From Phycisphaerae bacterium (lineage in GTDB: Bacteria; Planctomycetota; Phycisphaerae; UBA1845), in NCBI GenBank assembly GCA_029260135.1, contig JAJDDV010000146.1, positions 33,303 through 97,302 on the forward strand: a DNA stretch of 64,000 nt. Direction: 5' to 3'. The notes beneath the pieces are model-generated. The model worked only from the letters and a program-made list of their open reading frames with translations. It made no database searches and was not told the origin of the DNA. The translations under genes and the position numbers were made by a program. Shown one piece after another: positions 1 to 64,000 of the stretch (the first letter of the stretch is position 1; every line of letters starts with the position of its first letter).

Positions 1-2505
1 ATTGTGGCCATCAAGGTGTTGCTCGAAGGGGCATTCGCGACCGCGACGAGTCGTCGCCGATTTGAGCGCGAGATCGACGTCGTCTCGAGTTTGCGTCACC
101 CTCATATTGTTAGCGTCTACGATAGTGGTACCACGCCGGACGACCGGCTGTACTTCGTGATGGAGTACGTTGACGGCGTCGCTTTCCACGACCACGTTCG
201 GGCCCACCAAACCGGTAGGTCGAAGAACCGACCGGACAGGACTCGAGGGCTGTTGGCGCTGTTCGTCAAGATCTGTGACGCTGTTCAATACGCCCACCAG
301 CACGGCGTGATTCATCGGGATCTCAAGCCAAGCAACGTTCGCATCGACGGCACCGGTGAGCCGCGGATTCTCGACTTCGGATTGGCCCGACCGGTCTTGG
401 ACGCATCGCGCACCGAGCGGAGCCGTGTGGCGGTGAGCCGAACCGGGCAGTTCGTGGGGTCGTTGGGATGGGCAAGTCCGGAACAGGCGGAGGGGAGTTC
501 GACGGGCATCGACGTGCGCACCGACGTCTACTCCTTGGGTGTGATGCTGTATCACGCGCTCACGGACCAGTTTCCGTACGATGTGACGGGCGGCGTTCGC
601 GACGTTCTCAATCGAATTCTTGCCACGGAGCCTGCGGATCCAGCGTCGATCAGCCGTGACGTCGATCCGGAGCTGAGCACGATTCTGCTGCGAACGCTGG
701 CGAAGTCGCCGGAACGCCGTTACCAGAGTGCAGGGGACCTGGCGCGCGACCTGCGTCGCTATCTGGCAGGCGAGCCGATCGAAGCGCGTCGGGACAGCAC
801 CTGGTATGTTCTATCCAAGCAACTGCGGCGTTACAGGCTGGCCGTTGCGACGATCGGCGTTTTCCTGGTGCTGACCTCCGGATTCGCCGTGACGATGGGT
901 TTTCTTTATCGGCGGGCGGATCAAGCGGAACGGTTGGCGGCGCTGCGTTTGACGGTCAGCGAGCGCGAGGCGAGCAAGGCCTCTGCCATCAAGGCGTTTC
1001 TTCAGGACATGCTGCAGTCGGTGGATGCGGAGCGCGACGGTTACGAAGTCAAGGTTGCCGAGGTTCTCGATCGGGCCGCGGGCGAACTGGACGGTCGGTT
1101 CGCGGACCATTCGGAGGTTCGGTCGTCATTGTACAGCACCTTGGGGGAGAGCTTCCGCAGTCTGGGGCGGTATGCGGAGGCGACCCGCTTGCTCGACAAG
1201 AGTATTGCAGTAGCTCGCGAATCGCCGGAGTTTCGTGAAGCGGACACGATCGACGTGATGGCCTCGCTCGGTGCGTCGCAGCTCGAAGCGGGTGAGACGG
1301 ACGATGCCCGGCGAACGCTGGGCGACGCACTGTCCTTGTCCGTAGATCATCTCGGTCCGGAGAACGCGACAACGCTGGCTATTCGTCTGAGCCTCGTTCT
1401 CGTTCGTCGGGAGAAGGGTGAGGTCGGGGGCGCGATTGCGGAGGCGCGCGACATTCTTGTCGTTCAGCGCCGGGTTCTGGGTGACGATCACCGCGATACA
1501 CTGTCGACACTGCGCACCCTCGGCGTGCTGTTGCAGGAGAACGGGGCATTCGATGAGGCGCAACCGGTCTTGCGCGAGGCGTTCCAGGCCTGCGTGAAGG
1601 CACTGGGCGAGGGACACATCGACTGTGCGAAGTCCGGGAGCAACCTCGGATTGCTCCTCGATCAGATGGGTCGCTTCGACGATGCGGAATCCATCTATCG
1701 GCGAGCCTTGGACGCGCAGCGGCGCGTTCGCGGACGCGACCATCCGGAAACGTTGACGGTCCTGAACAACCTCGCGACGACGTTGCAGCACAACGGTGAA
1801 CTCGCTGAAGCGGAGGCTTTGCACCGCGAGATTCTTAGCGTGCGGCGCCGTGTGCTCGGTGGTGAGCACAGCCTGACGCTGCTGACGTTGAACAACCTGG
1901 CGCGTGTTCTTCACGATCGAGGCAAGCTCGATGAGGCAGAGCCGTTGTTGGGCGAGGCGCTGGACACATTTGAACGGACGCTTGGGGAGCAACATCCGAG
2001 GACGATCACAGCGATGGGGGCGCTGGCGGGCGTCGTGGCTGATCGCGGCAATCTGGATGAAGCGGAGCGACTTTTTGCGCGCGTCATCGTGTTGCGCAGC
2101 CGGACCATGGGCAGCGAGCATCCCGCAACGCTGATCGACATGCACAATCTCGCCGGGATCTATCGAGATCAAGGGCGGCATGAAGAGGCGGTCGCGCAAT
2201 ATGACCGCGTGCTGTCGATCGCGGGAAGCGTGCTTCCGGAGGGACATTGGCTGCGGTTTGTTTTCTTGAGTGCGTCGGGACAGTGCCTTGTGAAGCTGAG
2301 GCGATTCGAGGAGGCGGAAGAGCGACTGCGTGTCGCCTGGAAGGGTTTTCGTTCGGCGCTGAGAGTCGATCATGAGCGTACGGCACGGGCCGCGAGTCGT
2401 CTCGTCGAACTCTACGAGGTTTGGGGAGACCCGGATGAGGCTGCGGCGATCCGCGCGGAACAGGACGCTGAGGTGGGCGGCGGTCGACCCGACGATCCCG
2501 AGTAA
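1..2505 (+). CDS. Ser/Thr protein kinase, membrane-anchored, with C-terminal TPR array (N-terminus lies upstream of the window)
   Basis: ORF 4..2505 is open to the window edge. It has the kinase catalytic loop HRDLKPSNV plus DFG and SPE motifs. A hydrophobic helix (LAVATIGVFLVLTSGFAVTMGFLY) follows, then about 10 TPR-like units with recurring ..TL..LNNLA..L...G.LDEAE.L. Confidence 0.9.
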   Translation: MVAIKVLLEGAFATATSRRRFEREIDVVSSLRHPHIVSVYDSGTTPDDRLYFVMEYVDGVAFHDHVRAHQTGRSKNRPDRTRGLLALFVKICDAVQYAHQHGVIHRDLKPSNVRIDGTGEPRILDFGLARPVLDASRTERSRVAVSRTGQFVGSLGWASPEQAEGSSTGIDVRTDVYSLGVMLYHALTDQFPYDVTGGVRDVLNRILATEPADPASISRDVDPELSTILLRTLAKSPERRYQSAGDLARDLRRYLAGEPIEARRDSTWYVLSKQLRRYRLAVATIGVFLVLTSGFAVTMGFLYRRADQAERLAALRLTVSEREASKASAIKAFLQDMLQSVDAERDGYEVKVAEVLDRAAGELDGRFADHSEVRSSLYSTLGESFRSLGRYAEATRLLDKSIAVARESPEFREADTIDVMASLGASQLEAGETDDARRTLGDALSLSVDHLGPENATTLAIRLSLVLVRREKGEVGGAIAEARDILVVQRRVLGDDHRDTLSTLRTLGVLLQENGAFDEAQPVLREAFQACVKALGEGHIDCAKSGSNLGLLLDQMGRFDDAESIYRRALDAQRRVRGRDHPETLTVLNNLATTLQHNGELAEAEALHREILSVRRRVLGGEHSLTLLTLNNLARVLHDRGKLDEAEPLLGEALDTFERTLGEQHPRTITAMGALAGVVADRGNLDEAERLFARVIVLRSRTMGSEHPATLIDMHNLAGIYRDQGRHEEAVAQYDRVLSIAGSVLPEGHWLRFVFLSASGQCLVKLRRFEEAEERLRVAWKGFRSALRVDHERTARAASRLVELYEVWGDPDEAAAIRAEQDAEVGGGRPDDPE

Positions 2506-2700
2506 TTCACGTCTAGACGGGTCACATCCTCGAGGCGGGGGACCGCAGCTTGCCGGTACAGGGCGGAAGTTTGCGTCCATCGCAGGGTCAGCTATAGAAT
2601 GGGGCCGGCGGTATGCGATTCTGCAGGACGGATCGGCTTTGGTGCGGATCGGGTCGGGCCGGCCGCATCGTGTCTCGCCGCTTTTGAGGAGCAGCGCCCG

Positions 2701-3741
2701 GTGACAAGACGAGGACGGAGCTTCGTGGCCGCTTTCGCGGTGATGGTCGGGATGTCCGCATGCGCCGGCGTGGCCGCTGCTCAGGAACAACGCAGGCGCG
2801 AGCTGACGTTTGATGCGAATCTGAACGATTGGGTGGATAGGCCTTCGCCGACGCCGGGATCAGCTGAGGCGGAGCTTCAAGAGATTCGCCGGCAGATCAA
2901 GGAGGGGCGGTCGAGGCAGGCCCTGGGCTCCATCAAGCGTTTCGTGAAACGGCGGGGCGAGTCGCACGCGCTGTATCCCCATGCGCTCGTGGCTCAGGCC
3001 GACGCCCTGATCGCGCGTCAGGACTACTATGAGGCGCACGTCGTATTGCAGACCTTCCTCAATGAATTCGGCGGGATCGCCTTGACCTCCGAGGCGCTTC
3101 GCCTGGAGTTCGTGATCGCGGAAACGTATCTTCGAGGCGTGAAGCGGAAACTGTGGGGGATGCGGCTCCTCTCCGGCGAAGAGCTGGCGTTCGAGATACT
3201 CGATGAGTTGTCGACGGACTATCCGGACAGTCGGTTGGCCGAACTCGCGCTGAAGACTAAGGCTGACTATCTGTTTACACAGGGGGAACACTTGCTGGCC
3301 GAGATGGAGTACGCCCGGTTGCTGCGGAACTTTCCGCAGAGCCGCTACCATCAATTCGCGATGCGCCGTTCGGCGAACGCGGCGCTGGCGAGTTTTGGGG
3401 GGGTAGAGTACGACGAGGCTGCGTTGATCGAGGCGGATGAACGCTTCGATGAGTATCGCCGACATTATCCCGGTGCTCCGGATGTCGAGGGCGTGGCCGT
3501 CATCTTGGATGACATCCGAGAGAAGCGTGCCGAGAAGGAGTACTCCATCGGGTCGTATTACGAGCGAACGGGTCATGTGAGTTCGGCGGTTCATTACTAT
3601 CAGCTTGTGCGTTCCGACTGGCCGGAGACGATCGGCGCTTCGAAGGCCGGGGTGCGGTTGGAGGTGTTGGGCGTGTCGGTGGCTGGTAGGTCGCAGATGC
3701 CGATGGACTCGCCCCCGCAGCCTGAAGGGGGGCAACCATGA
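2701..3741 (+). CDS. BamD/YfiO-like TPR outer-membrane lipoprotein
   Basis: Lies in ORF 2599..3741. The in-frame GTG at 2701 gives a signal peptide ending in the lipobox-like VGMSAC. TPR-like helices follow, and the C-terminal ..EKEYSIGSYYERTGHVSSAVHYYQLV.. resembles BamD. The stop overlaps the next gene's start (ATGA at 3738). Confidence 0.6.
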   Translation: MTRRGRSFVAAFAVMVGMSACAGVAAAQEQRRRELTFDANLNDWVDRPSPTPGSAEAELQEIRRQIKEGRSRQALGSIKRFVKRRGESHALYPHALVAQADALIARQDYYEAHVVLQTFLNEFGGIALTSEALRLEFVIAETYLRGVKRKLWGMRLLSGEELAFEILDELSTDYPDSRLAELALKTKADYLFTQGEHLLAEMEYARLLRNFPQSRYHQFAMRRSANAALASFGGVEYDEAALIEADERFDEYRRHYPGAPDVEGVAVILDDIREKRAEKEYSIGSYYERTGHVSSAVHYYQLVRSDWPETIGASKAGVRLEVLGVSVAGRSQMPMDSPPQPEGGQP

Positions 3742-4244
3742 TGCGGCGTCCCACGCTCGCGTTGCTGGGTATCGTGGCGGGCGCGTTGGTGCTCTCGGCG
3801 GGATGTGGATATTCGACGACGCGCCCGTTTCGGACCGATATTCACACGATTCATGTGGATATGCTGGAGTCCAAGGAGTTTCGACGCGAGTTGGAGTTCC
3901 GCCTGACCGAAGCGATCATCAAGCGGATCGAGATGGATACGCCCTATCGCCTGGCGCCCCGTGCGCGGGCGGATTCGGTTCTCTCCGGGGAGATCGTCGC
4001 CGTCAAGAACCGTACACTGGGCGATGACTTTGATCTGGATTTGCCTCGCGAGATGGGGTCTACCGTGGTTGTCCGCTTTCGATGGCAGGATGTTCGCACG
4101 GGGGAGATTCTCGTTGAGAGGCCTCGTTTCGTGTATCAGACCAGCTTCATACCGCCTCTGGGTGAGACGTTCACGCAAGGAATGACGCGTGCGCTGGACG
4201 GGATGGCGGAGCAGATCGTCGAGTCGATGGAAGCGGACTGGTGA
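3738..4244 (+). CDS. LptE-like small lipoprotein (LPS-assembly lipoprotein family, tentative)
   Basis: 168 aa with signal peptide and lipobox LSAGC. Size and alternating beta/alpha pattern are typical of LptE. It is translationally coupled to the BamD-like gene. Confidence 0.5.
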   Translation: MMRRPTLALLGIVAGALVLSAGCGYSTTRPFRTDIHTIHVDMLESKEFRRELEFRLTEAIIKRIEMDTPYRLAPRARADSVLSGEIVAVKNRTLGDDFDLDLPREMGSTVVVRFRWQDVRTGEILVERPRFVYQTSFIPPLGETFTQGMTRALDGMAEQIVESMEADW

Positions 4245-4312
4245 GCACCCTATGATGAGGGTGACAGCATCGTAATGCCGGGTCTGCAAGAACTTACGTT
4301 GGACGTACGCAC

Positions 4313-6337
4313 ATGACGGATGATGACGGCTCGCCGCCGAAGAATACAACTGACCCGAAGCAGCCCAGCGGTCCGAACGCGCGTCTTTCGCGCAACGCGA
4401 TCAGCTGGCTGGTTCTTCTTGGACTGGCGATGGTTTTGGTCGGTGTCTTGACCGATCGGATGCCGTCCGCGGAGAAGCTCTCGATCGACGCGTTCTTCAC
4501 GTTGGTTGAAGAGCAGAAGATCGAGAAGCTGGTCATCAAGGAAGATGGATTCGTCGAAGGGCGCCGCAAGCCGGAGGCGCCGCCGGCGGAGGGTGTGTCG
4601 GAATTTACCGTCGTCTTTCCGCGCGAGGCGATCGACGGCGATTTCGTTCGGCGGATGATCACCGACCTGCCAGGCGTGGATGTCAGCTCGGAGAAGCCGA
4701 ACCAGTTCGTGCTCGTTCTGCTGAGCCTGCTTCCTTATTTGCTGATCTTCGCGTTCATCTGGTTTCTCATTTTCAGACAGATTCGAAACGCAAGCGGTCC
4801 CGGCGGCATGCTGGGGAATTTCGGCCGTTCCAAACACCGCGTTACGCCCAAAGAGCACACAAACGTGACGTTCAACGACGTCGCCGGCATTGAAGAGGCG
4901 AAGGAAGAAGTCCACGAGATCATCGAGTTTCTCAAGTCGCCCAAGAAGTTCCAGCGCCTGGGCGGTCGGATTCCGCACGGCATCTTGTTGATCGGCGAAC
5001 CGGGTTGCGGAAAGACGCTGCTGGCCAAAGCGATCGCGGGTGAAGCCGACGTGCCGTTCTTTTCGATCAGCGGTTCCGACTTTGTGGAGATGTTCGTCGG
5101 TGTCGGGGCCTCTCGTGTTCGCGACCTGTTCAAGCAGGCGAAAGAGAATTCCCCTTGCATCATCTTCCTGGATGAAATCGATGCCGTGGGGCGAATGCGC
5201 GGTATGAATTTCGGCGGCGGGGGTCATGACGAACGAGAGCAGACGCTCAACGCCATTCTGGTCGAGATGGACGGGTTCGATACGAACTCTCAGGTGATCG
5301 TCATCGCGGCGACCAACCGCGCGGATGTTCTCGACCCGGCGTTGATTCGGCCGGGTCGGTTCGATCGGCAGGTCTACGTGTCCATGCCGGACCTGCAGGG
5401 GCGCTACGAGATCCTCAAGGTTCACATGCGAAAGGTGAAGCTCGGACCGACGGTCGATGTTCGACGCGTGGCGCGCGGAACACCGATGTTCACCGGCGCC
5501 GAGTTGGCCGCATTGGTTAACGAGGCCGCATTGATCGCCACCTTGGGCAACAAAGAATTCATCGAGCAGGAGGACCTCGAAGAGGCCCGCGACAAGATTC
5601 GTTGGGGGCGCGCCAAGCGAAGCCGGGTGGTGGATGAACGCGATCGGGAGATCACGGCGTATCACGAGGCGGGCCATGCGCTAATTCAGGCTCTCGAGAA
5701 GGACTCCGATCCGCTTCACAAGGTGAGCATCATCCCGAGGGGACCTGCGGCCGGGGCAACGTTCTCGCTGCCCGAGCGCGACCGAATGGTCTATACACGG
5801 CGTTATCTTCTGGCGACGATGCGCGTGACGTTCGGCGGTCGCATCGCAGAGCATGTCTTCTTCGACGAGATCAGCAGCGGCGCCGCGTCGGACATCAAGC
5901 AGGCGACGGAGATGGCGCGGCGCATGATCCGCGAGTGGGGGATGGGGGATGAGGTCGGGTTCGTCTACTACGGCGACGACGTGGCCCGAACGACCTATTT
6001 CGATCCGAGAACGGAGTATTCGGACAAGACGGCCGAGACGATCGACACAGAGATCAAGAGGACGCTCGATACCGCGTTTGCCGAAGCGAAACGGGTCATC
6101 GTCGAGAACCGGGAACAGGTCGAATCGATCGCCAAGGAACTGCTCAAGTATGAGACCATCACCGGCGAAGAAGTGAACGCACTCATTCGCGGAGAGTCCA
6201 TCGAACGACCCGGTGTCTCCGATCTCCTCGATAGCGTCGACGCCGACGAGAATGTCGGTATGGCGCGACCGGTATCCGCCAATCCGGAACCCACGTCCGA
6301 CCTCGGACCCGGTGCCTTTCCTCAGCCGAGCACGTAG
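4313..6337 (+). CDS. ftsH: ATP-dependent zinc metalloprotease FtsH
   Basis: Two N-terminal TM helices, AAA+ Walker A GEPGCGKT, Walker [12 protein letters not shown] region ([18 protein letters not shown]) and the Zn site HEAGHAL. Confidence 0.97.
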
Positions 6338-6416
6338 CGCACTCCAGATATCCAGATTGTTGCGGTGCCGACGGGGCGGCGGCCTGCGCGGATCGAACCG
6401 GACAAGCGTCAGCCGC

Positions 6417-7439
6417 CTACGTCTGGTCGACACCGAGCTGAGCGAGGTGCTCGACGGCACAGGGGATGACCTGTTCGATGGCGTCGTGCAATCCGCCGTC
6501 GACGATGGCGCCGGCGGCTTGCGAATGCCCACCGCCATTAAACCGGGCCGCCAGTTCGAGCACCGTGACGCCTCCGTTCCCGCGAAAGTTGATTCGGATC
6601 TTCCCGCGATTGCCTTCCGTAAACAGCATAGCGAGGCGCACGCCGTCAAGCGAACGGGGAACCGTAATCTGATCATCAATGTCGGCGGCGGTGCAGCCGG
6701 CACCGTGGATGTCGTCGTATCCAGCGAAACTGTAGGCAATGGCACCGTCTGCTGCCGTTGTCGTGTTGGCGTAGATGACGCGGAGGAGGTCGAACTCGCT
6801 CTGTCGCTGGCTGCGATAGATTCGCGCCCCGAGCGTCGCGACGTCGGCGCCACACGCGACGAGATCGGCGGCGGCCGCCAAGGCGTTCGCATTGGTCGTC
6901 GGTAGCGAAAAACCGAGCGTGTCCGTAATGATGCCGGCGTAGAGAAGAGACGCCGTGGGCGGATCGATCGGACGCTGTGCCGCAACCAGAACGTGGTAGA
7001 GTAGTTCACAGCTGCTGCCGGCCTGATCGACAACCCAGTTGACGCTGCCGAAGCGGGTGTTGGTCTCGTGGTGATCGATATTGATGATCGGCCGGCCGGC
7101 CGACCAATCGGTCTGCTTCAAGTCCGGACCGACGTTGCAGCGAGGTTTCTTGGCCGTGTCGAGAACGATGAAGCCGTCGGCGGCGGCGAAATCCACCGGA
7201 CTGGCGATCCGCACCTCCGCAAGATCAAAGAGAAACGCGAGCCTCTTCGAGAGCGACCCGTCCGGTAGGGCGGCGGTCGGCCGACAGTCGTCCGTGCGCA
7301 GCGCGCGCGCGACGGCGAACATGCTGCCCAACGCATCGGCGTCCGGGACGACGTGCGATATGGCAATCGGCGCACGAAGTCCTCGCAGCCCCTCGATGAC
7401 CTCCGAGGGAACCGCGAGCGTCACTGGCTCTTCATCCAA
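6417..7439 (-). CDS. DHH/DHHA1 phosphoesterase (NrnA-like oligoribonuclease / pAp phosphatase)
   Basis: Motifs HVVPDADALGS, DTAK, INIDHH, GIITDT and the C-terminal GGGH. Its start overlaps the sat stop by 19 nt. Confidence 0.8.
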   Translation of the reverse strand: MDEEPVTLAVPSEVIEGLRGLRAPIAISHVVPDADALGSMFAVARALRTDDCRPTAALPDGSLSKRLAFLFDLAEVRIASPVDFAAADGFIVLDTAKKPRCNVGPDLKQTDWSAGRPIINIDHHETNTRFGSVNWVVDQAGSSCELLYHVLVAAQRPIDPPTASLLYAGIITDTLGFSLPTTNANALAAAADLVACGADVATLGARIYRSQRQSEFDLLRVIYANTTTAADGAIAYSFAGYDDIHGAGCTAADIDDQITVPRSLDGVRLAMLFTEGNRGKIRINFRGNGGVTVLELAARFNGGGHSQAAGAIVDGGLHDAIEQVIPCAVEHLAQLGVDQT

Positions 7440-8569
7440 TCGATCAGGATGTCCGCGATCTCAGGACGCGTGAACTCGCTCGGTGGACGTTCTCCCTTGG
7501 AGAGCATCTCACGCACCTTCGTGCCGGAAAGGAAGATCTGGTCGCCCTCGATTTTGGGGAATGTCTTGCCGCTGACCATGCCACCTGCAATTTTAGACCA
7601 GGCCGCGTGCTCGAAGTTCAGCGTTTGGATCTCCAGGGCACCATCGTCGAGCGTGTCAAAGATCTCTTGTGCGTCGTACGTGCCGTAATACTTACCGACA
7701 CCGGCGTGATCGCGCCCGATGATGATGTGGCTGCAGCCATAGTTCTGCCGGAGGATCGCGTGGAGGATGGCCTCCCGCGGGCCCGCATAGCGCATCGCCG
7801 CCGGCATGATCGTCAGCATCGTGCGGTCCGGGTGGTAGTACTTCTCCAGCAAGACCTCGTAGCACGTCATCCGTACGTCCGGTGGGATGTCGCCGTCTTT
7901 GGTGGCCCCCATGAGCGGATGGACGAGGAGTCCGTCGGTGATCTCCTGCGCGCACTTCGTCAGATACTCATGCGCGCGATGGATCGGATTTCGAGTCTGG
8001 AAGGCCGCAATCGTCGTCCAACCGCGCTTCTCGAACGCCGCGCGCGTCTGCACAGGCGTGAGACGGTGATCCGCAAACATCGGATCGTGACGTACGGCGA
8101 CCGCATCGATCGTTCCCGCCAGGCAAGTATCACCCTCTTCCATCACGATCTTGACGCCCGGATGCGCCGTGTCATCCGTACCAAATGCTTTGGTGGCCGC
8201 CAGCTTCTTGTTCTGCTGGAATTTCTCGGTCACGTTCAGATAACCGAGCAGGCGCCCGGCGTCATCGTGAAGCGAAACCCGGTCGCCCGCGTTCACTTTG
8301 TCGGCCGTGGCATCGTCGACGGCACAGGTGATCGGGATAGGCCAGACGTCGCCGTTGGTCAGCGTCATGTTGTTACAGACGCTCTCGTGGTCCGCTTGGC
8401 ACATGAAACCCTCCAAGGGGCTCATGGCGCCGATCGAGATCATCTCGAAATCGCACTGCTGCTGGGCCGAGAGTGTGATCTTAACACCGCCGAAAGAGGA
8501 GTCTTCGCTTGCTCCGGTCCGATCGACCAGCGTTCCGCCGTGGGGTTGAATCAGTTTCCTGTGGGGCAT
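7421..8569 (-). CDS. sat: Sulfate adenylyltransferase (ATP sulfurylase)
   Basis: 382 aa with QTRNPIHRAHEYL and GRDHAGVG signature motifs and a PUA-like N-terminal domain. Confidence 0.92.
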   Translation of the reverse strand: MPHRKLIQPHGGTLVDRTGASEDSSFGGVKITLSAQQQCDFEMISIGAMSPLEGFMCQADHESVCNNMTLTNGDVWPIPITCAVDDATADKVNAGDRVSLHDDAGRLLGYLNVTEKFQQNKKLAATKAFGTDDTAHPGVKIVMEEGDTCLAGTIDAVAVRHDPMFADHRLTPVQTRAAFEKRGWTTIAAFQTRNPIHRAHEYLTKCAQEITDGLLVHPLMGATKDGDIPPDVRMTCYEVLLEKYYHPDRTMLTIMPAAMRYAGPREAILHAILRQNYGCSHIIIGRDHAGVGKYYGTYDAQEIFDTLDDGALEIQTLNFEHAAWSKIAGGMVSGKTFPKIEGDQIFLSGTKVREMLSKGERPPSEFTRPEIADILIDWMKSQ

Positions 8570-9159
8570 TCGTTCGCTTTCTGTTCTGGTGTTGGCTCTT
8601 GTTTCGGTTCTTGTTTTGGTGGTTTCGGCGCAGACGAATCCGACTGTGACGACGCCTTGACCGGCGCAATCACCATGGTCATCCGGCGACCTTCCATGAC
8701 AGGGCGTCGCTCCACTTTCACGCTCTCGCCGAACTCGACGAGGATGCTGTCGAAGATGTCCACCGCCCTTTCTTTGTGGAAACGTTCTCGACCTCGAAAG
8801 AGCATGGTGAACTGCACCTTATGCCCTTCGCCGAGGAACTCTCTGGCGTGCTTCAGCTTGATCTGTCGGTCGTTCGTATCGGTTTTGGGCCGAATTCGAA
8901 TCTCTTTGAGCACGGTCACATGCGCACCGGCCGCCTGCTTCTGGCGCTTCTTGCGATCGTACTTGAACTTGCCGTAGTCCATGATACGGCATACCGGCGG
9001 CTTTTCCGTCGGGGAGACCTCGACGAGATCCAGACCCGCCTCCCGTGCCAGGTCGAGCGCGTCATTCAAAGAGATGACCCCAAGCTGCTGCTGGTTCTGG
9101 TCAATCACACGGATAGGTGATATCCGGATTTGCGTGTTGAGACGAAGTGCCTTTGCGAT
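8551..9159 (-). CDS. infC: Translation initiation factor IF-3, start extended to a non-canonical AUC
   Basis: The ORF track starts at GTG 9108 (VIDQNQQQLGVISL..). The upstream in-frame codons read IAKALRLNTQIRISPIR. This aligns with the conserved IF-3 N-terminus (E. coli ..NRINGEIRAQEVRL..). No ATG/GTG/TTG lies between the thrS stop (9166-9168) and 9108. Confidence 0.85.
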   Translation of the reverse strand: MAKALRLNTQIRISPIRVIDQNQQQLGVISLNDALDLAREAGLDLVEVSPTEKPPVCRIMDYGKFKYDRKKRQKQAAGAHVTVLKEIRIRPKTDTNDRQIKLKHAREFLGEGHKVQFTMLFRGRERFHKERAVDIFDSILVEFGESVKVERRPVMEGRRMTMVIAPVKASSQSDSSAPKPPKQEPKQEPTPEQKANECPTGN

Positions 9160-9165
9160 GGTACG

Positions 9166-11349
9166 TTACCTTTCTTCTGCCCGGCCTTTGTGGGCGATTT
9201 CATGGCGACAATCGCTGATGAACCGCTCGAGTGACAGGTTGCCGAGCGTGCGCCCGTCACGGTCGTTGACGTTTAACGTCTCGTTTTCGGCTTCCTTCTC
9301 GCCGACGACGACGATGTAGTTCACCTTGCCGGCCCGGAGACGGTGCTTCTTCGGACCGATCTTCTCATCACTGAGATCCAGTTCCGCTCGCAGCCCAGCA
9401 GCCTTGAGTGCTTCGAATACGCGCCGTCCGTACGCCACGCTCTTGTCGCTGACGGTCGCAACAGCAACCTGCACCGGCGAGAGCCACAGCGGAAACGCGC
9501 CGGCAAAATGCTCGATCAAAATGCCGACGAACCGTTCCATACTCCCAAAAGGAGCCCGGTGGATCATGATCGGGCGGTGCGGGGCGTTGTCGGCCCCAAT
9601 GTACGAAAGATCGAACCGTTCCGGCAGGTTGTAGTCGGCCTGGACCGTGCCGAGTTGCCACGTGCGACCGATGCAATCGCGTACGACAAAGTCGATCTTC
9701 GGCCCGTAGAACGCCGCCTCGCCCTGCTCCACCGAGTAATCGACACCACTTTCCTGCGCGGCGGATTGTACCGCCACTTCGGCTTTCGCCCAGTTCTCCG
9801 CGGATCCGACCCACTTCTCACTCTTCTCATCGCGCAGGCCGACGCGGACGCGATAATCAGTCAAGCCCAGCGTCGCGAGCACGCGCCGTGTGAGATCAAC
9901 CGTGGCCATCAGCTCCGCCTGGAGTTGGTCGTTCGTGCAGAAAAGGTGCGCATCGTCGGTGGTAAACCCGCGAACACGCGTCATACCGCTGATCTCGCCG
10001 CTCTGCTCGAAGCGATAGACCGTACCATACTCAGCCAGGCGAACCGGAAGATCGCGATAACTTCGCGGCCTCGACGCGTAGATCTGAATGTGGTGCGGAC
10101 AGTTCATCGGCCGCAGGAGATAGCCCGGTTCCCGCGCCAGCGCCGCGTACAGTCTCTCAATCACGGCGTCCAGCGAAAGATTCTCGCCGAGCCCCTCGAT
10201 CGCGCCCCAAGTCGACTGCAAGGCGTCAGCCATGGCGCCCACCGCCTCTGCGGAGCCCGCGCCCCCGGCTTCCCCGGCGCCCCGAATGCGCTGAGCAAGC
10301 TGCAGCGTCGCCTGGATGGCCTTCCCACGCTCCGACTCGAACATGGCCGGATATTGCGACTCTTCGTAATACGGATAGTGACCGCTGGTTCGATACAACC
10401 CGAGCTGGCCGATGTGCGGCGACATCACCATGTCGTAATTGAGCTTCTTCATCTCCTGGGTGAGATAGTCTTGAAGCTCCATACGAATAATCGTGCCCTT
10501 GGGTTGCCAGAGCACCAATCCGCTTCCCACTTGATCGCTGATCGTGAACAGCTCGAGGTCCTTGCCGATGACGCGGTGGTCGCGCTTCTTGGCCTCTTCC
10601 AACTGCACGAGATACGCGTCGAGAGACGCCTTCTTGAAGAACGCCGTGCCATACACGCGCTGGAGCGGTTGATCGTTGACATCGCCGCGATAGAACGACC
10701 GACTGACCTGGCGGATTTTGAACGCCTTGACCAGCTTCGTTCGCGGAATGTGCGGCCCGCGACAAAGGTCCTCGAAATTCGTCCCGGGGCAATCTCCGGT
10801 GACGTAGAAGCTCAGCGAATCGCCGTCCGCGCGCTCGGCATTCTCGATCTTGTACCGGCTTCCCTCGTCGCGCAGCTTGGCCATGCCTCCGTCGCGCGGC
10901 AACTCATACCGCTGGAACGACCGGTCCTCTTTGATGATCCTCGCCATTTCCGATTCGATCCGCGGAAAATCCTCCGGCGTGATCGACTGGGGCAGGTCAA
11001 TGTCGTAATAGAACCCGTCTTCAAGCGGTGGCCCGTAGACGAGTTGGGTTTCCGGAAAGAGCGTGCAGATCGCCTCGGCCATGATGTGCGCCGCGCTGTG
11101 ACGAAGCACCTCGAGGCTGTCAGCGTTTTCGTCCGTCGCGGTGAGAAGGGCGAGTTCACAGTCGCCCGGAAGGGGCTGCGAAAGGTCGACGATCCGGCTG
11201 TCGCCGTTGCTCGTGACACGAGCGGCGACCGCTTTCCTGGCCAATCCGGGACCGATCATTCCGGCGATGTCCGCCGACGTCGCTCCGTCTTGCGCTTCCA
11301 ATACGTTGCCGTCTGGCAGTCTGACTTTCAGCAGGCCATCTCCCATCAT
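9166..11349 (-). CDS. thrS: Threonyl-tRNA synthetase
   Basis: TGS domain (LKVRLPDG..), editing-domain HSAAH motif, class II core (..RPMNCPHH.., ..FTTDDAHLF..) and an anticodon-binding C-terminus. Start chosen at the MM pair (11349). The ORF track's 14-aa extension is unsupported. Confidence 0.95.
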   Translation of the reverse strand: MMGDGLLKVRLPDGNVLEAQDGATSADIAGMIGPGLARKAVAARVTSNGDSRIVDLSQPLPGDCELALLTATDENADSLEVLRHSAAHIMAEAICTLFPETQLVYGPPLEDGFYYDIDLPQSITPEDFPRIESEMARIIKEDRSFQRYELPRDGGMAKLRDEGSRYKIENAERADGDSLSFYVTGDCPGTNFEDLCRGPHIPRTKLVKAFKIRQVSRSFYRGDVNDQPLQRVYGTAFFKKASLDAYLVQLEEAKKRDHRVIGKDLELFTISDQVGSGLVLWQPKGTIIRMELQDYLTQEMKKLNYDMVMSPHIGQLGLYRTSGHYPYYEESQYPAMFESERGKAIQATLQLAQRIRGAGEAGGAGSAEAVGAMADALQSTWGAIEGLGENLSLDAVIERLYAALAREPGYLLRPMNCPHHIQIYASRPRSYRDLPVRLAEYGTVYRFEQSGEISGMTRVRGFTTDDAHLFCTNDQLQAELMATVDLTRRVLATLGLTDYRVRVGLRDEKSEKWVGSAENWAKAEVAVQSAAQESGVDYSVEQGEAAFYGPKIDFVVRDCIGRTWQLGTVQADYNLPERFDLSYIGADNAPHRPIMIHRAPFGSMERFVGILIEHFAGAFPLWLSPVQVAVATVSDKSVAYGRRVFEALKAAGLRAELDLSDEKIGPKKHRLRAGKVNYIVVVGEKEAENETLNVNDRDGRTLGNLSLERFISDCRHEIAHKGRAEER

Positions 11350-11724
11350 GGCCGGGTTCGTCGGCCCGAAGACAAGCGACGGGCCCAACAAAAAACGGAC
11401 CGGCGGTTTACGACGTACGCAACGCTTCCGCCCAGGCCGACCAAGACCACGGTGACACCAGGGCTACTCATCGTGCGTGCGTCATCAACCGCTGATCCGC
11501 TCTACTAAACCATCCCGATCTACGGGGAACCGTCAGCTCACGTCCCCGGATGCAGGATCAAAACCACAATTCAATATATCACATCGGTGGATTCGGTCAA
11601 GGAGTTTCGCTCAGCCGCCGCGCGGCCTCACCGACCCCAAACAGCCTTGAACCGCTCCCAGGGCGGGTTTCGCCCTACGCGCCGCCTTCCGGCGTGTCCA
11701 GGCCCGGCCGCCCGCACCTCTCCA

Positions 11725-11910
11725 TCACGCGGCCACGAACATTCCGGTCAGCAGGGTTTCCACGATCCCCGTCAGAATCGCGGTCATGAAGCCCGCAATC
11801 ACGGAAATGAACTCGGTCGACATCAGGTATCCGGTAATGTCCAGCATCGTTTCGGTCACTCCTTCGAGCGTCAAACCTGAGCCGCCCCGCGCGGCCATGG
11901 GCTCGCCCAT
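11725..11910 (-). CDS. Possible small hydrophobic protein (61 aa, or 40 aa from internal ATG 11847)
   Basis: Only coding-looking ORF in the roughly 1.1-kb gap 11350-12459. The C-terminal 40 aa (MLDITGYLMSTEFISVIAGFMTAILTGIVETLLTGMFVAA) is one TM-like helix, preceded by GAAGGAG 11 nt upstream of ATG 11847. I recognise no homology. Confidence 0.3.
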   Translation of the reverse strand: MGEPMAARGGSGLTLEGVTETMLDITGYLMSTEFISVIAGFMTAILTGIVETLLTGMFVAA

Positions 11911-12405
11911 CCATCCGGGGATGATACCACCCTGGACCGGGCTCGCAATCGGCTATGCCGGCGATCGCGCGTAGCGACAAAACCGTACAGCACGGGACCC
12001 GGCGGGACGCGAGGCGGTCTCTGAGCGCGTGGGAGCGCCCTGGCACACGCGACGGGACCGACCGTACAACTGGACCCGGCTCAGTCGGGTCGCCACGGAC
12101 GGAGCCCCCGCGGTGATCCGCGCAGAACGCCCGATGGCAACCATGCTCGATCAGGTCCAACGGGGCGGCGTGAAGCGATCTTCGGAGCGAGTGCATTGGT
12201 GAACGATGGTCGGCGATTCAATCGAGGGACGAGCGTGAGACCGCACAGGAAAGTCAAGAGCCTGCGGTCGGAAAAATGCAACGTCCGAAGATGCTTCCAG
12301 CGCGCCGGATCGCCGCTCACATGGATAGAAGCGGCCGTGGAAAACTCCGTCGGCGCTTGTATTGAAAAGGGCAAATAACTACAATGGCGGTTCGCGGGAG
12401 GTATG

Positions 12406-12434
12406 TTGACTGGCAAATACCGGTTCCATATACG
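12406..12434 (+). promoter_or_regulatory. Candidate sigma70-type promoter for the beta-helix gene
   Basis: TTGACT (12406-12411), a 17-nt spacer, then TATACG (12429-12434), about 25 nt upstream of ATG 12460. Pattern match only. Confidence 0.3.
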
Positions 12435-12459
12435 CAAGTCCAAGAGGGGGTAACCCGGA

Positions 12460-13761
12460 ATGATGACAAGACCCATCCTGATCGGCTTGGCGCTTTGCGC
12501 CGCATGTTGCGTCTCGGCCCAGGCCCAGACTGTATTGTACGTTGACGCAAACGCTGACCTGACACCGCACAACGGCTCGGACTGGTGTCATGCCTATCTG
12601 ACGCTGACCGACGCCCTTGCGGCAGCCGGGGCCAACACCACCATTCGCGTCGCGAATGGAACCTACCGTCCGGGCACGTCGAGGAATTCAACCTTCGGCC
12701 TCATCGACAGCGTGACGATCTCCGGCGGCCACGCCGGATGCAATGACGGCGGCGATGAACGGAACATCGCACGAAATGAGACGATCCTCAGCGGTGACCT
12801 GGCCGGAGATGATCAAACCGGCGGCGACAACAGTGAGAACAGCTACCACGTCGTGACCGGAAGCGGTCGCGACGCAACCGCGGTGCTTGACGGCTTCACC
12901 ATCACCGGCGGAAACGCCGACGGATCCCCGGACCACGGCGGCGGCCTCTATATCGATGGAGGAAGCCCGACGATTGTGAACTGCACGTTCCGCCGAAACT
13001 CGGCTGGCTATGGCGGTGCCGTCATGGTGTCTGCTGGAAACGATCCAACGTTCACCAACTGTCGATTCGTTGGAAACTCGGCCCCACTCGGCGGAGCGGT
13101 TTACGCCGACAGCGGCAGCGCGGTGTTTACAAACTGCGTCTTCGCCGGAAACTGGGCCGAGGGGTCCGGCGGTGCTATTCTTGCCGCCGTCTTCGATGGG
13201 ACGTTGGTGAACTGTACATTTGCCAACAACACGGGACCTAGCGGCGGCGGCGCTGTGCATCTGCTTTTTGGCAACAACCTGACCTTCGCCAACTGTATTC
13301 TGTGGGGCAACACGCCCAACCAGATCGAAGAGTTCGGGAGCAGTGCGGTTGTCGCCGTAGATCGCACCTGCATCCAGGACGGCTGGACCGGGACCGGCAA
13401 CATCACCACCAGTCCACAATTCGCTCGAGACCCCGGTCCGGGTTCCGACGGCGAGTGGGGCACGCCGGACGACGACTACGGAGATCTGACCCTGCAAGGC
13501 GGATCTCCAGCGATCGATGCGGGAGATTCCAGCGCGATCCTCGCAGGTGTCTACGTCGATCTGGCCCTCAACGTGCGGGTCCTCGACGATCCGAACACGA
13601 CGGATACCGGTGTCGGCATCGGCGTGCCGCCGCTCACGGTCGATATGGGCGCGTACGAACACCCGATCTTCAGCCGGAATCTGGGCGATGTCGACGGTGA
13701 CGGTGACGTCGACCTCGAGGACTTCGCGTTCTTCTTCGAAGAGTTCATCGGCCCCCGATGA
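12460..13761 (+). CDS. Secreted right-handed parallel beta-helix repeat protein with C-terminal dockerin/EF-hand-like motif
   Basis: Signal peptide MMTRPILIGLALCAACCVSAQAQ. Repeated ..GGA(V/I)....GS..F.NC.F.GN.A units follow. The C-terminus reads GDVDGDGDVDLEDFAFFFEEF. Confidence 0.8.
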   Translation: MMTRPILIGLALCAACCVSAQAQTVLYVDANADLTPHNGSDWCHAYLTLTDALAAAGANTTIRVANGTYRPGTSRNSTFGLIDSVTISGGHAGCNDGGDERNIARNETILSGDLAGDDQTGGDNSENSYHVVTGSGRDATAVLDGFTITGGNADGSPDHGGGLYIDGGSPTIVNCTFRRNSAGYGGAVMVSAGNDPTFTNCRFVGNSAPLGGAVYADSGSAVFTNCVFAGNWAEGSGGAILAAVFDGTLVNCTFANNTGPSGGGAVHLLFGNNLTFANCILWGNTPNQIEEFGSSAVVAVDRTCIQDGWTGTGNITTSPQFARDPGPGSDGEWGTPDDDYGDLTLQGGSPAIDAGDSSAILAGVYVDLALNVRVLDDPNTTDTGVGIGVPPLTVDMGAYEHPIFSRNLGDVDGDGDVDLEDFAFFFEEFIGPR

Positions 13762-13825
13762 CGGGCCCCCGCGAAGTTGGTCGATCCAATGCGAACGGCG
13801 CGGTCGTTCCTTGGGCTGTTCGTGC

Positions 13826-14482
13826 CTACGCGCCCAGCACCGCCGTCGCCCAGGTGGACGGATCGACATACCAGTTGAGATCGTCGCCGACGGTCAAATA
13901 CTGCTGGCCATGATCTCCGTCTTCGAGGATGTAGTAGAACCCGATCCGCGCGTGCTCGGCCGGGTCAAACCCCGAGAGACACTCCGCGGGCACATGCGCT
14001 TCCAGAAAGTAACCGTCGGCGGACACGTCCGACGCAACGCTGATCCGTTCCACGGATACAGCCGGTGCGTGCTCCCGCGCACGTTTGATCGCATTCACCC
14101 CAGCCACAGGCTTGTCACCCTTGCGCCCGCCGCCCGTCGGCAGAAAGAAGAACTGCTGACAGAAGCGCGTCGCCCTCTTGTTCGACCTCGCATCGCGCAT
14201 ATCCGTGCAGAGGCGGAGGTTGTCCCCGGCCCAGAACGTCTTGGCGTTGCACCGAAGCGGGCGCCGCTTATCCGTGACGCGGCAGGCAATCCACAATCCC
14301 CGCTCATTCCAACAGCACCACACGTCGGCGAAGTCACCCATGCCGTCGATCTCGCCGAACTTCGGCAGCAGATCCGCGTCCGTCCAGTCGGAGGGGTCTC
14401 CATCCATCACCGGCGCAGCCTCGCGGTAGTGGAGCCGAAACTCCACGTCGAACAGGAATCGGTTGGGAATTAGAGTGGTCAT
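13826..14482 (-). CDS. CBM9/DOMON-like domain protein without signal peptide, translationally coupled to the giant UvrA-like gene
   Basis: Lies in ORF 13826..14578. ATG 14482 overlaps the UvrA-like stop (ATGA at 14479-14482). The sequence (..MDGDPSDWTDADLLP...ADVWCCWNERGLWIACRVTD.. / ..GYFLEAHVPAECL...ARIGFYYILEDGD) follows the CBM family 9-like pattern. Confidence 0.6.
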   Translation of the reverse strand: MTTLIPNRFLFDVEFRLHYREAAPVMDGDPSDWTDADLLPKFGEIDGMGDFADVWCCWNERGLWIACRVTDKRRPLRCNAKTFWAGDNLRLCTDMRDARSNKRATRFCQQFFFLPTGGGRKGDKPVAGVNAIKRAREHAPAVSVERISVASDVSADGYFLEAHVPAECLSGFDPAEHARIGFYYILEDGDHGQQYLTVGDDLNWYVDPSTWATAVLGA

Positions 14483-17400
14483 GCCGATTGCAGTGCCTCC
14501 TCCCGGTCGATCGTACGGCACGCGCGCCACGCCGCCGACATCTGCTTGGAGTCGTTTTGCCCCAGCGTGTGGAGCCAAAAGACAATCCGGTCATACGCCT
14601 CTTGTGGTTTGATCTCGACGTCCTCGCCGAGTCGATCAACTTGCGTCGGTGTCAGTGCGGCGGTAGGGGAGCGAAGCTCCACGCGCAATCCCCGCCCGAT
14701 GTTCGTGACGATCTTCGCCGTGTAGCGATCCTCTCCCGGCCCCAAGAGCTGAACCGCGGTGCGCGCTTCCCACCGAACCTCGAGATCGGGCTGGATCGCT
14801 TTGAACCGTCCGATCAACGTCATCAGCGTCGCTGGCTTCCACCGAATGACGTGGCGGCGCGAGATCGACTTCTGCGACAGATGCCACGCCTGACCGTCCG
14901 CCTTCCAGGGCTGTGCGGCGTCGGGGTCGGCCTTGATCTGCGACATTTGCTGCGCATATGCCGTGGCGGCCTCCTTGAGCAGCGCTCGGCCCTTGGCTTT
15001 TGTCAGGTCTTTGAAGTCGCGCAGATGGAGGCGCAATTCCTCCCACCCGTCCGTGAGTGTTCGGTGTCGCACCCGATCCCACTGTCCGTAGATGGGGAGG
15101 TCCTTTCTCTCATCCAGCGTCTTGATGGAGAGTCTCTGACGCAATCTCTCCGGATCGAAGGTGTTCTCAGGAACTCGAATCGCCACGTCCAACAGGTCCT
15201 TCGCTCCGGTCAAAATATGGCAAAACCACATTTTCGCGCCCTTCGCCTTGAGCTCGATACGCGTGCGGTGGTTCCAATCCGGCGGGGCGAATTCGCCCAC
15301 CGAAGTTGCGGTATCCACAAACCAGGTGAGAACTTCGGCGTCCCACTTGACCGGTTCGCCCTTGCTGTCGAGATGATCGACCGTGTGCCACGCCCGCCCG
15401 TCCCGCTCCCACGGCATCCGGACGGATTCATCGCTGCCGGCGGGGTGGGGGAGCGGTGCGTGTTGTTCCTTGCTCGATCGTTTGGCTGACAAGGAGGCGA
15501 TCGCAGTCTCCTTTGATCCGGCAGCGCGTTTCTTTCCCGGTACATGAACGATTCGATCTTCGACCGGTCCAGCATCGAGCGCCGGCTTGAGCACACGACC
15601 GGTGTGCGAGCCCTTCGATCGCACGACCTCCTCCGGCGTTCCTTCAAACACGATCCTTCCGCCGATTTCGCCCGCCTCAGGACCGAGGTCGATCATCCAG
15701 TCGGCCGTCTTGATGACGTCGAGATTGTGCTCGATGCAGATGCACGTGTTCCCGCCGTCGACCAGTCGGTGCAAAACACCCAGGAGCTTCCTGAGATCAT
15801 CAAAGTGCAGTCCGGTCGTCGGTTCGTCGAGAATGTAGAGCGTCTTGCCTGTAGACGGCCGGCCGAGTTCCGCAGCCAGTTTGATCCGCTGCGCCTCGCC
15901 GCCCGAAAGGGTCGGCGCCGACTGACCGAGCTGGACATACCCGAGCCCGACGTCATCGAGCGTTTCGAGCATCCGCCGAATCTTGGGCACGTTCTCGAAC
16001 TGCTCGAGCGCCTCCGACACACGCATGTTCAACACGTCGACGATGCTGTGTCCACGATAACAGGCCTCGAGCGTCTCGGGAACATATCGCGCCCCCCGGC
16101 AACTCTCACATTCCACCCACACATCCGGAAGGAAGTGCATCTCAATACACTGCTGCCCCATCCCCTGACACGCCTCACAACGACCGCCCGGTCGATTGAA
16201 GCTGAACCGGTTCGCGGTGTACCCGCGCATCCGGCTAACGGGGAGTCGCGCAAACAAGTTGCGAATCACGTCGAAAACACCGGTATACGTCGCCGGGTTG
16301 CTCGTCGGGCTCACGCCGATCGGTGACTGGTCGACGTTGACGACCTTGTCGATGTTCTCGATTCCGCTGATGCGCTCGTGTCCGCCGGGCACCAACCGCG
16401 CCCGGTGAATCCTCGCCGCCAGCGCGTTGTGCAGAATGGAAGAAACCAGCGTGCTCTTCCCGCTTCCTGACACGCCGGTGACGCACGTGAATCGACCCAG
16501 CGGAAAGGCAACGTCAATCTCCTTGAGGTTGTTCTCCCTGGCACCGTGGATCGTAAGGTGCGCCGTGTCGGCATCCACCGATCGCCGGTTCGACGGCACG
16601 GGGATCGCCTTCTTCGATCCCAGATACTGACCGGTCAACGACGCTCGCTTCGAACGAAGCCGCTTCGGCGTTGCCGCAGCCGTGATCTCCCCGCCGAAAG
16701 TTCCCGCGCCGGGACCGAAGTCCAGCACGTGATCCGCCGCATCGATCACGTCCCGGTCGTGCTCCACAAGCAGCAATGTGTTTCCCAGATCGCGCAACCG
16801 CTTGAGCGCTCGAATCAACCGATCGTTGTCTCGCGGGTGAAGGCCGATTGTCGGTTCATCAAGTACGTACAGTACGCCGGTCAGTCCCGTACCAATCTGA
16901 GAGGCAAGCTGTATCCGCTGCGATTCTCCGCCGGAAAGCGTCGAAGCCGTCCGGTGCAGCGTCACATAGTCCAGCCCGACGTCGACAAGAAAACGCAATC
17001 GCGACTCGATCTCGTGCAGCAACTCACCGGCGATCTTGCGTTCCCGCGCAGGCAGCTTCAGCTTCTCAAACCAGGCAACCGCCTTGCCCAGCGGCCACAG
17101 GCAGAGCTCGTGGATCGTGACGTCCGCCAGGCGCACCGCCGCGGATTCGGCACGAAGACGTCCGCCCGCACAAGTGTCGCACGGGACATCGGTCACGAGG
17201 TCTTCCAGGCGCTTGCGAAACAGCCAACTCGAACGCGTCGCCCGGTTGATCGCCGGGAAATACCCGCGCCACTTGAACCGGATTCCGGTGAGGTCTTCGC
17301 CGGCGAACCTTCGAGCCTTGCCCTTGGTGCGCTGCGGCTTCGCCTCGATCCATTCATCGTCACACCCGTGCAGAAACGCCAGACGCTGCACTTCACTGAG

Positions 17401-19782
17401 GTCGTTCCACGGTGTTCCGAGGTCGAAACCGATGTGCCTCGCGAGCGCGTTCGCCAGCGTGTGCAGTTGGGATCCCGGTTCGAGCATCCCCCATCCCGAC
17501 ACGGCACCGTCCCCGATCGATCGCGTCGGATGGACGATGATGGCCGCAGGGCTGGCACCCTGCTGGACCCCGAGACCCTCACACGTCTTACACCACCCCA
17601 TGCGACTATTGAACGAGAAGTGGTGCGGTGTTAGCTCGTCATAGCTCCGGCTGCACTTGTCGCACGAGTGATGTTGCGAGAATCGAAACTCGTTGCGTTT
17701 CTTCCGTCTCTTGCTGCTCCTCTTCGTCGAGGTACCTCCGTCATCCTCGACCGGCTGTACAAGGATGACGCCGTTGCCGATCGAAAGCGACTGCTCGACA
17801 CTGTCCGCGATGCGCGACGCGTTCTTCTTGCCCACCACCACGCGGTCGACCACCAGCTCCACGCGGTGTCGCCGCTTGCCGTCGATGTCGATCGGCTCAT
17901 CCAACGAGAAAACCTCACCGTCGACGCGCACCCGTGCATAGCCGTTGGCCCGTTCCCGCTGAAACAGGCGTTCGTACGACTCCTGCCCCGTCGGCTCGAT
18001 CGGCGCCATGAGCAAAATCCGCCGCCCCTCGCCCAGTCCGAGCACCTTCTCGACGATCTCTTCGCTCGACTGCGTCCCGATCTCCACCTTGCACTTGGGG
18101 CAATAAGGCCTGCCGATCCTCGCCCATAGAATGCGAAGATAGTCGTAGACTTCCGTGATCGTGCCCACCGTCGATCGCGGAGATTTGCTCGTGGTCTTCT
18201 GCTCGATACAGATCGCCGGCGACAACCCATGGACATGATCGACCTTCGGCGGCTGCAGCCGACTCAAAAACTGACGCGCATACGCGCTGAGCGACTCGAC
18301 ATACCGGCGCTGACCTTCCGTGTAAACCGTGTCGATCGCCAGACTGCTCTTGCCGCTTCCGCTGGGGCCGCTGCAAACCGTCATTCGACCTCGCGGAAAC
18401 TCGACGGTGATGTCTTTGAGGTTGTGCTGCTTCGCCCCGACCACCGTAATCGCATCGCGTTTGGATTTGGAACCACCATTGCGGCCAACGCTCGATGTCT
18501 TCCCCCGCCCGTTCTTCCCGTTTGTCGCCGCTTTGGTCTTCTTGCCGCCGCCGAGTACCTCCCGCAACACGGCCCCCGTGTGCGACCGCTTCGATCGTGC
18601 GACATGCTCCGGCGTGCCCTGCGAAACCACGCGCCCGCCGTCGGCGCCCCCTTCGGGACCCAGATCGATCACCCAGTCCGCCGTCTTGACCACGTCGAGA
18701 TTGTGCTCGATCACCATCACGCTGTTGCCGGCGTCGACGAACCGGTGCAACACCGCCAGCAGCTTCTTGATGTCGTCGAAGTGTAGCCCCGTCGTCGGCT
18801 CATCCAGCAGATAGAGCGTCCGCCCGGTCGATTTCTTGACCAGTTCGCGCGCCAGCTTGATCCGCTGCGCTTCGCCGCCCGAGAGTGTGGTCGACGACTG
18901 CCCGAGCTTGAGATAATCCAGGCCGACCTCGTGTAGCCTGCGGAGCATCGCGGCGACCTTCGGAACGTTCTCGAAGTGCTCGAGCGCGTCCTGCACGTCC
19001 ATGCCCAGCACATCGGCGATGTTCTTACCCTTGAAGAGAATCTGCAGTGTCTCTCGATTGAACCGCCGCCCCGAACAGACCGGGCACGTTACCCAGACGT
19101 CCGCGAGGAAGTCCATCTCCATCTTGTTTTGGCCGTTACCCTCACACGCCTCGCAACGACCGCCGCCCGCCTTGCCCGTGTGGACGTTGAAGCTGAACCG
19201 GCCCGGCTTATACCCGCGGACCTTCGCGTCCGGGAGCTTTGCGTACAGCGCGCGAATCTCGTCGAACACCTTGATATACGTAGCCGGGTTGGATCGCGGT
19301 GTTCGCCCGATCGGCGACTGATCGATGTCGATGACCTTGTCGAGATGCTCGACCCCGTCGATGCGATCGTGAACGCCGGGGTCGACCTTGACCGCGCCGT
19401 TCAGATCGCGGTTAAGCGCCTCTCCGAGGATATCGTTGACCAGCGAACTCTTCCCCGATCCCGACACGCCCGTCACGCAAACAAACCGCCCCAGCGGAAT
19501 CTCGACGTCCAGATTCCGAAGATTATTCTGCCGCGCCCCAACCACCGTCAGCCACGCGTGCTCGGCATCGTGTGCCGAACCCTCCTCCCCTGAGCCGCGG
19601 GCTTCAGCCCGCGCGGACTCCGCACGCTGTGTAGCCTTGCTCGATTTGCGTGCGGACGCGGTTTTTTGTGGGACCGACTTTCCAGTCGGTCGACCCGCGC
19701 GCGCAGAGTCTCCCCGTACGGCGGGCTCCGCCCGCCGCTTCGCCTTCTTGCGCGTTGGTGTCGTCTTACGCTTCTTGCCCAT
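14479..19782 (-). CDS. uvrA: Giant UvrA-family protein (1767 aa): basic N-tail, UvrA NBD-II module, basic linker, complete UvrA (NBD-I + NBD-II), 370-aa unknown C-terminal region
   Basis: Three Walker A sites (GVSGSGKSS, GPSGSGKSS, GVSGSGKST), three ABC signatures (LSGGEAQR, LSGGESQR, LSGGEAQR) and three Walker B sites (LLDEPTTGLH, VLDEPTIGLH, ILDEPTTGLH). UvrA zinc modules are also present (CPKC.., CDKC..CKTC, CEACxGxG..CPVC / CESC). Confidence 0.93.
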   Translation of the reverse strand: MGKKRKTTPTRKKAKRRAEPAVRGDSARAGRPTGKSVPQKTASARKSSKATQRAESARAEARGSGEEGSAHDAEHAWLTVVGARQNNLRNLDVEIPLGRFVCVTGVSGSGKSSLVNDILGEALNRDLNGAVKVDPGVHDRIDGVEHLDKVIDIDQSPIGRTPRSNPATYIKVFDEIRALYAKLPDAKVRGYKPGRFSFNVHTGKAGGGRCEACEGNGQNKMEMDFLADVWVTCPVCSGRRFNRETLQILFKGKNIADVLGMDVQDALEHFENVPKVAAMLRRLHEVGLDYLKLGQSSTTLSGGEAQRIKLARELVKKSTGRTLYLLDEPTTGLHFDDIKKLLAVLHRFVDAGNSVMVIEHNLDVVKTADWVIDLGPEGGADGGRVVSQGTPEHVARSKRSHTGAVLREVLGGGKKTKAATNGKNGRGKTSSVGRNGGSKSKRDAITVVGAKQHNLKDITVEFPRGRMTVCSGPSGSGKSSLAIDTVYTEGQRRYVESLSAYARQFLSRLQPPKVDHVHGLSPAICIEQKTTSKSPRSTVGTITEVYDYLRILWARIGRPYCPKCKVEIGTQSSEEIVEKVLGLGEGRRILLMAPIEPTGQESYERLFQRERANGYARVRVDGEVFSLDEPIDIDGKRRHRVELVVDRVVVGKKNASRIADSVEQSLSIGNGVILVQPVEDDGGTSTKRSSKRRKKRNEFRFSQHHSCDKCSRSYDELTPHHFSFNSRMGWCKTCEGLGVQQGASPAAIIVHPTRSIGDGAVSGWGMLEPGSQLHTLANALARHIGFDLGTPWNDLSEVQRLAFLHGCDDEWIEAKPQRTKGKARRFAGEDLTGIRFKWRGYFPAINRATRSSWLFRKRLEDLVTDVPCDTCAGGRLRAESAAVRLADVTIHELCLWPLGKAVAWFEKLKLPARERKIAGELLHEIESRLRFLVDVGLDYVTLHRTASTLSGGESQRIQLASQIGTGLTGVLYVLDEPTIGLHPRDNDRLIRALKRLRDLGNTLLLVEHDRDVIDAADHVLDFGPGAGTFGGEITAAATPKRLRSKRASLTGQYLGSKKAIPVPSNRRSVDADTAHLTIHGARENNLKEIDVAFPLGRFTCVTGVSGSGKSTLVSSILHNALAARIHRARLVPGGHERISGIENIDKVVNVDQSPIGVSPTSNPATYTGVFDVIRNLFARLPVSRMRGYTANRFSFNRPGGRCEACQGMGQQCIEMHFLPDVWVECESCRGARYVPETLEACYRGHSIVDVLNMRVSEALEQFENVPKIRRMLETLDDVGLGYVQLGQSAPTLSGGEAQRIKLAAELGRPSTGKTLYILDEPTTGLHFDDLRKLLGVLHRLVDGGNTCICIEHNLDVIKTADWMIDLGPEAGEIGGRIVFEGTPEEVVRSKGSHTGRVLKPALDAGPVEDRIVHVPGKKRAAGSKETAIASLSAKRSSKEQHAPLPHPAGSDESVRMPWERDGRAWHTVDHLDSKGEPVKWDAEVLTWFVDTATSVGEFAPPDWNHRTRIELKAKGAKMWFCHILTGAKDLLDVAIRVPENTFDPERLRQRLSIKTLDERKDLPIYGQWDRVRHRTLTDGWEELRLHLRDFKDLTKAKGRALLKEAATAYAQQMSQIKADPDAAQPWKADGQAWHLSQKSISRRHVIRWKPATLMTLIGRFKAIQPDLEVRWEARTAVQLLGPGEDRYTAKIVTNIGRGLRVELRSPTAALTPTQVDRLGEDVEIKPQEAYDRIVFWLHTLGQNDSKQMSAAWRACRTIDREEALQSA
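19648..19782. repeat. Direct repeat copy 1 (135 bp), the 5' end of the giant UvrA-like gene
   Basis: About 93% identical (10 mismatches by eye) to 20059..20193. The offset is exactly 411 bp. It encodes MGKKRKTTPTRKKAKRRAEPAVRGDSARAGRPTGKSVPQKTASAR. Confidence 0.9.
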
Positions 19783-19810
19783 TCCGTGTCCGCCGCAAAC
19801 TCAAGTTCCC

Positions 19811-19827
19811 TCGGGTGGCATGGGCAA
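19811..19827. repeat. Left arm of a perfect 17-bp inverted repeat (TCGGGTGGCATGGGCAA)
   Basis: Exact reverse complement of 20186..20202. It contains a plus-strand ATG (19820) and lies 28 nt upstream of the giant gene's start codon on the opposite strand. Confidence 0.9.
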
Positions 19828-19917
19828 ACTCGTTTGCCCGTGTAGCCGCGAATCTCATCGCACGAACTCCGCAGCCTCGCAGGGTGCACTTCGCCCGCCC
19901 CTTGGACTGATCGTTCT

Positions 19918-20193
19918 TCACCAGCACAACTGCACCGTGCCCGCGAACTCGACAGACTTCGCCGCCAACTGTGCGATCCTCCGTTCGTAACGCTTGGGAA
20001 ACTGCTCGCGCAAATGTTCGAGCAACACCGTCGCAACACCGGCTCTTCTCCATTTCGCGCGTGCGGACGCCGACGTCTGTGGGACCGACTTTCCAGTCGG
20101 TCGACCCGCGCGCACGGAATCTCCCCGTACGGCGGACTCCGCCCGCCGCTTCACCTTCTTGCGCGTTGGTGTCGTCTTACGCTTCTTGCCCAT
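19918..20193 (-). CDS. Small ORF (91 aa from ATG 20193): duplicated UvrA-linker N-terminus plus a unique helical C-terminus; possibly a gene remnant
   Basis: The first roughly 45 aa (MGKKRKTTPTRKKVKRRAESAVRGDSVRAGRPTGKSVPQTSASAR) duplicate the giant gene's N-terminus. The unique part is AKWRRAGVATVLLEHLREQFPKRYERRIAQLAAKSVEFAGTVQLCW. Coding status is unknown. Confidence 0.3.
   Translation of the reverse strand: MGKKRKTTPTRKKVKRRAESAVRGDSVRAGRPTGKSVPQTSASARAKWRRAGVATVLLEHLREQFPKRYERRIAQLAAKSVEFAGTVQLCW
20059..20193. repeat. Direct repeat copy 2 (135 bp)
   Basis: See 19648..19782. Both copies contain the 8-bp-stem hairpin GACCGACT-TTCC-AGTCGGTC (19672-19691 and 20083-20102). Confidence 0.9.
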
Positions 20194-20202
20194 GCCACCC
20201 GA
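20186..20202. repeat. Right arm of the perfect 17-bp inverted repeat (TTGCCCATGCCACCCGA)
   Basis: Reverse complement of 19811..19827. It covers the ATG (20193) of the small minus-strand ORF and the 9 nt upstream of it. Confidence 0.9.
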
Positions 20203-20227
20203 TTCCGCCAATGCGTTGCGACTGTGT

Positions 20228-22147
20228 TCACTTCTTCTCTCGTCTTACTACCCGGCGTTTCTTGGGAACCTCGATCTCTTCGTCTCCTCTCAGATACCGC
20301 CCCGTGATCGACTTCTTCGACGCACGAATCGTCGCCAGATCCCCTTGCGCCGTCACCTTCCCGCCACGAACGCCGGGCCCCGGGCCGAAATCGACGATCT
20401 CATCCGCCGTGCGCATCGTCTGCTCATCGTGCTCGACGACAATCACCGTGTTGCCCAGATCGCGAAGCCTCAGCAGCGAATCTAGTAACCGCTCGTTGTC
20501 CCGCGCGTGCAGTCCGATGCTCGGCTCATCGAGAATGTACAGCACGCCCACTAGCCCCGCACCGATCTGACTCGCCAACCGAATCCGCTGCGACTCCCCA
20601 CCCGAAAGCGTCGGGGCTGAACGGTCCAGCGTCAGATACCCAAGCCCCACGTCGAGAAGAAACCCCAGCCGCCCGCGAATCTCTTTGACCACATCCTCCG
20701 CGATGATCCGCTCCGTCGGTCCGAGTTCGAGCCCTTCGATGAAGTCGACCGCCTGCTCGATCGAAAGCGTCGACAGCTCGCACAGGTTGATCCCGCAGAC
20801 CTGCACCGCCAGCGCCTGCGCATTAAGCCTCGCGCCGCCGCAGTCCGGGCAGATGGCCTTCCGCATGAACTTCTCGTAATACGCCCGAACGAAATTCGAC
20901 TTGGCCTTGCGATGCTTCTCACGCAAATCGGCAATCACACCCGCAAACGTATCGCCATGTCGATACACTCCGCCCGACCAACGCCAGTCGTACTGAATGT
21001 GCCTTTCGCCCAGCCCATACAGCAGCGCGTGCTTAGCCTCTTCGGGCAGCTTCCCCCACGGTGTCTTCAGGTCGAACCCGACGTGCTTCGCGACGCCGCG
21101 GAAGATATGCCTTCGCCACCGCCCGATCCGCGTACGCATCGGCGCGACCGCCAGCTTGAGGAACGTTTTGCGCGGGTTCGGCACCATCAGGTCGGGATCG
21201 AAATCGTACGTCGTTCCCAGCCCGTCACAGGTCAAACACATTCCGGCCGGCGAATTGAAGCTGAAGAGCTGCGGCGACGGCGACTCGAAACTTACATCGC
21301 ATTTCGCACAGCCATAGTGCGACGACAGCAGCAGATCGCCCGCGCGCCCACCCTTCGTCTTCTTCCCCGCACCCTTCTTCTTACCCTTCCCCTTCGAGCC
21401 GACGGAGCGCTTCGCAACACCGTCGCCGTCCACGACTTGTACAATCAGCGTACCCTCACCCAGCTTCAGCGCCGCTTCGACCGCCTCCGCCAAACGAGCG
21501 CGAATCTTCGACGAGATCACCAACCGATCCACGACGATCTCGATGTCGTGGCGAACATGCCTCGCCAGCGCCGGAGCCTCGGACAGCGCAGCGACCTCAC
21601 CGTCGATCCGCGCCCGCGCATACCCCTGGCGAATCATGTCGTCGAACAGATCGCGATACTCACCCTTCTGCCCGCGAACCACAGGCGCGAGCACGAGAAT
21701 CTTCGCATCTTCCTCGAGTTCGAGAATCCGCGCGATGATTTGCTCCCGTGTCTGCGCGCGAATCGGCTCACCGCATCCCGTGCAGTGCTGGCGCCCCACG
21801 CGCGCAAAGAGAACGCGCAAGTAATCGTGAATCTGCGTGATCGTCCCGACCGTACTGCGCGGATTCCATCCGCTCGTCTTCTGCTGGATCGCGATCGCCG
21901 GGCTGAGCCCCGTGATCTGGTCGACATCCGGCTTGGCCAGCTGTCCCAGAAACTGTCGCGCATACGAGCTGAGCGATTCCAGATAACGCCGCTGCCCCTC
22001 AGCAAACAGCGTGTCAAATGCGAAGCTGCTCTTCCCGCTTCCCGAAACGCCGGTCAGGCAAATCAGCTTCCCACGAGGCAGCTTCAGCGAGACCGACTGC
22101 AGGTTGTGCTCGCGCGCACCCTTGACCGTAATCGTTCGTGGTTCCAT
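20228..22147 (-). CDS. uvrA: UvrA N-terminal half only (NBD-I with UvrB-binding-like and zinc-finger insertions); ends in the NBD-I/NBD-II linker
   Basis: 639 aa with Walker A GVSGSGKSS, FAEGQRRYLESLSSYARQF, Zn modules (CTGC, CAKC..CLTCDGLG, CPDCGG), signature LSGGESQR and Walker B ILDEPSIGLH. It ends ..ITGRYLRGDEEIEVPKKRRVVRREKK*. In canonical UvrA that motif immediately precedes NBD-II. Confidence 0.93.
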   Translation of the reverse strand: MEPRTITVKGAREHNLQSVSLKLPRGKLICLTGVSGSGKSSFAFDTLFAEGQRRYLESLSSYARQFLGQLAKPDVDQITGLSPAIAIQQKTSGWNPRSTVGTITQIHDYLRVLFARVGRQHCTGCGEPIRAQTREQIIARILELEEDAKILVLAPVVRGQKGEYRDLFDDMIRQGYARARIDGEVAALSEAPALARHVRHDIEIVVDRLVISSKIRARLAEAVEAALKLGEGTLIVQVVDGDGVAKRSVGSKGKGKKKGAGKKTKGGRAGDLLLSSHYGCAKCDVSFESPSPQLFSFNSPAGMCLTCDGLGTTYDFDPDLMVPNPRKTFLKLAVAPMRTRIGRWRRHIFRGVAKHVGFDLKTPWGKLPEEAKHALLYGLGERHIQYDWRWSGGVYRHGDTFAGVIADLREKHRKAKSNFVRAYYEKFMRKAICPDCGGARLNAQALAVQVCGINLCELSTLSIEQAVDFIEGLELGPTERIIAEDVVKEIRGRLGFLLDVGLGYLTLDRSAPTLSGGESQRIRLASQIGAGLVGVLYILDEPSIGLHARDNERLLDSLLRLRDLGNTVIVVEHDEQTMRTADEIVDFGPGPGVRGGKVTAQGDLATIRASKKSITGRYLRGDEEIEVPKKRRVVRREKK

Positions 22148-22224
22148 CGTGAGATGATGTTACGTCGCCACCGCCCCGCTGCCCAGAGGATTCCCGCCGG
22201 CTTCATTGAAAACGCCGCCCCGAT

Positions 22225-22878
22225 CTAACCCCCGACATTCGGCGGCTTCGGCCGAGCAGCCGCCCCGAGCGCCGCCAGGCCCGCCAGCGACCGCGCGCCG
22301 GTCTCAAAGCCGAGATGAACGACGCGCCAAAACCCCTTGTCCTGCGCCATCCAGATGACCATCACGACCTTCGCGTTCGGATCGCCGCTCGGATCATCCA
22401 ATTCCATCAGCACCTCGCACGCCATCGCCGACGCGTCGCCGGTCGAAATCGCCTTGGGCTGAGTCTGACGGAATCGCGAACGCGCCCTATCCCAATCCGT
22501 CTGAAAGTTCTTGACGTAGTGCGCGACCGTCGGCGTCCAGTGCGTGACGACATTGTGAACGTATTTTTCCCGCGCCAGCCCCGTCCGATTGCCCTTCTGG
22601 ATGACGTTCGCCGCCGCAATATCAAACTGAACATCCAACGCCGCGTTCCGCTCCTGGGCCTTCGTCGCCACAAAATCCTCGTGGATGGCCCGAAGCAGGA
22701 CGTAGGCCACCTGAAGCGGCGTGGCGTCTTTGTCCAGGTTGATGCCGTACTGGCTCGTCGCCCGAACCGTGACCGCCTTGATCTCGCGGTGGTTGATGTT
22801 CGCCGTCTCGGAGCACCCGCCCCCAAAGGCCATCGCGCCGATCAGACTCACGAAAACCAGTTGTTTTGAGTGTTTCAT
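22225..22878 (-). CDS. Lipoprotein of unknown function
   Basis: Lies in ORF 22225..23595. ATG 22878 gives MKHSKQLVFVSLIGAMAFGGGCS (signal peptide plus lipobox). The ORF track's 5' extension overlaps the HIT gene on the other strand and is rejected. Confidence 0.7.
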   Translation of the reverse strand: MKHSKQLVFVSLIGAMAFGGGCSETANINHREIKAVTVRATSQYGINLDKDATPLQVAYVLLRAIHEDFVATKAQERNAALDVQFDIAAANVIQKGNRTGLAREKYVHNVVTHWTPTVAHYVKNFQTDWDRARSRFRQTQPKAISTGDASAMACEVLMELDDPSGDPNAKVVMVIWMAQDKGFWRVVHLGFETGARSLAGLAALGAAARPKPPNVGG

Positions 22879-22983
22879 CACGCGGGAGAGTCTACCCCCT
22901 GACGCCACCCGTGCAAACCGCCCGGCTTGTCCACCCTCGCGGAGACGGATAAACTCAGCGAAACCTTGGGAGAAACGACCGCG

Positions 22984-23505
22984 ATGGCCGAGTTCAATCA
23001 GAATCTGTGGGCTCCCTGGCGAATGGACTTCATCCGCTCGCTGGAAGACGAGGCCCAGAACGACGGCTGCTTTCTCTGCAGCTACTGGCAGCAGCCACAA
23101 TTCGACCGCGAAAACCACGTCGTCTGGCGAACCGAGTCCGCCTTCGCCGTCATGAACCGCTTCCCCTACACCAACGGCCACCTCCTCATCGCGCTCGCCA
23201 AGCACAAGGGCGACCTCGGCGACCTCGCCGACGACGAGTTGAACGAATTGACCCTCGCCATTCGCGACGGCGTCGACCTGCTCAAATCTTCGCTCAATCC
23301 GCAAGGTTTCAACGTCGGATACAACCTCGGCCGATGCGCCGGCGCCGGCCTGCCCGATCACCTGCACGCACATATCGTCCCTCGCTGGTCCGGCGATACG
23401 AACTTCATGGCCGTCATCGACTCCGTCCGCGTCGTGCCCGATTCGCTCGACGCCCTCTGGACACAGCTCGCCGACGTCGCGAAAGAGAAGGGCCTGGGAG
23501 ACTAG
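22984..23505 (+). CDS. HIT-family nucleotide hydrolase/transferase
   Basis: Histidine-triad motif HLHAHIVPRW and N-terminal NLWAPWRMDFI. Start taken at ATG 22984. Confidence 0.85.
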   Translation: MAEFNQNLWAPWRMDFIRSLEDEAQNDGCFLCSYWQQPQFDRENHVVWRTESAFAVMNRFPYTNGHLLIALAKHKGDLGDLADDELNELTLAIRDGVDLLKSSLNPQGFNVGYNLGRCAGAGLPDHLHAHIVPRWSGDTNFMAVIDSVRVVPDSLDALWTQLADVAKEKGLGD

Positions 23506-23611
23506 GCGTTGTCCGAGTGCGAAACCGTAGCGTGCATCTTGATGCACCTTCTGTCTGGGCGTGATACGACCCATGAATGACGCACGTGAAACCAACCTCG
23601 CTCCCTACGCC

Positions 23612-23773
23612 GGGTGCCATGCCAAAGCCGAAGGCCTGGGCATGCTGCGTCGCACGAGAAACGAAGGGTGCCATGCCAAAGCCGAAGGCGCGGGCATGAT
23701 GCGTCGCGCGAGAAACGAAGGGTGCCATGCCAAAGCCGAAGGCGCGGGCATGCTGCGTGGCACGAGGAATGTC
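23612..23773. repeat. Three tandem 54-bp units of REP-like hairpin family A (GGTGCCATGCCAAAGCCGAAGGCGCGGGCATG...)
   Basis: Units start at 23612, 23666 and 23720. Each contains the imperfect palindrome CATGCC-N13/14-GGGCATG. The array lies between the HIT and dGTPase-like genes. Confidence 0.85.
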
Positions 23774-23804
23774 AAGTGCATCTCGATGCTCCCTTCGGCC
23801 TCCC

Positions 23805-24920
23805 ATGACTGACGCCACCAACGCCAACCTCGCCTCCTACGCTACCCCGTCACCGGCATCGCCCAACCGCACCCACGACGAACCAATGCGCGCCTGGTGC
23901 TGCCCCTTCGACTTCGACCGACACCGCGTCATCGCCAGCGCGGGCTTCCGGCGCCTGGACGGCAAGACGCAGGTCTTCGCTCCAGACGACCACGATCACT
24001 TCCGGACCCGCCTGACCCACACGATCGAGGTCGCCCACCTCGCCCGATGCCTCGCCGCATCCCTGCGAGCCAACGAGTCTCTCGCCGAGGTCATCTCGCT
24101 CGCCCACGATCTGGGACACCCGCCCTTCGGTCACGCCGGCGAAGCCGCACTCGACCAGGCCATGGCGGGGCAGGGGGGCTTCAACCACAACACCCATTCG
24201 CTCCGCGTCGTCACCTACCTCGAACACCCGATCCCACAGTTCCGAGGCCTCAACCTCACCGACGAGACCCTGGCCGGCCTCGCCGATCACACGACGCGCT
24301 ACGACCGACCGCTGGCGGAAGGTACCCCGGGCCCCGACCGTCCCTCCGTCGAAGCCCAGATCGCCTCCGTCGCCGACCGCATCGCCTATGACACCCACGA
24401 TCTGGAAGACGCCGTCGGCGCCGGATTCGTTACGCTTGACGACTTGGCCAACGTCGCCCTCTGGCAACAGGCCTTCGAGTCCGTGGCCGCACAGCACTCC
24501 GTCAAACACATCCATGCCATCCGCCGCGCCGTCATCGACAAGATGCTCGACGTCGCGCTGCAAGACATACAGAGTGAATCCGCCAGGCGATTGGCAGCGG
24601 TTCATTCACCCCACGCCGTGCGACTATCAGCCGAGGTACTTGTCGCTCCATCCAGCCCCATGGACGCACTCCTCATTCAGCTCGAGCATTTCCTTCGCGA
24701 CCGCGTCTACCAACGCCCCGAGATCGTCGAAGCCGACAGCGACGCCCGCGGTCGTGTGGTCGATCTCTTCAGCGCTTACGGCACAGACCCCTTGGCCCTT
24801 CCGGATCGTCTCCGGCGGCGCGTGGATCAGGACGGTCTCGACCGTGTCATCTGCGACTATATCGCGGGCATGACCGATCGATTCTGCACCCGGCAACACC
24901 ACACGCTCTGCCGCGCCTGA
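23805..24920 (+). CDS. dgt: dGTPase-like HD-domain deoxynucleoside triphosphate triphosphohydrolase
   Basis: Motifs FRTRLTHTIEVAHLAR.. and LAHDLGHPPFGH, plus C-terminal DYIAGMTDRF. Start moved to ATG 23805 because the ORF track's 5' end runs into the tandem repeat. Confidence 0.85.
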   Translation: MTDATNANLASYATPSPASPNRTHDEPMRAWCCPFDFDRHRVIASAGFRRLDGKTQVFAPDDHDHFRTRLTHTIEVAHLARCLAASLRANESLAEVISLAHDLGHPPFGHAGEAALDQAMAGQGGFNHNTHSLRVVTYLEHPIPQFRGLNLTDETLAGLADHTTRYDRPLAEGTPGPDRPSVEAQIASVADRIAYDTHDLEDAVGAGFVTLDDLANVALWQQAFESVAAQHSVKHIHAIRRAVIDKMLDVALQDIQSESARRLAAVHSPHAVRLSAEVLVAPSSPMDALLIQLEHFLRDRVYQRPEIVEADSDARGRVVDLFSAYGTDPLALPDRLRRRVDQDGLDRVICDYIAGMTDRFCTRQHHTLCRA

Positions 24921-24934
24921 TCTGCGCTGGGTGC

Positions 24935-24956
24935 CACTGGCGGCTTGCCGCCAGTG
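24935..24956. repeat. Perfect 9-bp-stem hairpin CACTGGCGG-CTTG-CCGCCAGTG, 15 nt after the dgt stop (REP-like; possible terminator without a U-tract)
   Basis: Read directly from the sequence. No T-run follows, so a terminator function is not supported. Confidence 0.5.
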
Positions 24957-24984
24957 CCGATTCGACGCGTGCCACGCCCGATCT

Positions 24985-25017
24985 GGGTGCCATGCCCAAG
25001 CCGAAGGCGCGGGCATG
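24985..25017. repeat. Solo copy of REP-like family A
   Basis: GGGTGCCATGCCCAAGCCGAAGGCGCGGGCATG, near-identical to the units at 23612-23773. Confidence 0.8.
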
Positions 25018-25387
25018 TGATGTCGCGCCGGGTGCCCCATCTCCTTCGGAGGTGGGGGAGACGATGATCGTCGCTGCATCGACTCGCCAGACCATCGGCC
25101 GGTGGTTCACGTGCCAGCGCGTCGACAGGGCAACGTTCACCCAAGGCAGTGGCGCGGCAGCACCGAGATTATCGGGCGTCGGTGGGTTCGTTTGGTGATA
25201 TTGTTTTTCTCGCATTGAAGTGCCACATCGTGGCACAGGCGGCGCGAAAACGGGCGGCATGGGCCCAGAGAGCGGGTGGGAGCCGGCTTCTGGACCGCTC
25301 GGGCTCCGTTTCGTATGTGATTGTAGCGGCGTTGAAGGGTGTATTTTGGGTTCGTTTCGGAGCCTCGGGTCGTTTCATCCTCTCGAC

Positions 25388-25510
25388 CTCATCCAGAAGT
25401 TGTTATTCAACGGTCCGCACAGCGGACCCTACGATGCTCATCCAGAAGGTGTTATTCAATGGTCCGCACAGCGGACCCTACGGTGCTAATGGAAGGTCCG
25501 CACAGCGGCG
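25388..25510. repeat. Tandem 49-bp units carrying REP-like family B palindrome GGTCCGCACAGCGGACC(CTAC)
   Basis: Palindromes lie at 25411-25427 and 25460-25476, with a degenerate third copy at 25494-25510. Flanks are shared (TCATCCAGAAG.TGTTATTCAA). Confidence 0.85.
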
Positions 25511-25890
25511 CTTACGCTGCCGCGCGGCTATCCGCGAGCAGACCCTGGTCCGTGTAGATAACTTCGCGGGTGCTCGGTGGAATGTTGTCGCGAAGCGCGC
25601 GCCGGAGTTATGGCATTGCACGACGGCTGGGGCTGAGTGCCGGTCGGGTCGGCGTCTCGCCGTGCCAAGATGGCGACTCGGTGGGCGAGAGCGACGGAAA
25701 GATGGGCTGTCTTCGCCTGTATCGGGTGTTTCGCCTGGGGGCGCTCGTGGTTTACGACTTCGGTATATGGGAAATCCGGGTTCACGATTCTTCTCCCGCC
25801 GGTGTATCGTTGACGAGCCTCGTCGGATGCAACAGACTGATCACGAGGACACGCAAGGAGGATCAATACCGTCCAAGAAGGAAACCGCAT

Positions 25891-26391
25891 ATGACCGGAC
25901 TCGACCCCTTACGAACGCTCTTCAACTACGGCGATCGGGCCAACGGCCAACTCATTGAGGCTTCTTCCCGCCTGACGGACGATCAACTGGACCGGGCGTT
26001 TCCGATGGGTCGCGGTTCGCTGCGAAAGACCTTGGTTCATATTTGGGCGGGCGAGCATGTGTGGCTGCTTCGTTGGAAAGGCCAGGCCGACACTCCCTGG
26101 CCGGATGAGCATGGCCCGAGCCCGGTCACGGTCATCGCCCGGGATCTCCATCAAACGTCGACGGACCGTGACGTGTTCCTGGATTCGCTTGATGAAAGTA
26201 ACCTGCACCAGCAGGTGCGGTATCTCGACTCGGTGGCCGGGTATTTCCAAGCCACCCTCATTGACATGCTTCTGCAGGGATTGGTGCACTCCATTCACCA
26301 CCGAGCCCAAGCGGTCAACATGCTGCGACAACTCGGAATCGAACCTCCGGAGGTTGACTACATGACGAGCGTTCGATTACCGGAGCCTTGA
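25891..26391 (+). CDS. DinB-family (DUF664-like) four-helix-bundle protein
   Basis: 166 aa from ATG 25891 within ORF 25570..26391. It has DinB-like ..NGQLIEASSRLTDDQLD.., ..HIWAGEHVWL.. and ..HSIHHRAQ... The upstream part of the ORF is REP-derived. Confidence 0.7.
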   Translation: MTGLDPLRTLFNYGDRANGQLIEASSRLTDDQLDRAFPMGRGSLRKTLVHIWAGEHVWLLRWKGQADTPWPDEHGPSPVTVIARDLHQTSTDRDVFLDSLDESNLHQQVRYLDSVAGYFQATLIDMLLQGLVHSIHHRAQAVNMLRQLGIEPPEVDYMTSVRLPEP

Positions 26392-26669
26392 GTCAGCCGG
26401 GTAGGTCGTGGTTTGGTCGGGCGGTTCCGCCCGTGGCCGTTGACGAAGAATGGTGTGCCTTTAGACATCATAGCAGGTTGCAGGGCGGATTAAAAACCTG
26501 TCGGATCTTCGACCCTTACAGGGGCGTTTTGGGGTGGTGTGTGTTTGTTCCGGTGGCGGCGCTGCGCTTTGCCACCGGCTATGGTCTTGCAGGCCTTCGG
26601 CCTGCGGGGAGGTGCGGCGCTTGGATGGGCGAGGTGCGCGTTGTTCGTCCCCCACCCTTCGCCTGCGGC

Positions 26670-26705
26670 GAAGAATGGGGCACCCGCGAAGAATGGGGCA
26701 CCCGC
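26670..26705. repeat. Perfect 2 x 18-bp tandem repeat (GAAGAATGGGGCACCCGC)
   Basis: Read directly. It sits in a hairpin-rich 370-bp spacer (26392-26763) that also contains GCAGGCC-TTCG-GGCCTGC and GGCGGGT-TCC-ACCCGCC (26737-26753). Confidence 0.85.
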
Positions 26706-26763
26706 CCACGGGCGACTCCTCATTCCAGTTTCGTAGGGCGGGTTCCACCCGCCGCCGATGAGC

Positions 26764-27711
26764 TTACCCAGGCAGCGATGCCAACAGTCGCTCGGCCAGG
26801 TCCTGCTGCTCCGCGCAGGTTTGCGCGTCGCCCGCATAGCCTTTGCCGAACGCCGAGAGTGCTTCGTGTGCCGCGGTAAGCTGCGACATCGCCTCGTTCA
26901 AGACGGACCTCGCTTCGCTCGGATTGGATTCGTGCAGACCCTGCCCGAGCTGGAGCAGCGCGCTGCCCAACTTCATGTCGGCCAGGGACGCCGTCACCGC
27001 GCCGACGTCGTGCGCGCGCCAGCGCTCCCGTGAATTACGCGCGGCCGAGACAGCCTCCTCACAGCGACCCTCTTCCATCAAAGACGCCGCCAGGTTCGAC
27101 CAGGCGATCGCCTGTTTCTCTTCCGACGGTTCCGCCAGTTGCTCTGACATGTCGATCGCCGTGCGATGCCAACGCTGAGCATCCGTGAACCGCTTGGCTA
27201 CGTCATAGTCCAATCCCAGTTCAATGGCCGTGTCCCAGAGTTCCTCGCGCGATCCGTGTCGCTCGCGAAGGTAGTACGCAACCAGGTGCGCCTGACTCGC
27301 ATCATCCGGTCGCTCCCGCCGACGATACACCCACCCCAGATGGTGGAACATCAGCCCCGCAACACGCAGCCGCGGCCCGTCCGACAGTCCACTCGTCCCC
27401 GCACCAGACACGAACGCCTGCGCCGCCGCCTGAAGCAAGAGTCGCTCCGCCTCGCCGAGTTTCGCACGCTCCGCCACGGCCAGACCGTCAACGAGAAGCT
27501 TCCACGCCCGGTCAACCAGTTCCACCTGAGGGATCGATTCGGCTTCCTGCTTCGCATCCTGCACCCGTCCTTCGCGCAGGGCTTGAAGTGCGCGGTGGGC
27601 ATGACTCTCCTTTGGCCAGACCGCCCCGAAAGGACGCTTGGCACCCGTGCGCTCATCGGCGGTTTCGCTCACGAAAACGGGTGATTCACTATTTGTCACG
27701 GGTGGCCTCAC
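26764..27711 (-). CDS. TPR-like helical-repeat protein, unknown function
   Basis: 315 aa, all-helical, with repeated A..(Y/H)..LG.... patterns. No signal peptide is obvious. Its start overlaps the upstream gene's stop by 23 nt, so the true start may be internal. Confidence 0.6.
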   Translation of the reverse strand: MRPPVTNSESPVFVSETADERTGAKRPFGAVWPKESHAHRALQALREGRVQDAKQEAESIPQVELVDRAWKLLVDGLAVAERAKLGEAERLLLQAAAQAFVSGAGTSGLSDGPRLRVAGLMFHHLGWVYRRRERPDDASQAHLVAYYLRERHGSREELWDTAIELGLDYDVAKRFTDAQRWHRTAIDMSEQLAEPSEEKQAIAWSNLAASLMEEGRCEEAVSAARNSRERWRAHDVGAVTASLADMKLGSALLQLGQGLHESNPSEARSVLNEAMSQLTAAHEALSAFGKGYAGDAQTCAEQQDLAERLLASLPG

Positions 27712-29629
27712 CTTTCAAATGCTCTCCAACGACCTCGAGGAGCTCATCTCCCCCCACGTCGCAGGCGACGACTTTGCCGTCCTTACCGATGAGAAATACC
27801 GCCGGAATTCCGACGACCCCGTATTGATCGGCCGCGAGCTGAGCCCCGCCCGATTCCCCGAATACCTGATGCCAGGTCATCTCTTTGCTGGCGATGAACG
27901 CACGTAGCGCTTTCTCGTCATCGTCCAGACTGACGCTGACCATGGCGAAATCCGCCCGCTTGCCGTATTTCGCGAACGTCTCGTGCAGGTGCGGAAGATC
28001 GCCCACGCAAGGCCCGCACCAGGTCGCCCAGAAGTCGAGGACCATCAGCTTGCCCTTCCACTTCGCCAGGTCGATCTTCTCGCCTTTCAGCGTGGTCAGA
28101 TTCAGGCTCGGCGCCTTGTCACCAACGACGATTTGCGGCGCACCCGTTTCCTCATCGAGCGCCGGTCCCGACGGAATCGTCAGAACCAGAGGCTCGTCCT
28201 TGCCCACCTGAACCTCCCGCTTGACTTCTTTCGACCGACGTCCATACACCACAATCTCGAAGGCATCGTGCGGTGCGCTTTCGATCACGAACCGGCCTCC
28301 CGAATCCGTTACGGCGCGAAGCCCCAGCGTCGAAGCCTCGCGCCAGGTCGTCGCGTCGACGAACGCACCGGCGACCGGCTTACCCTCTTCATTCTTGACG
28401 ACGCCCGTCAACCGCGCTCCCTCCGTCAGTTGTACGTCCAGCTCGGTCGGCTCGCCTGCGTTTGCATCGATACGCTTCAGGTCCGGGGCGTACCCGGACA
28501 AGTGAACCGTGACAATCACCGGACCCGCCGGGACGCCGCGCACCGTGTACCGCCCTTCATGGTCAGCCCAGTCCCGTGCGCTGGAGTTCGACTGACCGTC
28601 TCCCGTCATGATCCTCGCGCCGTACAGAGGCTCGCCGGTCTCCGAATGCGTGATCCGACCTTGGAGTATGGCCGCACGCGCCATTTCCAGCCGATGCGTC
28701 GACTCCACCTCCTTTTCCGGCAGCGAGAGGGTGCGCTCGAACCCCGGACTCGAAACATAGCCATCATGCGTAAGACGTGCGATGATCCGCCTAGCGTCGA
28801 AATGAAGACCTCGAAAAACAGCGACGCCCTCGTCGTCCGTAACACCCGCCCGAAAATCATCCCGATACTGATCGAGAATCTCGACCGTCGCCTGCGCGAT
28901 GGGCTCATCATCTTCGGACTTCACCTTTACGCGAACGATGCGCTCGGGCTTGACCCGAATCAGGATCTCCCCGAAGTCCTCGAGCCGCGCGACCGAACGC
29001 TTTTCTCGACCGTACCCCTTCGCTTCAACGATCAGCGCGCCCTCGCCGGGGAGCACCCCTTTGATGCTGAATCGTCCCGCATCGTCCGTGGTCGCCTTCC
29101 AGTTCCGTTCGACAGCCTCCAGCGTGACGCCCGTGTCCGTGAGCGGCGCCTCCGTCAGCGCATCCACTACGCGGCCGATGACCACGACACTGCCCTCCAT
29201 GCTCTCAGCAAGATAGGGCGGATACGCTTCACCATTGAGCTCGAACGCGCGAACAAGGTCGATGTAGAGCGGCTTCGATAAGCGCACGACGATCTCGCCC
29301 CGAAACGGCTCGCGCGCCGTAATCTTGAAATCGCCCATCGCGTCCGTGCCGGCCGTCCCGATCAGCTCGCCCGCCGACCCGTCCTCGTTCTTATGGTGGA
29401 CGCTGACCGAGACGCCCTCTTCGCCGCCGCCCATCGACGTCGTCACCTGTCCCTCCACCACGACGAACGGATCGACCGCCTCGGCCTCCTCCGACGGTTT
29501 GCCAGCCTCAGCCTCCGGCGGCGCCAAGTCCTGAGCGAGGACCGACGACGGAATCCCCGCGACCCATCCGACGAGAAAACAAAGGAGCAACCGCGGGATG
29601 CGAGCGGAAGTGAATTCGGTTCTCATCAT
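27689..29629 (-). CDS. Secreted multi-domain protein: carboxypeptidase-regulatory-like beta-sandwich repeats plus C-terminal TlpA/thioredoxin-fold domain
   Basis: Start at the ATGATG pair at 29629 gives the signal peptide MMRTEFTSARIPRLLLCFLVGWVAGIPSSVLAQ. Repeated (G.V.D..G.P(V/L).GA.V) units follow. The C-terminus has VLDFWATWCGPC (a CxxC redoxin motif). Confidence 0.8.
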   Translation of the reverse strand: MMRTEFTSARIPRLLLCFLVGWVAGIPSSVLAQDLAPPEAEAGKPSEEAEAVDPFVVVEGQVTTSMGGGEEGVSVSVHHKNEDGSAGELIGTAGTDAMGDFKITAREPFRGEIVVRLSKPLYIDLVRAFELNGEAYPPYLAESMEGSVVVIGRVVDALTEAPLTDTGVTLEAVERNWKATTDDAGRFSIKGVLPGEGALIVEAKGYGREKRSVARLEDFGEILIRVKPERIVRVKVKSEDDEPIAQATVEILDQYRDDFRAGVTDDEGVAVFRGLHFDARRIIARLTHDGYVSSPGFERTLSLPEKEVESTHRLEMARAAILQGRITHSETGEPLYGARIMTGDGQSNSSARDWADHEGRYTVRGVPAGPVIVTVHLSGYAPDLKRIDANAGEPTELDVQLTEGARLTGVVKNEEGKPVAGAFVDATTWREASTLGLRAVTDSGGRFVIESAPHDAFEIVVYGRRSKEVKREVQVGKDEPLVLTIPSGPALDEETGAPQIVVGDKAPSLNLTTLKGEKIDLAKWKGKLMVLDFWATWCGPCVGDLPHLHETFAKYGKRADFAMVSVSLDDDEKALRAFIASKEMTWHQVFGESGGAQLAADQYGVVGIPAVFLIGKDGKVVACDVGGDELLEVVGEHLKGEATRDK

Positions 29630-29881
29630 GGCGTGGCCAAGTACTCTTTGACGAAAAACGACAGTTCGTCTCGAAACCGCCGCGTCGGCGAACGCCGCAT
29701 CACCAGCCCCGAGAGTCCTCCAGGTGCGTTCGACACTCGGTGACGACCATTCTAACCCCACGCCATCCGATCGCCACGAAAAACTTCTCAACAAGGTTGC
29801 AATGGACATCCGTACCGGAGCGGATATTATGGAGTGGCAGTGCAACCAACGGATGCCGATGCTGATGGAGAGGTAACCCCA

Positions 29882-31318
29882 ATGACCCACCTCGACAAAC
29901 AGGTTCGCACCACCCAGCGCAGAATGTGGATCAACCGGTGGTTGGTCGGACTGTCCTGGTCTCTCACCATCGCCGTAGCCCTTCTGGCCCTCCTGATCCT
30001 CGTGCACCGGCTTTTTGACTTCGCGTGGCCCCTCGGCTGGCCGGCACTCGCTGCGCTGGCGATCGCCCTCGTCGCCGCGGCCGTCTGGACCTTCGTAAAG
30101 CGTGAAGGCCCGGCAATCGCAGCCGCCGTCTTGGACGAAGCCGCAGGTCTACGTGAACGACTCAGCACCGCCCACTATTGCCGCGTCGATCGCGATCCCG
30201 AACATCCGTCATCACAGAAAGGCCCATCCACTTCACGCGGCGCGGTCGATGACATCTTCGTCCAGGCCGTCGTCACCGACGCCGAGCACATCAGCGGATC
30301 GCTCTCAGCCCGCCAGCACATCCGACTCCGGCTCCCCGGTTCCTTCGCATGGACGACGCTGACAGCGCTCGTTCTTGCCGCCATGTTCCTCGTCCCCGTA
30401 GGCCTGCTCACTTCGACCCAGGCCGCGGAAGAACGCGAACAAGGCGTCGAACTGACGCAGACCAAAATCGCCGTGAAGCGACAGATGGATCGCGTTCGCA
30501 AGCTTGTGCAAGACAATCCCGCACTCCAAGAACTCAAAGACAAGCTCGGCGACGCCGATGAGCAGGCCGCCGGAAAGCTCCATCGACCAGGCGATGTCCG
30601 ACACGAGGCCGTAAAAAAAATCGACAAACTTACCGATGCCGTCAAACAGAAACGCGCCTCCGGAAAGTACGAGTCCGTCAAGGAAATGCGCAAGATGTTG
30701 CGCGGACTCAAAGTTCCCAAAGCAAAAGACGCGCCCAACCAGAAACTCGCCAAAGCCCTTGCCAAAGGCGACTTCAAAACCGCAAGAGAAGAGCTCAACG
30801 CCCTCAAGGAACAGCTCGCCACCCTGAAATCCGAACAAGACAAAGAGCTGGCCGCCAAGATGAGCAAGCAGCTCGAGGCCATCTCGAAGCAGCTCGATAA
30901 GCTCGCCCAGAACGAAAACCTCGCCAAGAAACTCGCCGAAGCCGGCCTCAAACCAAAAGACATCAAGCGAATGCTCGAAAACCTCAAGAAGGAAGATCTC
31001 GAGCAAGTCAAAAAGCAACTACAAGAAAAAGGCCTGAACCAGAAACAGATCAACAAGCTCGCCCAGCAGCTCGAGCGCGGACAACAGGCAGGCGCCGTCG
31101 CCAAGAAACTCGCACAGGCGATGAAACAAGGTGCCTCGGGAAGCAACCCAGGACAAACCGGCGAGTCCATGGAAGGCCTCTCCATGGCAGCAGATCAACT
31201 CTCCCAGCTCGAACAGCTCGAACAGGAAATGAATCAGCTCGATGCCGCAATGGCCGACCTCAACGCATCTTCAGGAAACATCAGCAAGCCGTGCCGAAAA
31301 TGTCGAGGCGCCGGGTGA
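29882..31318 (+). CDS. Membrane protein (3 TM helices) with long K/E/Q-rich coiled coil; ends at an in-frame TGA
   Basis: ATG 29882 is preceded by GGAGAGG. TM helices are followed by about 250 aa of KEL/KQL heptad-like sequence, ending ..NISKPCRKCRGAG*. The reading frame continues open into the next ORF. Confidence 0.7.
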   Translation: MTHLDKQVRTTQRRMWINRWLVGLSWSLTIAVALLALLILVHRLFDFAWPLGWPALAALAIALVAAAVWTFVKREGPAIAAAVLDEAAGLRERLSTAHYCRVDRDPEHPSSQKGPSTSRGAVDDIFVQAVVTDAEHISGSLSARQHIRLRLPGSFAWTTLTALVLAAMFLVPVGLLTSTQAAEEREQGVELTQTKIAVKRQMDRVRKLVQDNPALQELKDKLGDADEQAAGKLHRPGDVRHEAVKKIDKLTDAVKQKRASGKYESVKEMRKMLRGLKVPKAKDAPNQKLAKALAKGDFKTAREELNALKEQLATLKSEQDKELAAKMSKQLEAISKQLDKLAQNENLAKKLAEAGLKPKDIKRMLENLKKEDLEQVKKQLQEKGLNQKQINKLAQQLERGQQAGAVAKKLAQAMKQGASGSNPGQTGESMEGLSMAADQLSQLEQLEQEMNQLDAAMADLNASSGNISKPCRKCRGAG

Positions 31319-31399
31319 GCGGGCTGCAATGGAGGCCGGGGCGGCCTCGGAAAGCTTGGGCAGGGGCGGGGCGGTCTGGCACCCGAGCAGAAAACCGGC

Positions 31400-31705
31400 G
31401 TGGCATTCAAAACCGAAAAAGGGAAAGTCCACACCGGAAAAGGGGCCATCGTGGGGCAGTTCCTCATCGACGGTGAGCAGGTCAAGGGCGATGTGTCCTC
31501 CAACTTCTCCGACGTCGTGATCGCCGCCGAGCGCGACGCCACCGACCGAATCAATCGAAATCGCATCCCCCGGCAATACCACAAAGCCGTCAAGGCCTAC
31601 TTCTCCACCATGCAGCAGTCCATCAAGGATGGAAAGACCAAGGACGCAGAACCGTCACCCGCCGGAAGCGACGACTCCGCACCGACCGACGCGGATCGTC
31701 CATGA
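31400..31705 (+). CDS. 101-aa ORF in the same frame as the preceding gene (probable C-terminal domain of that protein family)
   Basis: GTG 31400 is in the same frame as 29882..31318. The 81 nt between them are stop-free and encode the Gly-rich AGCNGGRGGLGKLGQGRGGLAPEQKTG. Confidence 0.55.
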   Translation: MAFKTEKGKVHTGKGAIVGQFLIDGEQVKGDVSSNFSDVVIAAERDATDRINRNRIPRQYHKAVKAYFSTMQQSIKDGKTKDAEPSPAGSDDSAPTDADRP

Positions 31706-31709
31706 CATA

Positions 31710-32657
31710 ATGCACCGGCGCCCCTCCATCAACACCAACTGGCGACGCGCACTCCAGGGACTCCTCTTATCGGGCCTCGCAGGCGCGCTCACCGCCTGCG
31801 AACAGCCACCGCTGACACCCAACGGCGTCATCGCCGTCTTTGGAGGCGTCGGACTCGGACCCGGTGCATTCAGTTATCCAAGAGCCGTCACCGCCGAGCC
31901 CGCCGGTTCCCTCTTCGTCGTCGACAAGAGCGGACGCATCCAGCGTTTCTCACCCCAAGGGGAATTCGAAACCGGCTGGACCATGCCCCAAACCAAACAG
32001 GGAAAGCCCGTAGGGCTGTCCGTTGCGCCGGACGGTAGAATCTTCGTCGCAGACACACACTACCATCGCGTCATCGTCTTTGACCGCGACGGCATTCAGC
32101 TCGATGCCTTCGCCACCAAGGAATCCGGCTCGAAAGAAACACAGTTGCCCACCGATGTGGACGTCGATGACGACGGTTTCATCTACGTCAGCGAATACCA
32201 GGGCGACGACCGAATCACCAAATGGTCGCCCGACGGACAGTTCGTCGCCGCACTGGGCGAGGGTCCGATCGAAGGCGTCCCACTCCGTCGCCCCGCCGCC
32301 ATCGACTTCGACCGCCAACAGACCCTCTGGGTTGCAGATGCCTGCAACCATCGCATCGTTCGATTATCACGCGAGGGAGAAATCCTCGCCGTCTTCGGCG
32401 GATTCGGTGATGAACCCGGCCATTTCCGCTATCCTTACGACATTACCGTGACACCGCAGGACACGATCATGGTCTGTGAATACGGCGGAAACCGCTTGCA
32501 GTGGCTCTCCAAGGACGGAAGATCGCTCCGCGTATGGGGTGACGCCGGCCGGGCCACCGGACAGCTCTTCGCGCCCTGGGGCGCCACCTACGGACAAAAC
32601 GGCGACGTCTACGTCGTCGATTCCCTCAACAGCCGAATTCAGGTGATCCGACCGTGA
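31710..32657 (+). CDS. NHL-repeat beta-propeller lipoprotein
   Basis: ATG 31710 gives a signal peptide with lipobox LTAC. Six units follow with (P.G(V/I)(A/T)....G.(I/L)(F/Y)V(A/S)D..N.R(I/V)) patterns. The stop overlaps the next start (GTGA at 32654). Confidence 0.85.
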   Translation: MHRRPSINTNWRRALQGLLLSGLAGALTACEQPPLTPNGVIAVFGGVGLGPGAFSYPRAVTAEPAGSLFVVDKSGRIQRFSPQGEFETGWTMPQTKQGKPVGLSVAPDGRIFVADTHYHRVIVFDRDGIQLDAFATKESGSKETQLPTDVDVDDDGFIYVSEYQGDDRITKWSPDGQFVAALGEGPIEGVPLRRPAAIDFDRQQTLWVADACNHRIVRLSREGEILAVFGGFGDEPGHFRYPYDITVTPQDTIMVCEYGGNRLQWLSKDGRSLRVWGDAGRATGQLFAPWGATYGQNGDVYVVDSLNSRIQVIRP

Positions 32658-35600
32658 GCCTTCTAGCACTCGCACTGCCCTTCAGCTTCGATCGACCGAT
32701 GTGGCTGTGGCTTGGCCTGCTCATTCCCCTACTGATCCTCGCCTCCCTACGAAGCCTCGCCGGTCTGGAATTCATGCGCCGAACCATGGCGCTCTTCATT
32801 CGAAGCATGCTCGTACTACTTGTTGCATGCTGCCTCGCGCGCGTCGAACACGTCCAGCGAAACGACGACCTCACCGTCATCTACCTCATGGATCGCTCAC
32901 ACAGCGTACAGGAACTGCAGAACCGCCAGGAGGCCTTCGTACACCAGGCCTCAGACAACATCCCCGATGAAGATCGCGTCGGACTCATCGACTTCGCACG
33001 AGACGCCTTTCTACAGCAGCTTCCCACCAGAGGTGGATACTACATCTCCCCAGGCCGGCTCCCCGCCATGCCCAACACCGACCGCACCAACGTCGCCGCC
33101 GGAATGCGACTCGCCATGGCCATGTTCCCGCACGACACCGCAAAACGAATCGTGCTCATGTCCGACGGAAACGACAACATGGGCGATCTTCTCGCCGAAG
33201 CCAGGCGAGCCCGCGCAGACGGAATCCCCGTCGACGTCGTTCCGCTTGACTACCAACACCGCAATGAGATCTACTTTGATCGCTTGATCGCACCGACCCA
33301 CGCCGAACCCGGTGAGCAGGTCGCCATCCGCATGGTCATCAACTCGCAGCGCCCAGCCTCCGGCACCATCATTCTCCAACACAACGGCCGACTCGTCGCC
33401 ATTCCGGACCGTCAAGCCCGCGTCGAACTGAGACCCGGAGACAATACCTTCTACATGAAGCTCTCCGTGGACGACCCCGGATCACATGTCTTCGAGGCCA
33501 CCTTCCGCCCCGACGACGAATCGATGGACGCCACCGCACGAAACAACACCGGCAGCACATTTACCTTCGTCGCCGGGACCAGCCACGCGCTCCTCATCAC
33601 GGCCGATCCGGACTTCGACGCCGCCTTCGTCGACGCCTTGCGAAGCGAGAACGTCAAAGTCGCCGTCAAGACAACGGACCAGCTCGGCGAGTTCGGACTG
33701 CTGCAGATGATGAACTACGCGACCATCATCCTCTCGAACGTCCCCGCCGCCGCACTCACGGACAAGCAGCAAGAAGAACTCGCACTCTATGTCAAAGACA
33801 TGGGCTCAGGCCTCATCATGCTCGGCGGAGACGAAGGATACGGCGCCGGTGGATGGATCGGAAGCCCCGTCGAAGAAGTCATGCCCGTCTCCTTCGAGAT
33901 CAAGCACAAACGCGTCATCCCCCGCGGCGCACTCGCACTCATTATTCACAGTTGTGAAATCGCCAGGGGCAACTTCTGGGGAAAGGAGATGGCCAAGAAG
34001 AGCGTCGACACCATCAGCTCGCAAGACTACATCGGTGTCCTCGCCTATTCCTGGTCCCCCGGAGGCGAAAACTGGGAGGTCCCGCTCGATCTCAACACCA
34101 ACAAAGCCGCCGTCAAGAACAAGATCGACAAGATGCAGATCGGCGACATGCCTGACTTCGGCACCACCATGCAGATGGCCTATCGCGGTCTCGTCAGCGG
34201 CAAGGGGCGCGACGCCGCGCAGAAGCACGTGATCATCCTCAGCGACGGCGACGCCTCGCCGCCGCTGCCCAGACTGATCAGCCAATACAAGAAGGCAAAG
34301 ATTACCGTCAGCACCATCGCCATCGGGTGGGGCGGACATGTCATGGCCTCGACCATGCAGTCGATCTCCAGAGCCACCGGCGGGAAGTTCTATCAAGCGC
34401 GAAACCCAAGACAGCTCCCGCAGATCTTCACCAAAGAATCGAAGGTCGTGCGGAGACCGCTGATCGTCGACGAGCCCTTTCAGCCGCAACTGCTCCACAG
34501 CTACAGCGAGATTCTAGCGGGAATCGACCCGACTTCGGACGCGCTTCCGCCGCTCGGCGGTATGATCATGACCTCCCCCAAGCAGAACCCCAACGTCATT
34601 GTGCCGATCATCCGCGCGACCGACGACGGCGAGGACCCCGTGCTCGCTCACTGGCAATACGAACTCGGAAAGACGGTCGCCTTCACCAGCGGCTATTGGC
34701 CCGTCTGGGGTCGCCAGTGGACCCAGTGGCCCAAGTTCGCGAAACTCTGGGCACAGATCGTACGCTGGACCATGCGCCAGGACGCGCCCGCCAACTTCGA
34801 CACCTACACCAAAATCGACGGCAACAGCGGTCGCATCGTGATTGACGCACTCGACAAAGACGCCAGCTACCTCAATCTGCTCCAACTCCGAACCAGCGTC
34901 ATAGGACCCGACAACCAGCCCGTTCCCGTCGAGTTTATCCAGACCGGACCGGGGCACTACGAGGCCCAGGTGCCCATCGACAAAGCCGGGCAATACCTCG
35001 CCAACGTGCGCGCGATCGATGCCTCAGGACGCAGCATGGGAACGCTCCGAACCGGACTCTCTGCGCCCTTCTCACCGGAATATCGCGACCTCATGCCAAA
35101 CGAAGCCCTCCTCCGACAAGTCGTCGACGAAACAGATGGGCGATGGCTCGATATGCCCGCCAAGGACGCCGACGTCTTCAGTCACGATCTTCCACCGACC
35201 GAAGCCAGGCGACCGGCCTGGGAGTGGGTGCTCGCATGGTTGCTGCTCCCCATGTTCCTACTGGACGTCGCCGTACGGCGCCTCGCGAGCTGGCTCGCCT
35301 TCTCGATTGCCGTCGAACTTGTCGTCCTCGTCTTCCTGCTGATTGGGCTCGACATCATCCATACCAACATTCTGGGAGTCTTCGGCGCGTTCCTGCTGGC
35401 CGAACTCATCGGATGGATGATACGTTTCCGATATATCGGACCGCTCTTCGACTACATGACCCATACCGTCACCGCCCTTGGCCGCGCCGGCGAGCGCAGC
35501 ACGGCTTCGCTCGATAAGCTCAAATCAAAGAAGGATGAAGTCCGAAGCGACCTCGATGGCGAGAAGGACCGAACCGGAAAGGTGTCAACGGGTGAGGAAA

Positions 35601-35845
35601 CGCTCGATCCACTGGGCCCCATTCCACTCGCCAATGCCAAGCAGCGCTTCGACGTCGGCGATGCGAAAGCATCGAAGCCCTCCGCCGACCTCGCCGATGC
35701 GCTTGGCGGTGCAGCGCCCAATCGGCCGCCCGCCAAACCCGATCGACCTCCCGCCCAAGAGGATCAGGGCGACGACCAGGAAACGACCTCACGACTGCTC
35801 CGCGCAAAACGCCGAGCAAAGAGGAAAGAGGACAACGGCTCATGA
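32654..35845 (+). CDS. BatA-N/vWA-domain giant membrane protein (two vWA-like modules, GATase1-like middle domain, C-terminal TM helices, acidic/basic tail)
   Basis: N-terminal double-TM motif (F..P.WLWLGLLIPLLIL). First vWA module with DRSHSV..SDGNDN, then a ThuA/GATase1-like LLITADPD...LGGDEGYGAGGW, then a second vWA module with ILSDGDASPP. Confidence 0.85.
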   Translation: MSLLALALPFSFDRPMWLWLGLLIPLLILASLRSLAGLEFMRRTMALFIRSMLVLLVACCLARVEHVQRNDDLTVIYLMDRSHSVQELQNRQEAFVHQASDNIPDEDRVGLIDFARDAFLQQLPTRGGYYISPGRLPAMPNTDRTNVAAGMRLAMAMFPHDTAKRIVLMSDGNDNMGDLLAEARRARADGIPVDVVPLDYQHRNEIYFDRLIAPTHAEPGEQVAIRMVINSQRPASGTIILQHNGRLVAIPDRQARVELRPGDNTFYMKLSVDDPGSHVFEATFRPDDESMDATARNNTGSTFTFVAGTSHALLITADPDFDAAFVDALRSENVKVAVKTTDQLGEFGLLQMMNYATIILSNVPAAALTDKQQEELALYVKDMGSGLIMLGGDEGYGAGGWIGSPVEEVMPVSFEIKHKRVIPRGALALIIHSCEIARGNFWGKEMAKKSVDTISSQDYIGVLAYSWSPGGENWEVPLDLNTNKAAVKNKIDKMQIGDMPDFGTTMQMAYRGLVSGKGRDAAQKHVIILSDGDASPPLPRLISQYKKAKITVSTIAIGWGGHVMASTMQSISRATGGKFYQARNPRQLPQIFTKESKVVRRPLIVDEPFQPQLLHSYSEILAGIDPTSDALPPLGGMIMTSPKQNPNVIVPIIRATDDGEDPVLAHWQYELGKTVAFTSGYWPVWGRQWTQWPKFAKLWAQIVRWTMRQDAPANFDTYTKIDGNSGRIVIDALDKDASYLNLLQLRTSVIGPDNQPVPVEFIQTGPGHYEAQVPIDKAGQYLANVRAIDASGRSMGTLRTGLSAPFSPEYRDLMPNEALLRQVVDETDGRWLDMPAKDADVFSHDLPPTEARRPAWEWVLAWLLLPMFLLDVAVRRLASWLAFSIAVELVVLVFLLIGLDIIHTNILGVFGAFLLAELIGWMIRFRYIGPLFDYMTHTVTALGRAGERSTASLDKLKSKKDEVRSDLDGEKDRTGKVSTGEETLDPLGPIPLANAKQRFDVGDAKASKPSADLADALGGAAPNRPPAKPDRPPAQEDQGDDQETTSRLLRAKRRAKRKEDNGS

Positions 35846-36048
35846 TTCGCGCGCGTGGGAGTATATGTTTGGCTACGTCTCTCCACCGCACCGGCCCTGA
35901 CAACCAACCGCAATCGGCAAAACAGAACCGCGACCGTGAGGGAGCGGACAAACAGGCGGCGCGTTTCCGGGCTCGCGGTGCCGAGGGCACGCTAAACACG
36001 TACGTGGACCTGAGAGTGTGTTTAGTGAGGGAGGGCGAGGCTCCCGCC

Positions 36049-36129
36049 GGGTGCCATGCCCAAGCCGGAGGCGCCGCCATGCTTCCTGAACGGCCAAACC
36101 GTATCCCTGTAGGGTCCGCTGTGCGGACC
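36049..36129. repeat. REP-like family A (degenerate) next to family B (inverted orientation) in the vWA-MoxR spacer
   Basis: GGGTGCCATGCCCAAGCCGGAGGCGCCGCCATGC (36049-36081) and GTAGGGTCCGCTGTGCGGACC (palindrome at 36113-36129). Confidence 0.75.
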
Positions 36130-36387
36130 TTTGCCCTCCTCGCCATCAAGAGGATCGAGCGGAAGGCATCTCCGGCTGCCGCCGCCAAGATCGCGGAAAA
36201 GCCCGTGACAAACGAGCAGTTAAAGAAGATGTTGAAGGGCACGCTAGCGCCCTCAAAACGAATCGTCACGGTCCTGCGACCTGATGAAAGGTACCAGTCG
36301 GACGATTGACCCGAGCAGGACAATGTTGTTGAAACGGATAATCGGAGTGATTGGCTCCGCACAGACAAGAGCGAAGAGGAGCGGCTG

Positions 36388-37407
36388 ATGGCTGACAATA
36401 TCGATCCCGCGGTGGAAAAGGCGACGAAAGAGTTCCGGGCCAAGTTTCAGGCCTTACGCGACGAGATCGGAAAGATGATCGTCGGACATGAAGATGTCGT
36501 CGACGGAGTCCTCACGGCCTTGCTCGTGGGCGGCCATGTCCTTCTCGAGGGCGTACCCGGTCTGGGCAAGACGCTTCTCATTCGCACGCTCGCACAGGCC
36601 ATCAACCTGAAGTTCTCGCGCATCCAGTTCACGCCCGACCTGATGCCCGCGGACATCATCGGTACGACCATTATTTCCGAGGACCCGGCCTCCGGAAAAC
36701 GCGCCTTCGAGTTCCAGTACGGACCCCTCTTTGCGCAGATCGTTCTCGCGGACGAGATCAACCGCGCAACGCCCAAAACGCAATCCGCGCTCCTCGAAGC
36801 CATGCAGGAACACACCGTCACCGTCGGCGGTACCCGACACACACTCGAAGAACCCTTCTTCGTGATGGCCACCCAAAACCCCATCGAGCAGGAAGGAACC
36901 TACCCGCTCCCCGAAGCGCAGCTCGACCGATTCATGTTCAAGCTCGTCGTGGACTACTCCAACAGAGACGAACTCAAGACCATCATGGATCGAACCACCA
37001 CCGGCTACAAACCCGACATCCAGGCCGTCATGAACGGCGACGAGATCGTCGGTACGCAGAAACTCGTACGCCGAATCGTCGTCGCACCGCACGTGCAGGA
37101 CTACATCATTCGTCTCGCCATGGCCTCGCACCCCCAGGGACCCTACGCCATCGATGTCACCAACAAGTATGTCAGGTGGGGCGCCAGCCCTCGAGCCGTC
37201 CAGACATTGACACTCGGAGCCAAGCTCAACGCGCTACTCGACGGCCGCTACAACGCCAGCTTTTCCGACGCCAAGAAGATCTATCTCCCGGCGATGCGCC
37301 ACCGCGTACTGCTCAACTTTGAAGGTGAAGCCGAAGGCGTCAGTGTCGATGAGGTTCTTACGGAGGTGCTGGACAAGACGCCGACCATGGCCGAAGCCGC
37401 CGCCTAG
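36388..37407 (+). CDS. MoxR-family AAA+ ATPase
   Basis: Walker A LEGVPGLGKT, Walker B VLADEINRA, ..FFVMATQNPIEQEGTYPLPEAQLDRF.., and the C-terminal lid WGASPRA. Confidence 0.93.
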   Translation: MADNIDPAVEKATKEFRAKFQALRDEIGKMIVGHEDVVDGVLTALLVGGHVLLEGVPGLGKTLLIRTLAQAINLKFSRIQFTPDLMPADIIGTTIISEDPASGKRAFEFQYGPLFAQIVLADEINRATPKTQSALLEAMQEHTVTVGGTRHTLEEPFFVMATQNPIEQEGTYPLPEAQLDRFMFKLVVDYSNRDELKTIMDRTTTGYKPDIQAVMNGDEIVGTQKLVRRIVVAPHVQDYIIRLAMASHPQGPYAIDVTNKYVRWGASPRAVQTLTLGAKLNALLDGRYNASFSDAKKIYLPAMRHRVLLNFEGEAEGVSVDEVLTEVLDKTPTMAEAAA

Positions 37408-37847
37408 CGATCATCGGTCGACGTGTGATCGTGTACGATCACCCACGCGCCGCCGATGCGGCGAAAGACGAGCGAGAACGCACCGCCCACCGGCGCTTCG
37501 CGCTCGAGTTGCCAGCGCCCCAGAACCATCGCGGCGTCCGCGCCAAGCCCGAAGACCTCGAGGCTGGAGAACGTCAGTCTTCCCATCCGCTCCGGTGTCG
37601 GGTACCGCTCCCGATAACCCGCGAGCGTCGCTTCCCAGCCCCGCGTCACTCGCCCGCTCGACGAGAACGTCAGCTTCGGTGACTGCCAGTAAGGCTGCAT
37701 GAACCGTTCGACGTCCCCCTCGTTCCACGCCTTCGCCTGTTCACCGAGCACCGCTACGAGTTGCGTTCGAAGCCCTCCCGCCGCGCTACACCCGGTCAAA
37801 ACAACCCCCGCCAGCGCCCAACAAATGAAGAATCGCTCTATGTTCAC
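37404..37847 (-). CDS. SnoaL/DUF4440-like (NTF2-fold) lipoprotein
   Basis: Lies in ORF 37404..37931. GTG 37847 gives VNIERFFICWALAGVVLTGCS (signal peptide plus lipobox). It has an NTF2-like ..WNEGDVERFM.. and ends ..GGAWVIVHDHTS. The longer start would overlap an inverted repeat. Confidence 0.65.
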   Translation of the reverse strand: MNIERFFICWALAGVVLTGCSAAGGLRTQLVAVLGEQAKAWNEGDVERFMQPYWQSPKLTFSSSGRVTRGWEATLAGYRERYPTPERMGRLTFSSLEVFGLGADAAMVLGRWQLEREAPVGGAFSLVFRRIGGAWVIVHDHTSTDDR

Positions 37848-37928
37848 GTCGATACTCCGTCCGAAAATACCGCCCCTCGGCCTCCCGGGGAGAGCGGGCA
37901 TTCTACGGGCTTGTGGCACACCACGCGA

Positions 37929-37956
37929 CACGTGTGACGGCGAAATGTCACACGTG
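37929..37956. promoter_or_regulatory. Perfect 10-bp inverted repeat CACGTGTGAC-N8-GTCACACGTG in a divergent intergenic region (candidate operator)
   Basis: Read directly. It lies between the SnoaL-like gene (-) and the HD-GYP gene (+). The binding protein is unknown. Confidence 0.3.
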
Positions 37957-38260
37957 GCGCCGGCGCCGATAAAGACCCCGGCTGCGGCGCGCGACGCGCG
38001 TGGTCATCAGTGCCATAAAAATGACACTTTTGGTCGAGCCCTCCCTCACATTATCCTCTCTCCGCGACGTCCGATGATCGGGGTGGTGGTGGTGGTGCGA
38101 CTCGGGCCGGTGCGGGGGGCGCGGAGTGTTGATCGGACGGCATTCAACGGCGCGACGTCAGCCGATAAGCGCCTGTCATCACGCAGGTTAAGTGCGCGAG
38201 ATGTGCTGACGATACGTCTGCGGGCAGCGAGAGTACCACGCCACGAAGTGGGGTAATGGC

Positions 38261-39484
38261 ATGATGGCCGGCGATCGTCTCAACACACATCACTCTCGGC
38301 GCAGCGGTGGCGACCGCGACGTCGTCGCAGCCGAACACGCTGCATTCTTGAGTGATGTGAGTGTACTTCGCAATGCGTGCCGGCGCAAGAACGAGTCGCT
38401 CACGATTCTGATGTTCGAGTTGAACCCGATTCGCGGCGAGGGCGGGTCGGGTGTCGCGGGTGATCGTGGTTGCCAGTCGGCGTGGTTCCGATCGGTTCTG
38501 GTCGGTTTGTCGCGAGAGAGTGACAAGGCGGCCCACTACTTCGGGGACCGATTCGTTCTGGCTCTTCCCGCCGCGGGTGCGAATGACGCGCGCGGGATGT
38601 CGGAGCGATGCCGAAGATCGCTCCAAGAGCGTCCGCTCGTCATTGATGGGCGAACGTGTGGCGTGACGCTGGCTGTGGGGATTGCGGAGAGCAATTGCGG
38701 CGACCGGGAGACGGCGTACCAACTGATCCAGCGCGCGCGCGTTGCGTTGGAGCAGGCGAAGAAACGAGGCGAAGATTCGACGGTCGTGTGGACGCGTGGA
38801 TCTGATGAAACGGGCTCCCCTTCAGCGTCCTGTCGGAATGTCGCCAACGGTGTTACGCGTTGGATCGAGAACCTCCGGTGCCATCTTCGTTCCACTTGCA
38901 CCGAACTGACACAATCTCTGGTAGCGGCCGTGGAGGCCAAGGATCCGTACACGCGTTCACATTCGCAAGCGGTCGCCGACTACGCGGTTGCGATCGGTCG
39001 GCGTATGGGGCTCAGCGAGTCGGAACTGCAGACGCTGCGGGATGCCGCGTTGCTTCACGACGTCGGCAAGATCGGAGTTCCGGATGCGATCCTGACGAAG
39101 CCGGGTCCGCTGACTCGCGAGGAATTCGATATCGTCAAGCGGCATCCGGAGACGGCGCTCGAGATTCTCAGTCCGATGAGCTATCTCCAGGACGAGAGGC
39201 CGCTCATCCTGCACCACCACGAGCGATGGGACGGGACGGGGTATCCGTCCGGGCTGGAGGGTGAACAGATTCCGCTGGGCGCCCGGATCCTGTCGGTTGC
39301 GGATGCGCTCGACACGATGCTCTCGCCTCGGACGTACAAGGAGCCGTTCTCTGTCGGGCAGGTTCGTCGTGAATTGCTGGCGGTATCGGGTCGGCAGTTT
39401 GACCCGGCGGTTACGGTTGAAACACTTCGCTGGTTTGACGAAGGCATAGGTCGGGACGTTCGCCCCGACCTATGCCACCGCTGA
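38261..39484 (+). CDS. HD-GYP phosphodiesterase with N-terminal degenerate GGDEF-like domain
   Basis: The C-terminal half has HDVGKIGVPD, HHHERWDGTGYP and ADALDTM. The N-terminal half has a GGDEF-fold layout with FGDRF in place of GGDEF/GGEEF, and ..ARVALEQAKKRG.. Confidence 0.85.
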   Translation: MMAGDRLNTHHSRRSGGDRDVVAAEHAAFLSDVSVLRNACRRKNESLTILMFELNPIRGEGGSGVAGDRGCQSAWFRSVLVGLSRESDKAAHYFGDRFVLALPAAGANDARGMSERCRRSLQERPLVIDGRTCGVTLAVGIAESNCGDRETAYQLIQRARVALEQAKKRGEDSTVVWTRGSDETGSPSASCRNVANGVTRWIENLRCHLRSTCTELTQSLVAAVEAKDPYTRSHSQAVADYAVAIGRRMGLSESELQTLRDAALLHDVGKIGVPDAILTKPGPLTREEFDIVKRHPETALEILSPMSYLQDERPLILHHHERWDGTGYPSGLEGEQIPLGARILSVADALDTMLSPRTYKEPFSVGQVRRELLAVSGRQFDPAVTVETLRWFDEGIGRDVRPDLCHR

Positions 39485-39490
39485 AGGTTT

Positions 39491-42490
39491 CTAGAATTCG
39501 TTGAGCTTGAGCTCGAGCATCCGGTCGATTCTCGATTTGCAGGCCACGAAATGGGATTCCGAGGCGAAGTCCAGTTTTCCGGTTTTTATTGCGTTGTCGA
39601 GTTTGGCGTTCAGTCGACGAAGCGCATTGGATAGCATCGCGTGGATGTCGGGCGAGACGATGCTTCCGGGCGTTGTTCGAACGAGCAATTCCATCATGCT
39701 CAAATACTCCCGTTGCAGGGAGCGCCGCGTCCCCGAGACGAAGGGTGTTGCGTCGGTCCAGGTCTTGCGGTTGACCTTCTTGCCCGCCATCACATCGGTC
39801 CAGCACGCGGACTGAATCCGCTGGATGTACTCGGCCACCGTCAGCTTTCCGGGGTCCTGGGTCTTCATCTCGTTGTCGTGAAGACGGCGCAGGGTGTTGG
39901 GGAAGAGTCGGTCGAAGAGATTGCTCCACTGCAGGAGTCCTACGATGCGCCGCACGGGGAAGTCGATGACGTAGTCGACGCGTGCGCCGGAATGACTCCA
40001 ACGCGGGGTCATCATGTGGTTGAGAAGCTCGGGTGGAAACTCGAAGAAGTCGTCCTGGAAGAGATTCTCCTCGATGAAGGCCAAGGCTCTCCGTTGAACC
40101 TCGGGTTCGACCAGGGTAAGTGGCGGCTGGGCGCCCGGATCCCCTCGATGGCTTCTTGTGGTGTATTGACCGCCGATGTAGCGACCGACGTAATCAAGCA
40201 CAAAGGCCTTGTCGAAGAGGAGGCTCTGGAAGGATGCCCGGAGGAAGTACCAGCTTTCGTGGTCCTTGACGGACCAGTCGAGCAACGTGCTCATTCTCTT
40301 GTTGACGAGCGTGATGCGTTCCTTCGCCCAGTTGATCGGATCGCGTCCCATGTCGAATCGGTTGCTTCGCGGTTCGGGCCCGAGGAAGGTCGTGTCTTCG
40401 TCGGTCGCGTAGACCAGCTGCGGTTCGCCGGCGCGTGAGGCGATGGCGTCGAGCATCTTTCGCTCAGCGGCGTTGGGTCCTTTGAAGGTCGGTCCGTTGG
40501 ACTTATTCTTCCGCGCCGGTCCGTTGCCGCCTTTTTGTGAGGCTTTGTCTTTGACCATCTTTCGGATGTCTTCGGGCAACTGTGCGAGTAGTTCGTCGGA
40601 GATTTCGGACTTCTCCGCGTCGGACGCGGTTTCGGCGCCGGCGTCCGTTCGGGCCTCTTCCGGCGCGCTCTCTTCCTCGTCCTTTGGTGCGGGCGGCTCG
40701 TAGCTCCCGTCGGCGGGGCGGTACCCGTACTCGATCACCCAGTAATCCCAGGGACCGAGGGTCGGGGTGATGAAGTGCCCCTCGAGGGTCTTGTCTTCGA
40801 AGAAGAGCACGGGATTGTAATCCATCACCGAGCCGACCAAGTGATCGCCGGTTCCGCGACGTTGCTTGATTTCGTCGACGGAGAAGATGGTGCTGGCCTT
40901 GAAGTTATGGCGCAAGCCGAGCGTGTGCCCGACCTCGTGCATGACGACTTCCTTGATGACATCGTAGAGTAGCTTGTCGATCGCTTCCTTGGGTTGTCCG
41001 GCCATCATCGCGTGTGCGACGGCCATCTGGTGCTTCATCCCTTCGTGGTAGTCGCAGCCGACGTGCCCTCGGCGCTGCATGCGTTCGCGCATGGCGTCGC
41101 GCAGTGCAGCGTCTTCTTCGTGGTCGTCGTGTGTCATCTGCTCCCAGGATCGCCGGGGTCGCTTCCACTTCGGGTTCTTCTCGAAGAACTCTCGAAGGAC
41201 GGGGTCGCTCATTTTGTTGGCCATGGCGGCCTCCGTCAGGTTGAGTTCGGCGTCCTTCTGGTAGTACCTCACCATGGAGTCATCGAAGATGATGTCGGCG
41301 TCGTAGATCTGTCCGGTGAAGGGGTTTGCGCGGTGGGGACCCATGGCGAATCCCGCGCCGGTGACGATCCAGCGGAAGAAGCTATATCGCATGTCTTCGG
41401 GGTCGAGGTCTTTCCACTCGTTGTCGTGGGTCTGCTGGCGGACCTCGACGGCGTTGACAAAGCCGACTTTCTCATAGGCTTTGTTCCATTCGAGGATGCC
41501 GTCTCGTACGGCTCTGCGGAACTTCACGGGAACGGTTTTTTCGATGTAATAGATGATGGGTTGCTTGGGTTCGCACATGGACAGGCTGGGATCGCGTTTT
41601 TCGAGGTGCCAGCGGTCGATGTATCGATTGAAGAGATCGCGAGACTCGGTGGGCTTGGCCCAATCTTGATTGGCGGTGAGGAAGTAGCCGATGCGATCGT
41701 CGGCGACGCGCGGCGCATAGTTGCTCTTGGGGAGCTTCCAGAAGCTGAAGTGGACCATCTTCTTGTCATAGGATCCTGGCGGGGACCCGCGACCGACGGC
41801 CAGGGCGACGCCGATCTCCATGTTGAGTTCGAACGCTTTCTTTTTGGTCCACTGAGATAGTCCGGCGTTGACGCCGCCGCTTCTCGAGAAACCCATCGGT
41901 CCGGCGGACATCCATGCGATGTCGGCGAAGTTGCTCTTGAGCATTCGTCCGAGGTCGATGACGGGGTCGCCTTGGGGCGACTTGGTGACGATGGGGACAG
42001 CCACTCGAATCCGTTCGGGGTAGGTACGACGTACGACGTCGTTGACGGTGTTCTTCTTGTCGACGACGAAGCGTGTTTCCGGTTCGACGAGCAGGAGTTT
42101 CTCGTCGAGAACCTCCCATCGAACGACGCGTTCTTCGAGCGGAAAGCCGGTGAAGAATCCGCCGCCGGAGAAGCTGACCGACAGCATGAACTTCTCTCCG
42201 AGGAAGCCCGCGGGGATCTGGCAGAGGAGCTTTTCACGTTTCTTGCCCTTTGCCCCGTCGGGGTAATCCCACAGCGTGAAGAGCCCTTTGTGAGATTGCA
42301 TGTCTTTGGTGATTTTGTCGAAAGGCGGGAAGGGGCCCTTGTCGGTATCGGGCTTGTCGCCACCGCCCCCCTTGGCCATTTTGGCCAGGGCGGCCATATC
42401 GATCGCCTCGTCACCGCTTTGAACATCCGCGGAGGCTGCCGCGAACGTGCAACACAAAGCCAAACCGAACATTACTGAGCGCCGTACCAT
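39491..42490 (-). CDS. Secreted zinc-dependent metalloprotease (large, DUF4953/DUF5117-like architecture)
   Basis: ATG 42490 is preceded by AGGAG 7 nt upstream. Signal peptide MVRRSVMFGLALCCTFAAASA. Zinc site VMHEVGHTLGLRHNF, with an acidic insert after it. Confidence 0.85.
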   Translation of the reverse strand: MVRRSVMFGLALCCTFAAASADVQSGDEAIDMAALAKMAKGGGGDKPDTDKGPFPPFDKITKDMQSHKGLFTLWDYPDGAKGKKREKLLCQIPAGFLGEKFMLSVSFSGGGFFTGFPLEERVVRWEVLDEKLLLVEPETRFVVDKKNTVNDVVRRTYPERIRVAVPIVTKSPQGDPVIDLGRMLKSNFADIAWMSAGPMGFSRSGGVNAGLSQWTKKKAFELNMEIGVALAVGRGSPPGSYDKKMVHFSFWKLPKSNYAPRVADDRIGYFLTANQDWAKPTESRDLFNRYIDRWHLEKRDPSLSMCEPKQPIIYYIEKTVPVKFRRAVRDGILEWNKAYEKVGFVNAVEVRQQTHDNEWKDLDPEDMRYSFFRWIVTGAGFAMGPHRANPFTGQIYDADIIFDDSMVRYYQKDAELNLTEAAMANKMSDPVLREFFEKNPKWKRPRRSWEQMTHDDHEEDAALRDAMRERMQRRGHVGCDYHEGMKHQMAVAHAMMAGQPKEAIDKLLYDVIKEVVMHEVGHTLGLRHNFKASTIFSVDEIKQRRGTGDHLVGSVMDYNPVLFFEDKTLEGHFITPTLGPWDYWVIEYGYRPADGSYEPPAPKDEEESAPEEARTDAGAETASDAEKSEISDELLAQLPEDIRKMVKDKASQKGGNGPARKNKSNGPTFKGPNAAERKMLDAIASRAGEPQLVYATDEDTTFLGPEPRSNRFDMGRDPINWAKERITLVNKRMSTLLDWSVKDHESWYFLRASFQSLLFDKAFVLDYVGRYIGGQYTTRSHRGDPGAQPPLTLVEPEVQRRALAFIEENLFQDDFFEFPPELLNHMMTPRWSHSGARVDYVIDFPVRRIVGLLQWSNLFDRLFPNTLRRLHDNEMKTQDPGKLTVAEYIQRIQSACWTDVMAGKKVNRKTWTDATPFVSGTRRSLQREYLSMMELLVRTTPGSIVSPDIHAMLSNALRRLNAKLDNAIKTGKLDFASESHFVACKSRIDRMLELKLNEF

Positions 42491-42944
42491 TGCAAATCTC
42501 CTAAGCAACTTCACTGACATACCGGTCAAGTTCATGGTGAGTGATGGGGATCCTCAGGGCACCGTCTAGCGTTGCCACCCATCGGGATTCGCAGGGCAAG
42601 CCGGGCTTCCGTGTGCGGACCCGATACACTATCGGTCCCTATATTGTAGTGGTATTAGCTATCGAAGTTGCATTCCGGGGCGGTCAGAAGTTGTAACAAG
42701 TGTTGTCGATTCGTCTGGGGTGTCCGTAGCGGCGTCGGGCCGCCCGGACGAAAAAGGCCGTCGGCGCGGGCCGGAAGCGTGATTCGCGGTTCGCAGTGCT
42801 GAGAGGGAGGATGCCGATCGATGGGGTGCTGTGCATCGCCGCATCACAGATCAGAAGTCTCGGGAATTCCTTGCTCCTGGGTTTGGTTCTGAACATCGGA
42901 ATCGACAAGTCGGGTGTTTCAGGGCTCTGACACGGGAGAGAGAC

Positions 42945-43547
42945 ATGGTTCGAGGAGTATTGGTGCTGGCGGCGGCGGTGGTCGTTGCGGGGGCGAGCGC
43001 TCCGGCGTTGGCGGGGGCGTGCAAAGCGTGTGACAAGATCGCTCACGGCGACGACGGGTTTTGCTGCGGTAAGGGGCAGATTTTCGGCTTGAAGCTGGCG
43101 TCGAAAACGTTGTATGAGGCGTTGGCGGGTCATGCGGTCGACGCGAAGTCGTTGACGTGCTCCGGATGCAAGGTGGCGGCCAAGACCGATGGGTCGTGCG
43201 CGCACTGCCAGGTCGTTGCGGCGAACGGGAAGTTCTATCACTCGCGGGCGGCACACATTCTGGCGAAAGGGAAACCGGTTTCGGTACGGAAGGCGTCCTA
43301 TTGCACGGGGTGCAACACCGCGCACGCCGACAACGGGTATTGCAGCGGGTGCGGCGTGGGGTCCGTCGCTGGCCGGGCCTTCAAGGAGAAGGCGCAGTAC
43401 GAAGCCGCGCTGGCGGCTTACGCGACGATCACGAAGGCCGTCCGTGCGTCGAGCCAGTGTGAGGCTTGCGCCGTGGCGATGGTCACGGACGGAAGCTGCG
43501 ATCATTGCAGGGTCCGTTTCAAGAACGGCAAGAAGTCGAAAGGGTAG
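42945..43547 (+). CDS. Secreted 200-aa protein with four CxxC-x9-C(xx)C repeats, unknown function
   Basis: ATG 42945 follows GGGAGAGAGA. Signal peptide MVRGVLVLAAAVVVAGASAPALAGA. The repeats are CKAC-x9-CC, CSGC-x9-CAHC, CTGC-x9-CSGC and CEAC-x9-CDHC. Confidence 0.7.
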   Translation: MVRGVLVLAAAVVVAGASAPALAGACKACDKIAHGDDGFCCGKGQIFGLKLASKTLYEALAGHAVDAKSLTCSGCKVAAKTDGSCAHCQVVAANGKFYHSRAAHILAKGKPVSVRKASYCTGCNTAHADNGYCSGCGVGSVAGRAFKEKAQYEAALAAYATITKAVRASSQCEACAVAMVTDGSCDHCRVRFKNGKKSKG

Positions 43548-43644
43548 AGGTCTCGGCTCGGTCGGTTCCTTCGAATCGTTGTTGCCGGCCTGGTTAGGGG
43601 GGTACGTCGCGTTGCCCACTTCAGGAGAGGTGGGCCACCCGACC

Positions 43645-43685
43645 GATGGCGTCGTCCCACGCGGGCGGCGCCATCGTGTGTTTTT
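43645..43685 (+). terminator. Candidate intrinsic terminator after the Cys-rich gene
   Basis: Stem GATGGCG (43645-43651) pairs with CGCCATC (43669-43675) around a GC-rich, partly paired 17-nt loop. GTGTGTTTTTA follows. It lies about 100 nt after the stop codon. Confidence 0.35.
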
Positions 43686-43837
43686 ACCTTTCCGTGCGCA
43701 CCGCTGGTTCTGAGGACAGTTCGTTTTTCCTTCCCTCGGAATCGGGAACGCTGCGCGTGGCGTGCGTGACGCTGCGGCGGCATCGCCGATGAGTTCGGCT
43801 TGCGGTCCGGGGGCGGTCGGGTCACAATGCGCGGACT

Positions 43838-44608
43838 ATGAGTGACTTCATCGAAATCCGAAAGGAAGACCGTGTTGGTGTCGTGACGTTGAATCGCCCG
43901 GACGTGCTCAACGCGCTGTCGTTTGGCTTGATGGACGAGCTGATCGAGGCGTTTGAAGCGTTCGATCGGGATGGGAAGATCCATGTGATCGTTCTGGCCG
44001 GGAGCGAGCGCGCGTTTGCGGCCGGCGCGGACATCGGCGAAATGGCGGACCAAAGCCTGGTGGACATGTCGGAGGCGGACTACTTCGGTCGGTGGTCGCG
44101 GATCCGTGGAATTCGCAAGCCGATCATCGCGGCGGTCAGCGGATACGCGCTGGGTGGGGGATGCGAGCTGGCGATGAACTGCGACATTATCGTGGCGTCG
44201 GAGTCCGCTCAGTTCGGCCAACCTGAAATCAACATTGGTGTCATTCCCGGCGCCGGCGGGACGCAGCGACTGACGCGTGCGGTGGGCAAATCCAAGGCGA
44301 TGGATGTGATTCTCAGCGGCCGATTCCTCACGGCAAAGGAAGCGTTGGAGTCCGGGCTCGTTGCGCGCATCGTGTCGAAGGAGCAGTTCCTCGATGAGGC
44401 TCTGAAGCTGGCCGGGGAGATCGCCGAGAAGCCGATCCTCGCGTTGAAGGCGGCCAAAGAGGCGGTTCTCAAAGCGGACGAGATGCCGTTGAGCGACGGG
44501 ATCGAATACGAACGGCGTCTGTTCTACGGGCTGTTCGCGACTGAGGATCAGAAGGAAGGGATGCACGCGTTCATGGAGAAGCGCAAGCCGGACTACAAGG
44601 GTCGGTAG
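43838..44608 (+). CDS. Enoyl-CoA hydratase (crotonase family, short-chain type)
   Basis: 256 aa with ..VVTLNRPDVLNAL.., GADI, ..KPIIAAVSGYALGGGCELAMNCDI.. and FGQPEINIGVIPGAGGTQRL. Confidence 0.9.
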   Translation: MSDFIEIRKEDRVGVVTLNRPDVLNALSFGLMDELIEAFEAFDRDGKIHVIVLAGSERAFAAGADIGEMADQSLVDMSEADYFGRWSRIRGIRKPIIAAVSGYALGGGCELAMNCDIIVASESAQFGQPEINIGVIPGAGGTQRLTRAVGKSKAMDVILSGRFLTAKEALESGLVARIVSKEQFLDEALKLAGEIAEKPILALKAAKEAVLKADEMPLSDGIEYERRLFYGLFATEDQKEGMHAFMEKRKPDYKGR

Positions 44609-44635
44609 TTGCGTTGGGCGAGGGAGTGACGAATC

Positions 44636-45436
44636 GTGTCGGGTGATCAGCAAAGTGTTCTTATCAGCGATGAGGGTGCGGTCCGGACGTTGACACTCAA
44701 CCGTCCCGGCGTGCTCAACTCTTTCAACACCGAGTTGCTGCAAACGCTCGGCAAAGCGGTCCGCGCCGCGGAGAAGGACAAGAGCGTCCGGTGTCTGGTC
44801 CTCACGGGTGCCGGCCGTGCGTTCTCGGCGGGGCAGGATCTCGCGGAGGTTGAGGACGCCTATACAGGGGATGGCGCGCTGGAACTCGGCCGTCAGCTTC
44901 GGCGGTACTACAACCCTGTGGTCATTGCGTTGCGTACGATGGAGAAGCCTGTCATCGCATCGGTGAACGGCGTGGCGGCTGGCGCCGGGTGTGGGATGGC
45001 GCTGGCGTGCGATCTTCGCGTTGCTGCATCGTCTTCGAGCTTCATTCAGGCTTTCGTTCATGTCGGCGTCGTCCCGGATTGTGGTTCGACGTTCATGCTG
45101 CCTCGTCTGATCGGTCTGTCCCGCGCGATGGAACTGGCGAGTACGGGTCGGAAGGTATCGGCGGAGGAGGCGCTGCGCATCGGCCTGGTGAATCAGGTTG
45201 CCGACGATGATCAAGTGGAAGTTGAAACGAAGAAGCTGGCCAATCGCCTTGCCGGTCTTCCCACCCGCGCGATCGGTCTTACCAAGCGGGCGTTGAATGC
45301 GTCGTGGTCGGCGGATCTCGAGACGCAGCTCGATTACGAGGCGATGCTTCAGGCGACGGCCTCCGAGACGCACGATCATCGCGAGGGTGTTCTGGCGTTT
45401 CTCGAGAAACGTCCTCCGAGATTCACCGGTCAATAG
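44636..45436 (+). CDS. Enoyl-CoA hydratase/isomerase family protein (PaaG-like)
   Basis: 266 aa with ..LTLNRPGVLNSF.., ..AFSAGQDL.. and ..KPVIASVNGVAAGAGCGMALACDL... GTG start at 44636. Confidence 0.85.
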   Translation: MSGDQQSVLISDEGAVRTLTLNRPGVLNSFNTELLQTLGKAVRAAEKDKSVRCLVLTGAGRAFSAGQDLAEVEDAYTGDGALELGRQLRRYYNPVVIALRTMEKPVIASVNGVAAGAGCGMALACDLRVAASSSSFIQAFVHVGVVPDCGSTFMLPRLIGLSRAMELASTGRKVSAEEALRIGLVNQVADDDQVEVETKKLANRLAGLPTRAIGLTKRALNASWSADLETQLDYEAMLQATASETHDHREGVLAFLEKRPPRFTGQ

Positions 45437-45653
45437 GATGGCCGGCGGGCCCGCTTGTCATCTCTTCCGTCATGCACTTCGGACGTCGAACCGCGGCGAT
45501 TCCGTGCTGTGATTTCCAGGTGATTCACAGAATTGTCCTGGGACTGTGTTGATCGTTAGCCTACCGAGACTTGAATGGTTCTATCCCGAGCGATAAGCTC
45601 CGTCCGCGGAGACGGGATGAGGATCTACACCGGGAATCGACGGGGAGTATGGA

Positions 45654-47633
45654 ATGACCGTGGCAGCTTCGCGCAACGATCAGGAGACGAATGTGTCCAC
45701 TGCGAATAGCGTTCACGCAAAGGCGATCGAGCTGGGCAAGCAGGTGGTCCGGATGACGACGGCTGCCGGTTCCGGGCACCCGTCGTCGGGCCTGGCGCTA
45801 AGTCATATCGTTGTGGAATTGATGTACCGTCAGATGCGGTACGAGGTATCGGATCCGTGGAATCGCGGAAACGACCGGTTGGTGCTCTCTATCGGGCACG
45901 CGGTTCCGATCGTCTATGCGGCTTATGCCGATCTGGGTGGGGTGGTCGGGACTGATCCGGATCAGCGCAGGCCGCTGAGTGTGGACGATTTGTCGGGTCT
46001 GCGTGAGCTTTCCAGTGTTCTGGATGGTCATCCGAATCCGGCGGAGGGCTTTCCGTTCTTTGACGCGGCCACGGGATCGCTCGGGCAGGGGCTGTCGGTC
46101 GCGGCGGGCCTGGCGGCGGCGGCTCGTCTGGACGGGATCGAGAAGCGAATCTTCGTCGTGGCGGGAGACGGAGAGTCCCGGGAGGGCCAGGTTTGGGAGG
46201 CGGCTGACTTCATCGTCGATCAGAAGCTCAAGAATGTATGTGTGATCTTCAGTTGCAACGGTCATGGTCAGGCGGCGGAAGTATCGTTGCAGCAGTCGCC
46301 GGAGGCGATCGGGGCGAAGGCGGCGGCGTTCGGCTGGCATGTGATCGAGGTTGACGGTCACGATCCGGACGAGCTGTCGGCGGCGTTGTCGAGCGTGGCG
46401 ACGTACGACAAGCCGACGGCGATCATCGCGCGCACGGTGAAGGGGTGGGGTGTCGACCTGATGCAGGGATCGAACTTCCACGGCAAGCCGGTTCCGGCGG
46501 ATCAGGTCGAGGCGGCGTGCGCGGAACTGGACGCGACGGGCGAGGGGCTGGGTGCTTCGGCGGGGGATCCGGGAAGACCGAAAGCGCCTTCGTCGACGGC
46601 GGCGCAGAAGGCGGGGCGTAGTGGTGGGCTGTTGCCTTTCGAGGACGCACTGCGGCGCGTCGGGTTGGCGGGGGCGTTGGAGAAGAAGAGACTCGCGACC
46701 CGGCGGGCGTATGGTGCCGCGCTTGTGGCACTTGGCGATGTGGATTCTCGCGTCGTTGCTCTGGACGGGGATGTAGGGAACTCGACGTTTGCGGAGATGT
46801 TCGCCCGGGAGCACGAGGGTCGCTTCTTTGAATGCAAGATCGCCGAACAGAACATCGTGAGTGTGGGAGCGGGGATGTCGGCCGCGGGGAAGATTCCGTT
46901 CGCGAGTTCGTTTGCGAAGTTCCTTGCCCGGGCGACGGATCAGATCGACATGGCGACGATTTCACGGGCGAATCTGAAGATCGTCGGTTCGCACTCGGGG
47001 GTGTCTCTCGGGGCGGACGGTCCGTCGCAGATGTCGCTCTCGGACATTGCGTACTTCAGGAGCATGACCCGTGTCGACAACGGGCGGGGTGTTGCGGCGT
47101 GTCACGTGTTCCATCCGTGTGACGCGATCAGCACGTATCGTTTTGTCGAGCTGATGGCGGAGATCGACGGGCTTTGCTTCTTGCGGACGCATCGTCCGGA
47201 TGCGCCGTTCATCTACCCCTTCGACGAGTCGTTTGCGCTGCGCGGGTGTAAGTCGCTGCGATCGGGTGAGCACCTGACGCTCGTGAGCTGCGGCTATATG
47301 TTGCACAATGTTCTGAAGGCTGCGGGGAAGTTGGCGGAACAGGGTATCGAGTGCAATGTGTTTGATGCGTATACGTTCCCGCTGGATGCTTCGCCCATCC
47401 TCGAGGCTGCCCGCGGGGCGGGTGGGGTGATCCTCACGGTGGAGGACAATTACATCGGCGGTCTGCACGCTGAGCTGGCTGAGGCGGCTGCGCTGACGGG
47501 CAGCGTCCGGGTGTCGGGGCTGACGGTGAATCGGATTCCGAAGTCGGCCAAGACGGCGGATGAGGTCTTCACGCACGTCGGCGTCGGGCTGGACCGGATC
47601 ATTTCGGCGGCTACCGAGCTGGCCGGATCCTGA
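45654..47633 (+). CDS. Transketolase-family enzyme (N- and C-terminal halves of the split type fused in one ORF)
   Basis: TPP-binding half has GSGHPSSGLALSHIV.., GSLGQGLSVAAG and GDGESREGQVWEA. A roughly 50-aa Ala/Gly/Pro/Ser-rich linker follows, then the Pyr/C-terminal half (..DGDVGNSTF.., ECKIAEQN.., ..GSHSGVSLGADGPSQM..). Confidence 0.88.
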   Translation: MTVAASRNDQETNVSTANSVHAKAIELGKQVVRMTTAAGSGHPSSGLALSHIVVELMYRQMRYEVSDPWNRGNDRLVLSIGHAVPIVYAAYADLGGVVGTDPDQRRPLSVDDLSGLRELSSVLDGHPNPAEGFPFFDAATGSLGQGLSVAAGLAAAARLDGIEKRIFVVAGDGESREGQVWEAADFIVDQKLKNVCVIFSCNGHGQAAEVSLQQSPEAIGAKAAAFGWHVIEVDGHDPDELSAALSSVATYDKPTAIIARTVKGWGVDLMQGSNFHGKPVPADQVEAACAELDATGEGLGASAGDPGRPKAPSSTAAQKAGRSGGLLPFEDALRRVGLAGALEKKRLATRRAYGAALVALGDVDSRVVALDGDVGNSTFAEMFAREHEGRFFECKIAEQNIVSVGAGMSAAGKIPFASSFAKFLARATDQIDMATISRANLKIVGSHSGVSLGADGPSQMSLSDIAYFRSMTRVDNGRGVAACHVFHPCDAISTYRFVELMAEIDGLCFLRTHRPDAPFIYPFDESFALRGCKSLRSGEHLTLVSCGYMLHNVLKAAGKLAEQGIECNVFDAYTFPLDASPILEAARGAGGVILTVEDNYIGGLHAELAEAAALTGSVRVSGLTVNRIPKSAKTADEVFTHVGVGLDRIISAATELAGS

Positions 47634-47762
47634 GCCGCGGTGGGTCACGTCGCGCGCGGACCGGTGCCTATCCGGGCGACGAGGGTGTCGGATGGCCCAT
47701 TTCGGGTCTTGCCGCGAACCAAGTCCGCCCGAGCTTCGTTGTATGGGCTAAGGAGTGCCGAC

Positions 47763-48416
47763 ATGACGATTCGCAGGCCTATTTCTGTATTGGGGCTGGT
47801 GGTATGGGCGGGCTGCAGTGGAGCGTTGCTCGCGGGCGAACCGGAGGATCAGGCGCCTTCCTTTGATGCGCGAACGGCGTACCTCGAACCGCTGATCGGC
47901 GCGTGGGACGTCACCGAGATTCACTACGATCTTCGCGGCGAGAAGGTCGCAAAGGTCAAGGGGACGGAGGAGATCGGCTGGATCCTCGACCGCCGTGCGA
48001 TTCGCAGGGTCTACACGACGCGCACGGAGTCGTCGGCGTATCATGCGATCGGGACGTTAACTTGGAGCGAAGCAGCGCAGGCCTATCGCGGCGTTTGGTT
48101 CGACGATGCTTCGACCAACGGTCCGACGAGCGTGACCGGAACGTGGTCGGACGAGACGGAGAGCTTCATCTTTGCGCTCGAAGTGCTCGGACCGGACGAA
48201 TCTCCCATCGGGTTCAAAGTGGTGGAACGACTGATCGATGACGACAAGCGCGAGGCCACCACCTTCTCGATCAGAGACGGTGAAGTGACGAAGCGCATGA
48301 CGGTCCTGTACAAGCGGTCGATTCCCTGCCCATCCGGACCTCGGGCCGTTTTTGAGCCCGTGGCGCCCGGCGCTCACAAACGAGAGAAGAAAAAGAGGAA
48401 GAGAAGGGGAGAGTAG
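47763..48416 (+). CDS. DUF1579-like secreted protein with Lys/Arg-rich C-terminal tail
   Basis: ATG 47763 is preceded by AAGGAG. It has a signal peptide, then ..LIGAWDV.. and ..GTWSDETESF... The tail is HKREKKKRKRRGE. Confidence 0.65.
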   Translation: MTIRRPISVLGLVVWAGCSGALLAGEPEDQAPSFDARTAYLEPLIGAWDVTEIHYDLRGEKVAKVKGTEEIGWILDRRAIRRVYTTRTESSAYHAIGTLTWSEAAQAYRGVWFDDASTNGPTSVTGTWSDETESFIFALEVLGPDESPIGFKVVERLIDDDKREATTFSIRDGEVTKRMTVLYKRSIPCPSGPRAVFEPVAPGAHKREKKKRKRRGE

Positions 48417-48451
48417 GAGGCGTCGTCAGCCGCTACTTCCGGGGTCCTCGG

Positions 48452-49054
48452 TCAGGGCGACGGCGTACACATCACCGAGGTGAGCAACAGGCCCGCGAGA
48501 ATCAGTGCAATTGCGGTCTTGGCAGCCGTTCCCAGGAGGAATCCGATAGCGGCGAAGACTCCGACCTTCATGGAGTGCGCGCCCATGTGGCCGGAGTCCG
48601 GACCCGTGGAACCCGCCCGGTCGTCCGGTGTGGTGTGATCGGCGAGCACGAATTCCGCGATGGCTGCGCCCGCGAAGCACCCTACGAGGGCTCCGATGAT
48701 CGTTCCGATGATGGGTACCGGAACCGACAGCACGAGCATTCCCACGATTCCGCCGATCAACCCGCCCCAACCCGCCTGCCGGCTCGCTCCCACGCGCCGG
48801 GCTGTCAGTACCGAGGCAAACAGTTCGAGCACCTCACCAAATGCAGCGAGCCCCACGAGCAGGAGCAGCCAGCGAACGGTGACGGGTTGCCACTGGGTCC
48901 ACCATCCATGAGCCGCGGCGGCGCCAACGATCAGCCAGGTCCCCGGAAGTCGCAGCGCGGTCAGAACAAGCCCGGCGCCGCAGGCCAACCACAAGCCGAT
49001 GACTGCTATCGTGTCCCACATGTTCATTGCAACCGCATGGTCTGGCGATGCCAT
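48452..49054 (-). CDS. DUF456-like integral membrane protein
   Basis: Four or five hydrophobic helices with LPGTWLIV and G.GGLIGGIVGM..PVPIIGT.IGA patterns. The true start may be the internal MNMWDT. Confidence 0.65.
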   Translation of the reverse strand: MASPDHAVAMNMWDTIAVIGLWLACGAGLVLTALRLPGTWLIVGAAAAHGWWTQWQPVTVRWLLLLVGLAAFGEVLELFASVLTARRVGASRQAGWGGLIGGIVGMLVLSVPVPIIGTIIGALVGCFAGAAIAEFVLADHTTPDDRAGSTGPDSGHMGAHSMKVGVFAAIGFLLGTAAKTAIALILAGLLLTSVMCTPSP

Positions 49055-49085
49055 ACACGCCGGCGCACGTCGCGGCGCAACGCGC

Positions 49086-49526
49086 CTAATATTTCTCGGA
49101 GGCTGCCAGGTCGAAGCCTTCGTGCTGTGAGTTCAACTTGCCGCCACGGTACTCCGCGCGGCAGGCGTAGCACGCCGTCACCTTTCCAATCACCAGATAG
49201 ATCAGAAGATCAAGCACGACGGCAGCGGTGAGTACGGCCAGCGCAATGGCCACGGACGTTTGGAAGAAGTAGATCGCCGTTACGCCGAACACCACGACGA
49301 TGAGTAGCCCCAGTCGCTGGGGGAAGTCCTTTCGGACGAAGAGTTCGCGGCCGTCACAAACCGCACAGCGGTCGACCCTTTGGTCGAGGCGGATGGCGTC
49401 GGTGACCGAGAGCTTCACGTCACGGTGACAGCGCGGACACCGGATGGCCTCGCCGCACTGCTCCAGCGGGGCGTATTCGATTATGGCGATGCAGCCTTCA
49501 TGGGGGCAGTCGAATCGTATTTGCAT
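49086..49526 (-). CDS. Membrane protein with N-terminal zinc-ribbon (CPxxC..CPRC) and a second CxxC pair flanking two TM helices
   Basis: 146 aa from ATG 49526 within ORF 49086..50036: MQIRFDCPHEGC..IRCPRCH..CAVCDG..(2 TM)..CYACRAEY. Confidence 0.65.
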   Translation of the reverse strand: MQIRFDCPHEGCIAIIEYAPLEQCGEAIRCPRCHRDVKLSVTDAIRLDQRVDRCAVCDGRELFVRKDFPQRLGLLIVVVFGVTAIYFFQTSVAIALAVLTAAVVLDLLIYLVIGKVTACYACRAEYRGGKLNSQHEGFDLAASEKY

Positions 49527-49558
49527 CAGTGTCGATCCGTCCGTGCGATCAGCGAACC

Positions 49559-50365
49559 TCAAAGCGGCCATCCGCACTCTCGCAGGAGCTGCAGGCTCGC
49601 CAACTCGCCAATATAGGCGAGAATCGACCCGAAGTAGAGCAGGCCTGTGGCGGATTGCGTGGAGCGAATCCGTACGCAGTCCAGCACCATGTATGCGATC
49701 GCCGTTACGCCGAGCAGGCCCGCGCCGACGCGCAAGCCAGAGATCAGCCAGGAATACCCGATCGAAGAGAGCAGCGTCGGTTCCATTTCGCGCCCCACGA
49801 ACCAGGCTACGCCCAGACTGAACGCAGCGAACGCAAAACGGAGAATGGCACATCCCATCAACACTCGGCTGATCCGGTGCAACGGACGGATCGACATGCT
49901 CGTGGCCGTCAGGTAGGCGTGGCCGAGTATCCAGGCGACCGTAATCGAGCCGAGCAGTGCGGATGCAAGAAGCCGATCGACGACGAGAAACGCGTTTGCC
50001 GAGGTATGCGCCGGCTCGTAATCGTGCCAAGCCCACGTCGAAAGGAGCGCCGCGGTCAGTCCTGCGATACCGCTCAACGCGCAGACGGTGCGAAACGTTC
50101 GCGGTCGCTTGGTCGCCGCAGGAGCCATGAACACAGCGATGGCCGCACCCAGTGCGATCGCGGTACCGAGCCAGCCGACCGGAATCCCGACCGCGGCGTG
50201 TTCAAATGTGCCGCGCGAAACTTGCCACGCCACCACGCCGGCCGACAGGGCCAGAACGATCGCGGAAACCAGGCGAAGAAACTTCCACGCGATCTGATCC
50301 GGTCGGCCTGTTGCGAGCGCAACCATCGTCCCGCCTGCCAGAGAATAGAGAAACACGATCACCAT
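49559..50365 (-). CDS. Polytopic membrane protein (about 8 TM), unknown function
   Basis: 268 aa from ATG 50365 within ORF 49559..50617. The ORF track's N-terminal 84 aa are Arg/Ser-rich and rejected. It lies 32 nt upstream of the zinc-ribbon gene. Confidence 0.6.
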   Translation of the reverse strand: MVIVFLYSLAGGTMVALATGRPDQIAWKFLRLVSAIVLALSAGVVAWQVSRGTFEHAAVGIPVGWLGTAIALGAAIAVFMAPAATKRPRTFRTVCALSGIAGLTAALLSTWAWHDYEPAHTSANAFLVVDRLLASALLGSITVAWILGHAYLTATSMSIRPLHRISRVLMGCAILRFAFAAFSLGVAWFVGREMEPTLLSSIGYSWLISGLRVGAGLLGVTAIAYMVLDCVRIRSTQSATGLLYFGSILAYIGELASLQLLRECGWPL

Positions 50366-50777
50366 TTTAGGATTTCCGCCCGTCCGCCAGCGTATCGCGA
50401 ACGTGAACGAGCCGCCACCTGATTTGCGATTGTCCGGCGCACCTGCAAGTGTTTGTTGAGCCCCCGCCACGTTGTGCGCCGCGTGCTCGGGGGCCGTCGC
50501 CGCATCGCTTCGATGCGCTCTTGAACGAGACGATGACCGGCGGCGCTTGCCGATCGTTCGGCAAGTCTTGCGCGGCGTTGCCGGCGGCACGCTTGGTCGG
50601 AGCCCTCTCTCGCCCACGGGATCGTCGTTCGTAACCCCCTTTCTCGACGGAACTTAGGGTTTTGGTGCCGACGTTGAGCGACGGTGGCGATCTTCGAGTT
50701 TGCCGCCGTGGCATGGTCGGTGTTGAAGGCGGGCATGTGGGAACCCCTACGCGGGGACACCCTCTGGAGATTTGCGT

Positions 50778-51008
50778 ATGTGGTTGATCACGACTCGTTC
50801 GCTGGAAGACGCCCCTGAGCCTGCGCCGTCGATTTCGGCGGACGCGTCTGCTGGAGATCACGGCGCGTCGGCGTCACTCGATCTGGAATCGATCGGGCGA
50901 TTGGTTCGTCGGCGAGCGATCGAGGCGGTTCTAGCGCACCTTGCGGCGTTAGCGGCCTTGTCGGAGGCGGAGTTTGCGGACGACGGGCACGAGCAGAGCC
51001 AAACATGA
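50778..51008 (+). CDS. Small acidic ORF (76 aa) whose stop overlaps the flgF start (ATGA)
   Basis: ATG 50778 (or TTG 50772). The stop TGA 51006-51008 overlaps ATG 51005. The C-terminus is helical and Ala/Leu-rich. I recognise no family. Confidence 0.3.
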   Translation: MWLITTRSLEDAPEPAPSISADASAGDHGASASLDLESIGRLVRRRAIEAVLAHLAALAALSEAEFADDGHEQSQT

Positions 51009-51775
51009 GCAGTTACGGAATGTGGCTATCGGCGTCAGGCATGAAGGTCCATGACCTTCGCCAGACGCTCCTCGCCAACAACATGGCCAACGCACACACG
51101 ACCGGGTTCAAGCACGACATGGCGGTCGTCACGCACCGGTCCGTGGAGGCGAAGTCAGCGGCGGATGGGTTCTCCTACGGTCATCCCATTCTGGATCAGC
51201 TCGCCGGCGGCCACAACGTACTGCCCTCCTTCACGGACTTCAGCCAAGGACCCATTGAACATACAGGTAAAGCACTCGATGTCGCCATCAAAGGGGATGG
51301 GTTTCTTGCGGTATCCGATGGCGACGTGACCCGGTACACGCGAGACGGTCAGTTTGCCGTCAACGCGGCCGGAGAGCTTGTCCTTTCCGCGGGGGACGGA
51401 CGGTGGCGCGTACTCGATGACGGCGGTAGTCGCATCGTCTTGGAGGAAACCGGTGGCGAAGTCAATATCGCGGCCAACGGGACCATCCGCCAGGGGCGCA
51501 CTCCGGTGGCCGTCCTGGGTCTAACGCTTCCGGCCGACAAGCAATCACTCTCAAAGGTCGGCGGCAACCTCTTTGATGCGGGCGATGTCGCGGTGCGCCC
51601 GGTCAACGGGCTCTTCGAGCCCAAGGCAAGGGAGCAGTCCAATTTCGACGTCATGCAGGGACTTGCGAGCGTCATCGAGGCGACGCGAGCTTATCGATTG
51701 AACGCCACGATGGTCCAGCTTCAGGATCAGATGACAGGTCAGGCCGTCCAGACCGTGGGCCGGATGGTGGCCTAG
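51005..51775 (+). CDS. flgF: Flagellar basal-body rod protein FlgF
   Basis: N-terminal rod-family motif ..SGM......LANNMANAHTTGFK. Size is 256 aa. The conserved C-terminus reads ..SNFDVMQGLASVIEATRAYRLN. Confidence 0.85.
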   Translation: MSSYGMWLSASGMKVHDLRQTLLANNMANAHTTGFKHDMAVVTHRSVEAKSAADGFSYGHPILDQLAGGHNVLPSFTDFSQGPIEHTGKALDVAIKGDGFLAVSDGDVTRYTRDGQFAVNAAGELVLSAGDGRWRVLDDGGSRIVLEETGGEVNIAANGTIRQGRTPVAVLGLTLPADKQSLSKVGGNLFDAGDVAVRPVNGLFEPKAREQSNFDVMQGLASVIEATRAYRLNATMVQLQDQMTGQAVQTVGRMVA

Positions 51776-51789
51776 AGGAGCGCTCGTAG

Positions 51790-52599
51790 ATGGCGATAAC
51801 CGCACTACATGCTGCCGCTTCGGGGATGAGGGCACTCGACGAGAAGCTCAACGTCGTGGCCAACAACCTGGCGAACATCAATACGCACGCGTTCAAGCGC
51901 TCTCGCGTGAACTTTGAGGATCTGCTGTATCAGGTGAAGCGCGAGCCGGGTATCCCCAACGCGGAAGACGAGCCGATTCCGCACGGTATCTTGATAGGAA
52001 CAGGTGTCACCGTATCGGGTACGCAGCTCAACTTTGCACCCGGCGCGGTGGATCGAACCGATAAGCCGCTGGACTTGCGCATCGACGGCGACGGGTTCTT
52101 TCAGGTTCGTACGGTTCATGACGGGGACACGATTACGGCCTATACGCGCGCCGGGAACTTCGTACGTAACGCGGAGGGCAACGTCGTGCTGGCGGACAGC
52201 GGCGGCGCGATCCTCGAACCGCCGATCGTCGTTCCGGAAGACGAGATCGAGATCTCCATCGGGCGAAACGGCGAGGTCCGGGTGCGTCAGCAGGGCGGAT
52301 CGACGCTGAACACGGTCGGGCAGATCGAGTTGGCGCGGTTCGTGAATCCGGAAGGTCTGACGCAGATCGGGCGAAACCTCTACCGCGATACCGACGCTTC
52401 CGGCGCAGCCGTAACGGGTGAGCCTGAGCAAGACGGACTCGGCGCGATCGCCCAGGGGCAGTTGGAAATGAGCAACGTCGATCCCGTTCGCGAGTTGATC
52501 GGTCTGATCACGACGCAGCGGGCCTTCGAATTGAACAGTCAGTCGATTCAGAGCGCCGATGAGACGCTCCAGATTATCTCGAACCTGCGGAGGTTCTAG
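51790..52599 (+). CDS. flgG: Flagellar distal rod protein FlgG
   Basis: MAITALHAAASGMRALDEKLNVVANNLANINTHAFKRSR.. and C-terminal ..LEMSNVDPVRELIGLITTQRAFELNSQSIQSADE. Confidence 0.93.
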   Translation: MAITALHAAASGMRALDEKLNVVANNLANINTHAFKRSRVNFEDLLYQVKREPGIPNAEDEPIPHGILIGTGVTVSGTQLNFAPGAVDRTDKPLDLRIDGDGFFQVRTVHDGDTITAYTRAGNFVRNAEGNVVLADSGGAILEPPIVVPEDEIEISIGRNGEVRVRQQGGSTLNTVGQIELARFVNPEGLTQIGRNLYRDTDASGAAVTGEPEQDGLGAIAQGQLEMSNVDPVRELIGLITTQRAFELNSQSIQSADETLQIISNLRRF

Positions 52600-52668
52600 C
52601 GGAATTCAAAAAGTGACATGAACAAGGCACTGTGATGCACCGAACGCGGAGGCGCCGTCCGCCGCGCC

Positions 52669-53838
52669 GTGCAGGATGCAATGATGAAACGCAAGGATTG
52701 CGATCATTTCGATAGGCTCACCCGGCCCCAGCGATGCGCGCGCTTCGGTTCGCTCTTTCCGTTTGGCGTGATGGTCGTGGTCGGCGTGATGACCTCCGCG
52801 ACACTGGGAGGGTCGATTCGCGTCTGGTCATCGGCCGTCGTCGTGGACGACACCGTCTACCTGGGCGATCTGGCGCAACTCCGAGATTTCGCGACCGATC
52901 CGGCACTGGCCAAGCTTGTGGTGACGACCGCACCGCAGCCGGGAGGTTCGCGCGTGATACACCGCGACATGATCCGGTCCGTCGTCGAAGCGAGTGGCGC
53001 GAACATGGCTACGGTTATGCTCGGCGGGGCAACGCAATGTGCTGTGACTCGTCCGGCGACGCCGGTCGTTCGGGACGCGGCTTCATCGCAGCATCGGTCC
53101 ACGCCGTCCACGAGAAACACCGCCACGAGTCGAAGGGCGAAGCGGCAGGCGTCGCCGGCGGGCGTTGCGACGTTGCGGCAAGCGGTTGTCGATCATTTCA
53201 ACAGCGAGCTGTCGCGGTATGGCGGAACGGCTGAGATCGTGTTCGATCGGGCCTCGCAGCAGGTGCTGGACCTTTCCGGTCCGGATTACACGTTCCACGT
53301 CCGCCGCCGAAACGGTCCACCGCTTGGATTGATTCAAGCCGAGGTCGACGTGACTGCAAACGGCGTCAGCGTCCAGACCGTTCCACTCGTACTCCAGATT
53401 TCGATGACGCGTCATGTGGTGGTCGCCCGACGATCGATCAACCAGGGTGCGGCCGTCCGGGCGTCGGATGTCGAGGTCACTCCGCTTCGGTTCTCCCGGA
53501 TTCAGAAGTTGGGGCTCGACCATGTCGCCTTGGCCGTTGGGCAGCGAGCGAAGCGGTTCATTGCCGCCGGGACAGCCATCGAGTCGGAGCAATTGGAATC
53601 CGTGCCGCTGGTGGTCCGGGGTCAGCTCGTCACGCTGACTTCGGTGTCCGGATCCGTCCGCGTGGTGACGACCGTCAAAGCGCAAGATGCCGGCCTCCTC
53701 GGCGAAACGATCACTGTGCGTTCGACGGACAATCGGCGAGTGGCTTTCGACGCGGTCGTCGCCGGCCCCGGACAGGTTCAGGTCGGAGGCCGACCGGCGT
53801 CGTCTACCGCCGCCATCGCACTGGGGGGGCAGCGGTGA
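52669..53838 (+). CDS. flgA: FlgA-like P-ring assembly chaperone (long form with low-complexity insert)
   Basis: C-terminal SAF/FlgA pattern (..RFIAAGTAIESEQLE..VVRGQLVTLTSVSGSVRVVTTVKAQDAGLLGETITVRS..). It sits between flgG and flgH. The exact start is uncertain. Confidence 0.7.
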   Translation: MQDAMMKRKDCDHFDRLTRPQRCARFGSLFPFGVMVVVGVMTSATLGGSIRVWSSAVVVDDTVYLGDLAQLRDFATDPALAKLVVTTAPQPGGSRVIHRDMIRSVVEASGANMATVMLGGATQCAVTRPATPVVRDAASSQHRSTPSTRNTATSRRAKRQASPAGVATLRQAVVDHFNSELSRYGGTAEIVFDRASQQVLDLSGPDYTFHVRRRNGPPLGLIQAEVDVTANGVSVQTVPLVLQISMTRHVVVARRSINQGAAVRASDVEVTPLRFSRIQKLGLDHVALAVGQRAKRFIAAGTAIESEQLESVPLVVRGQLVTLTSVSGSVRVVTTVKAQDAGLLGETITVRSTDNRRVAFDAVVAGPGQVQVGGRPASSTAAIALGGQR

Positions 53839-54551
53839 ATACTCGGATGACCCTCTTCGTTGCGACTCTCCTGGCCGTTGGCGTCACCTGCACGGCCGGT
53901 GCGCAGACGTCGTCGTTGGGCGCGAAGAAACGCCGCGCCGATGCCGGTAAGACGCCCAAGATCGCCTCGCGCGAGGCGCCGCACGTTGAACGAAACCCTG
54001 TCTATACGCAGTTCTCCTGGGTGTCCGGTCCGCCGCGCAAACCGAAGACCTTCACCATCGGCGACCTCGTCACCGTCATCGTTCGGGAGCGCCGCCAATA
54101 CGAGGCCGATGCCGACCTCTCCTCGAAGAAGAAGCTCAACCTCAAGAGCGACCTGAACGCCTTCATCAAACTCACTGACAAGGGGCTCGGTTCGGCGGCG
54201 TTTCGTCGAGGCAAGCCCTCCATTGACTACAGCTTCGACAACAACCTCAAGAGCGAAGCTGACAGTGAGCGCGAAGATAGTCTCACGTTCCGATTGACGG
54301 GTCGCATTATTGATGTCAAGCCGAACGGCGTTCTGATCTTGGAGGCCAAAGCGCGCGTTCAGCATGACGACGAAGTCAGTGTCGTCACCGTGACGGGTGG
54401 GTGTCGCAAGGAAGACGTCACGGCGGACAACACGATCTTGAGTACGCAGCTGGTCGACAAGACGATCGCCGTAGAGAACAGCGGCGCGCTGCGCGAGGCC
54501 ACCACCCGCGGATGGATTCTCAGGTTCCTGGAATTGTTGAAACCGGTGTGA
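53835..54551 (+). CDS. flgH: Flagellar L-ring protein FlgH
   Basis: Signal peptide, then ..FTIGDLVTVIVRE.. and ..TGRIIDVKPNGVLILEAKARV... GTG start overlaps the flgA stop. Confidence 0.88.
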   Translation: MNTRMTLFVATLLAVGVTCTAGAQTSSLGAKKRRADAGKTPKIASREAPHVERNPVYTQFSWVSGPPRKPKTFTIGDLVTVIVRERRQYEADADLSSKKKLNLKSDLNAFIKLTDKGLGSAAFRRGKPSIDYSFDNNLKSEADSEREDSLTFRLTGRIIDVKPNGVLILEAKARVQHDDEVSVVTVTGGCRKEDVTADNTILSTQLVDKTIAVENSGALREATTRGWILRFLELLKPV

Positions 54552-54555
54552 TGCG

Positions 54556-55689
54556 ATGAACCGTTGCATAGGAACAACACTATTGCTCACGGCGCTATTG
54601 GCGCTCGAGGCCTTGGCCCAGGCGCCTGTTGCGCGTGTCGCCGACGTGACAAGGTTGCAGGGGCAGGGCGTCAACGTCCTACTGGGCTACGGACTCGTCA
54701 CCGGACTCAACCAGACGGGGGACGACGCCAAGTATCTTCAGACCATCAAGGCGGTTCGCGCGATGATGGAGCGATTCGGCGCGAACATCGACGACGTCGA
54801 CGAGCTTTCGAAGGGGAAGAACGCCGCGATGGTCATGATCGAGGTCGTGATTCCCGAGCACGGCGCTCGCGAGGGTGACCTTCTGGACGTGTCGGTCACG
54901 GCGCTCGCGGCCGAGAGCCTCGAAGGTGGGCGTCTGTTGCCCACGCCGCTGGTGTACCATGACCGTAGCGTCGAAGGACTCTTCGGGTTCGCCCAGGGGC
55001 GCATTCTGACCACCGAAAACCTGCCGACTGCGGGGATCATTCGCAAAGGTGCCCGGATGGAGCGCGATGTCTTCATGCACGTTGTCACCGGAGGGTCCCA
55101 GCTTCGAGCGACGGGGCTTCTGAGCCCGTGGATTCGATCAGACCAGACCTACATCACGCTCGTTCTCGACGAGGTACACGCCGGGTGGTCGATGGCGGCC
55201 GCCGTCGCACAGGCGGTGGACAAAGAGCTTAGCCTGTCTGCCGATGTCGACCGTGTGGCACTGGCGGTCGACAGCAAGAGTATCGTCGTGCTGCTCCCTG
55301 AACATCAACGCGGCGATCCCGCGTCCTGGATTCGAGACGTCGAGCAGACGCCGATTTTGATGGAGTCGAACGAGGCTCGCGTAACGATCAATCGGACGGC
55401 CGGTACGATCGTCATTACGGGTGACACGAGACTGTCACCAGTCGTTGTATCGCAACGTGGTATGACGGTAACCGTCGCAACGCCGACAGTCGACGGCGTC
55501 GTTGTTGAACCCGTGTTCAAGCAGCAGCGGTTCGTGCCGCTGGACCCAGAAACGAATCGTTCGGCCAACGTGCAGGATCTGCTCGAAGCGTTGAATCGCC
55601 TCCAGGTTCCATTCACGGACCGGGTCTCGATTCTTGAAGAGATCCACCGCGTGGGCAAGCTTCACGCGCAGCTTTTATACGAGGGATAG
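54556..55689 (+). CDS. flgI: Flagellar P-ring protein FlgI
   Basis: Signal peptide, then ..RVADVTRLQGQGVNVLLGYGLVTGLNQTGD.. and ..ARVTINRTAGTIVITGDTRLSPVVVSQ.. Confidence 0.92.
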   Translation: MNRCIGTTLLLTALLALEALAQAPVARVADVTRLQGQGVNVLLGYGLVTGLNQTGDDAKYLQTIKAVRAMMERFGANIDDVDELSKGKNAAMVMIEVVIPEHGAREGDLLDVSVTALAAESLEGGRLLPTPLVYHDRSVEGLFGFAQGRILTTENLPTAGIIRKGARMERDVFMHVVTGGSQLRATGLLSPWIRSDQTYITLVLDEVHAGWSMAAAVAQAVDKELSLSADVDRVALAVDSKSIVVLLPEHQRGDPASWIRDVEQTPILMESNEARVTINRTAGTIVITGDTRLSPVVVSQRGMTVTVATPTVDGVVVEPVFKQQRFVPLDPETNRSANVQDLLEALNRLQVPFTDRVSILEEIHRVGKLHAQLLYEG

Positions 55690-55691
55690 AC

Positions 55692-56054
55692 GTGAACGTG
55701 TTGACGGAAATGAATGCGACATCCGCCGCGCCCAGCGGCGTCGAGACCGATCTCGCCCGATTGCGGGAGACGGTCGGTCGGGTCGTCGGTTCCGCTTTCT
55801 ACGGAACGCTGCTGCAGTCGATGCGAGAGAGCAGTCTGAATACGTCGGTGGGACACGGTGGCCGCGGCGAAGAAGTCTTTGCTGCGCAGCTTCATGGGCT
55901 ATGGGCGGAACGACTGGGAACAACAACACGCGGCGGGCTGACGGATGCCCTGTACGAAAGCCTGGCGCAGCAACAGCGACTCGTCAGCCGAGCCGGCGCC
56001 CAGGGTGCCGGCGACACCGACGCTCAACTGGCGGATGGCGGGAAACGGAAATGA
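55692..56054 (+). CDS. flgJ: Rod-binding protein (FlgJ N-terminal domain type, no muramidase domain)
   Basis: 120 aa. ..VGSAFYGTLLQSMRES....GG.GEEVFAAQLHGLWAE.. matches the rod-binding pattern. It follows flgI. Confidence 0.7.
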   Translation: MNVLTEMNATSAAPSGVETDLARLRETVGRVVGSAFYGTLLQSMRESSLNTSVGHGGRGEEVFAAQLHGLWAERLGTTTRGGLTDALYESLAQQQRLVSRAGAQGAGDTDAQLADGGKRK

Positions 56055-56572
56055 CGTACCTTACAGACTGCAAGAGGATCAAGGATCTTGTGCGGCTCTT
56101 CGGCTCGCTCGAACGGCTGCAGGATCGATTGTTGACCTTGATCCAGTCCAAGATCGATGCCATGCGCCGTGCGGATATCGCGGCCATGCGCGAGCTGGGC
56201 GATCAGGAACGCGAGGTTGTGATGCGCCTTCACGAGCGCGACGGGCTGCGATGCCAGCTGATGGAAGAAATCGGTCGACAGCTTCGTCTTCCGCCGCGCG
56301 CCGCCCGTGCCCTTCCCGTGTCACAGTTGGCCGCGCGTCTTCCGAAATCAGAGCAGGGTCCGTTGCTCGGCGCGGCAGGGAGCCTCGCAGCGGCGGCAAC
56401 CAAGGTGGCGCAGGTGAATCGCGTCGCCGGTGCCGTTTCGCGCGACCTTTTGCATCATCTGAACTGGGTGTTTGCCTCCGTACGACCGCGCGACGCGGCG
56501 CCCATCGGATACGCGGGTAACGGCGCACTCGTGTCGCCGGGAAATCAGAGAATCTTCGAGACGATTGGATAG
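56051..56572 (+). CDS. flgN: FlgN-like flagellar export chaperone
   Basis: 173 aa. ATG 56051 overlaps the flgJ stop (ATGA). It is helical (..LERLQDRLLTLIQSKIDAMRRADIAAMRELGDQEREV..) and sits immediately upstream of flgK and flgL, the usual FlgN clients. Confidence 0.6.
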   Translation: MTYLTDCKRIKDLVRLFGSLERLQDRLLTLIQSKIDAMRRADIAAMRELGDQEREVVMRLHERDGLRCQLMEEIGRQLRLPPRAARALPVSQLAARLPKSEQGPLLGAAGSLAAAATKVAQVNRVAGAVSRDLLHHLNWVFASVRPRDAAPIGYAGNGALVSPGNQRIFETIG

Positions 56573-56603
56573 GAAGAACCGGCACGCTGCCGGTGGTGAA
56601 GTC

Positions 56604-58328
56604 ATGGGATTGCTTAACTCCGCCCTGCAAATCGGCCGATCGGCGTTGCTCGGATACGAGGGAGCGCTCCACGTCGTTGGTGGAAACATCAGCAGCGCCG
56701 CGAGTCCGGATTACACGCGGCTTTCGCCGCAACTCGATCCGCTTCATGGCACACCGATCACCGGTGAATTGCAGCCCGGGGCCGGCGTCGCGCTCAACGA
56801 GATTCAGCGCAATATCGACGAGGCCCTGGAGGGACGCGTCAGGTTGGCCATTGGCGCCGAGGCGTCGGCCACCGCCCAATCGGAAACGCTCGCACGCATC
56901 GAGCCCATGTTCGACGAACTAAACCAAGGCGCGATCGGCGCGAGGCTCTCGCAGTTCTTCCGTTCCTTCGGAGAGCTGCAGACCACGCCGGAGGACCCGG
57001 CCATTCGAGACCTCGTCATCAGTGACGGGACACGCCTGGCGGAGTCGCTTCGTGATGTGCGCTCCCAACTGGAGGGGCTGAGTGACGACATCGATCAGCA
57101 GATCGCCGCGGCGGTTGAAAGCGCCGACGGCATCGCTCGGGAGATCGCGCGCCTCAATCAAGAGATCAGCACGGCGGAGTCCGGCGCCAGAGCACCCGCC
57201 TCCGGACTTCGTGACCAACGCGACGGCTTGCTCCGCGAGCTCAGTGAGCTGTTCGATGTGACGGTGCGCGAGCAATCGAACGGAACGATCAACGTCTACG
57301 CCGGAAGTGAAGTGCTCGTGCAGGGGAGCTCGGTGCGAGGGCTTGCGGCTGTCAGTGAGATTGTCGATGGTGTCGAAAGAACTTCGGTTCGATTCGAGAG
57401 CGCCAACCAGCAGGTCAGCGCGCGGGGGGGACGGCTCGAGGGCCTGCTCCTCAGTCGCGATCAACACCAGCAGATCGCCGCGCTCGACCAATTGGCATCG
57501 GTCATCATCCAAGAGGTCAACAGCATTCATGCCGATGGACAGGGGCTCACCGGTTTCCGTACGGTGACCGGGACCAGCGTTCTATCCGCGACCGATACAC
57601 CGCTCGACGATGCGGCTGCGGGCCTGATGACGCCCGTGCAGAGCGGAAGTTTCTTTGTGACCGTTTCCGACGATGCGACCGCTACGCCTGTCGCTTATCG
57701 TATGGACGTCAATGTCGACGGAACGGACACCGGGGCGACGCTCGAGTCGCTCGTGACCGATTTCAACGCGCAGGTTCAGGGTGTAGCCGCTTCCATCAAC
57801 GCCGAGAACCAGCTCGAATTCGCAGCCGAGGACGGCTTCTCCTTCAGTTTCGGCCACGATGGACAGACCGCGCGCGCCGATACCTCGGGCGCCCTGGCCG
57901 CACTCGGGATGAACACGTTTTTCACCGGCAATGACGCTCGAACGATCGCACTGAATGCGACCGCAGCCGAGCAGCCGTTGCTCATCGCCGCCGGGTCGGT
58001 GTTCCTTCCGGGTGACGGCGCCACCGCCGGACGGATTGCGGCGCTCGACACCGCCACGCTCGAGAGTCTCGGCGGCATCTCACTGCTGAGCCACTACCGT
58101 TCCGTGGCCAACGCCGTCGCGGTCAGTTCAGCCGCGACCCGTGACGGCAGAGACGCGGCGGCCGTCGTACTGGAATCGCTCCGGGCGCAGCGTGAGAGCA
58201 TCAGCGGTGTGAATCTGGACGAGGAGGCCATCTCACTCGTGAAGTACGAGCGGGCCTTCCAGAGTACGTCCCGATTCATCCGCGTTGTCGACGACCTGAT
58301 TCAGGAGATGGTCACTCTCGTGAGATAG
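56604..58328 (+). CDS. flgK: Flagellar hook-associated protein 1 FlgK
   Basis: MGLLNSALQIGRSALLGYEGALHVVGGNISSAASPDYTR.. and C-terminal ..ISGVNLDEEAISLVKYERAFQSTSRFIRVVDDL... Start at ATG 56604. Confidence 0.92.
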   Translation: MGLLNSALQIGRSALLGYEGALHVVGGNISSAASPDYTRLSPQLDPLHGTPITGELQPGAGVALNEIQRNIDEALEGRVRLAIGAEASATAQSETLARIEPMFDELNQGAIGARLSQFFRSFGELQTTPEDPAIRDLVISDGTRLAESLRDVRSQLEGLSDDIDQQIAAAVESADGIAREIARLNQEISTAESGARAPASGLRDQRDGLLRELSELFDVTVREQSNGTINVYAGSEVLVQGSSVRGLAAVSEIVDGVERTSVRFESANQQVSARGGRLEGLLLSRDQHQQIAALDQLASVIIQEVNSIHADGQGLTGFRTVTGTSVLSATDTPLDDAAAGLMTPVQSGSFFVTVSDDATATPVAYRMDVNVDGTDTGATLESLVTDFNAQVQGVAASINAENQLEFAAEDGFSFSFGHDGQTARADTSGALAALGMNTFFTGNDARTIALNATAAEQPLLIAAGSVFLPGDGATAGRIAALDTATLESLGGISLLSHYRSVANAVAVSSAATRDGRDAAAVVLESLRAQRESISGVNLDEEAISLVKYERAFQSTSRFIRVVDDLIQEMVTLVR

Positions 58329-58338
58329 GCAAAACGCC

Positions 58339-60294
58339 ATGGCCGTAAGCCCGATCAACCTATCGAGGATCAGTCACAACCTGCAGACGAACTTCGTACT
58401 TGGGTCCCTGCAACGGACCCAAAGAGAACTCTACACGACGCAAGCGCGCATCGCCTCGGGCCGCGACTTCGTATCCCCGAGTGAGAATCCGGTGGGCGCT
58501 TCCCGAGCCCTCGATCTCACCCAGGCGCGGCAGCGCCAGGATCAGTTCGTCGCCAACTTGAGGCAAGGCGACGGCCTCCTTTCCGCCGCCGACTCAGCTT
58601 TCATCGACGTCAACGACCTGCTCATACAGGCCTCCGTCATCGCCAGTCAAAGCCTCAACAGCGTCGTCAGCGCCGACGAACGCGAAGCCGAGGCGGAGAT
58701 CGTCAGTCGCATTCGCCAGCAGGTGCAGGATGTGGCGAACCGATCGCTCAACGGCCGTCACATCTTCGCCGGCCGAAGCACGATGGACAATCCGTTCATC
58801 GATGCATTGGGCGGCGTTGCCTATGTCGGCGACACCCAAGCACTCTCGATCCGTGCGAACGACGGTCAGATCGCCGGCGTCAGCGTAACGGGCGATCTTC
58901 TCTTCGGTGCTCTTTCGCAGCCGCTGTCGCGCGATGTCGATCTTGCACCCAGCCTTGCCGCCGATGTCCGGCTCGACGACATCAACGGTCCTGGCGGAAG
59001 GACCATCGAGACCGGAACGCTCGTCTTCAACGAGGTTACCGGCGCCGGCACCTTCCGTGTCGACCTCGGTGGCGCGGGGACCATCGGCGACATTGTCGAC
59101 CTGGTCAACGCGGCCGCGACCGCCGCCGGCGCGACGTTGCAGGCGTCGCTCGAAGACAACTCGCTGGTGATCACACCCGGAAGTTCCGACATCGCCGTGA
59201 CCGACACGAACGCCGGATCCACGACGCGCTCCCTGGGGCTCACCACTGCGCAGCCGACATCGGAGCCCCTATCGAGTGTGCTCACCGCACGACTGACGCG
59301 GTTGACGCCGGTCGATCGCATCGCGGGCGGCGCGGGCATCGATCTCGACGGCGGCATCGTGATCACCAACGGTCAGCGTTCTACGGTCCTCGACCTCGGT
59401 AGTGCCGAGACCGTGCAGGACATCATTAACGCCATCAACGGAGCCGACGTGTTCGTCCTGGCGAGGATCAGCGACGACGGTACCGGAATCGACGTCTTCA
59501 ATCAGGTCTCCGGGACCTCTCTTTCGATCGGCGAGAGTGCCGGAACCACCGCCGCCGACCTGGGGATCCGTACGATGAACGTCGCCACACCGTTGTCCCA
59601 GTTGAATTTCGGACGCGGTGTCGGCGTGGCGGACGGCAAGGACGACCTGCAGGTGATCACCAAGGACGGCTCGAGCGTCCCTGTCAACCTCGACGGCGCC
59701 CAGACCATCGGCGACGTCATCGATCTGATCAACGATGCCGCCACCACCGAAGGCGTGTCGGTCACCGCTTCCTTCGCCGACCTCGATACGGGTTCCCTGA
59801 GCGGTAACGGCATTCGCCTCGAAGACGGGACCGGTGGGACCGGCGATCTGACGGTCAGCCCGCTCAACCTTTCTACCGCGGTTGATGACCTGGGTCTGCG
59901 AAAAACCGTAACCGGCGATGGTGCCGAACTTGTCGGCGACGACGTCAACCCGACGCGCACCGAGGGGATCATTGGCGTTCTGTTTGACTTGGAAAACGCA
60001 TTGCGAAGCGACAACACGCGGGGCATCGCGGACGCGGGGGCGCGTCTCGACGGGCTTCGCCAAGAGACGATCCGGGTGCAAGGGATCGTCGGTGCACGGT
60101 CGCAGTCCATGAAATCACGCTTGTCTCAAATGGAAGACACCGCCGCCACGACCGACCGGCTGCTATCGGAGGTACAGGATCTCGACTTCGCGGAAGCCGC
60201 GACGGCGATGCAGGCGGCCATGACACAGCTGCAAGCGAACCTGCAGGTGAGTTCGTCCCTGATGAACTTGTCGCTGCTGGATTTCCTCCGGTAG
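58339..60294 (+). CDS. flgL: Flagellar hook-associated protein 3 FlgL (long form, 651 aa)
   Basis: Flagellin-like N-terminus (..LQRTQRELYTTQARIASGRDF..PSENPVGA..) and C-terminus (..DLDFAEAATAMQAAMTQLQANLQVSS..). The central region has three copies of a flagellin-IN-type motif. Confidence 0.85.
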   Translation: MAVSPINLSRISHNLQTNFVLGSLQRTQRELYTTQARIASGRDFVSPSENPVGASRALDLTQARQRQDQFVANLRQGDGLLSAADSAFIDVNDLLIQASVIASQSLNSVVSADEREAEAEIVSRIRQQVQDVANRSLNGRHIFAGRSTMDNPFIDALGGVAYVGDTQALSIRANDGQIAGVSVTGDLLFGALSQPLSRDVDLAPSLAADVRLDDINGPGGRTIETGTLVFNEVTGAGTFRVDLGGAGTIGDIVDLVNAAATAAGATLQASLEDNSLVITPGSSDIAVTDTNAGSTTRSLGLTTAQPTSEPLSSVLTARLTRLTPVDRIAGGAGIDLDGGIVITNGQRSTVLDLGSAETVQDIINAINGADVFVLARISDDGTGIDVFNQVSGTSLSIGESAGTTAADLGIRTMNVATPLSQLNFGRGVGVADGKDDLQVITKDGSSVPVNLDGAQTIGDVIDLINDAATTEGVSVTASFADLDTGSLSGNGIRLEDGTGGTGDLTVSPLNLSTAVDDLGLRKTVTGDGAELVGDDVNPTRTEGIIGVLFDLENALRSDNTRGIADAGARLDGLRQETIRVQGIVGARSQSMKSRLSQMEDTAATTDRLLSEVQDLDFAEAATAMQAAMTQLQANLQVSSSLMNLSLLDFLR

Positions 60295-60538
60295 CGATCG
60301 CGCCGGTCCTTGACCGGCGATGTGTGGCACCGGTTTGTAGCCGGTGAATGTTATGTGAAAGAGGCACGCAACATGGTGCGGTCCGCCTGGCGGATCGTGG
60401 AGCGTCCGGCTTTGGATTTGGAAGTCGGCGTGCGCCGTACGACGCGACGCACGCCTAGGCGCAATTGGATGGTGATCGAAAGGTCGGTCGCGGCGCCCAA
60501 GAAGGCCGAACGCGGGCATCGAGCATGGGAGATTTGCG

Positions 60539-60988
60539 ATGCTGATCCATACGTCGCGCTTTGGGCAGTTGGACGTTGACCAAGATCGCTTCATCGTCTT
60601 TGACGAGGGCATCTTGGGATTCCCGAAGCAGCACGCGTACGCACTGATCCAGACGAGTGAGGAGAGCGGGTTCTATTGGCTACAGTCCATTGATACACCC
60701 GAGCTCGCCTTTGTCGTTTGCGATCCGAGACTTTTCGTGGCCGACTATCAGGCTCCGGCAAAGCTCGAGGAGTTGGAAGGGATCGGATTGTCCGAACCAC
60801 AGAAGGCTCAGGTTTTCACGATCGTCAACAAGATTGGCGATCTGCTGACCGGGAATTTCCAGGGTCCGCTCGTGGTGAATGTCGAGAACCGTCGCGCAAA
60901 GCAGCTCGTGCTCAGCGACAAACGCTACTCGACGCGCCATCCGTTGATGCGGGTCGGCCAATTGATGGCGTTTGGCAAGACCGCGTAA
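60539..60988 (+). CDS. fliW: Flagellar assembly factor FliW
   Basis: MLIHTSRFGQLDVDQDRFIVFDEGILGFP......L......FYWLQS.D.PELAFVV.DP. Size is 149 aa. Confidence 0.9.
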   Translation: MLIHTSRFGQLDVDQDRFIVFDEGILGFPKQHAYALIQTSEESGFYWLQSIDTPELAFVVCDPRLFVADYQAPAKLEELEGIGLSEPQKAQVFTIVNKIGDLLTGNFQGPLVVNVENRRAKQLVLSDKRYSTRHPLMRVGQLMAFGKTA

Positions 60989-61220
60989 TTCCGAAGGTGG
61001 TAAACGCCTTGGGGGCAAAGCTACAATCATGAGGATCGTCGCTTTTAGCCTGAAGAGTCCGACCGCGATCGGAGCTTTGCGGTGGGACCAGGTGGCGCAC
61101 GACGGCGAGGATATGTCGCCCGTCAACCGCTCCCCCGATACTGTTCGGCATGAAGACGCCGCGGGCCCGGCCCGCAACCAACGCCCACACGTGGGTCTAT
61201 GACCCCGGAAGGAGCCGACG

Positions 61221-61601
61221 ATGTTGGTGCTATCTAGACAACGCGATGAGACAATCATGATCGGCGACGAAGTGGAGATCACCGTCGTCGACATTCGTGG
61301 CGATAAGGTGCGGCTGGGGATCACGGCGCCCCGGTCGATCCAGGTTCACCGTAAAGAGGTCTACGACGCGATCAAACGAGAGAATCAGCAGGCGGCAAAG
61401 CTCAAGCCCCGCGATGTCTCGGACGTCGTAGATCATGACGCGGAGAATCATCGATCGTTGAAACCTCTGCGAGACGCCGAAGACACGCCGACCGATGACG
61501 TGTCGCGAAAAGCGAAGAATGAAAAGAACGAGCCCAAACCGGGTAACGGAAAGAAACTCGATGACCCGCAACCGTCCGAAGGCGCGGGTTGGTCGCCGTA
61601 A
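61221..61601 (+). CDS. csrA: Carbon storage regulator CsrA with a roughly 55-aa C-terminal extension
   Basis: [55 protein letters not shown].., then a charged, Pro-containing tail up to 126 aa. The SD region is CGGAAGGAG. Confidence 0.93.
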
Positions 61602-61703
61602 CGGAGTTCATCGTGATGCGATGGTGTCGGTGAACCGACGAGTCGAAACATGGATGTATCTGGCGGTTCCCGGATGAACCGAGCCAATCAGGGAGGATGA
61701 CTC
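61602..61703 (+). promoter_or_regulatory. Flagellin 5' leader with CsrA-type GGA sites (hairpin-loop GGA plus SD-overlapping GGA-GGA)
   Basis: Hairpin GGTTC-CCGGAT-GAACC (61665-61680) presents GGA in its loop. AGGGAGGA (61691-61697) is the SD, 6 nt before ATG 61704. Further GGA motifs lie at 61603 and 61652. Confidence 0.55.
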
Positions 61704-63167
61704 ATGTCCCGAATCAACAGTAATGTGGCGTCGCTGGTGGCTCAGCGACACCTGCAGATTTCGCAACGCGCGCTCAAAATGTCGCTCGAGCGGTTGTCGA
61801 GCGGTCTGAAGATCAACCGAGGAGCGGACAACCCGGCCGGGCTCATCGTGTCCGAGCGGTTGCGATCCGAGATCGCCGTCGTCAAGCAGGCCATCGGCAA
61901 TTCCGAACGCGCCATCAACGTCATTGCCACGACGGAAGGCGCGCTCGACGAAGTACAGGCCCTTTTGACCGACATTCAAGCACTCGTGGTCGAAGCCGCG
62001 AACAGCGGCGCCTTCTCCGACGAAGAGATCGCGGCCAACCAGCTTCAGATCGACAACGCCATCGACTCGATCTCGCGAATCGCCAACACCACAACGTTCG
62101 CCGGGCGGAAGCTCATCAACGGTGAGATGGGTTACGTGACGAGCGGTGTCAGCGCCACGTACCTCTCCGACGTCGACATCCAAGCCACAAAATTCGGCTC
62201 GTTGTCCTATGTCGGCGTCAATGTCGATGTTTCGCAATCCGCACAGCAGGCCCAGCTAGCGTTCTCCGGCGCCGGACTCGGAGCGAGCGGCGTCACGCTC
62301 GACATTCGCGGAACAGATGGGATCATCACGCTCTCGTTCCCCGCCAGCGCGACAACCAGCGAGATGGCCGCCGAGATCAACCGCCAGGTCGATGCGACCG
62401 GGCTCATCGCCTCGGCAACCGCGGCCGGTCCCGCGGGCATGGTGATCAAGAGCCAGGAATACGGCAGCAGCGCATTCGTGAGCGTGCGAGAGGTCGGAAC
62501 GCCGGGCGCGTTCACGCTGACCAACCGGTCCAGCGTGACCAGCACCCGGACCACGGGCCGCGACACCGTCGCAACGGTCAACGGAGTCTCCGCGACCGCC
62601 GACGGACTCAAGCTGAAGTTCAGTTCCACCCTGCTGAAGCTCGAAGTCATTCTCGACGAGACGTTCGGTAGTGGCGCCTTGAGCTCGGGCGCAACGCAGC
62701 CCGGGTCAACCAGCTTCGCGATTACCGAAGGCGGAGCCCTCTTCCAGCTCGGTCCGCAGGTCAACACGAGCCTGCAAGAGAACATCGGCGTCAAGAGCAT
62801 GCAGGCGGGTAAGCTCGGAAACACCGTCGTCGGCTTCCTCTCCGATCTCCAGAGCGGGCAAACGCAAGACCTCAAGAGCAAGAACTTTCAGCAGGCGTCC
62901 AAGATCGTTCAACAAGTGATCACGGAAGTGGCCGTGCTCCGAGGACGGCTCGGTGCGTTCGAACGAAACTCGCTCCAGCCCAATATCCGACAGCTACAGA
63001 TTACCACCGAAAACCTCACGGCATCGGAAGCGGTCATTCGCGACACCGACTTCGCGGCAGAGACCTCGGAACTGACGCGGGCGCAGATCCTCGTGCAGGC
63101 CGGTAACAGTATCGTCGCGATCGCCAACGCACAATCGCAGAACGTACTCGCACTGCTCGGCGCGTAA
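61704..63167 (+). CDS. fliC: Flagellin
   Basis: MSRINSNVASLVAQRHLQISQRALKMSLERLSSGLKINRGADNPAGL.. and C-terminal ..IRDTDFAAETSELTRAQILVQAGNSIVAIANAQSQNVLALLG. Confidence 0.95.
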   Translation: MSRINSNVASLVAQRHLQISQRALKMSLERLSSGLKINRGADNPAGLIVSERLRSEIAVVKQAIGNSERAINVIATTEGALDEVQALLTDIQALVVEAANSGAFSDEEIAANQLQIDNAIDSISRIANTTTFAGRKLINGEMGYVTSGVSATYLSDVDIQATKFGSLSYVGVNVDVSQSAQQAQLAFSGAGLGASGVTLDIRGTDGIITLSFPASATTSEMAAEINRQVDATGLIASATAAGPAGMVIKSQEYGSSAFVSVREVGTPGAFTLTNRSSVTSTRTTGRDTVATVNGVSATADGLKLKFSSTLLKLEVILDETFGSGALSSGATQPGSTSFAITEGGALFQLGPQVNTSLQENIGVKSMQAGKLGNTVVGFLSDLQSGQTQDLKSKNFQQASKIVQQVITEVAVLRGRLGAFERNSLQPNIRQLQITTENLTASEAVIRDTDFAAETSELTRAQILVQAGNSIVAIANAQSQNVLALLGA

Positions 63168-63275
63168 GAATGACCGAGAGAACGTGACGGCCAGACGTCT
63201 GTGACGCTCGGCAAAGGCGGGCGAATCGCCACCTGGACCGCGCGCCGCGACCTGGTCGGGGCACGGCGCCGTTCG

Positions 63276-64000
63276 CTAGTCAGGATGCCCCGTGACGCGA
63301 AGTGCTTCTTCCAGCGTCGTAAGACCGCTGCGGACCTTTGTGCGCGCGTCCTCGCGCAGCGTGATCGCGCCGTGTTCGACGGCATACGTCTGAAGATGTT
63401 CGATCGAGGCCTGCTCCATGACCAATCGCGCCAGCCCTTCGTCGAAAGGGACGAACTCAAACACGCCGACGCGGTCGTAGTATCCGGTGCGCAGACACCG
63501 TGAGCATCCACCGCCCCGGAAGATCTCGGCGTCCCGGCGTCCCGAGGGGATTCCGAGAATGTCTCGCTCCGTCGCGTTCGGTTCATGGGCTCGTTTGCAC
63601 TGCGTGCAGACCTTGCGCACCAGCCGCTGTGCCATCACTCCGATGACCGAACTCGCCACGAGGTAGGGCTCGCAACCCATGTCGAGCAGACGCGTGACGG
63701 CGCCGACCGCGGTGTTGGTGTGCAGGGTCGCAAAAACCAAATGGCCGGTCAGTGAAGCCTCCAAGGCGAGGTGGGCGGTTTCTTCATCGCGAATTTCGCC
63801 CACCATAATGATGTCCGGGTCGTGGCGAAGAATGCTGCGTAGCGTGGAGGGAAAGTCGACGCCGTGGTCAGGCTCGATGGCCACCTGGTTCACGCCGCTG
63901 ATCTGGTATTCGACCGGATCCTCGACGGTGATGATGTGCCTGTCGGCGCTGTTGATTTGCTGAAGCGCGGCATACAAGGTCGTGGTCTTTCCGCTCCCGG
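63276..64000 (-). CDS. GspE/PilB-family type II/IV secretion ATPase (C-terminal part; N-terminus beyond window end)
   Basis: ..[16 protein letters not shown].., Walker B / Asp box ..IIMVGEIRD.., His box ..[12 protein letters not shown].., and a C-terminal tetracysteine (CTQC..CSRC). Confidence 0.9.

Follow-up and report, generated by a model that had tools for sequence, protein, structure and literature searches.

A probable REP-associated rearrangement scar in the spacer of a split tandem uvrA of a Phycisphaerae bacterium

Introduction

In a Phycisphaerae bacterium, the two arms of a perfect 17-bp inverted repeat were noticed beside the start of a gene encoding a 1767-aa UvrA-like protein. 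Does this arrangement form a regulatory device, a mobile unit, or something else? A sequence-only reading of the locus had proposed a translational switch, an invertible DNA segment, or the ends of a small non-autonomous element. The present analysis covered a stretch of 64 kb (hereafter the window), together with orthologous loci and related genomes.

The arms, TCGGGTGGCATGGGCAA (19811-19827) and TTGCCCATGCCACCCGA (20186-20202), are complementary at 17 of 17 positions, with 358 nt between them. The pair is unique in the window even when up to three mismatches are allowed (0.18 expected from shuffles). The 91-aa minus-strand ORF, the 56-aa plus-strand ORF, and the 1767-aa ORF are present as reported. 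So is the local hairpin (19822-19839), and UUGCCCAU is indeed complementary to AUGGGCAA (19775-19782) of the giant gene. The sequence-only reading was therefore accurate in description and position, while most of its interpretation did not stand. It had missed a 138-bp direct repeat, the split-uvrA setting, and the dispersed family to which the arms belong, each of which alters the meaning of the inverted repeat. The locus most probably represents a REP-associated rearrangement scar in the spacer of a split uvrA rather than a dedicated RNA switch or a DNA switch working by inversion. The coordinates of all features are given in Table 1.

Table 1. Features of the uvrA spacer and its surroundings in the window.
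Feature	Position	Strand	Description
uvrA N-half gene	20228..22147	-	639 aa; ends in GRYLRGDEEIEVPKKRRVVRREKK before the stop codon
Spacer	20203..20227	-	25 nt, N-half stop codon to truncated REP; direct reading
Truncated REP	20186..20202	-	minus strand reads TCGGGTGGCATGGGCAA; 5' tag and 5' stem arm only
Direct-repeat copy A	20059..20196	-	repeats the start codon and the basic-tail codons of the giant gene
Palindrome in copy A	20127..20147	+	second instance of the GTAC-tagged palindrome
Chimeric ORF	19918..20193	-	91 aa; ATG at 20193, end at 19918
DUF6869-like gene 3' fragment	19921..20049	-	RRAGVATVLLEHLREQFPKRYERRIAQLAAKSVEFAGTVQLCW; in-frame fusion to copy A
Plus-strand ORF	19820..19990	+	56 aa
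Complete REP	19811..19842	+	30-nt type with TC flank: TC-GGGTGG-CATGGGCAAACTCGTTTGCCCGTG
Leader	19783..19810	-	28 nt, REP to giant gene start codon; direct reading
Direct-repeat copy B	19648..19785	-	giant gene's own start and basic N-terminal tail
Palindrome in copy B	19716..19736	+	GTAC-GGCGGGC-TCC-GCCCGCC; translated KRRAEPAVR
Giant gene	14479..19782	-	1767 aa; start at 19782

Results

The split tandem uvrA

The 639-aa ORF corresponds to the N-terminal two thirds of UvrA, and the region is therefore a gap inside a split uvrA. This N-half comprises the first ATP-binding module with the UvrB-interaction and DNA-binding insertions; it matches positions 4-611 of 943 of the NCBIfam UvrA profile NF001503, as well as Pfam UvrA_inter and UvrA_DNA-bind. 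More than 100 relatives of 620-695 aa were found at 68-80% identity, and the closest UvrA match to this organism was only 80% identical. The giant protein begins with a 75-aa basic tail, followed by the second ATP-binding module of UvrA, a second UvrA that is complete and spans aa 442-1402, and about 365 aa of additional C-terminal sequence. Across Phycisphaerae, the split separates the first ATP-binding module of the first UvrA unit from the second. This anciently split tandem uvrA has a variable spacer, in which the arms sit.

The start codon of the giant gene is authentic, as no other in-frame ATG, GTG, or TTG precedes the conserved WLTVVGAR. The basic tail is orthologous to the tail MAGKKRK...KAKRRA encoded at the orthologous locus L002.

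The arms as members of a REP family

Both arms are copies of one family of repetitive extragenic palindromes (REPs). In the unit of about 30 nt, the tag GGGTGG stands 5' of a hairpin of the form CATGGGCAA-loop-TTGCCCGTG, in short GGGTGGCAT-hairpin-GTG. At 30-32 nt it falls among the imperfect palindromes of 20-40 nt that are classed as REPs. The sequence-only reading had itself named a generic REP as the finding that would speak against its proposals, and a dispersed REP family is what the arms turned out to represent.

One arm is the first 17 nt of a complete REP, whose hairpin CATGGGCAAA-CTCG-TTTGCCCGTG forms 11 pairs on the plus strand and folds at -8.9 kcal/mol. The other arm belongs to a truncated REP without loop and 3' arm; it is followed by a G, which agrees with the 32-nt REP type. 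An exact core without a hairpin is rare, occurring in 1 of 151 family members. In the visible 64 kb of this organism, the GGGTGGCATGGGCAA-hairpin unit occurs twice, once complete and once truncated.

The family is widely dispersed. The pattern GGGTGGCATGGGCAAN{6,8}TTGCCCGTG matched exactly at no fewer than 117 loci in at least 26 genomes of Phycisphaerae/Planctomycetota, against about 0.01 expected by chance according to our rough arithmetic. Single MAGs of relatives contained at least 22, 18, 13, and 10 REP loci. Among the 210 copies collected, the core was conserved at 94-100%, and each position of the tag GGGTGG and of the CAT behind it at 94-99%; the classical GTAG tetranucleotide is lacking in the family. 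Unconstrained stem positions covary (AC/GT 70, GC/GC 81, TG/CA 5, and CG/CG 3 in 208 copies). The 30-mer of the window is identical to two copies in L002 (11834-11863 and 12960-12989), although their flanks do not align.

In the family, 64 convergent doublets were observed, mostly pairing a 32-nt with a 30-nt REP at a modal spacer of about 16 nt. The window arms are likewise convergent and of the 32-type and 30-type; however, they do not form a canonical REPIN, being 358 nt apart with one copy truncated.

The REP family is non-autonomous and was multiplied in other genomes by a REP-associated tyrosine (Y1/HUH) transposase, RAYT. In L002, four REPs flank a RAYT gene (NCBIfam NF047646, 99.5 bits at a cutoff of 80) with an HVH motif and YIHNNP. 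Among metagenomic RAYT relatives at least 60% identical, the tagged hairpin was found upstream (+) and downstream (-) at all four evaluable loci. No RAYT gene was found in the 64-kb window by tblastn.

The direct repeat and the GTAC palindromes

The two copies of the 138-bp direct repeat are 92% identical and lie 411 bp apart, start to start. When a 3-nt indel is allowed, the homology reaches to about 20045 before fading. Both ATGGGCAA start codons are present because this repeat carries each of them, and ATGGGCAA(G) is common to copy A and the truncated REP, which overlap there.

Each copy contains a GTAC-tagged palindrome. That of copy B folds at -13.1 kcal/mol (z -2.9) and resembles a GTAG-tagged hairpin found at the uvrA split junction of L001, L003, and L126. 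This GTAG-tagged hairpin is a low-copy element of the locus, separate from the main REP family.

The chimeric ORF

The 91-aa ORF is composed of about 48 aa copied from the tail of the giant protein and a 43-aa DUF6869-like C-terminus. Exhaustive phmmer comparison matched the DUF6869-like fragment to protein P0123 (E 8e-8, 62% identity), and also to P0124 and P0125; in the family profile only positions 92-134 were matched (52 bits). The N-terminal two thirds of the DUF6869-like protein have been replaced by the uvrA tail copy. P0123 is encoded at the equivalent position in L122, and P0124 after the N-half in L123. The DUF6869-like gene normally resides in the uvrA spacer, and its last third is left in the window. 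The only full-length homolog of the 91-aa ORF was the ORF itself. It is probably a pseudogene or an orphan; as it is intact and in frame, it may nevertheless have a function.

Origin of the arrangement

Of the two REPs, the one standing 28 nt before the giant start is intact, and the other is broken within the 5' arm of its stem. The pair may descend from a single REPIN, from two singlets, or from the flanks of a RAYT gene since lost. At the break, the 9-nt ATGGGCAAG connects the broken REP with a copied stretch of about 140-150 nt from the giant gene 5' end. This 9-nt sequence is common to the REP and the giant gene start by chance. Illegitimate recombination mediated by microhomology, or template switching, probably produced the arrangement at the REP. 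A single double template switch would be one route; another would be a 411-bp tandem duplication followed by deletion between two ATGGGCAAG sequences. Later divergence between the direct-repeat copies would then account for their 92% identity. No clear microhomology was observed at the right-hand junction, where the tail copy meets the DUF6869 fragment.

Discussion

Several other origins of the inverted repeat have to be weighed at the DNA level. The least probable is an invertible segment acting as a phase-variation switch. A perfect inverted repeat does flank 358 bp beside a gene start, yet its arms are REP consensus, and Pfam searches found no invertase, integrase, or transposase within 10 kb on either side. 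Moreover, the DUF6869 fragment is oriented as in relatives and the tail copy as in the giant gene, so both internal pieces retain the ancestral orientation, and inversion would bring neither gene a promoter or an alternative coding end. It is extremely unlikely that the 392-bp block as a whole (19811-20202) forms a non-autonomous transposon of the MITE kind, with the 17-bp arms as its terminal inverted repeats. This proposal nevertheless came closest to the truth among those of the sequence-only reading, since the arms do derive from a mobile family, and the TC flank that both share is seen in only 13 of 151 family members. It is the block as an element that fails: its interior was found a second time neither in the window nor across about 0.9 Mb of REP-bearing loci and is native to the locus, consisting of a copy of the giant gene 5' end and a resident gene fragment; one terminus lacks the hairpin typical of the family, and no convincing target-site duplication surrounds the arms. 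It is possible, although doubtful, that the REPs are the leftover flanks of a RAYT gene that once stood in the spacer and was removed by rearrangement. The spacer of L002 holds a RAYT gene and four REPs, one of them just upstream of the giant start, and the REP(+)...REP(-) geometry of the window is typical of the flanks of RAYT genes. However, no trace of RAYT was detectable (small ORF against RAYT, E 0.57; tblastn), the DNA between the arms is the resident DUF6869-like fragment, and the sequence from REP to giant start in the window cannot be aligned with that in L002.

Two further explanations assign a role to the RNA. According to the translational switch, UUGCCCAU would alternate among the local hairpin, the giant start codon, and the start region of the upstream ORF, which would couple translation of that ORF to initiation of the 1767-aa protein. 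All three complementarities exist, and a REP stands just 28 nt from the giant start in the window and 49 nt from it in L002. The computed fold did not yield alternatives of comparable stability, however: the 17-bp duplex dominates the ensemble (P 0.71-1.0), while the local-hairpin and start-occluding states are 6.0 and 6.3 kcal/mol worse, respectively, both with P near 0. If transcribed, the dominant duplex would bury the start codon of the chimeric ORF, which has no homolog, and leave that of the giant gene free. The elements coincide with the consensus of a repeat that is dispersed over loci unrelated to uvrA, and across eight orthologous loci, where covariation had been suggested as a check, the pairing partners are not conserved; the REP is absent from seven of the eight spacers (L001, L003, L122, L123, L124, L125, and L126), and the giant start AUGGCGGG of L002 is unable to pair with UUGCCCAU. 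No Rfam match to the region was found. A switch is thus very unlikely, and the competing pairings would exist because of REP self-complementarity and the duplication, with no designed device behind them. Co-option of the REP hairpin or duplex as an mRNA element, serving as a 3'-exonuclease barrier or partial terminator that tunes the relative expression of the two uvrA pieces, is also improbable. Transcription of REPs has been reported, as have effects of REPs on termination and on the stability of mRNA (PMC3733652, PMC3479197), and the site between two co-oriented uvrA pieces would be suitable; against this, the REP is not conserved there in most relatives, and a scan of the sense strand revealed no terminator-like signal.

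With a rearrangement scar as the preferred reading, the locus can be compared with known systems. As in REP/REPIN-RAYT systems (Nunvar 2010; Bertels & Rainey 2011, PMC3116915, PMC3337134; Messing 2012, PMC3479197), the unit is a short palindrome with a conserved single-stranded tag and a covarying hairpin stem; in relatives, many dispersed copies occur per genome, mostly as short-spacer inverted doublets, and copies flank a single Y1/HUH RAYT gene. The differences concern the tag, which is GGGTGG(CA) instead of the GTAG of classical REPs; the hosts, which are Phycisphaerae and not Proteobacteria; the core, conserved at 94-100% in no fewer than 26 species-level genomes, Phycisphaerales and Tepidisphaerales among them; and the window copies, separated by 358 nt instead of about 16, with one truncated.

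Intragenic REPs have been described in repair genes, namely in uvrA of Thioalkalivibrio, both uvrA genes of Opitutus terrae, and uvrB of Rickettsia conorii (Di Nocera et al. 2013, PMC3733652). Here too, REP-type palindromes are tied to uvrA in a PVC-group bacterium and some are translated, the GTAC/GTAG hairpin yielding KRRAEPAVR or KRRAGSARR in linker tails. In contrast, uvrA is split here into separate ORFs with cargo genes between them, and the main REP family lies between ORFs and not in frame.

Bacterial template-switch duplications and deletions at microhomologies, some with REPs at their junctions (Slack et al. 2006, PMC1428787), resemble the present case in the new junction, which lies at a direct microhomology that is short and G-rich (ATGGGCAAG), in a REP at the junction that was used over less than its full length, and in the duplication produced. 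Unlike those events, ours is deduced from a single evolved sequence with copies 8% diverged, and the second junction lacks clear microhomology.

Finally, the tandem-duplicated UvrA of the chlamydial type (about 1800 aa; NCBIfam NF001885/PRK00635) shares the head-to-tail order of two UvrA units, and both the giant ORF and the N-half match the model, although with scores far under the cutoff (958 vs 3054 bits). In the window, however, a break in the first unit follows its first ATP-binding module, which forms the separate 639-aa protein, and the giant protein carries the additional C-terminal extension.

Inverted and Direct Repeats at the uvrA Gap

The 17-bp inverted repeat described in the sequence-only reading was exact: TCGGGTGGCATGGGCAA at 19811–19827 is the reverse complement of 20186–20202, with 358 nt between the arms. 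With up to three mismatches allowed, only these two matches occurred in the 64-kb window, versus 0.18 expected from shuffled sequences. Also present as described were the ORFs of 91 aa (minus strand) and 56 aa (plus strand), the local hairpin, and complementarity to AUGGGCAA of the 1767-aa UvrA gene (giant gene).

A direct repeat of 138 bp had been overlooked. Its copies, 19648–19785 (copy B, the authentic 5' end of the giant gene) and 20059–20196 (copy A), share 92% identity, lie 411 bp apart from start to start, and extend slightly further if a 3-nt indel is allowed. Both "ATGGGCAA" start codons are ends of these copies, and the first ~46 residues of the 91-aa ORF are common to the giant protein, with three substitutions. 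The 56-aa ORF starts at the ATG contained in every copy of a repetitive extragenic palindrome (REP); it had no family match and is very probably spurious.

Coordinates of features in the window and in the compared loci (L numbers)
Feature	Position	Strand	Remarks
Tandem double uvrA	14479–22147	minus	
N-half, 639-aa ORF	20228–22147	minus	UvrA profile positions 4–611 of 943; ends ...GRYLRGDEEIEVPKKRR, end of first ATP-binding module
Gap part 1, N-half stop codon		minus	parts in uvrA direction
Gap part 2, spacer			25 nt
Gap part 3, truncated REP TCGGGTGGCATGGGCAA	20202 to 20186	minus	
Gap part 4, copy A of giant-gene 5' end	20196 to ~20045	minus	overlaps REP via shared ATGGGCAA(G)
Gap part 5, DUF6869-like fragment and its stop codon	20049 to 19921	minus	
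Gap part 6, spacer			75 nt
Gap part 7, complete REP	19842 to 19811		reverse orientation
Gap part 8, leader			28 nt
Gap part 9, giant gene	ATG at 19782	minus	1767 aa: 75-aa basic tail, then WLTVVGARQNNL... (second-module start), second complete UvrA (aa 442–1402), ~365-aa extension
N-terminal tail of giant protein	19560–19782	minus	
C-terminal extension of giant protein	14479–15580		aa 1402–1767
ORF downstream of giant gene	13826–14578		250 aa
GTAG-type palindromes	19716–19736, 20127–20147, 26733–26753; L001:9915–9935; L003:9994–10014; L126:7970–7990		
Semi-conserved small resident genes in gap	L001:10151–10744; L122:7032–7748 and 8001–8276; L123:540–983		
8-nt tandem repeat	L002:9924–9954		
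195-aa gap ORF	L002:11099–11686		
Giant-protein tail of L002	L002:13039–13100		
DUF6869-like gene, full length	L033:5998–6438		
REP beside DUF6869-like gene	L033:6490–6519		51 nt after the gene
DinG-like ORF with RAYT-like segment	L085:3–2921		
Alternating REP cores	L136:786–3214; L137:942–1676		

The Split Tandem uvrA

The N-half represents the first UvrA module and the giant ORF the second module plus a second UvrA, so the gene is split and the arms lie in its gap. Within the first unit of the tandem double uvrA, the cut falls behind the first ATP-binding module, giving products of ~640 aa and ~1700 aa. More than 100 N-half relatives (68–80% identity, annotated as Phycisphaerae or Planctomycetes) are also 620–695 aa long, which indicates that the split is old; a recent disruption of uvrA here by a repeat-bearing insert was rejected because these relatives are split alike. 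The split is kept across the Phycisphaerae relatives and its architecture is fluid. A limited literature search found no description of a Phycisphaerae tandem-uvrA split.

Eight orthologous loci (L001–L003 and L122–L126) were compared. Most were syntenic, one flank carrying HD and HIT genes, and basic tails flanked the split on both sides in every genome compared. Gap content was highly variable: a 197-aa nucleotidyltransferase-like ORF in L001, its 238-aa homolog together with a 91-aa DUF6869-like gene in L122, a DUF6869-like gene in L123, three ORFs (one a transposase) in L002, and unrelated ORFs in L003 and L126. The gap was absent from L125, where uvrA is in three separate pieces (643 + 376 + 1306 aa), and in L124 the giant gene was non-adjacent. 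The first unit of L003 seemingly lacks the second module.

Both nucleotidyltransferase-like ORFs end in LRDEAGI and match DUF6036 weakly, and the DUF6869-like ORFs of the gap range from 91 to 147 aa. In L002, the N-half stop codon is directly followed by an 8-nt unit, CACCAAGA, repeated in tandem and in register at least three times. The 195-aa gap ORF of this locus begins MTRKTRKKVGGSKAKWQRK and resembles the giant-protein tail MAGKKRKIAGGAKAKRRAK; no DNA repeat was detected between the two, and the likeness could stem from a parallel duplication of the tail or simply from low complexity. The ~365-aa C-terminal extension of the giant protein is kept in L001 and L122 and had no Pfam match. The 250-aa ORF downstream gave a weak CBM9-like match, and its counterparts in relatives overlap the stop codon of the giant gene.

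A second palindrome, tagged with GTAG (GTAG-GGCGGGC-TCC-GCCCGCC), was rare overall: seven matches were obtained in 931 kb, five of them where uvrA is split. Its translation is KRRAGSARR at the N-half end in L003 and L126 and, in the window, where it has the opposite orientation, KRRAEPAVR in the giant-protein tail; the copy at 26733 carries a compensatory C-G to T-A change. The tail comprises 75 aa here versus 18–38 aa in relatives, and its coding DNA holds three or four GC-rich palindromes (e.g., GACCGACTGGAAAGTCGGTC and GCGGGCTGAAGCCCGC), which suggests expansion by palindrome insertions.

The REP Family and Its Transposase

In L002, from Phycisphaerae UBA1845, the arm motif was present in four copies, arranged in inverted pairs that surround a 188-aa gene. 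The 30-mer GGGTGGCATGGGCAAACTCGTTTGCCCGTG was identical in the window and in two L002 copies, and the flanks did not align. The pattern GGGTGGCATGGGCAAN{6,8}TTGCCCGTG was scanned in 185,579 species-representative genomes by exact matching, so that all counts are lower bounds. At least 117 loci in at least 26 genomes were obtained, single MAGs having at least 22, 18, 13 and 10 of them, and the chance expectation by our own arithmetic was ~0.01. Among the matches listed, every taxonomically named one was a Phycisphaerae/Planctomycetota MAG.

At least 210 REP copies were present across the scanned loci, with 94–100% conservation in the core (15 nt) and in the 3' part (9 nt). Stem positions left unconstrained by the pattern covaried among the matches listed (AC/GT 70, GC/GC 81, TG/CA 5, CG/CG 3). 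The most frequent arrangement paired a 32-nt REP (GGGCAAGC..GCTTGCCC) with a 30-nt REP (GGGCAAAC..GTTTGCCC) as a convergent doublet ~16 nt apart, found at least 64 times among the matches listed; this layout is the anatomy of a REPIN, an inverted REP doublet (PMC3116915, PMC3337134). Owing to G.T wobbles, the hairpin energy was −8.9 kcal/mol on the tag-first strand versus −6.9 kcal/mol on the other, which fits recognition as a single strand.

In the truncated arm, G follows GGGCAA as in the 32-nt type, so the window pair matches a normal doublet in orientation and type combination. Hairpin-less cores are rare (1 of 151 among the family matches listed), which argues for truncation by a specific event rather than by ordinary decay. 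Judged by copies in relatives and by 64 kb of its own genome, the 17-mer is part of a generic REP, an outcome that the sequence-only reading had itself named as refuting its proposal. The uvrA locus was absent among the scan loci listed, and the uvrA spacer of the REP-rich genomes L124–L126 contained no REP. At a non-uvrA locus of a Tepidisphaeraceae MAG (L033), the window's REP recurs beside a DUF6869-like gene: it follows the full-length gene, and its ...CCACCCGA flank is identical to that of the window.

Judged by its sequence, the 188-aa L002 gene is a REP-associated tyrosine transposase (RAYT). It scored 99.5 bits on NCBIfam NF047646 (cutoff 80), passed Pfam Y1_Tnp with 28.8 bits, and contains an HVH motif and YIHNNP. 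The REP–RAYT link replicates in metagenomes: 20 of 80 loci encoding RAYT relatives had the tagged hairpin, and for RAYTs at least 60% identical it was located upstream (+) and downstream (−) in all four evaluable loci. In L128, the GGGTGGCAT...GTG frame is kept around a completely different stem. No RAYT gene was found in the 64-kb window by tblastn.

In L085, a RAYT-like segment with an HVH motif lies in frame within a 973-aa DinG-like helicase ORF. A sister palindrome, GGTGGCACGGGCTTCCAGCCCGTG, flanks the segment in several copies; it shares the GGTGGCA tag and has a different stem. The locus was therefore rejected as a second REPtron of the window's family; the DinG-like ORF is a further example of a repair-type gene into which a REP/RAYT unit has moved. 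Beside a RAYT relative in L136 (10 core copies) and L137, REP cores alternate in orientation at regular spacings of ~270 and 94 nt, a pattern resembling a tandemly arrayed unit with REP borders.

The Chimeric ORF

The whole 91-aa ORF had no homolog but itself. An exhaustive search with its non-repeat part retrieved three DUF6869-like proteins, P0123 (62% identity, E 8e-8), P0124 and P0125; in a profile of these and the L033 ORF, positions 92–134 aligned to RRAGVATVLLEHL...CW with 52 bits. In L122, the P0123 gene lies between the N-half and giant genes and ends 25 nt before the giant start; in L123, the gene for P0124 comes after that of the N-half. By this similarity and location, the 91-aa ORF corresponds in position to a gene resident in the spacer. 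As its alignments read, it is a chimera, the resident gene's first two thirds having been replaced by a duplicate of the giant-gene start. Its C-terminus had also been considered as a RAYT remnant, which was rejected (BLASTP E 0.57) in favor of the DUF6869-like fragment.

Alternative Explanations and Origin

A translational switch built on competing hairpins, an invertible segment and a MITE-like element had been proposed for the repeat. When the minus-strand RNA from 20240 to 19740 was folded, the minimum free energy was −198.3 kcal/mol and the 17-bp duplex had a probability of 0.71–1.0; forcing the local hairpin or the start-occluding helix gave −192.3 and −192.0 kcal/mol, each with an ensemble probability of ~0. 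In the predicted fold, the duplex sequesters the AUG of the chimeric ORF and leaves that of the giant gene largely unpaired. Nor are the pairing partners conserved: the REP is absent from seven of the eight orthologous gaps, and the start of the giant gene of L002, AUGGCGGG, is unable to pair with UUGCCCAU. An Rfam search of the gap at E up to 10 returned chance-level matches only, which speaks against a switch and led to the rejection of an intron, ribozyme or other structured RNA as gap filler; a scan for sigma-70 promoters and intrinsic terminators gave nothing relevant on the sense strand. For an inverton, the exact arms were accompanied by no recombinase within 10 kb on either side, and both internal pieces are in ancestral orientation. 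The regulatory and inverton readings are not supported, and the MITE reading fails because the 392-bp block has an interior that is locus-native and, over the window and ~0.9 Mb of REP-bearing loci, without a second copy.

At the left junction, the REP stem arm and the giant-gene start are identical over 9 nt (ATGGGCAAG). In one event, two template switches at a stalled fork could have produced the arrangement, replication leaving the REP stem for the giant start, copying ~150 nt and re-entering the DUF6869 gene. In two events, a 411-bp tandem duplication covering the DUF6869 3' part, REP, leader and tail would be followed by deletion between the two ATGGGCAAG sequences. Both routes would fit, the path being reconstructed from one sequence. 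The tandem duplication alone leaves the REP-to-tail junction unexplained and was retained only as the first of the two steps. For Campbell-type integration of a small circle with tail homology there was no evidence, and the interior is locus-native. The 8% divergence between copies A and B indicates that the event is not recent. In E. coli, microhomology-mediated template switching is documented, with REPs at some junctions (PMC1428787).

Significance and Relation to Known Systems

The perfect inverted repeat with its "competing hairpins" is best regarded as a by-product of a mobile palindrome and a local duplication, not as a regulatory device. The analysis documents a REP/RAYT family outside Proteobacteria, with a non-GTAG tag (GGGTGGCA) and an almost invariant core in at least 26 Phycisphaerae/Planctomycetota genomes, useful for annotating MAGs of these groups and for studying RAYT substrate recognition. 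It also provides a concrete case in which a duplication was joined at a REP, giving a chimeric ORF, and brings to attention a conserved yet structurally fluid tandem-uvrA split.

It is conceivable, and in our judgment improbable, that the split point is a long-lived REP/RAYT landing and rearrangement site, with REP/RAYT activity rather than neutral decay having caused or maintaining the fission. REP palindromes would then turn into translated basic linker tails of both UvrA pieces, a RAYT gene could occupy the gap as in L002, and REP-mediated rearrangements would yield new chimeric ORFs bearing the UvrA tail. If true, REP/RAYT elements would actively remodel a core DNA-repair gene, and the L085 DinG-like ORF with its sister unit could be cited alongside.

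REPs within uvrA genes have already been reported, including in the PVC bacterium Opitutus terrae, as have REP families in Planctomycetes (PMC3733652). What may be new is the GGGTGG(CA) tag and family, with its near-invariance across a whole class, and the role of a REP as the place where a chimeric ORF was joined. Compared with known REP/REPIN–RAYT systems, the GGGTGGCATGGGCAA-hairpin family, as seen in relatives, has every defining feature but the classical GTAG tag, in place of which it carries GGGTGG(CA).
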